Shown here: positions 1 through 64,000 of the stretch, in pieces
Position numbering within the stretch: the first letter of the stretch is position 1
How the letters are laid out: each line of letters begins with the position of its first letter
Notes under the pieces: generated by a model
Databases searched by the model: none
What the model was told of the DNA's origin: nothing
The model's input: only the letters and a program-made list of their open reading frames with translations
From: Adineta vaga
Taxonomy: Eukaryota > Animalia > Rotifera
Length of the DNA: 64,000 nt
NCBI GenBank assembly: GCA_021613535.1
Contig: CP075497.1
Span: 10,850,001 to 10,914,000 of the forward strand
Direction: 5' to 3'
Made by a program: the position numbers and the translations under genes

Positions 1-3000
1 ACGAGTTATTGATAATAATTTATTCTCGATTGTTTTCAGGAACATAAAATCTTTACAATTATTGGTCCATATCCTGCGCTTCGAGAATCATTACGACGGT
101 TAGTTTAAGAATCGATAAAATCATTTAAATATCAACATACTTTGTATAGTCGTGGTTGGATTGAAAAATTCTATCGTGGTAATTCATTACCGACTGTTAA
201 TGGAAATAAAAAATCGGATAAGAAAAATAAGAATGATGAAGATGATGAAGATGAAAATGATGATGTGAATGATGATGATGATCTAGGTAAAGAAATAAAT
301 GACGAAAGGAAAATCTCAATAATTATGTACATTCTTCATTAGATGAACACCCATCCTATGAAGATGATACATCAATTCCACCATGGGAAGAAAATGATGG
401 TTATTATGGACTTCTTTCACGTCTTGTAAGAACAGCAGCACCAAATTTTATTTGGAGTGTTCGAGCTACCTATGATACGAGTACATTGAATAAAGATCAA
501 ATGGTTAATCATTATTCAAGAAATGGTTGTTTTACAACGAAGGTTTATTGAATATAGCACTCAAAAATATATTGATAGTGTTTCTATTTTTCAGGTTGGT
601 CTCTGTAATAGTCTACGTAATCTTCAATGGTTTCATCCAGGTTGTGCGGAAGAGTTCTTTCCTCGATGTTATAAATTATCACATGAAGATGATAAAGTTG
701 CCTTTATAAGTAAGTTTTCTTTCAATTGAATTGTCAACCAAAATGTTCTTTTTTTCTCCTCTAAAGATGATTATCGTTTGACAGCATGTGTTAGTTTTCT
801 TAAACTGATTCAAAATCGATGTAAAGGTGTTGCTGAACCTGATATGACTTCCATATTAGCTATGAGCTCAGATGGTCCAACTGATCCAAAAATTCCCATA
901 CCAACGAATGAAGAAGAAGGACAATTAACACGATCAGTTACTTTACCTCCCGGTCAATTAATATCCAAACCACTCAATGGAAAAAATGCATCAAAACTTG
1001 TGCCTTTATCTTATATTGAATTTGCTTTAAAGACAGTGAATGATTATACATTATCACGTGAACATGAAGATATTGATATCAATCAAACTTCGCAAGTGGA
1101 TACAACAGATGAACAATGGTCACATTTCATTGAACAATTCTATGTTGCTTCTCAGTAAGATTTACGGAAGAAAATGATTCACTTTTTTCTGCTCTTCTCT
1201 CTCTCTCTCTTTTAGTTCGAATGGTGATATTGAAAAAATGGAAAATTATTTAAGTCGAATCGATGAAGCTTTAAATAATGTTGAACAACATTGGGCACAA
1301 TATCATATTGATGGAACACGAAATATTTGGATTCTTAAACCTGGTGCTAAATCAAGAGGACGAGGTTAGTTTTACATTAGTCAAATCGTTTGTTTCTCAT
1401 TATTTTCTTTCACAAGGAATTGTTGTTTATGATCGTTTGGAAGATATATTAAAATTATGCTCATCTACATTAACAAAAGATGGTAAATTCGTTGTACAAA
1501 AATATATTGAACGACCACTATTGATTCATAATATTAAATTTGATATTCGTCAATGGTTTTTAGTTACAGACTGGAATCCATTGACTATTTGGATGTGGAA
1601 AGATTGTTATTTACGTTTTTGTACTGAACATTTCAGTTTAGAAACACGTCAACAAAATGTACATTTATGTAATTATTCAATACAAAAGAATTATAAAAAT
1701 AATTCCAATCGTCATAATGATCTTCCAGGTAAATATCAAATGACTTTCTCTATCTATGAAATTTGATCTTTTTTTTGCATTGATCAGCGGAAAATATGTG
1801 GACAAATGCGGAATTTATTGACAAATATCTTCGACCAAATAATCTAATTGATCGTTGGGAGAAGCTCATTTATCCAGCAATGAAAAATGCGATTGTTTGT
1901 TCAATGCTTGTTGCACAAGATACAATAGATCCAAGAAAAGTAGATGTTTTGTTTGTTTTTTTGGAAAAGAAAATCATATTTTGTTTTGTGATTTGGAATA
2001 GAATTCTTTTGAATTATTTGGTGCTGATTTTATGCTCGGCGAAGATCTGAAACCTTGGCTTATTGAAATTAATTGTAGTCCAACAATGGCTAGAAGTACT
2101 GCTGTTACTACGGATATGTGTGATGGTGTTTTAGAAGATACTTGTAAAGGTAATTGATTTTTGTCAAGAAAAATATTGACTTTAGAATCAAGAAGATTTT
2201 GATATTTAGTTATGATTGATCGAAGATACAATCGATCAGCTGATACCGGTCGATTTGAATTGATTCATAGGGGAACACCTGTGCCTGTCCCTATTTATGT
2301 TGGAATTGATCTTCGTGTTGAAGGTAAAGAAATAAACGAAAGATCGATTTTGTTTTTTAATTTTCAATCATAATAATCATTTAGGAAAAATTTGCAAAAC
2401 TGGTCGACCAACAAATAATGCTCCTGCAATGACAGTTGGAACGCAAAATAATAACAATAATACGACGACGAATACTAACAAGAACAATAATACCAACTCG
2501 AATAATGCAAATAAAACACCAACTTCTGCACCTCCACAAACGAATCTACCATCATCATCATCTTCTTCATCAGTAACGCCTGCTGAAAATCATTCGAATT
2601 TTCTTCATCGAGCTAGTTCACGTCTTACGGATAATCAAATTCTTTCTTCGAAAAGTTTTCAGAATCTCACTTCACTTAAACTTCGTCGTGAAATGAGTCA
2701 ACCAGCATTAAGTCGTTCGGAATTAAATTCTTCATCAGATAATCCTACGGAAAAATCTTCATCCAACGATAATACCTCGACAATATCTCGTACAAATATA
2801 ATTTATCGATTAAGTCAAAGTCAACAACCTGATCTTCGTCAAAAACAAGTTAAACTCAATCCAACACGTTTATCATTAGAAAATGTGCCAATTCGTCATA
2901 TAAGTCGATCAAGAGTAAACGATAATCCTTTATCACCAAAAGGTAAGAGAATCGATTATTTTTCTATCCGTTGTTTTATCAAACGATTTCATTCAAAAAG

Positions 3001-3928
3001 AAAACTAATTCCTATTTCATATTTCCTAAAGATTTATTAGCATCATTGGATATAACTCGTTTACCTGTATTACCTGTTCGTTCTCAACATATTAATCGAA
3101 TCATAAAACAAAGATTTATTGTCAAAAATCGAAAAACTCTTCTATCCTATGATGATGATGAACAAACACATTTCTCTTCTTTATACATTTCAACATCACA
3201 AACAACTGTTCAAGAATAAATGTTTTGTTCGAAACAAAAAAGATAAAGATCTTTTACACAAATAATACTTGCAGTTTCGACACATTGTTTTTCTATTCTT
3301 TCGTTTTTTGTGCACAAATAAGTATTTGATTTCGTTAGATGATGCTTTCTGTTCTGTGAGAGTTCGTCCTTGTTCGTTTTCTTATCAAAATTATGCAAAA
3401 CAAAAGGATCATTTTCCACGAGTTATATTTATCTTTCCATCTAGGAACGATGAACAAATATAATCCAATTTCCAAGATAAATGTAGAGGATTTCTTATTC
3501 CTACACAAAGGCAAGTTTATCAACAAACAATTGTCTTGAAATGCTTCCTTTTTCCTCACTTTAACACGATTTTTCATGTGTGTATGTGTTCGATTTTTTA
3601 AAATAACTTCAATTATTTTTGTTTTCATATCTTTCTAAATAATTCATTGAATTCTTTAGGTATGAAAATTCCCACTCAATTTCCATTCTTTCGTCAATAT
3701 CAACGAACTTGGTTAACATACAAGTCCTCTCCTCATCCGGCCACATTATCTTCATCTTCGAAACATATGAAATCACGCAAAGCAAATATCCCGCCTACCC
3801 ATCTACCAAGTTTATCAACATTTTCTATTCCAGCAACAATTTCAAGCATATCAACTATTAATGACAATCATGGTCATACGACGACAGCAGCAGGAGCAGC
3901 GTCTTCAACTGCTGTTATCGTTGTTTAA
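1..3928 (+). CDS. TTLL3: Tubulin monoglycylase TTLL3/TTLL8 family, 5'-partial, multi-exon, two alternative terminal exons (3041-3219 and 3660-3928)
   Basis: Spliced exons give TTL-family motifs: [81 protein letters not shown]. The N-part ([23 protein letters not shown]; [17 protein letters not shown]; FFPRCY) is typical of the TTLL3/8 glycylases. Confidence 0.88.
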
Positions 3929-4061
3929 CGGTGAAAAAAGATTTGTTTGTTTGAATTAATCAATCATGTCGATATTTATTTTATTATAATTAGATTGTTT
4001 TTTTATTAGTGCACGTCAGAAGAAAAAATATATATTTTTTTAAATAATTCATTTTTTCTGT

Positions 4062-4514
4062 TCATTGTTTGAGAACATTGAACATTTCTGACGAGCCTGA
4101 ATTCATCATATTTGTTGAAATCATCGAATCATTAGCATAGAAGACAAATGGACGTAAGAACCAACTATAACCAGCAAAGATTTCAGTGGGAACTAATTTA
4201 AATTGAACTTTATTATTTGTTTCTTTGATAAAATCATTGATTGAACTGGTGCTACGTGCTATAGCGATATAACCACGAGGTCCACCTGCTGGATTTGAAC
4301 CACGAATTTCGACACCAACATTTACATTATCATTGACGGGTACATTTTCAAATTCAATCGAATAATAAACAGTTGCTGATGGTCGATAAGTTTTGTTGGC
4401 GATTTGGTTTTCAGGTAATAAATGAACATGAATTGTACCAGGCACAGGTGTTCTTGATGTCGCAATTGATAGAGAACAAAAGAAGAGGAGTGACAAAAAC
4501 ATACTTTTAATCAT
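4062..4514 (-). CDS. Intronless 150-aa secreted protein of unknown function
   Basis: Clean ORF with hydrophobic signal peptide (MIKSMFLSLLFFCSLSIATS). TATA-like TATATAAAG on the minus strand ~45 nt upstream of the ATG. No family recognised. Confidence 0.7.
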   Translation of the reverse strand: MIKSMFLSLLFFCSLSIATSRTPVPGTIHVHLLPENQIANKTYRPSATVYYSIEFENVPVNDNVNVGVEIRGSNPAGGPRGYIAIARSTSSINDFIKETNNKVQFKLVPTEIFAGYSWFLRPFVFYANDSMISTNMMNSGSSEMFNVLKQ

Positions 4515-4994
4515 GTTTTCTGTTTAATAAGATGTATGTCTGATAGATATCGTTACTTTATATAGAGTGATACTTTTATGTATATCCATGGCTTAAAGGC
4601 TTAAGTCAATAGAAGCCAATAGGAATGATTGATCTTTTCGTCAGTTTTTGAAATAATCTAGTAGAGAGTCAAAAAGAAATAAATGACGAAAAGTTCGATC
4701 GTTATTTGAAATTATCCAATGTAAATTATGGCATACTAGCGACACTCAAGAAGAAAAATTGACTTTTGAACGAAAATTCTTAAGAATAATGTAAAAAGAT
4801 AATATAGGAAAATAAATTCATGCAAAATTTATCTGAATAAGAATATTTATTCATTAATCAATGATCGTTGAGTTCATTATCAAAATCGGTGATTAAACGC
4901 CGATTTCACGACATGGGATAGATATACTCATACAGAGAATATGAATCCAATCGTGTTCATAGTTGACGTTTGGTAGAGCATAATTATTTTCGAC

Positions 4995-5113
4995 TACCCA
5001 GGTCTAAAAAAACGGCGTCGTAAACTACCTTAAACGATGGGAAAACGGCGAAAACCGGCACTAAATTGCCGTTTTCTAGCCGTTTCCGACTACCGGAATG
5101 ATTGTCCTGGGTA
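4995..5113. mobile_element. Short MITE-like element with terminal inverted repeats
   Basis: TACCCAGG (4995-5002) and its exact reverse complement CCTGGGTA (5106-5113) bracket a ~120 bp GC-richer stretch. The terminal TA is compatible with a TA target-site duplication. Confidence 0.55.
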
Positions 5114-5759
5114 AAGCTATTTCCATTTCATATTATTAGGTTTTGCATTCACCAGATGATGTCGATCAATACAAGTAAAGCATTATTAATTCTAAATTCT
5201 TATCTGAGCGAAAAGTCAAATCAATTACAATTAATACATACATGTGTACTATAAGAAAATCATTTGGTTAAAGTCTTGGTCTTTTACTCTCTATCGTGAA
5301 TCATAAGTGAATATATCATCTACTAAACTTCCGCATGAGAATTTGAGATTGCAAAAAATATGTAATTGAGAAAATAAGTTTTTTGAGTAGCAATTAGAAT
5401 TATCAAGAAATCGGATAGATATGTGGCGTCTCCACATTGCCGATGTTTTGATGATTTCTTTCTCGAGCAAAAGAATAGTCCTTTGTTTAGTATTGCTTTG
5501 TTCATTGATAGTATAAATAGCCATATCTATTTGTTTAGATTTATTCTTAACCATTTATCAACATTCATCACACAACTTCAACGGAACATGTGCAAAGTAT
5601 AATTTGCTTAATTTTTCGTCTTAAGAATAGTTTATTGATTAATAAATATGTATTTCAGTAGAAGTTAGGTAATATATATTCATAAATAGTGTCAAATAGT
5701 TTGAATATCGTTTTACAGGTTCATCTAATGTGTCTTTTTGCTTGTTTATAATATTCATT

Positions 5760-5856
5760 TTGAGATTCATGTCGGAATTCGTTGGATTTTGTCGGAATAT
5801 GTTGGAAGTCGTGGATTTACGCTACTAGGATCCGAGTATGGGATTGATCGACTTGG
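5760..5856. mobile_element. Degenerate relic related to the 4995-5113 element end
   Basis: GGATTGATCGACTTGG (5841-5856) matches GGAATGATTGTCCTGG (5095-5110) at 12/16 positions, preceded by internal GTCGGAAT repeats. Confidence 0.35.
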
Positions 5857-6477
5857 ATTGTCTTGTTGGTGTGGGTTAAACTGGGAGGTAGATATGGATA
5901 ATCAGAAATGTTTGATTTATATTATAGTGTGTGCTGAGATGGTCGATCTGGATTTCCTGGTTAGTATTGGATGTAATGTGGAAAATTAATGCTAATTGAT
6001 GCAGCTTTGATTTTTTGTCTTGCTTGATCTGTTCTTCACGCTGGTGACTTTTGGCTCGTGAGAAATGTAGTTGTTTTTTCAATTGTCTTATTGTTTTTGT
6101 TGCATAAACTCTTTGTTTACGTTGCGTCATCCTAAAACAAATCTTTTGCTTCTTAAATCTGAGAAAGATGATACTAGTTCTTCATTTTATGTTTTATTTA
6201 GTAAATGGTTTTTGAATTTAGGGAATTTTTACACATAATTTCTGCAGAGAACGTTGGCCGTGCTGAGTCGCGATATTTTTCGTTTTAGAAGTTTTCTTAC
6301 TTGTGTTGGTGAGTGATATTTTAGAAGTAGATAAAAAAGTGAAATGGAGAATGTGTTTTCGTAGTAAGGGATCGTTTTAACAATATGGTTATACATACAA
6401 TAGGGTGTTTATTCATTGTTCATAATTCTTGCGTTCTAGAATCATCGACACATATCATATGTACTAAATGTACTGTA

Positions 6478-6912
6478 GTGCACTGTCAGAGGGGTAAAAA
6501 GTCGTTTCTTTCGTGCAAGTAATAGCAGATGCACTTCCCATCACAGCGACACCAATAATTCGTTGGCTAGACTAACAGTTAAAAAAAAGAATATATAGAA
6601 CGAATTGTCAGATATATTTATACACTTCTGTAATATACTCACGGTGAGATGATTACGATTTAATTAACAACACATCACAAAGGAGGCTGTTTCCTGAGTG
6701 AATGAAATAGTGATGTACGGGTTGACAACCCATCTGGAGCACAGTTCATGCAAGATTGGTCCCACAATAAAAAACATATCATTAAATTCTGTATTCAATT
6801 TAGAATTTTTCGACACTTGAATGTCTGGAAGAAACTTAGTCTAGGTATAGTGCATTATTGGAACTAAAATCTGCCAATAAAAGTATGAGTCATAGGGGCT
6901 CTGACAGTATAC
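6478..6912. mobile_element. Putative ~430 bp non-autonomous DNA transposon relic
   Basis: ACTGTCAGAG (6482-6491) and its perfect reverse complement CTCTGACAGT (6899-6908); 12/14 match when extended outward. No convincing ORF inside. Confidence 0.4.
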
Positions 6913-7223
6913 CAATCTTTTATTTATGCTTATGTGTATATGTGTATATAAAAACATTGTGATTAGTCGAAGTTTTAATTTATCCAGATGTTAGTAATCC
7001 TTATGTGTAGCTGTTTGACAATAAGCGAAAAAGATCAATGTGAATGATTAATTGAAGTGAAGGTCGTTTTTACAAATGTTCTTCACTTCATTCGATTTGT
7101 TAGTATGTACTATATGCATTAAGTTCGAAGGAAGAAAAACAACAAAAAAAAGAGAAGTAAAGAGATCTGTTAGAATGACGAGAGAGAAAAAGAAAAAAAA
7201 AACGTCAAATGAGACATGGTTTT

Positions 7224-8457
7224 CTACATAGTTGAATGAAGCAATGGTGTATATGGAGGCGGAGCATGCATTAGTTGTTGTTGATTGTTGGATTTAATCG
7301 CTTCTTCGTACTTAGGTGGAGAGTACATCTACAATAATCGAAGAAAAATAATCTTTTTAAAAGGTAGATAATATAAAGATTTTATTACTTCGCCAGTAAT
7401 AGGTTGAATATCATCAGTTGTTGTGAATGTTCCTATTGATCGAGCCATGGCCAATGCTGTTATATAACTATAACAATACCAGATGATTGCTGCGATATAG
7501 AGCTATAAAATGAAGAGATTTTTCTTCCATAAGGAAATCAATACATCTTTCGATAAAAATTTTACTTTAGCTAAAATGATGAAAAGAAGAAAAGTAAATA
7601 CAACAAGTTGAAGTGTTTGAGTATCAAGTTCAAGTAAATTTTGTTTAAATGGAAAATCAGGTTGCATTTGAAACCAAACTGTAATATCGGGCATATAAGC
7701 ATAAAAACCCAACATGGATAAAACTGATATAATAACATTGAAAACTTTGATTAAGAAGTAAGGTACAATATATGAAGGTTTATTCTAGGAAAATTGAAAA
7801 GATAAACAAAACTGTGAAAGAAAGAGAACTGAACTTACGGTTAAAATACCACAAATATGTGCGAGAATAAGAATTGTAGCCGAAAACACAACGAAAAATA
7901 CGACACATTTGTCTTCTAAAGAAAGAAAGATTTTGAAAACAAAATTATAATTTCTATTTCGAATGATTCCATTTGACATACGTGGACTAAGTGAAGCAGC
8001 CCATTTAACAGTCATCAAATCCAAATTTGAATAAAAATTACGAGTATTTAATCCCACCGGTAAACGAGTGATATTACGTTTTTCAAGAATACGATTTAAT
8101 AAAATATTACTCGAAAGAAAATTTTTATGTTCCATCATTGAATTTGATAATTGTTCGGAATGTGAATCAACTAAAGTCGATGGTAGTATGTTGGAATGAT
8201 TATTTTGTATTATTAATGATCTATCTAACATTGTCTTTGGTCCCGATTGACGAAACATGAGAATCAGAGCACAAAGAACAATTGAATGGATCATTAAATC
8301 CCATAAGCCAATCAGTAATGCAGCAGCTCTAAAAACACACTTCCAGTAGATTTTAAATTAGAAATATGAATCTTTACCTTATTCGAATACAAAAAAGTAC
8401 ACGTCGATTATATTGACGTCGTACATCAGCTTCGACATTGACTGTCGTTAAAACCAT
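7224..8457 (-). CDS. LAPTM4: Lysosomal-associated transmembrane protein 4 family, multi-exon
   Basis: N-terminus MVLTTVNVEADVRRQYNRRVLFCIRIRAAALLIGLWDL, several TM helices, and C-terminal PY-type motifs (SPPKYEEA, APPPYTP) characteristic of LAPTM4. Confidence 0.8.
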
Positions 8458-8682
8458 CGTTTATCGTGATAAAAATTCAAAATAAAAACTGAAAATTTCG
8501 TTTGAATATCTAGAAAAAAAACGAATCCAACATCAAACTTTTCCTACGATGAAAGACTAAACTGATATTAGAAAAGAAGGGACCAATATAAAAACAAAAG
8601 GTTAGATCATTCCTGAGCGTGAGAGAAAATTAACTAAATAACAAGGTACATCACACACACACACACAGAGACAAGATTTGAT

Positions 8683-10188
8683 TTAATCGGTTTTAATATG
8701 AATATATTGTTCACGTTGAATGTATGTATTATAAAGTAATGATCCACAACTAACCAGACAAAATATCGTATGATGCCAAAATAAAATATATGAAATAAGT
8801 ACCGTTAAATGTTGAGTATTAAATAATGTACCTATTTCCTTCCATGTTGTAACTAATGATGAGTTTGTTTCAGTAGAATTCATCATGTAATTATCGAAAT
8901 ATTGCAACCATCTAGGTGGTGTTGGAGCATGAATAGGTAAAATATTATCATTTGAAGAAAAGACTTTCAAATAAAAACAAATAATCAATTCAATAAATAC
9001 CGGTAAGATATATTGAGATGTAACAACACCGAGATAGAAAAAAATTGATGTTACATGACGTTGATAAGTTGTATTTGTGATTCGTGTTGTTGTAGATTGT
9101 TGTTGATCATAAAGAGTTTTCACACGATCAAATGCTGTATCAAGATAAATTTGCATATAAGGTTTAAATAAACAAACACGTAAGATAATACAAGATATTA
9201 TTGAAATTATCTTTAATTGTAAAAGATTATTTTCATTAAAACGTTGTATGATTGGTTTAAACCATAATAAACATGTAAATAATGGTAGAATAAAATTAAT
9301 CAAAGTCAAAAGAAAAATGACGATTTGTTTCCAATCTCGTTTCGAATGACGATTTTTTAATACGAATAAATATTGTAATTGTCCAAAACGAAATGCTGGA
9401 AAAAATAATATAATGGATTGAAAAGCATTGATAAAAGCTAAACACATGACAATATAAATAAATCGACGATCAAGATAATTAATTTCTTCATCATTATCAT
9501 CATTGTAAATAATCGTACGATTTCCATATGTTTCTTTTAAATTAAAATGAAAGAATCTTTCATCAATATATTGTAAACAAAGTGCAAGAAGAAATGATAG
9601 AGCACCAAAGATAATACATAAAATTCCTTCATCAACTTTCAAATATTCACGTACAAATCTTGTTAAAACAATCGATGCAAGTAAGAACGATACTAAACAC
9701 CAAAATAAACTTAAATTAATTTCATTTAATTGTTCATTATTTTGACGAATCATTGGCATTACATAAAGATAGATTTCAGTTAAAACAAAGATTACAATTG
9801 AACCAGATATAAAATCGACTAATGAAAAAAACTCATCAATATATTTAACATGAATAACATCACGATGAACAATAGGTATTAATTTCAATTCAATTGATGT
9901 ATCAGTTGGAATTGCAAATTCTTCATTTACTGTTGATGAATCATTATTATTGATTGAAGATGTTTTCTGATAGGATTTCGAAATGTTCGAATGTTTTTTC
10001 GATTTTGTATTTGTTTCCTTTGCATAACGTTGTTTTATTGCTTGTTTAAATTCTTCATTTGTTGGAGGCCAATAACGAAATAAACCTTTACATAATAACC
10101 AACGACCAAAAGAATAATATTTCGTTAATTTTGTTAAAAAACAAAACACAACTAAAGAAATAACGATTTGTAAACCGAATATAGCCAT
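8683..10188 (-). CDS. TMEM161: Transmembrane protein 161 family, single-exon 501 aa
   Basis: N-terminus MAIFGLQIVISLVV..KLTKYYSFGRWLLCKGLFRYWPPTNEEF and FFYLGVVTSQYILPV match TMEM161A/B; multiple TM segments. Confidence 0.9.
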   Translation of the reverse strand: MAIFGLQIVISLVVFCFLTKLTKYYSFGRWLLCKGLFRYWPPTNEEFKQAIKQRYAKETNTKSKKHSNISKSYQKTSSINNNDSSTVNEEFAIPTDTSIELKLIPIVHRDVIHVKYIDEFFSLVDFISGSIVIFVLTEIYLYVMPMIRQNNEQLNEINLSLFWCLVSFLLASIVLTRFVREYLKVDEGILCIIFGALSFLLALCLQYIDERFFHFNLKETYGNRTIIYNDDNDEEINYLDRRFIYIVMCLAFINAFQSIILFFPAFRFGQLQYLFVLKNRHSKRDWKQIVIFLLTLINFILPLFTCLLWFKPIIQRFNENNLLQLKIISIISCIILRVCLFKPYMQIYLDTAFDRVKTLYDQQQSTTTRITNTTYQRHVTSIFFYLGVVTSQYILPVFIELIICFYLKVFSSNDNILPIHAPTPPRWLQYFDNYMMNSTETNSSLVTTWKEIGTLFNTQHLTVLISYILFWHHTIFCLVSCGSLLYNTYIQREQYIHIKTD

Positions 10189-10688
10189 TGCATAAAATTA
10201 TTAAGAATCGCTTGATTGATTGTTATATAGATTGCAAATTACTTATATTAAGGAAAGAAACAATACTTTTTAGACATTATATTGCTCCATATATTTTCCA
10301 TTAGCATATTCTTAGTTTTATCCTCTATAATGATGATTTTGTTCTTCAAATTATCTGATTGGTCAATTTCTTGATTAAGGTTCTCTTCATTTCACTTATA
10401 AAAAAACTTCCTGTTCCGTTTCGTTATATCATTTCTAGAAACTTGCATTCGCCTTGAACTCTTCTGAATGAAAAATAATGAATTGATTGGTTTTATAGAA
10501 TTTTATTCATGAAGAATTCAAAATAAATGTTCAATTAATAGCAATTATACGGAAAAGGATTCTTTTGATTAAGAAATAAGTCATTTATCTATCTATAAGC
10601 ATATCTTTATACTAATAATAACAACAAAAAAATAAATAAATAGAGATTAACATCTGACAAAAAAAATTCGATGGATTATCCATTAGAT

Positions 10689-11946
10689 CTAATCCCAAGA
10701 TTCTTCAGTTTGACTATCTTTCCTTTTACTTATTAAACCTTCATTGGAATTATTTGTTGAATCATGTTCATGTTCATGATCATAATCATGTGAATGTGTT
10801 GTTAAATCTTCAACAAGAATAATTCGATCATTATCAAGCATTTTATAACCGATACTTTCAATAAGTGATTTTAATTCTTCGAATGTTAATTTGAACTCGA
10901 TTAGACGGGGATGATTAAGTAATGTTTGACAATTAACAGTTAAAGGAAATGTATCATGATTATCATCACCATGTCGAGCTTTATCTTGAGCCATAAGACG
11001 ATACATTTCAAGAATATATCGAAGTTGTTCATGTAATTCAGTAGTTTTCTTAATACCATATGGATAATCAATTAGACCGACTAGTTCATGTTGTTTACAA
11101 TATGATAAACGTTGAAAAAGTTCATTTGACGTTAAACTTGCTTGAAGATTTATATCTTGTCGATAAAAAATAGCAATTTGTGTACATGTACCAACATTTC
11201 GATACTGTTCATTTAATGGTGCTTCACCAACACCAGTAAATTCAACTAAATAATTATAAGTGAGAGCAATTTGTTGTGCCCAAATATTGAATTGTTCACG
11301 TGTAAATTCAAATTTATGATCAATATGACGAAATTGTCCACAAGGCATTGCCGAAAAAAGAACATTAAAATCCGCATTCGGTGTTGTTACAATAACTAAA
11401 CGAGGACGAATATAACCAAAAACATGTGTTACTAAATTTTCTAAATCATTGATATATAGATGTTCAATAACTTCAACAAGTGTAACAAGATCAAAATTAT
11501 AAAAACAATTACATATTTTTGTTGCATCACCTATCAATAGAATCAGTATAGATGTGAATATGTTTTCAAAATTGAATCTTACCATGCAATACATACATAT
11601 GTAATGGAGTTTCACGACGAAAAACCATGTATTCAACTGGTAATGGTTTTAATCGAAAGCATGCTTCATCAAGTTGATAACGAATAATATCGATAGCAGC
11701 AACTAATTGTATATGTGGATTACGATATTTACCAATGGTTAATAATTGACATGTACCACAACCAATATCAAGTAATGAATAGAGTGTAGGATCATTTTGA
11801 ATCGTATCTAATATGAACTGATACCGTTGTCGATAGAGTGGAGGAGTAAAATGAATTCCACCTTCATGATCAGGAATATGATGAACAGGTGATTTACTTG
11901 TTGAATGATTTTTAGGAATTGTTGAACTTGTTTCGACAGATGCCAT
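10689..11946 (-). CDS. HENMT1: Small RNA 2'-O-methyltransferase HEN1, two exons (intron 11531-11582)
   Basis: FTPPLYRQRYQF (FxPPLY motif), SAM motif LLDIGCG, VEVIEHL, IVTTPNADFNVLF, FRHIDHKFEFTREQF. Confidence 0.95.
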
Positions 11947-12474
11947 ATCTATAATAAAATCGGAAAACAATTGATAACATATGATTAGATGAAAAGTTTC
12001 ATATCAATTTATAGACAGACTATATTTCAATCGCATGATTATTTATCTAAAGAACAATCAATTATTCTTTTATACTTACAAAAGTAATCTCTAATTAGTA
12101 AAATAGTCGACAATGTTATATTAATAACAATATGTTTTTTGAACTACATTTAAACAGACAATTGATGCCAATTTTTTGATTTGTTCCATTCGAACCAATA
12201 AAAAATGATTCATAGAACCCATATTATGAAAATATTTTTATTACAAAATATTTGAAAATATAACATTTATTATTGATTTATATTGATTGATTAATTAATT
12301 AATTAATTAAATAATAAACTAGGGGTCGCTCAGAAAATATTAGAAGATTTCGAAAAGAAAGAAAATTTTTGAACAAAGAATTGCATTTATATATCATTGA
12401 ATTATTCGACGAACAGTTCATTTCATAGTCTAAAACGTTCTCGATCAGTCGATATTGTTGCTCTCTGAATAAGA

Positions 12475-15400
12475 ATGCTTCCAACAAACACAACAACAAA
12501 TCCAGCTCCAGGTGGAGTAAAAATGCAAAAACTTAAATCAAGTGAAGATATACCTGCTAATGCATTATTTGTTATCAAACGAGGTATTTTATTTGTCTAA
12601 TTAAGCATTTTAATTCATCGTGTAATTTAAGATGGCCGAAAGGAATATGCTATGTTCGACAAAATTACATCACGTATTTCAAAACTTAGCGAAGGTCTTG
12701 ATCTCGATTATATTGATCCAGTATGGCATACAGTTTTCTTAGGATATATATATGCATAATATTCTGATACTTTTTAGGCAGCTGTTGCTTTACAAGTTAT
12801 CAATTTTCTTCATCCAGGTAAACATTCTTAATATCTATATGATGAAGATAATAATCTGATGATGATAATTATTTACAGGTGTAACAACAGTTGAACTTGA
12901 TAATTTGGCTGCACAAAAAGCAGCTTCAATGACTGTTAAACATCCACATTATGGCATACTTGCTGGACGTATTGCTGTTAGTAATTTACACAAAGAAACT
13001 AAAACATTATTTAGTGGTTTGTATTTCTTTTTCATAAGCTTTCATAGATATACATATAAATGCATATATTTCTTTTGCAGAAGTTATTGCTGACATGTAT
13101 AATCATATGAATCCTGATTTAAATACACATGCACCAATTATTTCACAAGAAACATACGATGTTGTTATGGCTCATGCAGACGTATGGATAAAAACATATC
13201 TATATATTTGATTGTTGTATAGATTTCAATTTCAATTTTGTAGAAACTCAATGCAGCTGTTAATCATGAACGTGATTTTGATTTCAATTACTTTGGTTTC
13301 AAAGTAAAATATAATTTATTAAAATGATTTATTCCTATCGATTACTATTTAAGACACTTGAACGTTCTTATTTACGTCGTGTAAACGGTATTATTGTTGA
13401 ACGACCACAACATATGCTTATGCGTGTTGCTGTTGGTATTCATGGATCAGATATTGATAGTGCTATTGAAACATACAATTTATTATCAGAAAAATGGTTT
13501 ACACATGCAACACCAACACTTTTCAATGCAGGTAATCATTGAATATTTGATATACATTTCTATATCTAAATCATTTCTTTCTATATGTTAAGGAACAACA
13601 AAAGCACAAATGGCATCATGTTATTTATTAACAATGTGTGATGATAGTATTGAAGGTATTTTTGAAACATTACGTCGATGTGCAATTATTTCCAAGAATG
13701 CCGGTGGTATTGGTCTTGCTGTCAGTTGTATTCGAGCAAATGGATCATACATTGAAGGAGTAAATATCTGTTCTGGAATTTATTTTTATATTAATTTCTC
13801 GTTTTCGTAGACAAATGGTCGTTCAGATGGTGTTTTACCAATGATGCGTGTTTTTAACAACGTTGCTCGATATGTTAATCAAGGTAAAGAAATTAATTAA
13901 TTGAAAAATCTATTCTAAAAGTTGTCTTTTTTTAAATTAATGTAGGTGGTAAACGACCTGGTAAGTGTTGAAGATTGATTGTAAAAATAGTATTTTCTTA
14001 CTTTTTATGTTAAGGTGCTTATGCACTCTATTTGGAACCATGGCATGCGGATATCTTTGAGTTTTTGGATGCACGAAAAAATACTGGTGCTGAAGAAAAA
14101 CGTGCTCGTGATCTCTTTCCAGCCTTATGGATTCCGGATTTATTTATGCGTCGTGTTGAAGCTAACGAAAAATGGACATTAATGTGTCCACATCAATGTA
14201 AACATTTACAAAATGTTTGGGGAAAAGAATTCGAAGATTTATATACAAAATATGAACAGGAAGGTCTTGGACGACGTACAATTAAAGCACAAGATCTTTG
14301 GTTTGCTATTGTCAATGCACAAATTGAAACTGGTACACCATTCATGCTATATAAAGATCAGTGTAATGCTAAAAGTAATCAACAACATCTTGGTACAATT
14401 CATTGTTCAAATTTATGTACGGAAATTATTGAATATACAGCACCAAATGAAGTTGCTGTTTGTAATTTGGCATCAATTGCACTTAATCGATTTGTTCGTC
14501 CAGATCGAACATTTGATTTTGATAAGCTTGTTCATGTAACAAGTGTTATCGTACGTAATTTGAACAAAATTATTGATGTTAACTTCTATCCATTAAAAGA
14601 AGTATGATTTCTCTTAGTCGGATGTTTTCCTTTGAAAGAAAACATGTTCTCGATTTTCTTTAGGCTAAAGAATCTAATCTTCGTCATCGTCCAATTGGTA
14701 TTGGTGTTCAAGGTCTTGCTGATACATTCTGTTTGATGCGATTTCCATTCGAAAGTGAAGAAGCTCAACAACTTAATCGTGATATTTTCGAAACAATTTA
14801 TTATGCTGCATTAAAAGCAAGTTGTGAATCAGCTAAAATCAATGGTCCATATGAAACATATCCAGGTTCACCCGTTAGCAAAGGTGTAAGTAGATCTCAA
14901 TCTAAGACATGTTCATAGACTTGTGAAAGTTATTTGATTTCTCTCAAATAGATTCTACAATTTGATATGTGGAATGTAACACCATCCAATCGTTGGAATT
15001 GGACAGAACTTCGTAGTCAGATATCTCAATATGGTACTCGTAATAGTTTATTGTTAGCACCAATGCCAACAGCTTCTACAGCACAAATTCTTGGTAACAA
15101 CGAATCAATTGAACCATATACCAGCAATTTATACGTACGACGTGTACTTTCTGGTGAATTTCAAGTAAAGAAATCTAAATAATGTTTATTCAATGAATGA
15201 CAATCTTTTTTCTTTTTTTTCTCTTGTAAAGGTTGTCAACGATCATTTATTGAAAGATTTAACAGAATTAGGTTTATGGAATGCAGATATGAAAAATCGT
15301 TTAATGTATGAAAATGGTTCAATTCAGGTATGAATTTTATCTACTTTTTCGAGAGACAGAGAGAGAAAAAGCAGATTGAACATACATATTCTCTTAATAG

Positions 15401-15881
15401 AACATTGAAACAATTCCAGATCATATTAAAGCATTATATAAAACAGTCTGGGAAATTCCACAAAAAGTTATTATTAACATGGCTGCTGATCGTGGTGCTT
15501 TTATTGATCAATCACAATCATTAAATATTCATATTGCTGAACCAACTATGAATAAACTCTCATCAATGCATTTCTATGCTTGGAAAAAAGTTCGTATTTG
15601 TACTTTTAAATACATATCATTCGAATTCAGTGTCTGATTGTTGTTTCCAGGGTCTCAAAACAGGTATGTATTATTTACGTACACGTCCAGCAGCTGATCC
15701 AATTAAATTTACTGTTGACAAAAGTCGTATTCCAGCAACAATCAAGACCGATGGAGCTATTGAAAAAGGAACTGGTCAACTAGAAGAACTAGGAAATACT
15801 GAAGAACAAACACTTGCTCGACGAGTGAAACAATGCAATGTTACTGATGAAAATGGTGCTTGTCTTATGTGTTCATCGTAA
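12475..15881 (+). CDS. RRM1: Ribonucleoside-diphosphate reductase large subunit (class Ia), many short introns
   Basis: ATP cone [74 protein letters not shown]-terminal CLMCSS. Confidence 0.97.
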
Positions 15882-16725
15882 ACAAATCTTTATCAGGGAT
15901 ATAAAAACGAACAATTGATATATTTTCTCTCAGAAAAAAAATTATCTCATGTCTTCTTTCATTTCTTTTACTTTATTTTTCTTGTGCAATCCTTATATTT
16001 TCTTCGTACTTTTATTATATTTTCTATGTACTCGTAAGAAAAACAAAATGTATTATGACCGAAAACTAGAAACAAAAATAAAAAAGGTTTTTTAAAAACT
16101 AAGTCAAATGATTTGATTGAGATAATGAAATGCATGATGTATATCTTACGAAGACTTTATTTCAGTTTGCTTGTAGTTTAGAAAAATACAATGAATAGTT
16201 AAAACTAATGATTACTTAGTTAATCTAAACATCTATGTTTAGAAGTATGCTTACGTTAGTTCAAGAAGGTATATAGAATAGAAGTTGAAGAGTACATACT
16301 TCACGATACTTTGTATGTTTTCATTTGAAGTTCTGATTTCATATTTCTTTTTCAATGATTTACGCTCAATTGAAAACGAGTAATTATTATTTTATTTGTA
16401 ACAGTAACATAGCGTATATCTTCGAAATGATCGTTGTTCAATATATTTTAATTCTGCTTCGACAGAATTAATATCATGAACAATAGTTATACGCATAATA
16501 GCGCCATCTATTGAACGAAAAATATACGTGATTCGACATCAGAAGGGTAAGCAAATTGCATAACACATAGAAAAAATGGCTACTATATTCTTGCCATTGT
16601 TTGACTCATACATTATCGGCTTAGTTATTGTGTAAGGAAAGAAAGAGACAAGTGTATTTATTTTATTCTGGAAGGAATTTATTTCTTCGATATTAAACTT
16701 TAGTGGGAAATATTTTTCATTAAAG

Positions 16726-19700
16726 ATGTTTGCTGCATCCTCAAAACCGTCTCAATCAACGCCAACACCAACACCAACAACTTTTAATGAACGTCTCAAT
16801 GAGCAGCTTATTAACTGCTTAAATGTTCAAACAAACGTGATACAAAATTTGGCACAATATTCACAACATATTTCGTTACAACTATTCGAAATTAAAGTAA
16901 TTTCTTGTTTGTCTCATTTGAATATTTTTTTATCAAGGTTATTCTTTGTCTTCGTTTGTAGAATGTTGTTGAAATGCTTTCAAATCGAGTATTAGCTCTC
17001 CAACAACAACAACAAATGCCACATCCTCATTTTGCACCAAATCAATATGCAGCATCTTACTATCCAAACTATATGTCTCATCAACCAATACCAGTTTCTC
17101 ATCCACCACCAACTTCTCATCATCATCCTCCTCCTACAATGCCATCAGCTGTCCATTCACAACAACCTGTACCTGTGCGTATGCCAACTATGAGTACGAC
17201 AATAGCTAGTTCGCATCAACCATTTTTCACTCCGACTACCGTTACAAATCAACAATCAACATTACCGTCGACTGTTTCAACATTTCAATTCGGAACAACA
17301 GGAACAGTACCAGCATCAGCACCATCAAATCAAACAACAATGACAAATTCATTACCGCCAACAACAACAACACCAACACAATCTATCTTTACAAATCCAC
17401 CAAAATTTACTATGCCTGATACGACTACTAAACCGTCATCAACAATATTTCCGGCGACAACGCCAACAAAATCTATCTTTACAAATCCACCAAAATCTAC
17501 TATGCCTGATACGACTACTAAACCGTCATCAACAATATTTCCGGTAACAACGCCAGCAAATACTGCTACAAATGAAAAACCGCCAACGAACAGTAAGACA
17601 TACTTTATTCTTACAGTTATCTCTATATAATCCAAAATACTTTTGTTTTCTTTTTTAGCTCCATTTTCATTTGGCACTACAAGTAGTTTGGCATCAATTT
17701 TTGGTACAGGAAATTTTCCTTCTACTACCTTAGCTAATTCAACAGCAAAACCAGAAACTAATGCTGATGATGATGTCGAAGGCGGTGGTGAAGATGATTC
17801 TTATGAACCCAATGTTTCATTCAAACCTATTGTTACACTCTCAGCCGTCGAAGTTAAAACAGGAGAAGAAGATGAAAATGTCTTATTCTGTGAACGTGGC
17901 AAGCTCTATCGATTTGATTCAGCAGCAAATCAGATGAAAGAACGTGGTATTGGTGACATGAAAATTTTACAACATAAAACAAGAAAAACATGCCGAATCT
18001 TGATGCGTCGTGAACAGGTATTGAAATTATGTGCTAATCATCAAATTACACCACAAATGGAATTGAAACAACATCAAGGTTCTACTAATGCTTTCCTATG
18101 GTCAGCAACAGATTTCGCCGATGGTGAAGCTAAACATGAAACTTTATGTATACGATTCAAAACCGATGAACAAGCGAAAAACTTTGCCAAAGTATTTAAT
18201 GAAGCTAAAGAAATGAATTCGACAAGCACAGGAGATTTACCTTCTGTTGGAAAAATTTCTTTAAATGACGAAACCAAATCGAAATCAACTTCAAATGATG
18301 ATGGTAAAAGCAAATTTTTTCGTTGTTTCTTTTTCTCTCTAATATTTTAATTTCTTTTCATTTTAGATGTGATTTCTATTGGTGAAATTAAACCATCAGC
18401 AGAACAAATTGATCGAGCGAAAAAACTTCAATTACCATCAACATTCTTTTTGTATGAAAATAAAGAACCATGTAAAGGTTGTCCAGGTTGCAAAGAAGAT
18501 ACACCACCAGCTACCTCAAACGAAAGTATGTCATACAGTTTGAGAAATGATCGAAAGAATTCTCACAGAAGATTTGTAAATTGATAATTATTCATATTTA
18601 TTTATTTAGATACAACTACAACAAATGCCGCTAAAAACGATACAAAATCTTCAGGTAAAATCATTATTTTGAACGAATTTAATGGCTATTTCTGTAATGT
18701 TTCTCTAGCTCCACAAACACCATCGACAGCACCAGTATCTAAAACACCGTTAAGTTCAAGTGAAAATATCAAATTTTCTTTTGGAAATGCGGATAAATCT
18801 CAATCACAAATACAAAAACAAACATCAACAACTAAAGACGAAAAATCATCCGTCGAAACTACAGTATCAACTGCAAATGCCACATCACAATATGATAATA
18901 AGCCATCTATTTTTGGAAATCTTAATGGCACTTCTGGTTCATCAATTTTTGGAAGTTCTACTCCTACAAATAATACAAATGGTTCTGTTTTTGGTGGTAG
19001 TGCATCATTGAAGCCATCGAACAATGCGAATAGTGGATTTTCGTTTCCTGGCTTTGGTGCTGCACCAGCAGGAACACCATCAAGTGGATTTCAATTTTCC
19101 ACACCAGCTGCAACAGCAACAACTACAGCTTCAGATAAAACTTCCACATTTTCATTTGGAACTGCCGCTAGTGGTACCGCAAATCCCAACTCATCGTTTT
19201 CATTTGGAGCATCAAATGATAAACCCTTATTTGGAAATTCACCAAAATTCAGTTTTGCTGATTTAGCCAAACAATCAAACACAAACGATGATAAATCAAC
19301 AAGTAATGGTTCTGATCAACGAGGTAGGAATATAAATTGAATTCTTATTCAACTATTTATTCTCTTCTCCTTTTCTGTGTACTTATTCAGTCTTCGCTGG
19401 TCAAGGTTCACTTATCTTTGGCACTAATTCAGCTAATACTACAACAGCAACGACAGGAAATAATCATGAAGATGATGATGGTGGTGAAGGTGGTGGTGAA
19501 GATGATTCTTATGAACCCAATGTTTCATTCAAACCCATTGTTACACTTTCAGCTGTCGAAGTTAAAACCGGAGAAGAAGATGAAAATGTCTTATTCTGTG
19601 AACGTGGCAAGCTCTATCGATTCGATGCTGAAGCCAATCAAATGAAAGAACGTGGTATTGGTGAAATGAAAATTTTACAACATAAAACAACAAAAGTCTG

Positions 19701-19944
19701 TCGAATCTTGATGCGTCGTGAACAAGTATTGAAATTATGCGCAAATCATCAAATCACACCTCAAATGGATTTGAAACAACATCAAGGTTCTGAAAATGCA
19801 TATGTTTGGTCTGCTATGGATTTTGCTGATGGTGAAGCTAAACATGAAACTTTATGTATCAGATTTAAATCAAGTGAAGTAGCAAAACGATTTGAAAAAC
19901 AATTCAATGATGCCAAAGAAAAAAATGCTAATGGTCAGCAATAA
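16726..19944 (+). CDS. RanBP2/Nup358-like nucleoporin, shortened: coiled coil, two RanBP1 domains, IR/M-like motif, FG repeats
   Basis: Two Ran-binding domains (FKPIVTL..VKTGEEDENVLF..KLYRFD..MKERGIG..RILMRREQVLKLCANH), AKKLQLPSTFFLYENKEPCKGCPGC resembling the RanBP2 internal repeat, and FSFG/FG repeats. Confidence 0.85.
17381..17560 (+). repeat. Near-perfect 2 x 90 bp coding tandem duplication (SIFTNPPK.TMPDTTTKPSSTIFP.TTP..)
   Basis: 17381-17470 and 17471-17560 differ at only a few positions. Confidence 0.95.
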
Positions 19945-20013
19945 AAAACAACTAAACTACAAAATTTAATCAAACATTTTCTGTTACTCTTATTCTAAAT
20001 TGATATTACCTAT

Positions 20014-20048
20014 GTATGTGTGTGTGTCTGTGTGTGTGTGTGTGTGTG
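20014..20048. repeat. (TG)n microsatellite, interrupted
   Basis: Directly visible. Confidence 0.9.
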
Positions 20049-20692
20049 CCTCTTTTTTTTTCTATTACTGATCACTTTTTTTTTCTCTGTTCTGAATTCT
20101 TTATTTCCCTTTTTCCTTGTGCTTGCGTGTGTGTGTGTCGGATATTATTGTTAAGTTGAAAAAAACTCTTGAAAAAAAAAGATGGTAACATACAATAAAG
20201 ACACGGTTAAAAGTGAAAACATTCATTTACAAATAATCATTGTCTATGAAATAGATTTGTTATTGTAAGGTATATTAAAAAGACAGTAGTAAAAGACTAA
20301 TGTTTAATATGATTTCTATAAAATTGTGCTAATGATATCTCGATTGAAAATGATTAGATGTCTCTGTTTATCTAGCATTAAGATCTTTACTATGTTTTTC
20401 ATTATCAACATCTCACAAGAGTGACAATGTCGGAATCAAACAGTAATCATATAGAATATACCAGCTAGATAGATGTTCTATTCATGCTGTATATAAAAAT
20501 CTGATTGGCATCTGAAGAATTCTTCTCCTTTTCTTATGTATGCATCAACAGAAGTCTCTTATAACTGTAGCCAAAAGAAAAAACAGTCTGTTGTTTCTCA
20601 TATACCTTCTGCATTCTCTTTTCCTTCTCTTACACGAGCATGCGCTTATGTATATGTACAGTCGCCGAACAATTATGCATAAGATAGTACTG

Positions 20693-20719
20693 CAACAACA
20701 ACAACAACAACAACAACAG
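20693..20719. repeat. (CAA)n microsatellite
   Basis: Directly visible. Confidence 0.9.
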
Positions 20720-21155
20720 TAATAAGGAGAGGAATAACAACAATAACAGCGACCAGAAAGATTCTTCGTTTCTGTATTCTGACTGTTATCATCAATATGA
20801 TGGGAGAAACAGAAGAAATAAGAAAGAATAACGTATTCATGCGAAAACCTTGAAGTAGTCTTTAAGCAAAACCCGACAACAACACCTTTTCTATATTTTA
20901 AGATACAACCGATCGAAAATTATTTGATAGAAATCTACATCGATATGAACGTTTTCTAGAATGTCTTTACACTTGATTGTTTACATCGTGATAGGTCATA
21001 TGTAAGAAAAATGATAACTAATTTTTACAGACAATCTGTTGTTCAACAGCAAATGGTTAAGGATGATCTTAACAACAAATAGAAAGGACAAATCGGGATG
21101 AAACAAAAAGAATATTTTTGTCTTTGCGTGTTCTTTGTGGATGATGACGTAAAAC

Positions 21156-21185
21156 AAGAAGAAGAAGAAGAAGAAGAAGAAGAAG
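21156..21185. repeat. (AAG)n microsatellite
   Basis: Directly visible. Confidence 0.9.
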
Positions 21186-22014
21186 AGAAAAAAAGAGAAA
21201 CGATGGAGACAGAGAAAAGCATAGATTATCACAAAAAATATCAAGCAAGACGGTTTCGATGCATCTATTACTAGCATTTATACATATATATTTGTTTCTC
21301 GTTTGCTCGTTTTTTTCCTTCTTCCCTCTATCTACGTAGAAAAACCACAGCATCATTATTTATTCCTATCATAGTTATCGCTTCCATCAGCATCATTTCT
21401 TCTGATATGTTTATTGAGAATTTTTACTTGGTATACGTTCGTGTTGGCTATTTTTTTCTCTTTTTCTCTCATCTTTACATATCTATTCTCGTTTACTTCG
21501 ATAATCGAACTTTAGCAGCTGCAACAGGTTATAAACTTGTTGTTTTTCTTATTATTACTAATGTTAGAATCAATGATACTAGCTATGTTGATCAGTTGAT
21601 GAAATCGTCCGAGAAAGAAATTTATGTCGACACGTCGATTACAAAACCTTTTGTTGGTGTCAATAAGAATTGGCATATCTAAACCACATAAAGAAATACA
21701 TATTTTTTCCTATATTGTATTTTCTAGATCATCCTCCTAAGCGATATTTCATCACTTTCGTCGTTATCGTCGCATCCAAGAGAGAAGAATAGAAGCGCGA
21801 CGAATTGAAGATTCCCCTCCTGCTCAGGTTCGTTTTTTTTCTTCTTCTTCCATATTATTTCTTATGTTTATTTTACCTAAGAAAACGACTCGCTGTTTTC
21901 CTTTGCTTACAAAGGATACATCGTTTACTTTGCATGTTTCTTCCTAACATAAATAAATAATATTGTTTTTCTAGTACTTGACTTGTCATTGTTCAATATT
22001 GAATATCAATCGTG

Positions 22015-23801
22015 ATGCATCTTAACTGGCTATTCATCAGTTGTCTGCTTGTTCTTTTATCTGTTGGCTTGACAACAAGAACAGTCGATGCTAGCAAGAA
22101 GTCTAAGGAGGAGAATGAAGAAGAAGAAGAATCGCGCTCAACCGATTCTGATACTGATTCAGACGACGATGATGATGATGATAACAAAAAAGGTAAGACA
22201 AAAGTTCTTTTTTTTATCATTCTTAAAACCAAATCCTAAAAGATAAATAAAAGAAACAGATTCAAGATCGTATTAAGCGAATTAATTTTCTTCTTAAATA
22301 ATTTCTTTGTTTTTCAATCTATTTTTTTATTGATTTCTATGTGATCGTGTGATTGTTCTTTCTCTGTTTTGCCTGCTGATATTTCAGTAGTGTTTGTGCC
22401 ACGTGAGAAAGCTTCAATTTTTCTCTCATACAATGAATGCGTACGACGAATGAATTGTGGTTCATCACGGAAGGAGGAATGCAATGAAGAATGTGCTGTT
22501 GGTAAGTAAAAATGAATTTAATTTCGATGATATTTAATTAAAACTATTAATATGTTTATTTATTTGTTTTATTTAGGCAATACAGAAGAAGAAATGGAAG
22601 AATATACGGAAATCTTCGAACATATTGAAGAGTATCGATCAAATACCAAACGTTCATCATCAAAAAAAGGAAATAAAAGTGAAGACGAAACAACGGAATC
22701 AGAGAGTGATAGTGATGATAGTGATGGTAGTTCAACAGCATCGAATGCTGAAAGTGATGCTAGTAGTGAAGAAGAAGATGAACCACCAGCTAAAACGAAA
22801 AAATCACCATCGTCAACAACTGCTAAACAATCAATAAAAAAGAAATAAATGTCAAAGAAACATCCCGCGTGAGAATGATACCCTCTGATTTTTTCCTTTT
22901 TTTTAAATCTCTTTTCCTCCCCAATTGTTCATTTTTTGTTAGACTAGAGCATTTTTGTATTTCTTCTTCTTCTTCACATATCCAGTTGCCAACGTAATAC
23001 TCACAACCTATTTCTCCGTCTTGATGTGCTGTCTTTCAATTGTTGTATGTTGGTTTTTTCGTTTATCTCTTTCACTAATGCCAGCTTCATACGATCATTC
23101 TCTCTATCTCAACTGACTAAATTAGACACACAATGTCTTTGACAAATATATTCAAATGTATACATATCGACATCTCTACTATACATATATAAATATTGAT
23201 ATATATATTTCTTGAACTTATCAATTTTAGCTGTCTTCATCTCACGTGATCGTGCTTCCATCTTTTTATCCTACAACGAATGTATGAGGAGGATGAACTG
23301 TGGTCCAACAAGACGCGAAGAATGCAGCGAAGAGTGTGCAGGCGGTAAGATAATTTTCTATTTATCTTTGATATATCATATTTCATTTTGTTTTCCATAT
23401 TAATAGGAAACACGGAAGAAGAAACCGAAGAATATGCTGAAGTCTTTGAAAGTCTAGAAGATTATCGTACTGACAACAAGAAAGGTCATCGACCCAAACG
23501 TAAAAATGACGTTTCAGAATCTGATTCTGATAGTGATTCGGATTCTGACTCGGATTCCGACAGTGATTCCGATACAGATTCGGATACAGACGAAACTTCT
23601 GACTCTGAAAGTGATTCTGAAAGTGAAACAGACTCAGACACGGATTCAACTTCTGATAGTGATGACGAAGAAGAAAGTGACAACAAAGAAGAACAAGAAG
23701 AAGCAAAAGAATCAGGAAAAAATACAAAGAAGAAAAGTAAAAACGTCCAATCAAGCAAACAGACAAATCAAAAAGGTGGTAAATCAAAACGCCATAATTA
23801 A
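22015..23801 (+). CDS. Secreted acidic protein with two alternative Gla-domain-like 3' modules: exon 22015-22192 joined to either 22388-22501 + 22577-22848 or 23231-23344 + 23407-23801
   Basis: Signal peptide MHLNWLFISCLLVLLSVGLTTRTVDA; all junctions GT-AG and phase 1. The two modules are paralogous (VFVPREKASIFLSYNECVRRMNCGSSRKEECNEECAVGNTEEEMEEYTEIFE vs VFISRDRASIFLSYNECMRRMNCGPTRREECSEECAGGNTEEETEEYAEVFE), each with its own stop. Confidence 0.8.
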
Positions 23802-24326
23802 ACAATGATCATATTATGTTCTGAAATCTCACCTTTTCTTTCTTTTCATAAACATTTTTAAACCATTAACAAAACAAACTTTAATACGCTCATACAACAT
23901 TTATATTCTTTGGTGTTTTATACACACTTTTTATTCTTGCACAATGCTTTCGTATTTGGAAATACTCACATAGAAAAAACAACATTTCTATACGTTTCGT
24001 TTCTGTACGATTTCTTTGGAAATGCAAGCATATTTTCTGTCACACATCTAGTTTTAGTTGCTTATTTTCTTTTCCTTTATTTTTGTGCACAACTTCTATT
24101 TCTGTTTCGTGAGTGAGTGAGTGATAACAATTTCTTTTCTTTTTTTTTGTTCATTTCTATTTTTTTCTTTCCAATACCTTGAATTTATAAAGTTTTAAAG
24201 TTCTCCCGAAAGAGTAGCAGGTATACAACAATTCTAAAGGACGTATTATTGTTCCTTTATTTAGATAATAGAAGACGAGAAAAAAAAACACATTAAAAAA
24301 CGTGAAGAAAAAGAAAAATATTTCGT

Positions 24327-25695
24327 TTATCCTTCTTCATCAAATTGTTCTTCGCCTGGTATATCTAAACAAATAAGAAAAACAAAACATATTAGAAAAC
24401 AAACTTGTCAATTAGAAATTCATCACTCACCATCATTGCCTTGCTGATTTTCATCGTCTTCATTTCCTTCGGCACCATCACCACCCTCTGCATTTTGTTC
24501 ATTATCGCCATTCTCACCATCTACTTATATAAGAGAAAATCGATAATCATCAATCAAAACTATGCTTCTTACCACCATGTGTCTTGTGATGACCATCTTG
24601 ATCTATAAATATAAATATATGTAACATGTCAATATTCAATTACAACATTGAGAAACATAGATGATCAATAAATGAAGAGAACTAATCAATGAAAAACTGA
24701 TTACCTTGTGATCGACTTGTTGCAGGTCGATCATCATCTAAATCGTATGGTTCTTCTTGTTGTGTGGCGGTGACATTACGTGCAATCCATCTATATTGAA
24801 CTTGTGGTGGTGCTTCTGAATCTTCTTCATCCGCCTAAATTTCATTGAATGCTATTAGAAGATAAGCTTTTTTCGTTCTAAACTACTGACCGTCGATGTA
24901 ATATAATATTCTCCATTTTGTTGATATCCATTTTTGAAGATAAATCTACCTTTACCTTTAGGCTACAAGCAAACGAATCAATAGAGTATCTATTGAAAAG
25001 AAATAACTTACATAATTATCATGAAATTTTCCTCCATATCGATATTGATTAAACAAAAGTTGACCAGGTCCTTGTCGTTTTCCTTCACGCCACGTTCCAA
25101 CATATTGTGCTTCTAAGCACAAAAGAAATTAAAAACGTTTAATTCAAAATCGATTCTTATTGAAATAGTACATACTTGTTGCTGCATAAGTATATGTGCC
25201 TTTGCCATGTCTTTGATGATTTCTCCACTCACCCTCGTAAGTATCAAGATTTGGATATGTATATGTTCCATTACCGTCACGAATATTTTCACTCCATTCA
25301 CCATCATATTTCGATCCGTCAGGATAATAGAAAATTCCTTTACCATGTCGTTTATTTTTTAGATATTCACCTAATGTAAGATTTTTCCCAATGTAAAAAT
25401 GATATTTTCAAGGTTAATTCAACAAAACGAACCTATATAACGAGCGGTATTTGTAAATCGATATGTACCAGTACCATGTCGTTTTCCATTTTCATATTGA
25501 CCTTCGTAAGTATCACCATTAGGCAATGTTGCTTTTCCAAAGCCATGACGTTCATTTTGTTCATTTCGGTCACCTTCATATGTCTAGTAACAAATGAATA
25601 TATCAATGTGGAAAATTCATAAGAATATCTAATAAACATACTCCTAAGTTATCTCCGTTTTCTTCTTCACCTAACTCTTCTTCATCGTCAGACAT
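24327..25695 (-). CDS. RSPH1: Radial spoke head 1 homolog (MORN repeats)
   Basis: [90 protein letters not shown]; acidic C-terminus. Confidence 0.92.
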
Positions 25696-25808
25696 TTTGC
25701 TAAAATATGTGAATGTATGTCAAAAGAATGAATCTGTTTTAATGACAATCGTAGCTACAGTTTCATACTCAACCATTAGCATCATGAATTTACTTAACAA
25801 CAAACGTT

Positions 25809-25822
25809 GTTACTATGACGAC
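25809..25822. promoter_or_regulatory. Candidate RFX X-box in the divergent promoter between RSPH1 and the Cys-rich gene
   Basis: GTTACTATGACGAC resembles the X-box GTNRYY-AT-RRYAAC; ~115 nt upstream of the RSPH1 ATG. Confidence 0.5.
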
Positions 25823-25947
25823 AACGATTCAAAGTGCATTCGTCAATTCTCGTCAACACATTTTCATGTATAGAGGCTGTACCATGGAGAAAAAATAGAG
25901 AAATGAATGAAGAATAATAATTTCTACGATTGAATGATTATTAACAG

Positions 25948-26657
25948 ATGTCAACGACTAACAAAGTATTTAAAATAGATAAAAAACTGTATATATAATT
26001 ATCAATCTAAATCGATATTTTATTCTTTTATAGCCAAGTACTTTTCTACCGGGTGGTTACAATAATGGTACGAAAACTACTGAATTACAACCACCATATA
26101 TTTTTGTCATTATTCTTGGTTGTGTTGTAATAATTCTCATTATATTAATTCTTATTCGAGAGATTTTGAAAGTAAATCGTTGAATTCTGTACTTGACTAA
26201 TATTATATACATGTATTTTTATTTTAAGTCTCGTGGTGTTCTTCAAAATTGTTGTAATTGTAAAGGTACTGGCGTTCAATGTTTAGGTTGTCAAGAATGT
26301 TGTATAGCATGTGCTGAAACATGTGATTGTTGTCGCACAACATCTATTGAATCATGTCTCGATGCCTGTTGTCCAAAACGAGGAGTAAGTTCGAACAAAT
26401 CCATGATATGATATCATCTCTATTTCATACCTATAGTCTATTGAATTCGCCGATATTATCACTTGTGAAGCATGTTGTTCTGGGCAATGTTGTTCTGTAA
26501 GTTAAAAATTTTCTAATACAAAAAAAGACGATAAATCTTTTTCTTTTAGTGTGGTGACACTGTTTGTGTGTGTGCACCTACAGATGTTCGAACAGTGAAT
26601 TGCTTATGTTGTGCATGTGAACAACAGTATCCTCATGTAAACATGGATGACAGATAA
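25948..26657 (+). CDS. Small (~159 aa) single-pass membrane protein with very Cys-rich C-terminal part, 5 exons
   Basis: Phase-0 GT-AG splicing gives MSTTNK-PSTFLPGGYNNGTK..YIFVIILGCVVIILIILILIREILK-SRGVLQNCCNCKG..CQECCIACAETCDCC..CLDACCPKRG-SIEFADIITCEACCSGQCCS-CGDTVCVC..NCLCCACEQQYPHVNMDDR*. Confidence 0.8.
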
Positions 26658-26850
26658 TTCTTCATTATATACAACGAATTATTAAAAAAATTTCGTGTAT
26701 TAAATTGTTCTTTTTTTGTCGTGTTTATATCTATTAGAAAATTTCATCACAGTTCTTCAATGTTATTTGCTTTTATCTCTTTATAGTACGGATAAAATAA
26801 ATTAGCAAGACTTTTTTTTTCTATCTTTAGATATATATATATATATAATC

Positions 26851-28243
26851 ATGACATCATTTATGGAAGATTATTTTCGAACTGCCTTAAGTAAAGAACT
26901 AACTGTGTAAGAAAAATAAGAAAGATTGGATTTAATTTTAAAAACCTATCGTGTAACTGTTTCAGAGCACCTCCAGAACGTGAACATGAAAATTTATCAT
27001 CAACATCACGATTATTGGAAAAACAACGTGAAGTAACCGAAGCAGAATCCTTATTATCGAATCAAAAAGAAGTAATTTGTTTTCACAAAATCAAACTTTA
27101 TACATAGTTCTTTTTAGGAATTCAAATTAAAAATGCAAAGTTTAAAATTACGACGTGAGAAATTGAATTCTAAAGAACATGAATTACGTGAAAGTTTAGC
27201 AAATTTCGAGAAATATATTAACGTATGTAATCGAATGAGTTGTTAAAAAAAGATGAAATGTTCGTTTTAAGGAACTTGATTCGAAACGAATGCGAGCACT
27301 TAAACGAGCACATGATGAACGAGATTTAGCATCTCTTAAACAAAAAGATATTGAAAAATTACAAACAGAAATCGATGAATTAAAACGAAAACGAGAAGAA
27401 TTAACAGCTCGAAATGCCAAATATAGTGATCATCATAAATATCTTGAACAGGTAAATCTATTGTTTTAAAATTGGATTCGAACGATTCGATTTGATGAAT
27501 AGACTGTAGAATTAGCTGATGAATTTCAAGAAATTCGAGAATTAATTGATCGTTATACAACTTTAGATACGAATAAACAAGTAAGAATATCCATGGTTGA
27601 ACTTTCTATTCAATTTATTCATATTTCTCTAGGCATTATTAGAAATTCAAAATCAACGTGAAGAACAATTAGAAGATTTACGTCGTAAACGAGAAGCATT
27701 TGTGCAAGTAAGTTGAATGACATTCTACCTTTTCTTTCTTTCTTTTCGTCATTAATCTCATTTCGATTGTATTTTTTTCTTCAAGAAAAAAAATAATGAA
27801 ATTTTAACTTTAAATAATCGTATCGGTGATTTACAACATCATCTTGAACGAGCAGAAATTGATGCAAGACGCGCTGAAAATGATTGGAATTTTATACAAG
27901 CAACAGCAGCTGAAAAAACATTAGAACTTGGCAATGTTATCTTGTAAAAAGAAAAAAGTCAATTTATTTCTCACATTTCTTTTTCTTTTTGTTCAGAGCT
28001 GCACGAAATTTATATCAACTTGTTCTTCGTCATCAAAAAGTTGAAAAAGATGAAAGTCATGAACCTGTTGATCCGCTCAAAAACGTTCGACAGCAATTAG
28101 ATAAAGTAATCATCTTATCTTAAATGAAATGATTTCATATAATTTCATATTCGTCATTTTAGGTTGAAATATTTATTCATGATTTTACATCAATTACACA
28201 TGAAATGAAGCGATTTGATCAAGCCAAAGCTCGACTCAGTTAA
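26851..28243 (+). CDS. CCDC42/CFAP73 family coiled-coil ciliary protein (DUF4200), multi-exon
   Basis: MEDYFRTA..STSRLLEKQREVTEAESLLSNQKEEFKLKMQSL..LRESLANFEKYINELDSKRMRALKRA..EFQEIRELIDRYTTL..IQATAAEKTLELG..AARNLYQLV match the family pattern. Missed by the ORF track because the exons are short. Confidence 0.85.
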
Positions 28244-29706
28244 ACATTGAATTTGCATTTATTTTTTTCTTTGGTACTGATACTTCATCCCAATATAGAC
28301 CTTACTGAATATTTGCTACAAATCCTACAATCATCTTTTCACTTCAACGACTGGTCTTTTATCATATCTGTGTTCAATGCCACGAGTTTTCTATTTTAAT
28401 CTTGTATTGAATGATTCAATAAAACATGTTCATCAGATATGATTACAGATTTATAGTTCTTTGAATTCTCTTGAGAAAAAAAAAGAAAGAACTTATCATT
28501 TTGATTAAAAATTCATATGGAAGAAAACGAGAGAACCTTTCTCACCTGTTATTATGAACATTTTGATTTCTTTTTCTTTCCATTCAGTTATAACGATAGA
28601 TTCGATGCATATAATTTTTCAACCGATGACGTAATCTTTGGGAATAAAATAAGACACGCATTAGAGATAGTAAAATTACATAGATAGGAAGAGTAACAAT
28701 CTTCGATGAACACCATCAAGTAGATACTCATTGTTTCAACATCAATATGCTTATATAATCGATACGATACAAATAAAACAGTATTTTCATTAGTCGTTAG
28801 AATTGAAAGAATACAATAAGTATGTCAATTGACCTTCCTCTCTCTCTTTCTTTCGATGTTCATTGTATTGATGTTGTAAAAAAGCTAAACAAGAGTTGTC
28901 TTTTCTTTTTCCCTATTAAATCCATCAACTACTTATCATTGCATGTAATAGTAATGATTCAGGTGAGTGAAACCGGAAGGGTGTGATTTTATGACCTCGG
29001 AATTTGATAAAATGAGTGGCTGTTCTATTAGGTGATTGATATCGACATTGATAACACCACATGCACTTGTCTGACACCTTAATTTCTTTTTCTTTCTCAC
29101 GAGAAATGCCTAGATGATTGTTGTTGGACAGCCGGCAGGGTTAGTTTTTTGCACTTGTCAATCATCATCATCATCATTAGAGGGAAAAAACGAAGTTCAA
29201 CGTTATAACTTTATACTAATGTTGATCGCAACAAGTTCATTTGCCTTTTGTCCATTCTATGAAACTAGATTGTTTTTCTATTAATGTGACCGGTAAGTTA
29301 CATTCTTTTTTTTGCCCCGTCATACATACTCTCAGGAGGCTATGTCTGTTGACACCGTATACTTGTTTGATCGCCACATGATATATATATATAATTTCTA
29401 CTATGATAAGCTCGAGCCAAATATAGGCATTGCTATGCAGACAATGGATAGTACAGGTCAATTATATTTGTGAAAAAAAAAGAAAAGAAAGAAATGTAAT
29501 TATAGCATGATCGTGGCAGGTGAGAGGTGTCAAATAGGTAGGACAAAAAGCATTTTGACAAGTGATCAAGTCAGGGCGTAAGTGAATATAGTGTTAGTTC
29601 ATTGCGTGCATCATCATGAAATTAATTCAAATATATATTGCATGTAGACAATGACGACCGGATATCTTACATACAGGATATTATGTATCTATCTATTCAT
29701 TCAGCC

Positions 29707-29730
29707 ATCTATCTATCTATCTATCTATCT
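29707..29730. repeat. (ATCT)n microsatellite
   Basis: Directly visible. Confidence 0.85.
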
Positions 29731-30399
29731 TTCTATTTATCTATAGTGTGCTATTTGTTTTGAGAGCACATTTGTCATATGAATTTATTCTATATCGTTT
29801 TTTTATGATTCGTGAAATATAGTTCTGAAATGATGCGTACGATTATTCTAGATGTGTGATCATCAAATTTCTCTTGTAATGTATTTTTTAGTCAGAGACA
29901 TGAATAGAAAATATGACACCATCTGAATGTTAATTAATGAGAACATCGTTGATAAGTAGTTCTAGTAGGAGACATGATTAAAATCAGTCGCATTTATAGT
30001 TATTCTTTTCGTTTGATCTTGTTCAAGAGGCGAACTTATGTTCATGTTGTCTTCACTATATCTGCATTGAATAGCGATTGATGATGATCCGTGAAACGAC
30101 CTTTCATGGCTCATTCAATAGAAGTTGTTCGATTTTAATTGAAAAAAAATAATTTAACAATAATCATTGATACGATTGATTAATACGAAGAAGCCAGATA
30201 TGAGTGTATACGATTGTAGTGCTTCTAATGGAAAACAACTTTAATTCTCCTCCTCCTTCGTCTTCATCTTTTGTTTCTTCATCTTCATTATTTTTCATTC
30301 TCGCATTGTTTATCAACACGTACTCTTCACTATTTGTAGAGAGAGTCTACATTCTTCTTCTTCTTCTTTGTCGTGTAATTAAACATTTGACAAGATATA

Positions 30400-30435
30400 C
30401 GTATGTATGTGTATGTATGTATGTATGTATGTATG
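30400..30435. repeat. (GTAT)n microsatellite, interrupted
   Basis: Directly visible. Confidence 0.85.
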
Positions 30436-32568
30436 AGACTTTGTCATGAAGAGTTAGACCGCCGATTTGTTTAACCTGTCTGTATGACCTTTATCGATTC
30501 ATTGCTGTCTCATATGTCATCTATTACTTACTACTTGAAAGAGAGTAAGAAATTCAAGAACACACCCAAAGGTGCCAATCACCATTATTATTATCATCAT
30601 TATCATCATAGTCTTACCCATTCATTACTTTTTTTCTTCTTCTATGCTAGTCTATAATAATCAGTAGAAGTTCTCATCTCTATTGTCGCTCGAAGTGCCG
30701 CATTCACATCACTCTATATTACTGACATTTTCTAAGACACCTCTCTGTCAAGGTTTTTCATTCATCCTGTCTCTTTTTTTTATCGTCTCTTCATCGATAA
30801 TTCTATATACATGTAGAGATGCGAAACAAAGATTCCACTTGTATGTATATATGTTATGATACTTGCATACGCCTCTACGCGCTTCATTCATTATGTAATC
30901 GTGCCACATATTCCATGTATATATGCATCACGACCACCATCAGTGTTGTTCTATGAAGGACATTCACGATATAACTAATACAATCTTCTATTATATTACA
31001 CATACTAACATATACATTTCCGGAATTGACGCGTCATACAAGTGAGGTAACTGTTCATGCTTTCACCATATTGACCTTCATCATACGATTTCTAAACATT
31101 TTGTCTATTTCATTTTTTTAGTTCATTATGCATATATGTATGTATGCATGTATGGGAGAACGAGCGAATCTGTTTATCTAATCATGCTAGTCATAGGGTG
31201 CGTGTAATCATTTAGAATAACAATTGAGAAAAAGAAAGTTGTTGATTTTCCACATGCAAATGAATATGAATCTGTCATTCGTTAACGAGTGTTCAGACCA
31301 ATCTGGCACCCATACACATGACATGTATATATAAACAGAAATAAAACTAACTGTTATTCTCATGAATAAATTAGAATGTTGAAATAAGCACCTGATATTC
31401 GATCATATAAATAAAATATGAAACGAATTATCAAATTTCAGTATGAACAAACATTTTAATTCTTCTTTTCCAGTTCGTCTTGAAACAAAAAAAAAGTAAT
31501 TAGCATCATTTTCTAGTCATTGCTTTTTCTTCTTTGTCTTCGAGTCATTATTTCTTATTGAATAGTGAAAGTATATCCCATCAATAAGACAATACTCTCA
31601 CTTCAAATCATCGACGCGTAAATATACAATATGACACCTGTTCATGACAAATTAATTAATCAGATAAAGTGAAAGAAAAAGAAACCTAGACAATTGCCTT
31701 ATTATCCTGACTTGAGAACGACATGTACATCTATACATAGTACTAGAGAACTAGCATTATTCTTGAAAACATATAGAGGTTGTGTTTAATCTGAATAGTC
31801 AATATATTGATTGTACCAAGAGAGAGAGAGAGAGGGAGAGAGGAAGAGAAAAAGAAAAAAAATCAATCTTGTTGAACCTGCCTCGTATATGTGTATATGT
31901 GTGTGTATACATGTAATGGTTCAGACGAAGGAAAAGAAGAGGTTATGTGTGCAGATGCACAAACAACACACGACTAGTGAATTGTATCTGCTTGACGAAT
32001 GAATGAACGTAAAGCAGGAAATGTACGATGGATAGAGAAAATAGTGCTATTGCTGTTGTGTGTATGTCAGGTTAGATCAATGTTATATAATTACAGGAAG
32101 AAAAAGCTTCTGTTTTTTGCTCTCTCTCCTTTCTCGTTTTATTCCCTCGATTTTCTCTCTCTCCCCTCTTTTGCATCTTGTATATATATTTTTTCTTCTT
32201 GTCCATAAATCGACAATCGAGAAAGAAGATTTGTTCTTCTGATGAAGAAAAAGAAAAGAATGAAGATGAACATCATATCTTGATGTATGTGAGTGAGTAA
32301 ATGGGATCGATCGGATTAGCTTATTTTCATTCTTTTTCTTTTTCTTTTTCTTTATTCATATAATAAAATAAGTTTCATATAGACAGATTGTTTCAATGAT
32401 GAGAACTTGATACTCAAGTATATATGTAAATCCGGTTTCATACTAGACGGATGTCCTTCTCGTTAACATATACACACACATAGAATCTCATATAAACGAC
32501 GCTGTTGACTATTTCCTTTCGTATAAAGATATCGATCAACTTTTCGATTTTCTAGATATAGAGACAAT

Positions 32569-35120
32569 ATGTTTAGTTCACCAACATTATCTCGTTATAA
32601 TAAGCAACAATCAAACATTGATATGATGTCGACAAAACGTATTATTGATGAAAAATCTCAAACAATTGAACAATTGACAACGATTATTGATGAATTAAAA
32701 CTTCGACATGAAAGAAAAGAACGTGAATTCATCAAACGTATTGGTATATTATATAATGATTTACAACAAAATAAGAAGAAAATGGCACATTTAATTTATA
32801 AACATCAACAACAAAAAAAGGTAAAATTGATTTCTATAGCTTTCGTTTTTAACTTCATCATATAACATGTGATATTTATTCGCTAAGAAATAGAAATGAA
32901 AATAAACAAGATATTTTAAAAGGATTAATTGAGTATATCCTTCGAGATTCAATCATAGTTTAAGTTTAATCTTTTTTGTTTATTTAACATAGACAGATTT
33001 AGCAAAGAAATGCGTAAAATGAGCATTTTGTTTCTCTTTTTTTTGTTTTACTGATTCTTAATTTAAATAAGCATTCAAAGTCAATATTTCTGCCTTGCAG
33101 ACACTCAAGCGTCAATCATCATATAAGAAAACGCACATGTTTGTGTATTTATTCACTTTGAAATAATAATCAGATCGGCATTTGCTTGTCCGTTTACTTC
33201 TGAAAAGACACATGGCCTATAACTCAATTACAAACAATTGAACCATTCAATTCTTTTCGTATCTTCTTTTTTGACATGATAGTGTTATGTAAATTGATCA
33301 GAACTACAAAAAAGAACAAGAGCTGGTTTCGATCAAAAAGTGAAGTGATAATTGAATGACGAAGAAAAGAAGAGAAAAAGGTTTTAACACCTGATTCGAT
33401 TCTGATCTCTCTTTTTGTTTTGCATTTAATTGGTTTGGTCTGGTGTCTATATATGTGTTAGTTTGTTTTCTTTTGTCAATGGGTGGTAGTGATGGTCAGA
33501 AAGAGTGTTGAACGATGGATCAGATCAACATTTATTCATTCTCATTCATATTCATTAATGATTTATAGACTATAATATAATATAATCAGATAATTAATCT
33601 CTCCATTCGCCTTCTCCTTTTTTTGCAATTACAGTAAGAACAATATCGATTATTGTTCGTCTACTTGACTATCGTTATTTTGTTTCAATATGATACTTGT
33701 AGAAAATGAAAAGAAAAGACAACACGAAGTTATTGCCTCTTTTTCTTGAATTTTATTAGTTTCTTTTTTGTATGTTCGTCTAGAATTTATGATGAAGGAT
33801 CATATAAAAAGCACCTTCAGGCAGTCAGACAATCTTTACTATACTAAAACAAAGACAGACGATGATGGCGACGTCGCCATTTGCTCTTTTGGTTTCTTTG
33901 ATGGATTAAAGTAGTAGAAGTGCGAAGAGTATGATTACGTGAAAAGCATTGTCAAAGAAACTGTACAAAAGAATATCCTCAGGCATTCTCTTCTCTAAAC
34001 ATTAACTGTTTTTATAATAAAATTTCAAATTAATCTTTATAATTATTCATTTTTTTTCAATTTCATAGACTAATAATGATACAAAATTATTGCAAGATTT
34101 TTCTACACAAACAGATGAAAGTAATCTATCTTTATCATCAATATGTTTAAATTGTTCAACACAATTGACAGATATATCTTCATACAATGTAAAAGAAAAT
34201 CTCTTCTTTTGTCGTATAAGAAACATTGTTTATCCTCTCTTATTTACTAATAGGATAACAATATTGTTCAACGTCTTAGTCAATTACAAGTACATGAATC
34301 AAACAAAACTCAAGAACAGGTACATCTCTATATTAAATTCCATTGATAATTCTATTAATTCGATTTTGTTTAGCAACCTAAATATTATACACTTCAAGCT
34401 GAAGAAGATCTTGAATATGTAACGGCAACACCTCAAGCGACTTTTAATCAATCTTTATCATCACCTGCTCTCTCGACAACCGATCGATCATCTACAAGAT
34501 CATCTTGTTCCCATCATCATTGTTCAACATCATCGACAAAACATAATGAAAGTAGTTCAAGTGCTTATAATACTGCTGAAAGTTTACCTAGTAGTACCTA
34601 TTCCGATGAAATTGAATCACTTGAACGTGTTTTAAATGCTGCTTGTACAATGTATACAACACATGGTAATCTCGAACATACAATTAAATTACAAGAAGAA
34701 TTATTTCGACAACGTTTACGTTTACGTGGTATTACTGTTGATGATAATCATAATGAATCAACATCATCAAGTGAACATTTATATGATAATATTGATGATG
34801 AAACAAGTGATGTAGAAAAACAATCAACACCAGCACATCGAATACGTCCAATATCGTCATCTCATCGAAGAAAATCCAAACCAAATATTATATTAAGTAC
34901 AGATGATGATGAACAACATCAACAAGATAAAATGAAAATATTAAAACAAAATAAAATTCGTTTTCCTGATCAATATCATTCATTTAATAAACGTAAACTT
35001 AATAAATCAACAACAAAAATAAACTCAACAAATAATCGAAAATATCATTCATCTATGTCTACAACTAAGAAATTTTCGTTACCATTATCATCCAATATGT
35101 TAACTGTGACTATTACTTAA
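32569..35120 (+). CDS. Coiled-coil protein with PDZRN3/PDZRN4/Slip1-like C-terminal motifs; exons ~32569-32820, 34069-34188, 34254-34319, 34374-35120
   Basis: Open spliced frame. Motifs SSSAYNTAES, MYTTHGNLEHTIKLQEELFRQRL, STDDD..KMK and terminal MLTVTIT recall PDZRN3/4 (SSAYNTxES; TTDDDAMSEMKM; LSVTTV). No PDZ or RING seen; 5' end uncertain. Confidence 0.6.
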
Positions 35121-37968
35121 CATTTTCCTCTTCTCCCATTCATTCTCGTTTTATATGTTGTATACGTCTTACCCTTTCTCTTCTTTGGACGTCTATAGAA
35201 AACATTTATTTAAATATATATGTATTGTTTCATACAAGTCTTCTTTTCAAAGTATCAAAATCGTTTTTCTATACAAACACATCATCAATCATAAATGTTT
35301 TATTGACAGAAGAAAAAAAAACTCTTTTAAAGCTGGGCGAACATTAATCGCCGACGATTGATTGATTGATGGATTGTTCAAAAAAAATACATGTGGTATT
35401 TTCTGATTTCCTTTGTTAAAAAGCCTTCCAGGCGAATAGTTATTTATAAAACAATTTTCATGATTATGTAATACAGAAGATGAAATTATTCGATTCGGAG
35501 TCATTTATTACTTGACTATGACTACCTACTTGAAAAATGTTTCTTATATATAAAGATTTCGATTAACTACACCTAGTAGTTGAAGTTTACATATAATGCA
35601 TGATAATAAAGTCATAAAACAATTCATTAATCATTCAAGTACCAACATAGACGGTTGTTCAGAATTATTTTTATGAGCTTTTTATTGAAGATGTCTCAAG
35701 GCGAACAACTTTTATAAATATCTTAATAAACCTTGAATACAATTAGTAGCACGATCTTCATTCGTATTTTCATTATTCTTAAAAGTGTATTCTTCAAAGC
35801 GAAGGCTCATATCTTTGGTATGTTTATATAAAACATGTAATAAGCACAAAATATGATTAATTCTGGGAATAATTATATGTCTCTGTCAGATTGACTGACT
35901 GGAAAAACATATTATCTAATCATTTAAAGGACTAATCTGTTATTGTTACTAATTCTATCAGACAGAAAATAGATAGCAAATTCATTTTTGCGTTTATAAT
36001 CATCAATCTCTCGAGTGAATAACTTTTAAATTGTTGTTATATGATTTGATATAAAATTTAAAGGTCATCACATCAAAAGTCAAACTTTGATGCTAAACCT
36101 ACTGAATTAAAGATTACATTTTTTTGTTGTTTGAAGGTTATTTCGTCACGAAAAGAAATTCAATAGTTCAACGTTAAATAAAAGAATTGAATGGATTAAA
36201 AAAGTTAAATTATGTACGATTTCATTTCTAATAGATCTTGATGGAGCACGTTATTATGATGTTAGATTAATTTTTTCCTCACAAATGAATAATGATAATG
36301 AGATATATCCTGATGATTCATTATCAAAAGAAATTATTAACTAAAAATTATTATTGGGGATTTTCGACATCAACGTGATGCATCATTATTACTTCAGAGA
36401 ATAGTTTTTGTTTAGAGATAGAAAAAGTTTCGTTCTCTATGTACTAGGATAGAGTGTTCTGATGAGACATATTTTCCGTGCTTGTTATCGTTATTCAGAA
36501 CATAGTGCTTTTATTAAAACAATTTTACTGTAAGAAATGGACGGAATACAACGAAGCCCTGTGAAAACTTGTTTTCAGTAGGAATACTGCCTGTATACAG
36601 ATCGAACAAAACGAAGCCGTTTAAAATGCGTTTTCGGAATGTATCGTTCGACGTGGGAACATATAGAACAGCTGTTACACAGATTAAATCACTTACAAAC
36701 TGATCCAGGTTTCGTAATTTTGTAAGTTTCAACTAATTTTTATGTATCACAAAAAAGGTTCTTTATTCTTCTTAGCTATGATGGTGTTGATGGAGCAAAA
36801 AACGTTTTACAACTTCCTCTATATCTTCTTCTTCTTCTAGCTACTGATGATGACAGTAGTTCAATACGACTGTTCAACGATTATTTTCTAATAGTAGTAA
36901 TACTTGCTATAATTAACTCTCTTGATGATGTATTTTCAGCATGTGGGCGTGAATGGAAAGGAGATACTCACAACCATACCAAGACGGTCGAGAAAAAAAC
37001 AGAAGTTAGAGCCAAGATATAGCAAAAATTATAATTACACGATAGAGTTACAATTCACCCATATATATGTTATATTTAACAGAAACATTTTCATCGAATC
37101 AAAAATACTTATTAGAGCCTGGATACTAAGTATATCTTTGTAGTGCAGATGTATTTACTTGCACTCTTTGACTAGATTGGATGGAAATGTTTAACTCAAA
37201 GGTACATATATTTACACTCATAGCCTTCGTGACGTATTGATGATCTTTTGAATAGAAAGTCTCAAGGTATTCTAATAATGAATAGATCTTTCCATGGAAA
37301 AAATCTCGCAATATAAAAAAGTCATTCGATTTCTCGATTTATGCCATGTCATCGTCTAAAGTTACAGTACAATGATTATAAATGCATATAGAGAACTTAT
37401 AGTGCACGTATTATTTTGTGGTTTATCATAGCTCTATAGGGCCTCTCTTATGCACAGACATCGAGCTCAGAACCAATTTATCAGCTGTATCAGTTTTTCC
37501 ATGCATATCAAAACTCTTGTTAAGCAAGCTCAAATAAACATTCATTATATTTATTGTATACTTTGCACTTTAATAAATAGTGTTGTACTGATATAGCGTT
37601 AGTTTTAAATTTTTAGTTTGCATTTTCATACGTTATATATTATTAAGAGTAATTATGTTCAACGAAGAAAATTGAAAAAAATCATGGCATATTCTCGCAC
37701 AAATGAACAGGTGAATTTCACTCTATATGAATATCATTTCTTTCTCATTATTTGTTTGACTAAAGCGGAGGAACATATTTTATAACTATTATTAAAAAAA
37801 AAGAGTTACGAGTCAATTAGTTAACGTTTAATTGCATGGGAAACAAACGTTTTATATAAATATTCTCTCTCTCGCTCTCTCTCTCTAAATATATATATAC
37901 AAATGAATTAATACAGCAATAATACTGATATCATTGAGGAAAACTATTTCTATAAAAGAAAACCTATC

Positions 37969-39006
37969 ATGTCAACAAATATGTTATATGCAGATATTGG
38001 TAAACAAATAACTATATATGGGGGAATTTCGATTATCATAACCGGTGTCTTAGGTGAATCTCTGAATATTATTGTATTTACAAGTCTGAAAACATTTCGA
38101 CAAAGCTCATGTGCTTTTTATTTAACAATTATGTCTTTAGTAAATATTGGTCAACTAGTTACTGGTGTGCTCTCCCGAGTCACAACCGCAATATATAATC
38201 AAGATGAAACTGATAGTTCATTGTTTTATTGTAAATTTCGAATATATTTTGTTTCAGTTTGTGGAATAATATCATTCACATGTTTTTGTTTGGCTGCAAT
38301 TGATCAATATTTTGCAACATCTTCTCGACGTCGTTTGCAACTTTTGTGTAATATTAAATTAGCTAGACGTCTGGTTATAATATTCAGTGTTATTTGGATT
38401 CTACATCCAATTCCATACATCATCTTTAATGATCGTGTTCGATCATCCATTACTGGGAAAGTTACATGTACATTGACAAACACAATTTATGTACAATATC
38501 GTACATATGTTAATGTTCTGCTGTTTCTGGGTATTTTACCCAGTTGTATTCTAATTTTATTCGGAATCATGGCTTATTATAATGTACGTTGTCTGAGTTA
38601 TTACGCCGTACCACTTGTTCGACGAGAATTAGATAAACAATTAACAATGATGGTTTTAGTACGAATTGTTATTTTTAGTTTTGTTATTTTTCCGTACATT
38701 ATTACGACTATTCTTCAAGCAAATATCAACCTCTTTAACGATCCTACTGTTAAAGCACAAATTCAATTAAACTGGACTATAACTCTTATTATATCTAATT
38801 TAAATTATTCAGTAAGTTGTTATTCAATGAAGTTTTAATTTAACTTTTTGCTTTCCATGTAATTTTACAGTCCATTTTACGTATATATTTTTGTATCGGA
38901 ACGATTTCGTCGTCAATTAATTCACATATTATTTAGAAATCTTTAGGATTATTGTAAACGACCAACAAGAATAATAATCAATAATCAAGTAATACCAATA
39001 TCGTGA
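37969..39006 (+). pseudogene. Rhodopsin-like (class A) GPCR, possibly recently disabled
   Basis: 7TM pattern with LNIIVFTSLKTFRQSSCAFYL, FYCKFRIYF, CLAAIDQYFATS, VRRELDKQLTMMVL. The last exon SPFYVYIFVSERFRRQL lacks an in-phase AG acceptor and has an in-frame TAG at 38944. Confidence 0.6.
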
Positions 39007-40258
39007 GCAGATTCTGAGTTTTTCGTCCATGTTATACTGTGAAAATATATAGAATTCGTTTGAAAATTTACATTTGTTGTCCTCTTGAACTCGTATCATA
39101 TTTTCTTTTGTTTTAATATCATTTTTGAAATCCATGAAGATACGCGCGAATAACAAGAAAGAAAAGAAAAAGTATGAAGAGAAACATAGTCTTATTTCTT
39201 GCATTTTGAGCAGACGCACAACGTGAGATTTTATATCGAAATCATTGTCTTCTATAATAGGTGCAAGAATTCTTCAGACACGAAAATTTATGTCAATTAA
39301 GATTGCATCTGAATAACATCCAACCATATCTCTTTATAGTTATCATCTCAAAGCCTGTACTATGAAAAACAGAATCCGTGATTCGACGCCAACTGAAATG
39401 GTAGCAGTAACATTATACCCTTGATGTAGATGCTGTTCAACACACTGATGTATTATCTGGTTGTGTGTATATCATACAAAATGGTCTGATTATTCAATCG
39501 ATGAACTTATCATTTGAAGTAAAAACCGCATAGCCTCATTCAAACATTACTTCTCATACGCCTTTAAAAACAAGTATCAAACCTTGAAAACATCTTACGG
39601 ATTTTCTTATTAATTATTTATTTCAATCAGATATCTTCATTTCTTTCTCAAATCAATCATACTAAAAGGTTTTAAAAAGTGAAGTGCTTTTCCTCCAGAT
39701 GTATATATTTATTTTTATTTTGAACAATACTATATTCGTAGAAAAAGAATGCACATTAATGAAAATGGAAATATTTTATTCTACAGAAGAAATGATTTAA
39801 TAAATTAACAAAAATCAAATTTAGTTTCTTTTTTCGAATCAGGTGTGTGAAAATTAGATTTGTATACGTTGATAATTAATGGTAAATACACATGCATTAC
39901 TTGCTATTACAAAAACATCAATAAAAATGTAATCAAATGAAATAATTTCGTTTTTGTTACCGATTTGACACTGATTTGAAAGGTGGATAGTGTATTCGGA
40001 TGTGGATAACTGATGATGTAACCACGTTTCACCAAACTTGTGTGACCTCAAGTACGCGAACAGTGTCCTTATCCGTTCTCAAATAACGTCTCCTTGCGCG
40101 AAAGGTAGGTACGTTGTCGTTCGATGAAAATATTTTCTTCTTTCTTGTGCCGCTTGATTGACAGCTTTCACAATATATCCAAATGCTATATAAACTATCT
40201 TATTGAATCTATCATACAAGTATTTCTTTGGGATTTTTAAACGAGAATAGTCGATATA

Positions 40259-43154
40259 ATGCTGTCAACGAAAAAACAACGAACGAAAGAACAAGAAGTC
40301 GCCTTGAATATGAGACAACCAAATAAATACAATACTGCCCAGATAAATCAAGTAAAAATATTAGAGTTAAAATAAGTTCTAATTAACAAGTTTTCTCTAT
40401 AGAAATATGAACCACCAGCATATAATAATCGTTTCCAATCTGATCCATCATCGAAAATACGACCATTAAGATCAAGAGCATCAGAAACGACAAATAACGG
40501 TGATTTTGTCAAACCAGAATTACCTGAATTTTTACAAAATATGGGTCCTGGTCTATCACCAATAAAAGAAAATCCACCAATTACCGTTTCATGGCTAAAT
40601 GTGCGAGCACAAGCACCTTCAAAACAAAATTTTATTGCACGAAAAATCAATGAATGTTTGGGTAAAGAAGTAACAGGACCTAAAGTTTTACTGAAAGGTG
40701 TTAGTGGTATCGTTAAATCAGGTGAAATGTGTGCAATCATGGGTGCTAGGTATGTTATCTTTTATTTTTGAAAATCTGTACATTTGTTTTTAAATTAGTG
40801 GTGCTGGTAAAACAACGCTATTGAATATAATAACACATCGTCGACCAGGTAAACTGCAAATCGATGCTGATGTTCGAATCAATGGTCGTCATATGCAAAA
40901 AGATATATCTGGAGTATCTGGATTCGTTCAACAAGAAGAATTATTTATTGGTTCATTAACTGTTCGAGAACATCTTCGATTTCATGTATGTTTAATACAA
41001 AGAATAGAAATCATTATATTTTTTTTCTTTCATATAGTCAATGCTTCGTCTGGGAAAAGAATTTACCAAAGATGAACGAGAAAATCGTGTCAATGAAGTT
41101 TTACAATTTGTATGTGATTATTTTATGTTTTTTTTTTCGAACAAATTCTATTTGTAAACTTTAGCTTAATTTAACTAAAACTGAAAATACAACTATTGGT
41201 ATCACTGGTATTGTGAAAGGTCTATCTGGTGGTGAAAAACGTCGTCTAACATTTGCCACTGAAGTAAATAAAAAGTTTGATATTTTATTCAGAATTTGTA
41301 AATTTGATTCTTTATAGATTCTCAGTGATCCTCCCTTACTTTTCTGTGATGAACCAACTTCAGGTTTGGATTCATCTATGGCATTTATTCTTGTACAAGC
41401 AATGAGAAAATTAGCTGATCAAGGCAAAACAATTATTTGTACTATTCATCAACCATCCTCAGAAATATTCTTTCTTTTCGACAGGTAAAAACACGTTATT
41501 CTATTTTCACCTTTCATAACAATATGTCTTTGTTTTTTAGATTATATTTATTAGCTGAAGGTCGAATCGGATATTTTGGTTCTTTGGAAAAAGCACCGCA
41601 TTCTTTCGACAGTAAGATTTAATATAATAGAACAAAACAATGGTCTAATATTTCTCTTTTACAATAGGTTTAATTTGGAAATTCCACGAAATTATAATCC
41701 AGCGGATTTTTATATTCAAAAACTTGCCATTTATCCAAAAACACGTGAAGAAAATCTTGCACAAATTGAAGTAAACAATTCATTGATCATGTTTCTTTAA
41801 GGAAAATTTTTCTTCATTTTAATTTCAGCGAATTTGTAATGCTTATGAAAAGTCTCCACAACATTCTCGTTATATGTCCGAAATCATTTCGCTTCATTCT
41901 TCACATTCAGATGAAGTTCAAACTGATTTTTTCTCAAATTTATGTCGACGATGGTTTTCAAAAAATGAAAATGTCGATTCAGATGATATTGATGTTCAAC
42001 AGACGAATAAATCACGATATAAGACGGGTGGTTTTGTTCAACTTCGTTGGTTAATCTGGCGAGATTTTATCAATATGTTTAAAAATCCATTTGAAATTCG
42101 ACTTCGTCTTTTTCTTGCTGTTGTATGTTATACAAGAAATTTTCTTTATTTAATTTTCTTTCAATCTGATTATTTTCTAGTTTCTCGGTGTTCTTGTTGG
42201 TCTTCTCTATATTCGTCTTGATTATGATCAAACAGCTGTACAAAATATGAATTCCTTACTTTTCTTAATTATCATCAATACCTCATTTTCTAATATATTT
42301 GCTGTTGTACAAGTAAATAGTTTATAGATAATCTGAATAATTAAGCAAAGTATATATTTAATTGTAGAGTTATACAAAAGAATATCCAATTTTTTATAAA
42401 GAATATGACGATGCTGTTTATCGAGTAACACCTTATTATTTTGCGAAATTTTTCACTGAGGTAAGTTGAAATAGGAAAGATTAGTAATATGAAATTATTC
42501 TTTGTTTGGAATAGCTTCCTTTATTTGCAACAACGACAATTATTCAATTGGCAATTACATATTGGATGACAAATTTGTATTCATCAGCAAAACGATTTTT
42601 TATCTTTGCTGGAATTATAATTTTGACAAGTTTTGCCTCGGTTGGTCTTGGTTCAGTTTTATCGGTTATTGCAAACACACCTGATCAAGCTCAAGCATTA
42701 CAAATACCAATTCTTCTTCCACTAATGGTTTTTGGTGGTTTCTTTTTAAATAATCAGTATGATTTAGCAGATGTTTTAGTAAGAAAAGAAAAACTATTTT
42801 ACCTTTTTATAATTTAGATCAGGTCAAGAATGGTTGAAATGGATTAAGTATATTAGTTGGTTTTATTATGCAAATGAAGCCTTAATTATCAATCAATGGT
42901 CAGATGTAGATAATCTACCATGTGACAATCTTGAAGCAGGACTTCCATGTTATCGTAATGGAGATGAAATTTTGAAATTAGTTGGTTTTGATAGAGTAAA
43001 ATATGAATGAAAAATTTCAGTTCAAATCTCATTTTGATTCTCTTTTGTTTAGTCGCATTTGGGTCGAGATATTGGTTTAATCGTTGTTCTATGGATTGCA
43101 CTACGAGCTTTGAGTTACTTTATCTTGTTAATTAAATCTCGCAAACACAAATAA
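40259..43154 (+). CDS. ABCG half transporter, white/scarlet-like, multi-exon
   Basis: Walker [12 protein letters not shown], signature [12 protein letters not shown], Walker [33 protein letters not shown], then TM domain [31 protein letters not shown]. Confidence 0.93.
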
Positions 43155-43259
43155 TAATAATCATTTTATTTTTGTGTTGAAAGCTTTTTTGAAATAGCGC
43201 TTTCGTTATATATAAATATTAGTTCATTTTTCTTTTATTCGATGTGACATGCTTGATGT

Positions 43260-44275
43260 ATGTCTAATCGAGGATCGAAATATTCGAATAAAAAGCAAAT
43301 TTTAAAATCCAAGAAAACAGATCATTCATCAAATTTATTCGTTCGAAATTCGAAAAGTTTAATTAGTACGACGAAAACTACTGAGACTCATGAAACGTGT
43401 CCTTTACTAAAAAATCAACGACAAAATGATGAAAATAGTACAATAACACGGTAACCACAAAAAAATGTTTACCTTTCTATTTCTCATGAATACAATTAAT
43501 CAAAAGAGAAACACAAATCGATAAATCCATCGAATTGGAACAGACTATTGATCGGGAATTTCAAGCACTCGATATTGATGCAGATGGTTATGTTTCTATC
43601 ACTGATATGCAATCAGTATTGAAGTAAGAAATAGAGACATCTTTCTATCAACTTATGTTAGATATCATTTGTTCTATGACATTTTTTCTGATCTTATTAT
43701 TCTTCAGAATATTCAAATTTTATAGAAATTATGCCTGGAGTTACGTTTACTCGAGTCAAACATGTGACAGTTATTTTCTATGTAGTTGCGCATAATGTAC
43801 AGGTACTTTTAATTTCTTGTCCTTGAGTCAACGGAGTACTCATGCGTATCCGACGACAGGTTTTAATTCAAAATAGAAATTTCATATTTTGTTTTTCAGA
43901 AATTTTTCTCATATATATAATTCAAATGAAATAATGTTACGTATCTTTGATGAACTTGATCGAAATCATGATAAACGAATATCACGACAAGAATTTCAAG
44001 TCTATAAGAACGTTCTATTAGATTATCAAAAACGTTTTCATCGATCAACATTCGAAGAAAAATTAGATTCACTATTTATTCTATTCGATCGAAATCAAGA
44101 TAACTATATTTCACGACATGAAATTCGTGAAACTATGCATAATCTTGGTGAATATATTGACGATGATCTTATTGAAGAAATGATGCAAACAGCTGATACA
44201 AATCATGATGATCGAATAAGTCGAGATGAATTTAAACGACTTCTTTTACAATTACATTCAAAAAAAACAGATTGA
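43260..44275 (+). CDS. EF-hand calcium-binding (calmodulin-like) protein with basic N-terminal extension
   Basis: Four EF loops: DIDADGYVSITD, DRNHDKRISRQE, DRNQDNYISRHE, DTNHDDRISRDE. Confidence 0.85.
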
Positions 44276-44327
44276 TTTTTTCATATTTTATTCATTAGAC
44301 ATCAACTATGGGTTTTATTTTACAATA

Positions 44328-46165
44328 TCAAAACACTTTTCGTTCGTTAATTGTTGTTCGTTTTCGAAGAATATCATCAATAGTTTCATCTTTTTGATAG
44401 AATTCTTTTCGTAATTCATTTAATTGTGCTTCAATCATATCTTTATTGTTACTGGTATTCAATGGTTTATATTCTTTAGTTGTTGTTAACGATGAAGTTG
44501 GCATAAATGATGAAAGATTATTTGCATTTGTTACATCCATATCCATACCACGTAAACGTTGTTCTTGAAGTTCACGTTCTTTTTTATTGAGTTCTTCTTG
44601 AGCGATTTGTACCTAAGAGAAAAATAAAATGAAAGAATGATTGACTTTTTTTGAAATATTACTTTAACACGATTGAATAATTCTTCAAGTAATCTCATTG
44701 ACTCTAATTTTCGATGAGCAATTAACATTTTTCGTTCTTCTAAAGCAATTTTCATTGCTAAAGTTTTTTCTTCATGTAAACGTTTACGTTCTAAACGTTT
44801 TAATCGTCGTTTTTCTTCTCTAAAAATATCATCAATGGTATTCAATTGATTAAATAATTTAGTCTATCTCTACCGTTGTCGACGACGAGCATCTTTTGGT
44901 ATATCTTTGCTGCCTACTTCATCTTCAGCTTCAGCATCTTGTAATTCAATTCTTAAACTAAAATCCAAGAAAGATTATTTGTATTCATAATTATGATGTT
45001 CATTTACCGTTCAATTTCTTTTCGACGTTCATCTTCATCACGAAGTCGTTGAACATCAGCTTGTTTTAATTTATTTATTTCAGTTGCTTTCATTTGTTCA
45101 ATGCGACGTTTTTTAATCATTCGATCTGATAAATGTCTGGTACGATCAAAATCTACCTATAAATTAAAATACGTAATAACACATCGACTATATTTCAATA
45201 CATACTTTAATATTTGCAGTATAAGCTGCATTGATTTCATCAATTAACATTAATTTCATATTACGGCAAGCATCCATTGCTTTGACAAAACCAATATATT
45301 CACTATATTGAATATATGCATCGAATGTTGTATCCTGTTGGATAGGAAGATTGCCACCCATTGTACGATATGGATCAAGACAAGGAAGATCACAACAACG
45401 AATTTCACCGAAAGCTGAAAAGACTTGTTGTACGATATCAACAGATGGTTTATTTTCTTTATCGTCAATATTTGAAGCTGAAGATGATACAGGTAAACCA
45501 GTAGGACCAATAGCTGCTGCAGCAGCATGAGCAGCTTGTAAGGGATTTTGTTTTGCCTAGAAGAAACCCAAGAGTATTCATAGAAGATATAATAAAGTAG
45601 AAAATTAGCTAAGGGAGATAATTACCTGAAACCATCGTATTGGTAAACCTTCAATATGAATTGTATCTGCACGTTCACCTGGTTTGGTTTCATTCATACC
45701 TTTACTTTCACGAAAAAATGTTTCCCATTCCGTTCTTGTTGGATATGATAATTTAGCTTCGGCTGCACGTAAACGAAATTCACTGCCTGATGTTTCTAAT
45801 CGAATAAGTGCATTATCCAAACGTGTTAAACAACTACGTGCAATCGCTTTTGATTCTAATTCACCTTCAAAACGAAATAATTCTCCAGCACTCTTCAATA
45901 AACGTAAAAAAACGAATTCATCCGGTAAAATTAATTCTCGAATTTTATCCATAATTTCCCATGATGGTATTGTTGCACCGGCGACACGCATTGCTGGTGG
46001 TATAGGTACACTGATATTAATACGTGCAATTGGCTTTAAATACATTCGCTAAACAACGAAGATAAAATAGAAACTAAGATTTGTATGTAAAAAGTATCTA
46101 CTTACTAGTGCTTCACATAGATCGACTCGTTCGCTCAGATCTTTACACTGTGAAATATTTGACAT
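44328..46165 (-). CDS. AKAP17A: A-kinase anchor protein 17A (SFRS17A/XE7) homolog
   Basis: MYLKPIARINISV..IPSWEIMDKIR..FRFEGELE..LRAAEAK..PTRTEWETFFRESKGMNETKPGERADTIHIEGLPIRWF; later FDAYIQYSEYIGFVKAMDA and VDFDRTRHLSD. Confidence 0.92.
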
Positions 46166-46208
46166 GATGATTTTTCTTTATCTGAAAAAAGAAACAATGT
46201 TAGTTAGA

Positions 46209-47566
46209 TTATTTACTAGTTTTTATTGAACGTGTAAAAAATTCAAAAGATTTTCCCGTCACAATTGATGGAATTTGTTCTGATGAAAAATCAATAGATT
46301 CTCTAAAACCATTTTGTAGACCAAACAATAATTGTTCAGCAACACGTCGTAAAATAGGATTTCTAGATTTCGTCGCTTCCTCAAGTTGTATCCATTTACA
46401 GTCAAGAATTTCATTTGGATCCATCTCTATCGTATCTGTTAATGCAGATAAACGACAAATAAAATATATATCAGACCGACCATGTCCACCTAATATAATG
46501 CAATTATAATCACAGATTATTTTCTGTATAAAAAAAGCAATACACATACCTGGATGATTATGTGACTGTCGAAATCCAATAATTGATTCAAATTCTAATC
46601 AATCAAAAATGTTTTGTTCTGTATTCAATAAAAAAAAACGTTTATGAAGATATACTTGACTGTATTCCAGTTTCTTCAAATACTTCTCGTATCGCACCAT
46701 CGGCTATACAACACAGACAATTTCAATAATCTTCTTCTTCTTCTTCTTCAAAGAAAATACTTTCTTACTTACCAATATCTTCCGAAAGTTCAGTAGCTCC
46801 TATAATGATACATTCACAATATAAATAATACAACGATTAAGAATCGAAATACATACCTCCAGGTAGCTAAAAGTAAATAATCAAAGTTTCTATTCGATAA
46901 TAAAAATATATTTGTATTACCTTCCAAAATTCAATATTTCTCACTCGTTCTTTTATGATTAATAGTTCATTTGTTTTCTCACGAAGAACAGCACCACCAA
47001 CTCCGACTAGATAACAATCGAAATTATTATTTACAGAATAAATTTCATTCGATATATACTTTGATGCCTAGAATACTTCTAAAATAAATCAAGAAAACTT
47101 ATTCATATCTACATACGTGGCAAATCGTGGTATCATTGATTTTGTTGGTAATAACCATTGATTTAATACAGCCATTCTTTCTTCTGCATTATGATAAGTA
47201 AAACCTTGTTTATTTTTAATAATTAAATAAAACTTCATAAGTATACATGTTTATTCTTCTACCTAATTCCGCAGCAATTGGTATCACATGTGCTTTTTCA
47301 ATTGGAATCCAAAGCCAAACCGATGTTCGTTTATCTTTTCGCCATTGTTCAAGTGAAACTATGAAATTATATTGGAAATTTTCTACATTCTACAAGATAT
47401 AACTACTTGAAAGTGTTTCTTTAATCGTTTTTATATCATTGGGCCAATCTGAAACACGAACTTTTGCAGCATTAAATCGATCGATTTCATATGGTAGAAT
47501 ACATGTTTGTGAAAATAATCGTCGTGAAATAATATTCAACGAAGGTCTAAGCGTAAAAAGGAACAT
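46209..47566 (-). CDS. NUDT6: Nudix hydrolase NUDT6 homolog with micro-exons
   Basis: SLEQWRKDKRTSVWLWIPI..GFTYHNAE..WL..IPRFATHQIGVGGAV; Nudix box [39 protein letters not shown]. The N-terminus looks like a mitochondrial presequence. Confidence 0.92.
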
Positions 47567-48009
47567 TCAAAAATGAATCAATGAATTGCACACTATACGA
47601 TTATTTCCAATAAAATGAATTGGCTAATTTCGAAACGAATGATAACTATTTCTACAGATGTCGCTTTCGAAAATTCCTATAAATCATTTCTGTCTCAATA
47701 GAATTAATTGTAATATGATATATTTATTTTTCGAAATATTTCTCGAAATTAATTCATTTCACTTATAAATTAATCAATAACTAAAGATATATGTTTATTT
47801 ATTCATTCATTCATTATTCTAAAACAATTCACTCACTCTTCGTTTAATTATTGACAGACGGTTCTTTTCTTTTCTCTCTCTCTCTCTCTCTTCGTACTGT
47901 CATTATTAATCAAAACTTTTTTTCTGTAGAAAACACTTTTGTTTTTACCTCTATATGTTTTTGACTTACTCGTTGTTCTTCTTTTATACATTTAGATCTT
48001 GTTAGTAGA

Positions 48010-50284
48010 ATGACAACTACACCCGCGTCTATTGGACCTCATAGTCGTAAAAAGGTTTCTTATTACTACGATTATGATGTAGGAAATTATTATTATGGGT
48101 AAATAGATTTTGTTAAATTTATACTTTTTATTGAAAAATTCTTTAATATAATTAGACAAGGACATCCAATGAAACCACATCGTATACGTATGGCACATAA
48201 TTTAATACTTAATTATGGTCTCTATCGAAAAATGGAAGTTTATGTACGTTGAAAACCTACAAAAAAGCTTTCCTTATGATGTTTTTCTGTCGTTCTAGCG
48301 TCCACATAAAGCAATAGCAGATGAAATGACTCGCTTTCATAGTGATGAATATGTGAAATTTATACAAAATGTTCGACCGGATAATATTGCAGATTTCAAT
48401 AAACAAATGCAACGCTGTATGTAAAATATATACTTTTGATTTATATTCCATCACAATGAGTAAGGAATACGTACACATCTATCGTATCTTATTTTTTGTA
48501 GTTAATGTTGGAGAAGATTGTCCAGTATTTGAAGGTGTATATGATTTCTGTCAAATATCAGCTGGTGGTTCATTAGCTGGTGCAGTTAAACTCAATCGAA
48601 AATTAACTGACATTGCAATTAATTGGGCAGGTGGTTTACATCATGCAAAAAAATCTGAAGCATCCGGTTTTTGTTATATTAATGATATTGTCTTAGCAAT
48701 ACTTGAATTATTGAAGTATATCTATCGCACAGAAAACAAACGAATGTACTATTTTTTATGTATTTTAAGATATCATCAACGAGTACTTTATGTTGATATT
48801 GATGTTCATCATGGTGATGGAGTTGAAGAAGCATTCTATACAACGGATCGAGTAATGACAGTATCATTTCATAAATTTGGAGAATACTTTCCAGGTACTG
48901 GTGATCTTCGAGTAAGTCTATTCGAATGGAATTCAAATGAAAAAGGAAATGAATATTTGCTGTTTTTTAAGGATATTGGAGCTGGACGTGGCAAATATTA
49001 TGCTGTTAATTTCCCATTACGTGATGGAATAGATGATGATACATATGAGACAATTTTCAAACCGGTTATGAGTAAAGTTATGGAAACATATCAACCTAAT
49101 GCTGTTGTTTTACAATGTGGTGCTGATTCATTGACGGGAGATCGACTTGGTTGCTTTAATTTAACTTTAAAAGGTTGATTTAGTTTTCGATTTATTAGAT
49201 TGAATATATTCAATTATTAAAATTTCTAGGACATGGAAAATGTGTTGAATTTATGAAAAGTTTTAATTTACCTTTGTTATTACTTGGTGGTGGAGGTTAT
49301 ACAATTCGAAATGTAGCACGTGCTTGGACAAATGAAACAGCAATAGCATTGAATCAAGAAATTCCAAATGGTAACTTCTTTTGTTTTTCATATAATTTAT
49401 AGCAAATTCTATATTATAGAATTACCCTATAATGATTATTTTGAATATTATGGACCCGATTTTAAATTGAATATCACTCCATCAAATATGCCGAATCAAA
49501 ATAGTCTGGATTATTTAGATAAAATCAAGTAAATATATATGAAAATAAACATAGGAATATTCATATATATATATATATACATAGAGTTAAACTTTTTGAC
49601 AATCTTCGAATGTTACCTCATGTACCTGGTGTTCAAATGCAATGTAAGAAGCTTACAAAATCATAATCTATGTTATTTTTCAATTGTTTTCATGATCTAT
49701 TTAGCTATTCCCGATGATATAATGGATGTTGATCGAGTTATTGATGAAGATAAAGATAGTGATCCGAATAAAGTAAATTAAATAGAAAGATTATCAATCG
49801 ATTCAATTCATTAATTGATTTAGCGTATTTCACAAGTACAAACAGATCGTCGTATAGTTGATGAACGTGAATTATCTGATTCTGAAGATGAAGAAGGTGA
49901 CAAACGACGCAATCATTCAAATGCAAAACAAGTTTTTAATAAACGTAAAGCCAGTTCTGATTCAATCAATGGTATTTATCATGTACTTTGATTCATTCTA
50001 AATAAATTTCATTTGTTTTGAAAGGCGTTACAGTTAATGGTAACGATGGAATTCAACACAATATCAATACAACTGTTACAAAAGTAATGAAACAGGCCGA
50101 ATTAACTATTGTCAACCCATCGATTAGTGATAATCATTCATCGAATGCAGAATCAACAGGAGTATCGGTTACAACTATAATAAAAGAAGAAGTAATTCAA
50201 ACTACAACAGCCATTTCAGAAGGAAATATTCCCATGGACGCTGATATTTCATCGGTTATAACCGAGACGAAAAACTCTGAGTAA
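48010..50284 (+). CDS. HDAC1: Class I histone deacetylase HDAC1/2 (Rpd3)
   Basis: [90 protein letters not shown]-terminal SDSEDEE. Confidence 0.96.
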
Positions 50285-51011
50285 AATACAATATTCATAT
50301 ACGAAATTCCATACCTCGATTTACTTGTTGTATCGATGTTTGCCTTGCATTTTTGTTTTGATTCCTTGTTTAGTTGCCAAGAAACAAACAAAAAAAAACA
50401 ATTCGAGATTTTTTTTAAATATTCTTAATCTATATAGGTATGTATGAGTGCGTGTATAAATATATTCTGCATTGTAGTTTCAAAGAAATTTAACTCTCTC
50501 TTTCTTCAGTTCCTTTTTTTGTCAGTATTCAAAGAAAACAAAATAAATATCTATATGTCCGTGTTTTGTTTCTTAATCAAACATAATTATTCTACACAAT
50601 TTTTCACATGAATCAATATATGTTCATTATAAAACACAGATATGTAATCGTATTGAATAGAAATCGAAGAGAGACATTATATTACATTTGTTCGGTTACG
50701 GTATGAATCACAAAACTTTCTCTTTCCATATACATACGTTCTACATAAAATTTTTCATTATTCACATCTCTTGAATGATTTGTATAGGTCTGGTATTTGG
50801 TTACGCATATAGCGCTGTTGATTCTTCCTTGTGTCGAAGTGCTTCCTTGTCATTGGTCGCATGTACTCTATTTTCTGAATGGTCAAATTAGACATTGTTT
50901 ATACAAATAGCCTGTTCTTTCTTTCTTTTAAAACAGGATACAGAAATAGAAAAAAAAATCTTTCCATTCGATTCAAACTTATAATATTTTTGAAGATTGC
51001 TCAATAATATC

Positions 51012-51719
51012 ATGCCATCGTCGAAAAATCAAGATTATGTTGTTGAAAAAATTGTCTCGAAACGAACGAATGGCAAAGGACAAGTTTTTTATTTGATCAA
51101 ATGGAAAGGTACTTGAGACTTGTTGAAAGAGAAATTGAATTTCAAAGATTATATTCTTTCAGGTTATTCATCAGCAGATAACACATGGGAACCAGAAAGT
51201 AATGTTAATAATTGTCCCGATTTGGTTAAAGAATTTGAAGCTGAACAAGCTAATACATCTGAAAATCGTACAAGTGCAAGATCAACTCGTTCAAGTTTGC
51301 CAGTATCAACAAAATTAAACAATGAAGATACAGATTCTAGTGAAGATATTTCAAAACGTTCATCGCGTAAACGTTTACCCAGTGTTAATAGCGATACTAG
51401 TGAAAATGAAGATGAAAATGATCATGATTTTGTAACACGAGCAATCATTAAATCACGAGCATCGTCGAAACGATTACGTAATAGTCCACCCAAATCAAAA
51501 AACACCAAAGTTTCGATCTATAAAACTGATAATGATATGCTTGATTTAGTTAAAATTGATGAAATTCTTGATGTACGTCGAAATAAGAAAAATAATACTA
51601 TTGAATATCATATTCAAGTGAAACAGAAGGACAAGAAATCAATTTGGGTCGATTCCAATCGAATAAAGAATGATTATGCTCAAGAAGTAATTGATTTTCT
51701 TGAAGAGAAATACGTTTAG
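51012..51719 (+). CDS. HP1/CBX-like protein: chromodomain, hinge, divergent chromo-shadow-like domain; one intron
   Basis: [43 protein letters not shown]; C-terminal IDEILDV..IEYHIQVK..IWVDSNRIKNDYAQEVIDFLEEKYV. Confidence 0.85.
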
Positions 51720-52347
51720 AATGAAGAAAAAAAACATATCCGAAAACTATTTTTCCATTTAGTAGGCTCTCTTTTCTTTTTTTTCCTTTCTTTCACATTA
51801 TAGTGTACTTTACACGTTGTGTAGTATTTCATGTGTGTGTGTGTGTATATATTCCGTTCAAGGCATGTTGTCTTGATTGTTATATAAATCCGCTGTTGTT
51901 TCATAGATTCGTTGTTTGTGATCTATAAGGTTTTGTTCTTTTCTTTTGTTGCTATTCAATGCGTACATATGAATAGAAATATATATATATATATACACAG
52001 TTATATTGATTACTCTGAATAGCTTTTTAAAACATCAATCAATGATAGTATGTTGATTCGAATGAAAGAGTCCGAATCTTCATCTTTCATTTGTCAATCA
52101 ATGTTGAGTTTATACAGCAAATAATGAAGATTTGATGAATATCTGTTGTTTTCTTTTTCTTTTTTTTTGGAAAAATATCGACTACCAATCATCTTGTTTA
52201 ACAAATAACAGAAAAATAAAGAAATAAATGTGAAAAAAAACCGGTAGAGAATTATCTGAACTCTCTATTGCTAGTTGTGATATTGTTCACCGAAAGATAA
52301 ATATTCATCGGAGATAGAGATACAAGATGAGTCTTTCTTTTTTTTTG

Positions 52348-53318
52348 TTATTCCATTTGTTCTGTTTGATCAGTATTGTCATTGTCATCTGAAATGTAAG
52401 ATACAACGATTTTATATGAAATTTAAATAATTATTAGAAAATTCAAATAAGTCTAATTAGTCTTCTTTTTTCAAATACCTTGATCACCATGTTCACCGCG
52501 TCTATGTCCACCGAATCGTGTACCACGCGTTCGTTGGTGTGATGATGAAAAATGAGCATTATATCCATATGGATCATCATCATCTTCATGATTTCCATTT
52601 CCATTTTCATTATTATCATCTTCATTACCATAATCAATATCTATACATATTAAATCAAACAATAAAATAACTTTACAAAATAAACTATTATGAATCTTTA
52701 TTTACCAGAACCAACTTCATCGTCTTCAACCATATCATCAAGTGGATCAGGATGAAGTGCTTGACATTCAGCAGTTGCTTGATAAGCTGTTTTCAAATCT
52801 TCTGATGTAGCCATAACAAATCGATAATTAACAGTACGAATACTATCGAATTCAACAGGTGATTCACTTCGACCACTATCACCATCACCATTTTCTTGAT
52901 GATTTGATCCATCTATTTAATAACAATCACTATTCATTTTCTTATTTATTGAAATCAATACACTTACTATTATTCTCATTATCTTCATCTTCTTCATCAT
53001 CTTTTGATTTTTGAACAATAACAACTAGATGTTCTTCGGGATATTTCGGATCATGTGTAACAATTCCATGCATAGTTAATGATGGATAATCAATAGCTAT
53101 ACCTTGTCGTTGAGTATCATCAGATGCAAGTGCCCAAACCAATTGACTAAAATTACAATCAAATGTAATTTTCACAAGAAATTTTCTTGTATTTACCTTT
53201 CAGCAATGCATAAAATTCCTTGACCTAAATAATCATCTTCTAAATATGCTTTCACCGATGAATATTGTTGACGAATATATTCCGTTGGAAGTGTAATATT
53301 GTTTAATTGAGAAGGCAT
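52348..53318 (-). CDS. CLNS1A: Methylosome subunit pICln
   Basis: LPTEYIRQQYSSVKAYLEDDYLGQGILCIAESQLVW..GIAIDYPSLTMHGI..YPEEHL..IYRFV..AYQATAECQALHPDP. Confidence 0.9.
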
Positions 53319-53537
53319 CTACAAAAAAAAGCGAAAGATTCTAGTTTTTGTTTTGTAAAACAACATATTAATACACGGCGGCATAAGAATAAACTACAAT
53401 AAAAAGAAAACAGTGGGAAAAAAAAATATTTATTCGAATTCAAATATTGTCATTCATTCGATGGACGGTTCTCATGTGTCATTATTTATCTGACTGACAC
53501 AACAAAACAAAAAGCAGAGATTAATTTAAATTTGTAT

Positions 53538-56500
53538 TTAATGATAACCATTAGACGATGATGTTGGTGATGTTGGTAAAGCTTTCATTTGTAAATGAGC
53601 TACTTGTTCACGTAAAAGTCCTATTTCTTTTTGTAGCTAAAAGAACAAAAGAAATGGCTTGGAATGGAAACTATATAGGAAAATAAAATAACGAACTCGG
53701 GAATTGACAAGACCCTTATTTTCAATTTCTTTGGTTGATTCAGTTGCTTGAGTGAAGAATGCACGATTTGAATCATTCTAATTCAGGAAATTCTATGTGT
53801 TTATTTCAATTGTGAAAGAGTTTGATAAACTTACTGCTATTCGTTGTCGATCAAGATCTGATTTTAATGATTGATTTTCTAATTGAAGATGATCAACTTT
53901 CTTTTTCATCGCTGCAATGATTTTTTCTAATTCCAATGTCGATCGACCCGATTCTCCAACCTAATTAATATCAATGAATAATCTTTTTGAGAAAAATCAA
54001 AAATAAGCTTATGCAATTTACTCGTCGCATATTTCCACTCGATGTCGATCGAGGACTATCACCATTTCGTAAACTTTCATTTTCTGCTTTTAAAAATGTA
54101 TTAATCTTTTGTAATTCTTCAATACGTATTCGAGATCTAAAGAAAATATATGAAATCAATATTCAATTACGAAATACCGTACTTATTCAATTCATCTCGA
54201 AGTTGTTGATTGAATTTCAGTAATTCTCTTTTATGTGTATCTAAATCAGTAATCTGTTGTTGAAATGATTCGATTGTACGTCGTGTTCTTTCATCCTACA
54301 GTGAATCAATGATTAGTCAAATATTGTGTAATTATGTTGAAAGAAAATTTCATAAGTTCATTTGTATAGATACACTTACTCGAGTTTCATCAAAAGGTCG
54401 TTCGGCTGTTTTCGTTTTTCGAAGTTTATCTTCAAGTAAATGAACTTGACGTCGTAATGAGTCGATTGTATCATCACCCTATAGATTTATTTGATTTAAA
54501 ATCAACAATCTTTCTTTAAATGTAATTTCTTACTTGGCCTTGTTGTAAATGTTGACCACTAATTCGTCGTTGTGCAGTATCCGTCAGAGTTGCATTTTGT
54601 TGTTGAAGTTTCGTTACTTTCTTTTCATTTTGATCTACGATTGATAACGTAATTATCTTTATGAATTGAATAAGTATAAAAAAATAAAACCTAATCTTTG
54701 CCGAGCATCATTTGCTTCATCTAAATATTGTTGCATTAATGCTTTCTGTGCTTTTAATTCTCGTTTTAGATTTTGTATTTGTCCTTCATAATCATCAATC
54801 TTTTCTTGTAATTGTGCAGTTTTATTTGTAATTAAAGCTTGTACAGAAAGATTTTGTTTATCTTCTTCATTCATAGCTTTGAGATTTCCTTCTGCTATTG
54901 ACACCATATTACGACGTATATCTGCTAGAGATTGAACTAGTTTTTGACATTGTTCTTCTTTCGCTGCTAATTGTTCACGTAGACTTAGTCCACTACTTGT
55001 TGAACTCGTTTTTGTTACTTTAGTTGGCGAAGGTTTACGTGGACTATCAAAATCAGTCATAGATTGTCCAGTTTTATTTTGTTGATCTTGAAGTTGAGAA
55101 CGTTGATTTCCAATTTCACGATTTAATTCATCAACAATCCTTTCATAATTTGTTTTCATTCTGAAAATAAGAACATGTTTATAAGGAATCATTGAAGAGT
55201 TTTTTTTTTCATTCTACTTTTCACGATCTTGCTTAAATTGTTCTACTTTTTGTGTTAAACGTCCTTTCCATGTTTCAGCTTCACGACGTGCTTCACGTAA
55301 TTTTTCATTGACATGTGCAATAGTATTATCTTGTACAGCGATATTTTCTTCCATTTCACGTATACGTGCCATCTATATCAAATCATGAAAGTATAGTGAT
55401 AAAGAAGAAGAAGAAGTATTGATAACGAACCTCAGTCGTCGATGATGGTCCATGGAAAAGAGCAGGATTTCCACCTCGTTCAACAAAATCTTTAAAACGC
55501 ATAAAATCTAAATCGCGTTTATTTTGTAATTGTTCATTTAATAATTGAATTTCTTCTTCATGTTGTCGCAATTGTTTATTCAGATCTTCACGAGCTTCTT
55601 TAAGCATTTCTTGATATTTACGAATACTATCTTCTTTTTGTATAATACGAGCCTAGAAACAAATTAATGATTAAGAACAATCCATAAAGATTGTTTTTCA
55701 TTTACTTGAAGACTATCAATAGTTGATTGAGCAGCTCGAACAGTTGATAAACGAGAATAATCATCAGGTCGTGTCATAACATCAGAAATAAGTTTATCCG
55801 AATCCAATATTGTTGTTGTTGGTAAACGAAGACGAAGTTCATGAATAACTTTATCACGAGCTAATACAGCATTTTCCATTTCTCGAATCTTATCATTATG
55901 ATCAGAGGTTTTCTAAAGAACAGTGTACATTTAGTTTAGTGTTCGTATAATATTAACATTGATATATATATATTTTACCTTTTCGACAAGTTGATGTTGT
56001 ATTTTAGCTTCCATTAATAGATGAATATTATCACGAATGATTGTTAATGCTTGTTCTAATTGATGAGAAACAGGTAATGATGGATCAGGATAATGACCAA
56101 TAGCTTCTTCAAACTAAATAGATATTATATTTGAATAGAGAAAAATTAATGAATAGACAATCAATACTCGTTTTGCAGCATTAGCAATATCATTTTGTTG
56201 TTTTTCAAGTTGATCAATCTTTCTTTCCATGTCTAATTCTCGATGTTCCCATATCAATTGTCGTTCTTCAATTTCCTATCAAAACAATTTCTTAAATATT
56301 TATCTAAAGTAAATTTTTTAAACATACTTTCTCAAATTTGACATTTTGTTCTTCAAGTTCAGTCACATTAATTTCCAATTGTTGAACCAATTTACTCAAA
56401 TGTAAATTCTATACAAAGAAATGAATACTTCTCCTGAAGAGAAACTAGATACTCACATCGGTTTCCAAACGTTTATTCAAACGAATATGTCTCAATTCAT

Positions 56501-59500
56501 TTAATTTAACTTTTTCTAATTTCTGTTGCCATTCAATCATTTTTTGTACACGTGAATTACTTTGTCCATCTTTTAATGTTGATAATAATTCTTCCAAAGA
56601 TTTATGTTTAAAATCATACGAAGCAATTTGTGTTTCGAGATCAAATTTTTGATCAGCTAATTTCTTCATATCGAAATCTAATTGTTTTTTACCATTACGT
56701 AAATCAATCATTGTCTTTGCATATGCTTCTTGAACACGTAATGGAAGTGCGCCGGCATATTTATGACGATAATCCTATAGAATGAAGAATTGGTAATAGA
56801 TCTTCGAATAAAATGAAGTCTTACTTGTAAAGCAGTTCGTAAATATCGAATACGTTGTGTATATTCTTGTCGAATGAAGAATAAACTTTGTTCTTTTTCA
56901 TCTAATTTTTGTTCGGTTCGAAGAAGTAAAGCTTTTTGTTTAGTTAAATCACTATCTGCTTGTAATTGTTTTCGTTTCGCTGTTGCTTCGCTGATTTGTA
57001 ATGCAAGAATATGACGATGAAGTTTCCCTGAAAGAATCGTTTTCAATGAGTTTTTTTTTCGCATTAATTTATTCGATTTTATTTACCAATTTCAGTTTTA
57101 TCATCAGATTTCGATTGTGAATCAAGTAATTGAAGACGTAGAGATTGAAATTCTTTTTCATCTAAAACTTTCATATCATTAACAGCGCCGACCTGATAAG
57201 TTGCAACTTCCGATATTTCACGTAAACGAGCAATTTCTTGTTTCGATTGAATTTCTATACCTTCCAATTCTGATACTCGTCTAAGAAAATAGAAAGAAAC
57301 AATTGACGAACACATTTTTTTAATAGACACTATACCGTTTATCAGCATCGGAGACTGTTCGTGGTACACTATGTGCAAGATCTTCACGTAATTCACGTTC
57401 AGTTCGTTGCATTTCAAGATTCATTCGAGTTAACTCGCTAAATTTTTTCTCTAATTCAAGATTTCGATCTTCCATTTGTCGAAGTGTAACACGTTGTTGA
57501 TCATAAAGTTTCTGTGCATATTCTGCGCGTTGTCGTTCATTTAATTCTTTCATTTCGAGAACAGTAATTTTACGTGAGAGACTTCCAGGACTATCATCAA
57601 GTAAAGCACCGCTACTGGTTCGACCTGTTGTCGTTGCATAACCTTGAAAATTTTCGAATGAAATATTTTCCGAAATGAGAAAAATATTAATCTTTACCTG
57701 CATCGATTAAACCTTGATTTTTCAAATTTTCCATTGTTTCTTCTAATAAATGCATTTTTTCCTTATCAATTTGTAATTGTCGTCGAATAAATTCCACTTC
57801 ATCTGTTAATCGTCGATTTTCCTCCTGAAAAAGAAATTTACTAACTTTTCAACATATTAACATCGATTTACCGTTACAACAGATGATTGTTCCGTTTGTT
57901 GAACATACATATGTTGTTGTTCAAGTAAATCTCGATATTTTTCTACAACATCTTCATATTTTCTATTCAATTTATCTAATTCACTTTGATGTACACTTTC
58001 TTCCACTTGTTTTTGTAAATGTTTTACACGATAAGCAGCTGTATCTTTGAAACGTTGTAAATAATTCAAACGTGTTTGAACAGCAACTTCCATATCAACA
58101 ACTTCTGTACGTAATTTTGTATTGTCCTAGAAAAAAAAAGTGAATCAGTAATTATTCAATGTAGACGACAATGGATTGTTTACTTTTCGTAAACGAGATT
58201 CAATATCTTGATAGGAAAGAATTTTTCTTCCTAAAGTTTTTTCATTAACACGTAAGACAGTAATTTTTCTTGTAATTTCAGCAATACGACGACGAACTTC
58301 GACATCATCTTGTTCTAATGTATTGAGAAGACGCTAAATAGAAAAGAGAAGTTTTTTTTTTGGAAAAGAAGAAGTTTTGAACATGATTTTACGTCAAATT
58401 CTTGAAGTTTAACAAGATTTTTTTCGATTTCCGTTTGTAAATCTCGTTTTGCGTCATTGGTTTGATCACGTTCTGATGTCCATTGTTGTTGTTTTTCATG
58501 AAAATCTTTATAAAGTAAACCAGTTTGATGTTTAATTACATTTAATTTTCGTCGATATTTATCTAATCCTTCTTCTAATTGTTTATTCATTTCACGTTGA
58601 GCTGTAACTTCCTATTTTATTTCAAAATAATTCATCAATATAATCTATCCGATGAAATCAAATACATACAGCTAAAGCATCAACAAGATATTCATTAAGA
58701 CAGGAGATAATATCACGACTTGATGGTGATAAACCATCGGGTAATTTCAAGGATTGAAATGCTAAAGGAACAGCGCCAGCTTCTTCGAATAATTGTAAAT
58801 CACGTTGAAGTTTTTCATTCTAGAGAGAAAATGTATATTTTTCTGAAAAGAACTAAGTTTTAAACAGACTCGTTCGGTAGCTAATTTTAGATTAACATCT
58901 GATTTGGTTTTTTCATGGCGAGCATTGTACAATTCATCACGTAGTTCAGCAATTCGACCGAGTAATTTATCATTTTCACTCTTAGGAACGACTGCATTGT
59001 CATATCGTCCACCGAGTGATTGATTTTCTAGAACTTGAAGCATTTTTTCTAATGATGGACATTGTAAAATATAAGATGATGATGGATCATTTGAAGAAGA
59101 TTTCTGAAAACGTTTTTGTTTTAATTGTTGATCAATTTCTTTTAAACCTTGTTCAAGACCATGAATTTCAGTAATCAAAGCACGATTTTCATTAGTTTTT
59201 TCAATAAGTTCACGACGAAGTTGATCAATATTTGTATCAAATGCTTTCATTTGTTGATCATAATCATTCCGTGCAATACGAATAGCATCATCTGTTGTTG
59301 GAATGGATGGTCGACCAATACCACTATCATCAATCCATACAGAATCACCAGCTAAACCTAATTCACTTGCTCGTATGCCTGCTTGACGAGCTAATTGTCG
59401 GCAATTTTGTTTTAATTTTAATCGTTCTTCTTCCAAACGTTCGATCTATAAGAGGAAAAAGTCTTTGATAGTTAAAGGTCAATACTTTTTATTTCGCTTA

Positions 59501-61556
59501 CTTCTTTTTGTAATACTTGTACAACAGCTTGATTGGCTTCTGTACGTGTCATTCGTGCTGATTTGAGTTGTTCAACTGACATAGGTGTTCGTGGATCCAT
59601 ACCTAATTTGGCTCGTAATTCTTCATTTTCATCCGTCACTTCATTCACAGTTAATTCGTTTCGCGATGCAAATTGAGCTAAATCTTCCATTTGTCGATCT
59701 TTTAATTTATTTTGTTCTTTTAATTGACGAATTTCTTGTACAGCATCACGTAATTCATAATTTTTATCCAAAAATCCTTGTAATTGTTTATCAAGTTCAT
59801 GTAAACGAACATCACGTTCACTTAATTCTTTTTCATATTCATTTAATTGTTTTCTTAATCGATTAATTTCATATGTATTCGAACGATTTGCCGTAGAAGT
59901 TGGATCGGCAGGTGCTTTGATTAGAGAGAAAGAAAAAATGAATCATTTTATTTCTATGTGTAGACGGTGGTGTATATTTACTTGTATAATCAGTTCGCAT
60001 ACGATCAAGTGCATCAGTTTGTTTGATTAAATCACTAGTTGCTTCTTCGACTTTCTTTTTCAATAAAATGATTTGTTGATCTTTTTCTGCTAATACCTAA
60101 AATGATTGCATATTTTTTGATCAATGATAAGAATATGTTTGTTGATTTGATTTACTTTATTTAACGTAGCAATATCGGTTTTTTGACCATCAAATTGATG
60201 CATTTGTAATTGATCATGTAAATCGATGATTTTTCGTTTAAGATCATCAATTTCATCATCTTTTGCTTTGAAAATATCCTTAAAAGAAACATTTATATTT
60301 ATAAAATAGATGAATTCAAACAAACGAAACTTACTTTCCATTGCTTAACTCGATCTTCAACAAGTCGCATGATAACATCATCATCATCCATCGAATTCGA
60401 TGGCATTTGATCTTTCATTAGATTCAATTCATTTTTCATTTGAAGATTTTCTTGATCTTTTTCATTGAGAAAACCCTAGAAAAACATTACTCATTTCAAA
60501 AGATTCAAAAACTTTTCAATATACTTTTAGTTTTGAAAGTTCATTTGACAACTCATTAATATGACGTGTTGCATCTGTTAATTCATGTTGTAATGCAGCA
60601 GTTTTTGATTGTAATTTTTGATAATCATCAAACAATTGCTAGAAGAAAACTTTCTTCATAATAAATCAAAGTCAATCATTATTTTAACTTACATTATTTT
60701 CATCTAATACATTATTAAGTTCTTTTTCCATCGCACGTACACGTGATGTTCGTTCACCATCATCATCTCGTATTCGATTTGTATCACGTAATTCTGATAT
60801 ACGTTTACTTAAATCTTCAGATAATTTTTTCAATGCATCTTTCTAGAAAATTAATTTCATTCATTTTCGATGAATTATGTTTCGAATTTTTACAAACTTC
60901 ATTTTGTAATTCGCGAACTTTAGCTTCACATTTTTTCAATTCATCGCGTACTTGTCCAGCTTCACCTAATTCATTTTCATATGACGTTCGATATTGATCT
61001 CGTTCGGATTGTAGACGAGCAATTTCATTGGATAAATATGAATTTGCCTGAAAAAAACACAAAAGATATTCTCTGTTCATAGAGACTATTGAATAAAATA
61101 ATCATTTACATCTTTTGCATTTGCAAATGTTTTGCCTTTTAATGCTTCATCTAATTGAAAAGAAAAAAACTAAATGAATATTAATCAAATCATCAATCTT
61201 ACTCTCTTTTGCAACAGCAACTAATTGCTCAAAAGTTCCTTCTTTTTGAGCACGAAAAAACTAAAATAAAACCTTCTGTTTTTTCTCTTTTCTTTATTTA
61301 AAAAAGCTTCTTTACTTTTGCAAATTGTTGTCCAAGTTGAAATGCATGACGTAAATCTTGTTCACTTTCAACTTCATTTACTTTTAACTATTACAGAAGA
61401 AAGTTTTCAAGACAAAATATATTTCCTTTCAAATCTTACTTTAATAAAATCATCACCTAATTTTTCATTTTCATCATCAGCTGTATCATTCTCAATATCG
61501 ATATCACTTGGTTGAACTCGTAATAAACGTTGCCAATTTGGAGACGGTGGAGCCAT
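53538..61556 (-). CDS. CEP290: Centrosomal/transition-zone protein CEP290, many exons
   Basis: N-terminus MAPPSPNWQRLLRVQP; conserved blocks YELRDAVQEIRQLK, IERLEEERLKLKQ, RRIAEITRKITVLRVNEKTLGRK, LSRKITVLEMKELNERQRAEYA, SDDKTEIGKLHRHILALQISEATA, ARDKVIHELRLRLP. Confidence 0.93.
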
Positions 61557-61598
61557 ACTACAATCTACAAAGTATGAAAAAAACTTTACGAAGTTATA

Positions 61599-63348
61599 TT
61601 ATTGCTCTAAATTTAATAAAGTAGATTTCATATTCAATACAAGAAAAGGACTATCATTAACAAATTTTTGTTTCCATTCTTTGAATATATACAAAAAATT
61701 AAATTTCGAAAATAGTCGACGATTTTCTGTTAATTCCGAAAGTTTTTCAAATAAAATTCCTAATTTTTCCATTGTTTTCAAATCGAATGTTGGTGTGAGT
61801 GGAAGATGTATATTGCTTGAATTTGTCGATGAAACAAGACCATCATTACATTGTTGAGTTAATTGTGAAAATAATTGAAACCATGTTTCATTACTTAATT
61901 GTTTTAAAAATGGCCGAAGTGATTTGGAATCAGTACAAAGAAGTAAAAGAAGATCGATTGTATCAAAGATTACTAAAACAAACAAGTTTATTTTTAAAAA
62001 AAAGCCAAATGTTTGATATACGTACATCGTTTATGGTGTGATGGAGGTTTAAGCCATCGATACAATGCAATAATACCATAATTTGTAACAAACAAATCGA
62101 TAAATGCTTTGGAATTCAAATCCAATCGAAGTTGATTATAACTTGCAATGAGATCAATTATTTTATTACATGTTAATAGAACAATTAAACAAGCATAAAG
62201 TCGAATTAATGGTTCATTATCATCAAAAAGATGTGGACGATCCTTTAATAATCGAAAAGATCGATGTTCTTAATCAATAAATTTATCTTTTTTAAACTTA
62301 CTTGATTTTTTTCACATTTAAGTATTTGTTCACATAATCGTCGATACGAACAAGAATAAAGATGTCGTGTTTGTCCGCTTGTTGTTGGACATTCAATTGT
62401 TATCAGTGAATAATAGACTAATTTTAAATATGAAATTATTAAATTCGAATGATTTTTATTTAAACAATAATTTGATTGATCAGCAAGAATAGTTAATAAT
62501 TTTGAATATCGTTCTAATGTGTCCGATGATATTGAAGGTGATATTGGCCATTCGGATAAAGCTGCTTGAGATATATCAGATAACCAATTGAATAGAAAGA
62601 TTAAAGAATCTGTAGAAGCAATTGTTGGTATTTTTGAATTAGTTGTTGTCACTAAATAGAAAGATAGAGAGGATTTTTGTTTGATGAAAGGTTATTTACC
62701 AAAGGTTGATTGTTCATTGGATTGATCGATGATGGATGTAGATTTAGTAGGTTCATCGGTTTGATTTATGGGAAGTTTTTTATGAGATTCGATTGTTTTT
62801 TCTAATTCTTTGATTTTCTGTTCAGAAATTTGATTTAATCTTAATAAATTTTCTGCACGTTTTTCTGTTTGTTTACTTTTTTCAATTAATTTTTCATTTG
62901 TTTCACGTAATTCATTGAAATTCCGTTTTAATTCACAATTTTGTTCACGTAAAACTTGTAAATTTTCATTTGTTCGTTTCAAATCTTTTGTCGCGACATT
63001 TAATTTTTCTTTATAACTATTCAATTCGGTATCAAATTTTTCTTTATGAGCTTGCCAACCATGTTCAATTGTTTCACGCATACGTTGTTCCCATTGATTT
63101 AATAGATCCGATTTTTTCTTCAAACGTTCGTTTTCTTCTGATAAACGTTGACGAATCGATAGAAGTTCACTATAAACAGCTTGAACGTTCGTTGAAGAAT
63201 ATCGTATGGATGCTAATGTTGTATCAATATCCGCATCGGCATTATCTGCTGCTGAACTATTGAGAGTTTTAATTTCATCATCAGATGATTGTTCATCACC
63301 GGAATGTAATGAAGAGAGAATAGTTTGATTTAAATCCACACAATTCAT
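61599..63348 (-). CDS. CCDC138: Coiled-coil domain-containing protein 138 homolog
   Basis: VQAVYSELLSIRQRL coiled coil, SGQTRHLYSCSYRRLCEQI, LEKL-like MEKLGILFEKLSELTENRRLFSKF and C-terminal FLVLNMKSTLLNL resemble CCDC138. Confidence 0.8.
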
Positions 63349-63397
63349 CTTTTCTTTGATTCTGATTGATGAGAAGAGATTGACGAAGAATTCTTGT

Positions 63398-63411
63398 GTC
63401 GATATGGTAAC
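63398..63411 (-). promoter_or_regulatory. Candidate RFX X-box 50 nt upstream of CCDC138
   Basis: The minus strand reads GTTACCATATCGAC, with a perfect GTTACC half-site and AT spacer. Confidence 0.6.
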
Positions 63412-64000
63412 GACATGGATTGGATTTCGTTGAATATGGATGGTGTATTTTAAATCCAATCATAACGAATAAAATATTCTTTTTTTCTTATTAGAAAATC
63501 TTTTTTCCGAATATAAAAGATTATTTTCATAATCTGAAGAAATTTTTGTCATCGATTTGGCAAGTCCATTTTTCAATGGGTAAAACATGGATTATATAGT
63601 TGTTTATTTATGATTTTTTTCTCGATTGTAATTACACCTTATTTTTTGAGAAAAAGTAGGTAGAAAAAGACTTTTTAACTTTTTTTTATTCCTGAATTCA
63701 CAGATTTCTATATGGCGAATCATTTTCAATGTACAGATAACTATTGGTAGACAATATTTCATCATATGAAGTTCATGAATATCATTAATCAAAAAGGTCG
63801 ATCTTTTTCTTCGCTATACTGTATTCGTTTTGGCTATTAAATATCAATCATTTTGTATATAAAATACCTGAACTTCGTGTTTTTTTTGTACTTCGCCGTT
63901 TCGAGATTTGTAACTTCTTGTTTCATTTAGATCTGATCTCTTAAATGACAATACAATCAATTTCTCATCAAAATTTTTATCTTTATCTCATATGTGTATC

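Follow-up and report, generated by a model that had tools for sequence, protein, structure and literature searches.

A rotifer gene with mutually exclusive 3′ exon pairs encodes candidate gamma-glutamyl carboxylase substrates with a docking-like motif

Conserved gamma-glutamyl carboxylase (GGCX) and VKOR occur in many invertebrates with neither a clotting cascade nor bone, which raises the question of what the carboxylase acts on in such animals. Outside chordates, the established GGCX substrates are the venom peptides of cone snails only. The Drosophila enzyme is active and carboxylates human factor IX and prothrombin, with no Gla protein described from the fly (PMC12112360), and its action on human substrates suggests that protostome substrates may use a vertebrate-like signal. 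An earlier note, made from sequence alone, had proposed that a gene of the bdelloid rotifer Adineta vaga encodes a secreted protein of this kind. The gene lies in a 64-kb stretch of AT-rich animal DNA with short GT-AG introns (C6:10850001-10914000, hereafter the window), which belongs to a genome that we searched as 100.8 Mb in six pieces. Is its product a plausible substrate of the rotifer carboxylase?

The gene model (Table 1) was derived from contigs of four RNA-like public runs (X1, X2, X5 and X6, from three studies) aligned to window positions 21700-24100. The joints 22501→22577 and 23344→23407 are of the GT..AG type and were seen in 4/4 runs, and the joint 21827→21975, also GT..AG, was seen in X1, X2 and X6, X5 having no coverage there. 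In all four runs there are contigs whose first 17 nt are the end of exon 1 and which then run on into exon 2a at 22388. The end of exon 1 is likewise joined to 23231, the start of exon 2b, by contigs in X1, X2 and X5, and the corresponding joint in X6 skips 1039 nt; where the match of a contig to exon 1 stops at 22192, the letters after it are the opening ones of exon 2a or of exon 2b. Isoform a is polyadenylated near 23170 (a loose end in X5), upstream of the exon 2b acceptor. Exon 1 is thus spliced to either 2a or 2b, with one isoform ending before the other pair begins, which makes 2a/3a and 2b/3b mutually exclusive 3′ exon pairs behind a common signal-peptide exon. The gene is expressed and abundantly transcribed, and its products are two small, very acidic and putatively secreted isoforms of ~187 and ~228 amino acids, the signal-like peptide having been judged by eye. 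A separate signal-peptide exon for unit b was sought between 22849 and 23230, where none is phase-compatible, and the RNA contigs show that exon 1 is shared.

Table 1 Exons of the gene (window positions) and the type II paralogues in the genome
Feature	Position	Strand	Description
5′ untranslated exon	21729-21827	+	Contig starts at 21726-21729 in three runs; joint 21827→21975
Shared exon 1	21975-22192	+	ATG at 22015; signal-like peptide and acidic spacer; ends in phase 1
Exon 2a	22388-22501	+	Docking-like motif 22390-22425, then C-x5-C, E-E-C-x-E-E-C
Exon 3a	22577-23170	+	Conserved Glu run 22579-22635; acidic Ser/Asp/Glu tail; stop 22846-22848; 3′ UTR
Exon 2b, alternative to 2a	23231-23344	+	Docking-like motif 23233-23268, then C-x5-C, E-E-C-x-E-E-C
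Exon 3b	23407-23889	+	Conserved Glu run 23409-23465; R-P-K-R 23490-23501; (Asp-Ser)n/Glu tail; stop 23799-23801
Type II paralogue (L015)	C1:5663839-5663931
Type II paralogue (L016)	C4:7538090-7538179

From its ATG, exon 1 encodes a hydrophobic N-terminus with a plausible cleavage site (by eye only) and then an acidic stretch, in keeping with the signal-like peptide and acidic segment that had been described. Exon 2a begins with V-F-V-P-R-E-K-A-S-I-F-L and exon 2b with V-F-I-S-R-D-R-A-S-I-F-L. Exons 3a and 3b, which follow a phase-1 intron, have N-T-E-E-E-x-E-E-Y-x-E-h-F-E in common (N-T-E-E-E-M-E-E-Y-T-E-I-F-E in 3a), and each of their acidic tails has a basic end, followed in exon 3b by a 3′ UTR beyond the stop, with contigs reaching at least 23889-24100. 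The peptides quoted in the earlier note are all found, on translation of the exons, where it had placed them. Its view that two modules stand in one protein was mistaken, as the RNA contigs resolve them into alternative isoforms. Its related claim of an internal site free of furin cleavage holds insofar as no R-x-x-R lies between the motif and the Glu cluster, but not in having the modules follow one another in one chain.

According to PMC12647623, the residues anchoring the factor IX (FIX) propeptide are −17 V, −16 F, −10 A, −7 I and −6 L; Tyr415, Tyr425, Leu426, Val430 and Phe431 of human GGCX contact −17/−16 and −10, and −6 Leu occupies a separate clamp-B pocket. At precisely −17, −16, −10, −7 and −6, both rotifer isoforms carry V, F, A, F and L, respectively, and the recognition site of the carboxylase (hydrophobic −17, Phe −16, Ala −10, hydrophobic −7, Leu −6) is likewise matched in all relatives of the window's subfamily (type I, see below) that were seen. 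The first Cys of the module follows the motif at a distance of only 4 residues.

The principal alternative to carboxylation, which we regard as quite possible although less than probable, is that the isoforms are non-carboxylated, secreted acidic proteins, which could be calcium-binding or intrinsically disordered and possibly phosphorylated on their Asp-Ser tails. A-x-x-F-L, together with the four Cys and the Glu run, would then make up the core of a small helical domain stapled by disulfides, and the resemblance to a docking site would be coincidental. The chance rate of the motif cuts both ways here. The bare F-x5-A-x3-L spacing, on which the earlier note had leaned, is indeed present in both modules, but the six-frame translation of the window contains 11 instances versus 11.2 in shuffles, a chance frequency that makes the pattern uninformative alone and that favours coincidence. 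On the other side, both isoforms, like every type I relative seen, match all five structurally defined contact positions, and the strict seven-position propeptide consensus was observed twice, both times in this gene, versus 0.045 expected per 128,000 codons, so that it is expected ~40 times less often than it is found in the window, the two matches being paralogous and not independent.

The module has relatives against which these positions can be compared. Searching 1.84 billion representative proteins with an exon-2 profile recovered 31 clusters, and the named members are all "hypothetical" or "unnamed" and come from bdelloids (Adineta, Rotaria, Didymodactylos) and from Neoechinorhynchus agilis. 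As judged by these searches, the module defines a family that has no annotation and is restricted to Syndermata (bdelloid rotifers and an acanthocephalan). The A. vaga genome holds six modules at four loci, two each on C6 and C3 and one each on C1 and C4, and two of the paralogues are annotated as I4U23_019393 and I4U23_001790. The C3 ohnologue (L012) has the same plan as the window gene, with one signal exon and two exon pairs. In N. agilis (L025:3001-5733) the intron positions are the same and both modules fall in one predicted reading frame, an arrangement with which a second two-module protein from another data set (P0034) agrees. Four weak genome matches to the exon-2 profile (L021-L024, E 0.35-8) were rejected on inspection.

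The module comprises ~55 residues, with h-F-h-x4-A-S-x-F-L, four Cys and 9-10 conserved Glu. In an alignment of 25 spliced sequences from bdelloids and the acanthocephalan (A3), A(−10)/A9, F(−7)/F12, L(−6)/L13, the four Cys, G-N-T and five to seven Glu are invariant (25/25), three further positions (E34, E42 and E50) are 88-96% Glu, and the E:D ratio of the core is 246:25. The E-x-x-x-E-x-C motif to which the earlier note had drawn attention is borne out, E-x3-E-x-C being kept in 18/25 sequences (E at column 30 in 18/25, E at 34 in 24/25 and C at 36 in 25/25). The expectation that Phe, Ala and Leu would all be conserved in relatives is only partly upheld: A(−10) and L(−6) are invariant, but F(−16) is kept in the window's subfamily only, with L/I/V there and then Y/F in the sister subfamily and varying residues in the acanthocephalan homologues.

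The window's subfamily, type I, is characterized by h-F-h-x-R-[ED]-x-A-S-x-F-L, E-E-Y-x-E-h-F-E and long acidic tails, and it alone carries the full vertebrate-type docking motif with V/F at −17/−16. Type II, to which the modules on C1 and C4 belong, is marked by [LIV]-[YF]-S-x-S-K-A-N-x-F-L together with E-E-H-x-E-L-T; the recognition-site positions retained there and in the acanthocephalan homologues are −10, −7 and −6 only. The lack of a conserved F(−16) beyond one subfamily speaks for the non-carboxylated reading. With V/F at −17/−16 restricted to type I, folding and not docking could be what conserves A-[SNH]-x-F-L across the family.

The enzymes on which carboxylation would depend are both encoded in the genome, as the earlier proposal presupposed. 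GGCX appears intact and is located at C3:5567342-5569376, where profile searches found an HTTM domain (142.8 bits) and a VKGC lumenal domain (63.8 bits) and where G-L-K-K and G-Y-S-W-D-M-M segments are recognisable. Three loci are VKOR-like, one of them strong and single-exon (C2:4634083-4634484, 101.8 bits) and two weaker and split (C4:8110683-8111202 and C1:5035351-5035876); the latter two resemble an ohnologous pair. When aligned to the solved human chain, the rotifer GGCX has F, Y, L, A and W at the positions of human Y415/Y425/L426/V430/F431, as does a second bdelloid GGCX cDNA contig, and its predicted propeptide-binding residues are by this alignment kept or conservatively changed. The presence of GGCX and the conservation of its exosite are thus established here, as are the gene model, its expression and the conservation of the family. 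No canonical Gla domain turned up when the genome was searched with Pfam in six frames, a search in which control genomes could not give a signal either, and this leaves the GGCX without an obvious substrate. An intact carboxylase with a conserved exosite and no canonical substrate in the genome counts against the non-carboxylated reading.

Two further GGCX sequences were noted. One is a metagenome contig (L028:1-2430) that encodes a bdelloid GGCX without introns, as a cDNA would, and has a frameshift in a ten-A run near 1678, and the other is a separate contig of animal source with an uninterrupted 776-aa GGCX reading frame (L038:30-2357). A complex prediction of the bdelloid GGCX, supplied in two pieces of the frameshifted cDNA (L028:7-1677 and L028:1682-2353), with exon 2b scored 0.00, which gives no verdict and counts neither way.

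We then asked what known proteins the module resembles. The exons were searched one by one, and full-length predicted proteins of relatives (P0007, P0009, P0049 and others) served as a proxy for the joined product. No match to the Gla domain (PF00594) was returned by hmmscan at E≤10 from five exon translations or ten full-length spliced relatives, and the UCMA and osteocalcin families were absent from the Pfam matches of the ten spliced relatives at the same threshold, so that the membership in Pfam Gla or UCMA families envisaged in the earlier note did not materialize. Pfam yielded sub-threshold noise only, on exon pieces and spliced relatives alike (e.g. UCR_hinge, E 0.063). The family profile had 0 matches at E≤10 among all PDB sequences, and a feature search of the ESM Atlas gave no usable match. 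AlphaFold2 modelled the 65-residue core, from 12 and then from 25 sequences, as four short helices with a pLDDT of 58-59, which is too uncertain for fold assignment, and a Foldseek search of this model against the PDB returned nothing below E=5. A confident match to some unrelated fold, which the earlier note had named as a counter-argument, is accordingly not among the results of the PDB profile or Foldseek searches. No description of a rotifer Gla protein was found in the titles and abstract openings of the literature searched.

The absence of homology to any Gla family in these searches supports the non-carboxylated reading, as does, at low confidence, the AlphaFold model, in which the four short helices run across the module and the motif adjoins the first Cys; the module is probably folded and helical, if this low-confidence model is a guide. 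Glu is favoured in helices too, and the invariant Glu residues are therefore not specific evidence for carboxylation. There is also a precedent in periostin, for which a motif-based prediction of carboxylation was reportedly not borne out (PMC4537219).

Comparison with characterized Gla proteins places the gene closest to matrix Gla protein (MGP) in layout: it is MGP-like in its putative internal, uncleaved docking site, yet by sequence belongs to no known Gla family. Both are small, secreted and acidic, in both the docking site, putative in the rotifer, is internal and not removed, and both have a C-x5-C disulfide loop adjoining Glu residues, as well as Ser-rich acidic segments that could be phosphorylated; furthermore, N-A-N-T-F-I of MGP resembles the rotifer family motif A-N-x-F-L. 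In contrast to MGP, with which it has no detectable sequence homology, the rotifer module has a second Cys pair (C-x3-C) and far more closely packed Glu, and it comes with long Asp-Ser/Glu tails and a choice of two 3′ exon pairs.

With the Gla domain proteins (PF00594; coagulation factors, Gas6 and PRGPs), the rotifer module shares the propeptide consensus at −17, −16, −15, −10, −9, −7 and −6, E-x3-E-x-C and, in the window's subfamily, a short E-E-x-x-E-h-F-E string. The exon boundary in F9 is in phase 1 and falls at −17. As in the rotifer gene, F9 has its signal peptide and its docking motif on two successive exons, the second of which opens with the motif (PMC6599346). The module differs from these proteins in having no Pfam match, no basic cleavage site after the motif, C-x5-C and C-x3-C instead of the C-x4-C of Gla, and an intron that splits the Glu cluster. 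It also lacks the A-N-x-F-L-E-E omega-loop (Glu 6, 7), A-[SNH]-x-F-L being followed by S/T-Y and not by E-E, and the aromatic stack.

Osteocalcin (BGP) and UCMA/GRP are likewise small, secreted and Glu-rich, and the docking motif alone is what they have in common with other Gla proteins; osteocalcin shares the C-x5-C loop, and the docking motif of UCMA has the same F-x5-A-S-x-F-L pattern. No homology to either was detected, their propeptides are cleaved at a basic site, and the Gla region of UCMA is without Cys. The recognition sequences of Conus peptides are not known to follow the vertebrate F/A/L consensus, whereas the rotifer motif is vertebrate-like. Gamma-carboxylated Conus peptides, the only well-established protostome GGCX substrates (PMC12112360), resemble the rotifer proteins in being lineage-specific, short and secreted, and differ in being venom peptides.

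Weighing this evidence, we put at roughly 45% the probability that the type I isoforms are carboxylated by GGCX; they are plausible candidate substrates with an internal, MGP-style docking site. The reading is plausible and rests on more than the motif, as it also draws on the machinery, the exosite, the conservation of Glu and the secretory routing (signal peptide by eye). The mechanism of docking and carboxylation that we infer as the most likely is the following. In the ER lumen, the motif would bind the hydrophobic exosite of the rotifer gamma-glutamyl carboxylase via −17, −16, −10, −7 and −6 and would remain uncleaved, as in matrix Gla protein. The Glu cluster downstream of the motif would be converted to Gla, and the end product would be a calcium-binding secreted protein.

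Type II proteins differ from the window isoforms at their C-termini, which end in K-x-[DE]-L in 23/29 complete sequences. The variants are K-T-D-L, which predominates, K-T-E-L, K-D-E-L, K-N-E-L and K-K-E-L, and only a few match the strict PROSITE form [KRHQSA]-[DENQ]-E-L; the isoforms of the window lack such an ending. The R-T-D-L C-terminus of MANF resembles type II K-T-D-L, and the likeness to MANF/CDNF-type ER retention (R-T-D-L / K-T-E-L) holds for the paralogues on C1 and C4 with their orthologues, not for the window isoforms, and involves no sequence relation. As these ends, seen for example in P0049 and P0009, are ER-retrieval-like, the small Glu-rich type II proteins are probably kept in the ER, the compartment in which GGCX works, a conclusion drawn from the C-terminus only.

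We consider it very unlikely that the gene encodes a processed-peptide precursor, in which cleavage at basic residues (K-R in isoform a, R-P-K-R in isoform b) would separate the 4-Cys module from its acidic tail and the freed module would be secreted to serve in signalling or protection. Such processing would suit the layout of signal peptide, acidic spacer, conserved core and variable tail, the furin-type R-P-K-R and its R-P-R-R counterpart in the C3 ohnologue, and K-R after the module in isoform a. However, conservation of the basic sites does not extend across the family (alignment columns 53-65), the ER-retrieval-like C-terminus of the sister subfamily misfits a released hormone, and no similarity to known peptide families was found with Pfam on the spliced relatives or in the ESM Atlas; moreover, processing of this kind is compatible with carboxylation and not exclusive of it. 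It is about as improbable that the module binds GGCX as a regulator or pseudosubstrate and not as a product, which would apply most to the K-T-D-L subfamily held in the ER beside the enzyme and would accord with the frequent K-x-[DE]-L ends of type II and the invariant A(−10), F(−7) and L(−6), but the window isoforms lack a retrieval signal and have long tails of the secreted type, and no small ER-resident regulator of GGCX is known.

A wider proposal can be made, which we advance tentatively and with some doubt: the Syndermata family may be the missing substrate set of protostome GGCX, in which type I would be secreted Gla proteins with uncleaved vertebrate-type docking and type II the first ER-resident vitamin-K-dependent proteins or GGCX regulators. 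The F/A/L recognition code would then predate the protostome-deuterostome split and serve functions beyond clotting or bone. The gene is a concrete candidate in a culturable animal, abundantly transcribed and with a docking motif of vertebrate type, and through it the ancestral role of vitamin-K-dependent carboxylation could be put directly to the test. Should its products not be carboxylated, they would be a warning that an F/A/L motif and a Glu cluster are insufficient to call a Gla protein.

Some minor features of these loci may be recorded. The signal-peptide exon of type II (L015:1260-1300; L016, reverse strand, 1290-1330) begins directly at the splice acceptor and has no in-frame ATG, and the public models of type II proteins begin with M-V-D-[LI]-x-E-R; the start codon therefore seems to lie at the very end of the upstream exon. 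In the window, RNA contigs carry a 6-nt TTCTTC insertion at 22960, in the 3′ UTR of isoform a, and contigs of different studies show scattered single-base changes between 22035 and 24067, both of which are probably strain or allele differences. Upstream, a gene on the forward strand (16700-19950) contains Phe-Gly/Ser-Thr-rich repeats and two similar domains of ~100 residues that resemble Ran-binding domains (by eye only), which suggests a nucleoporin-like product.
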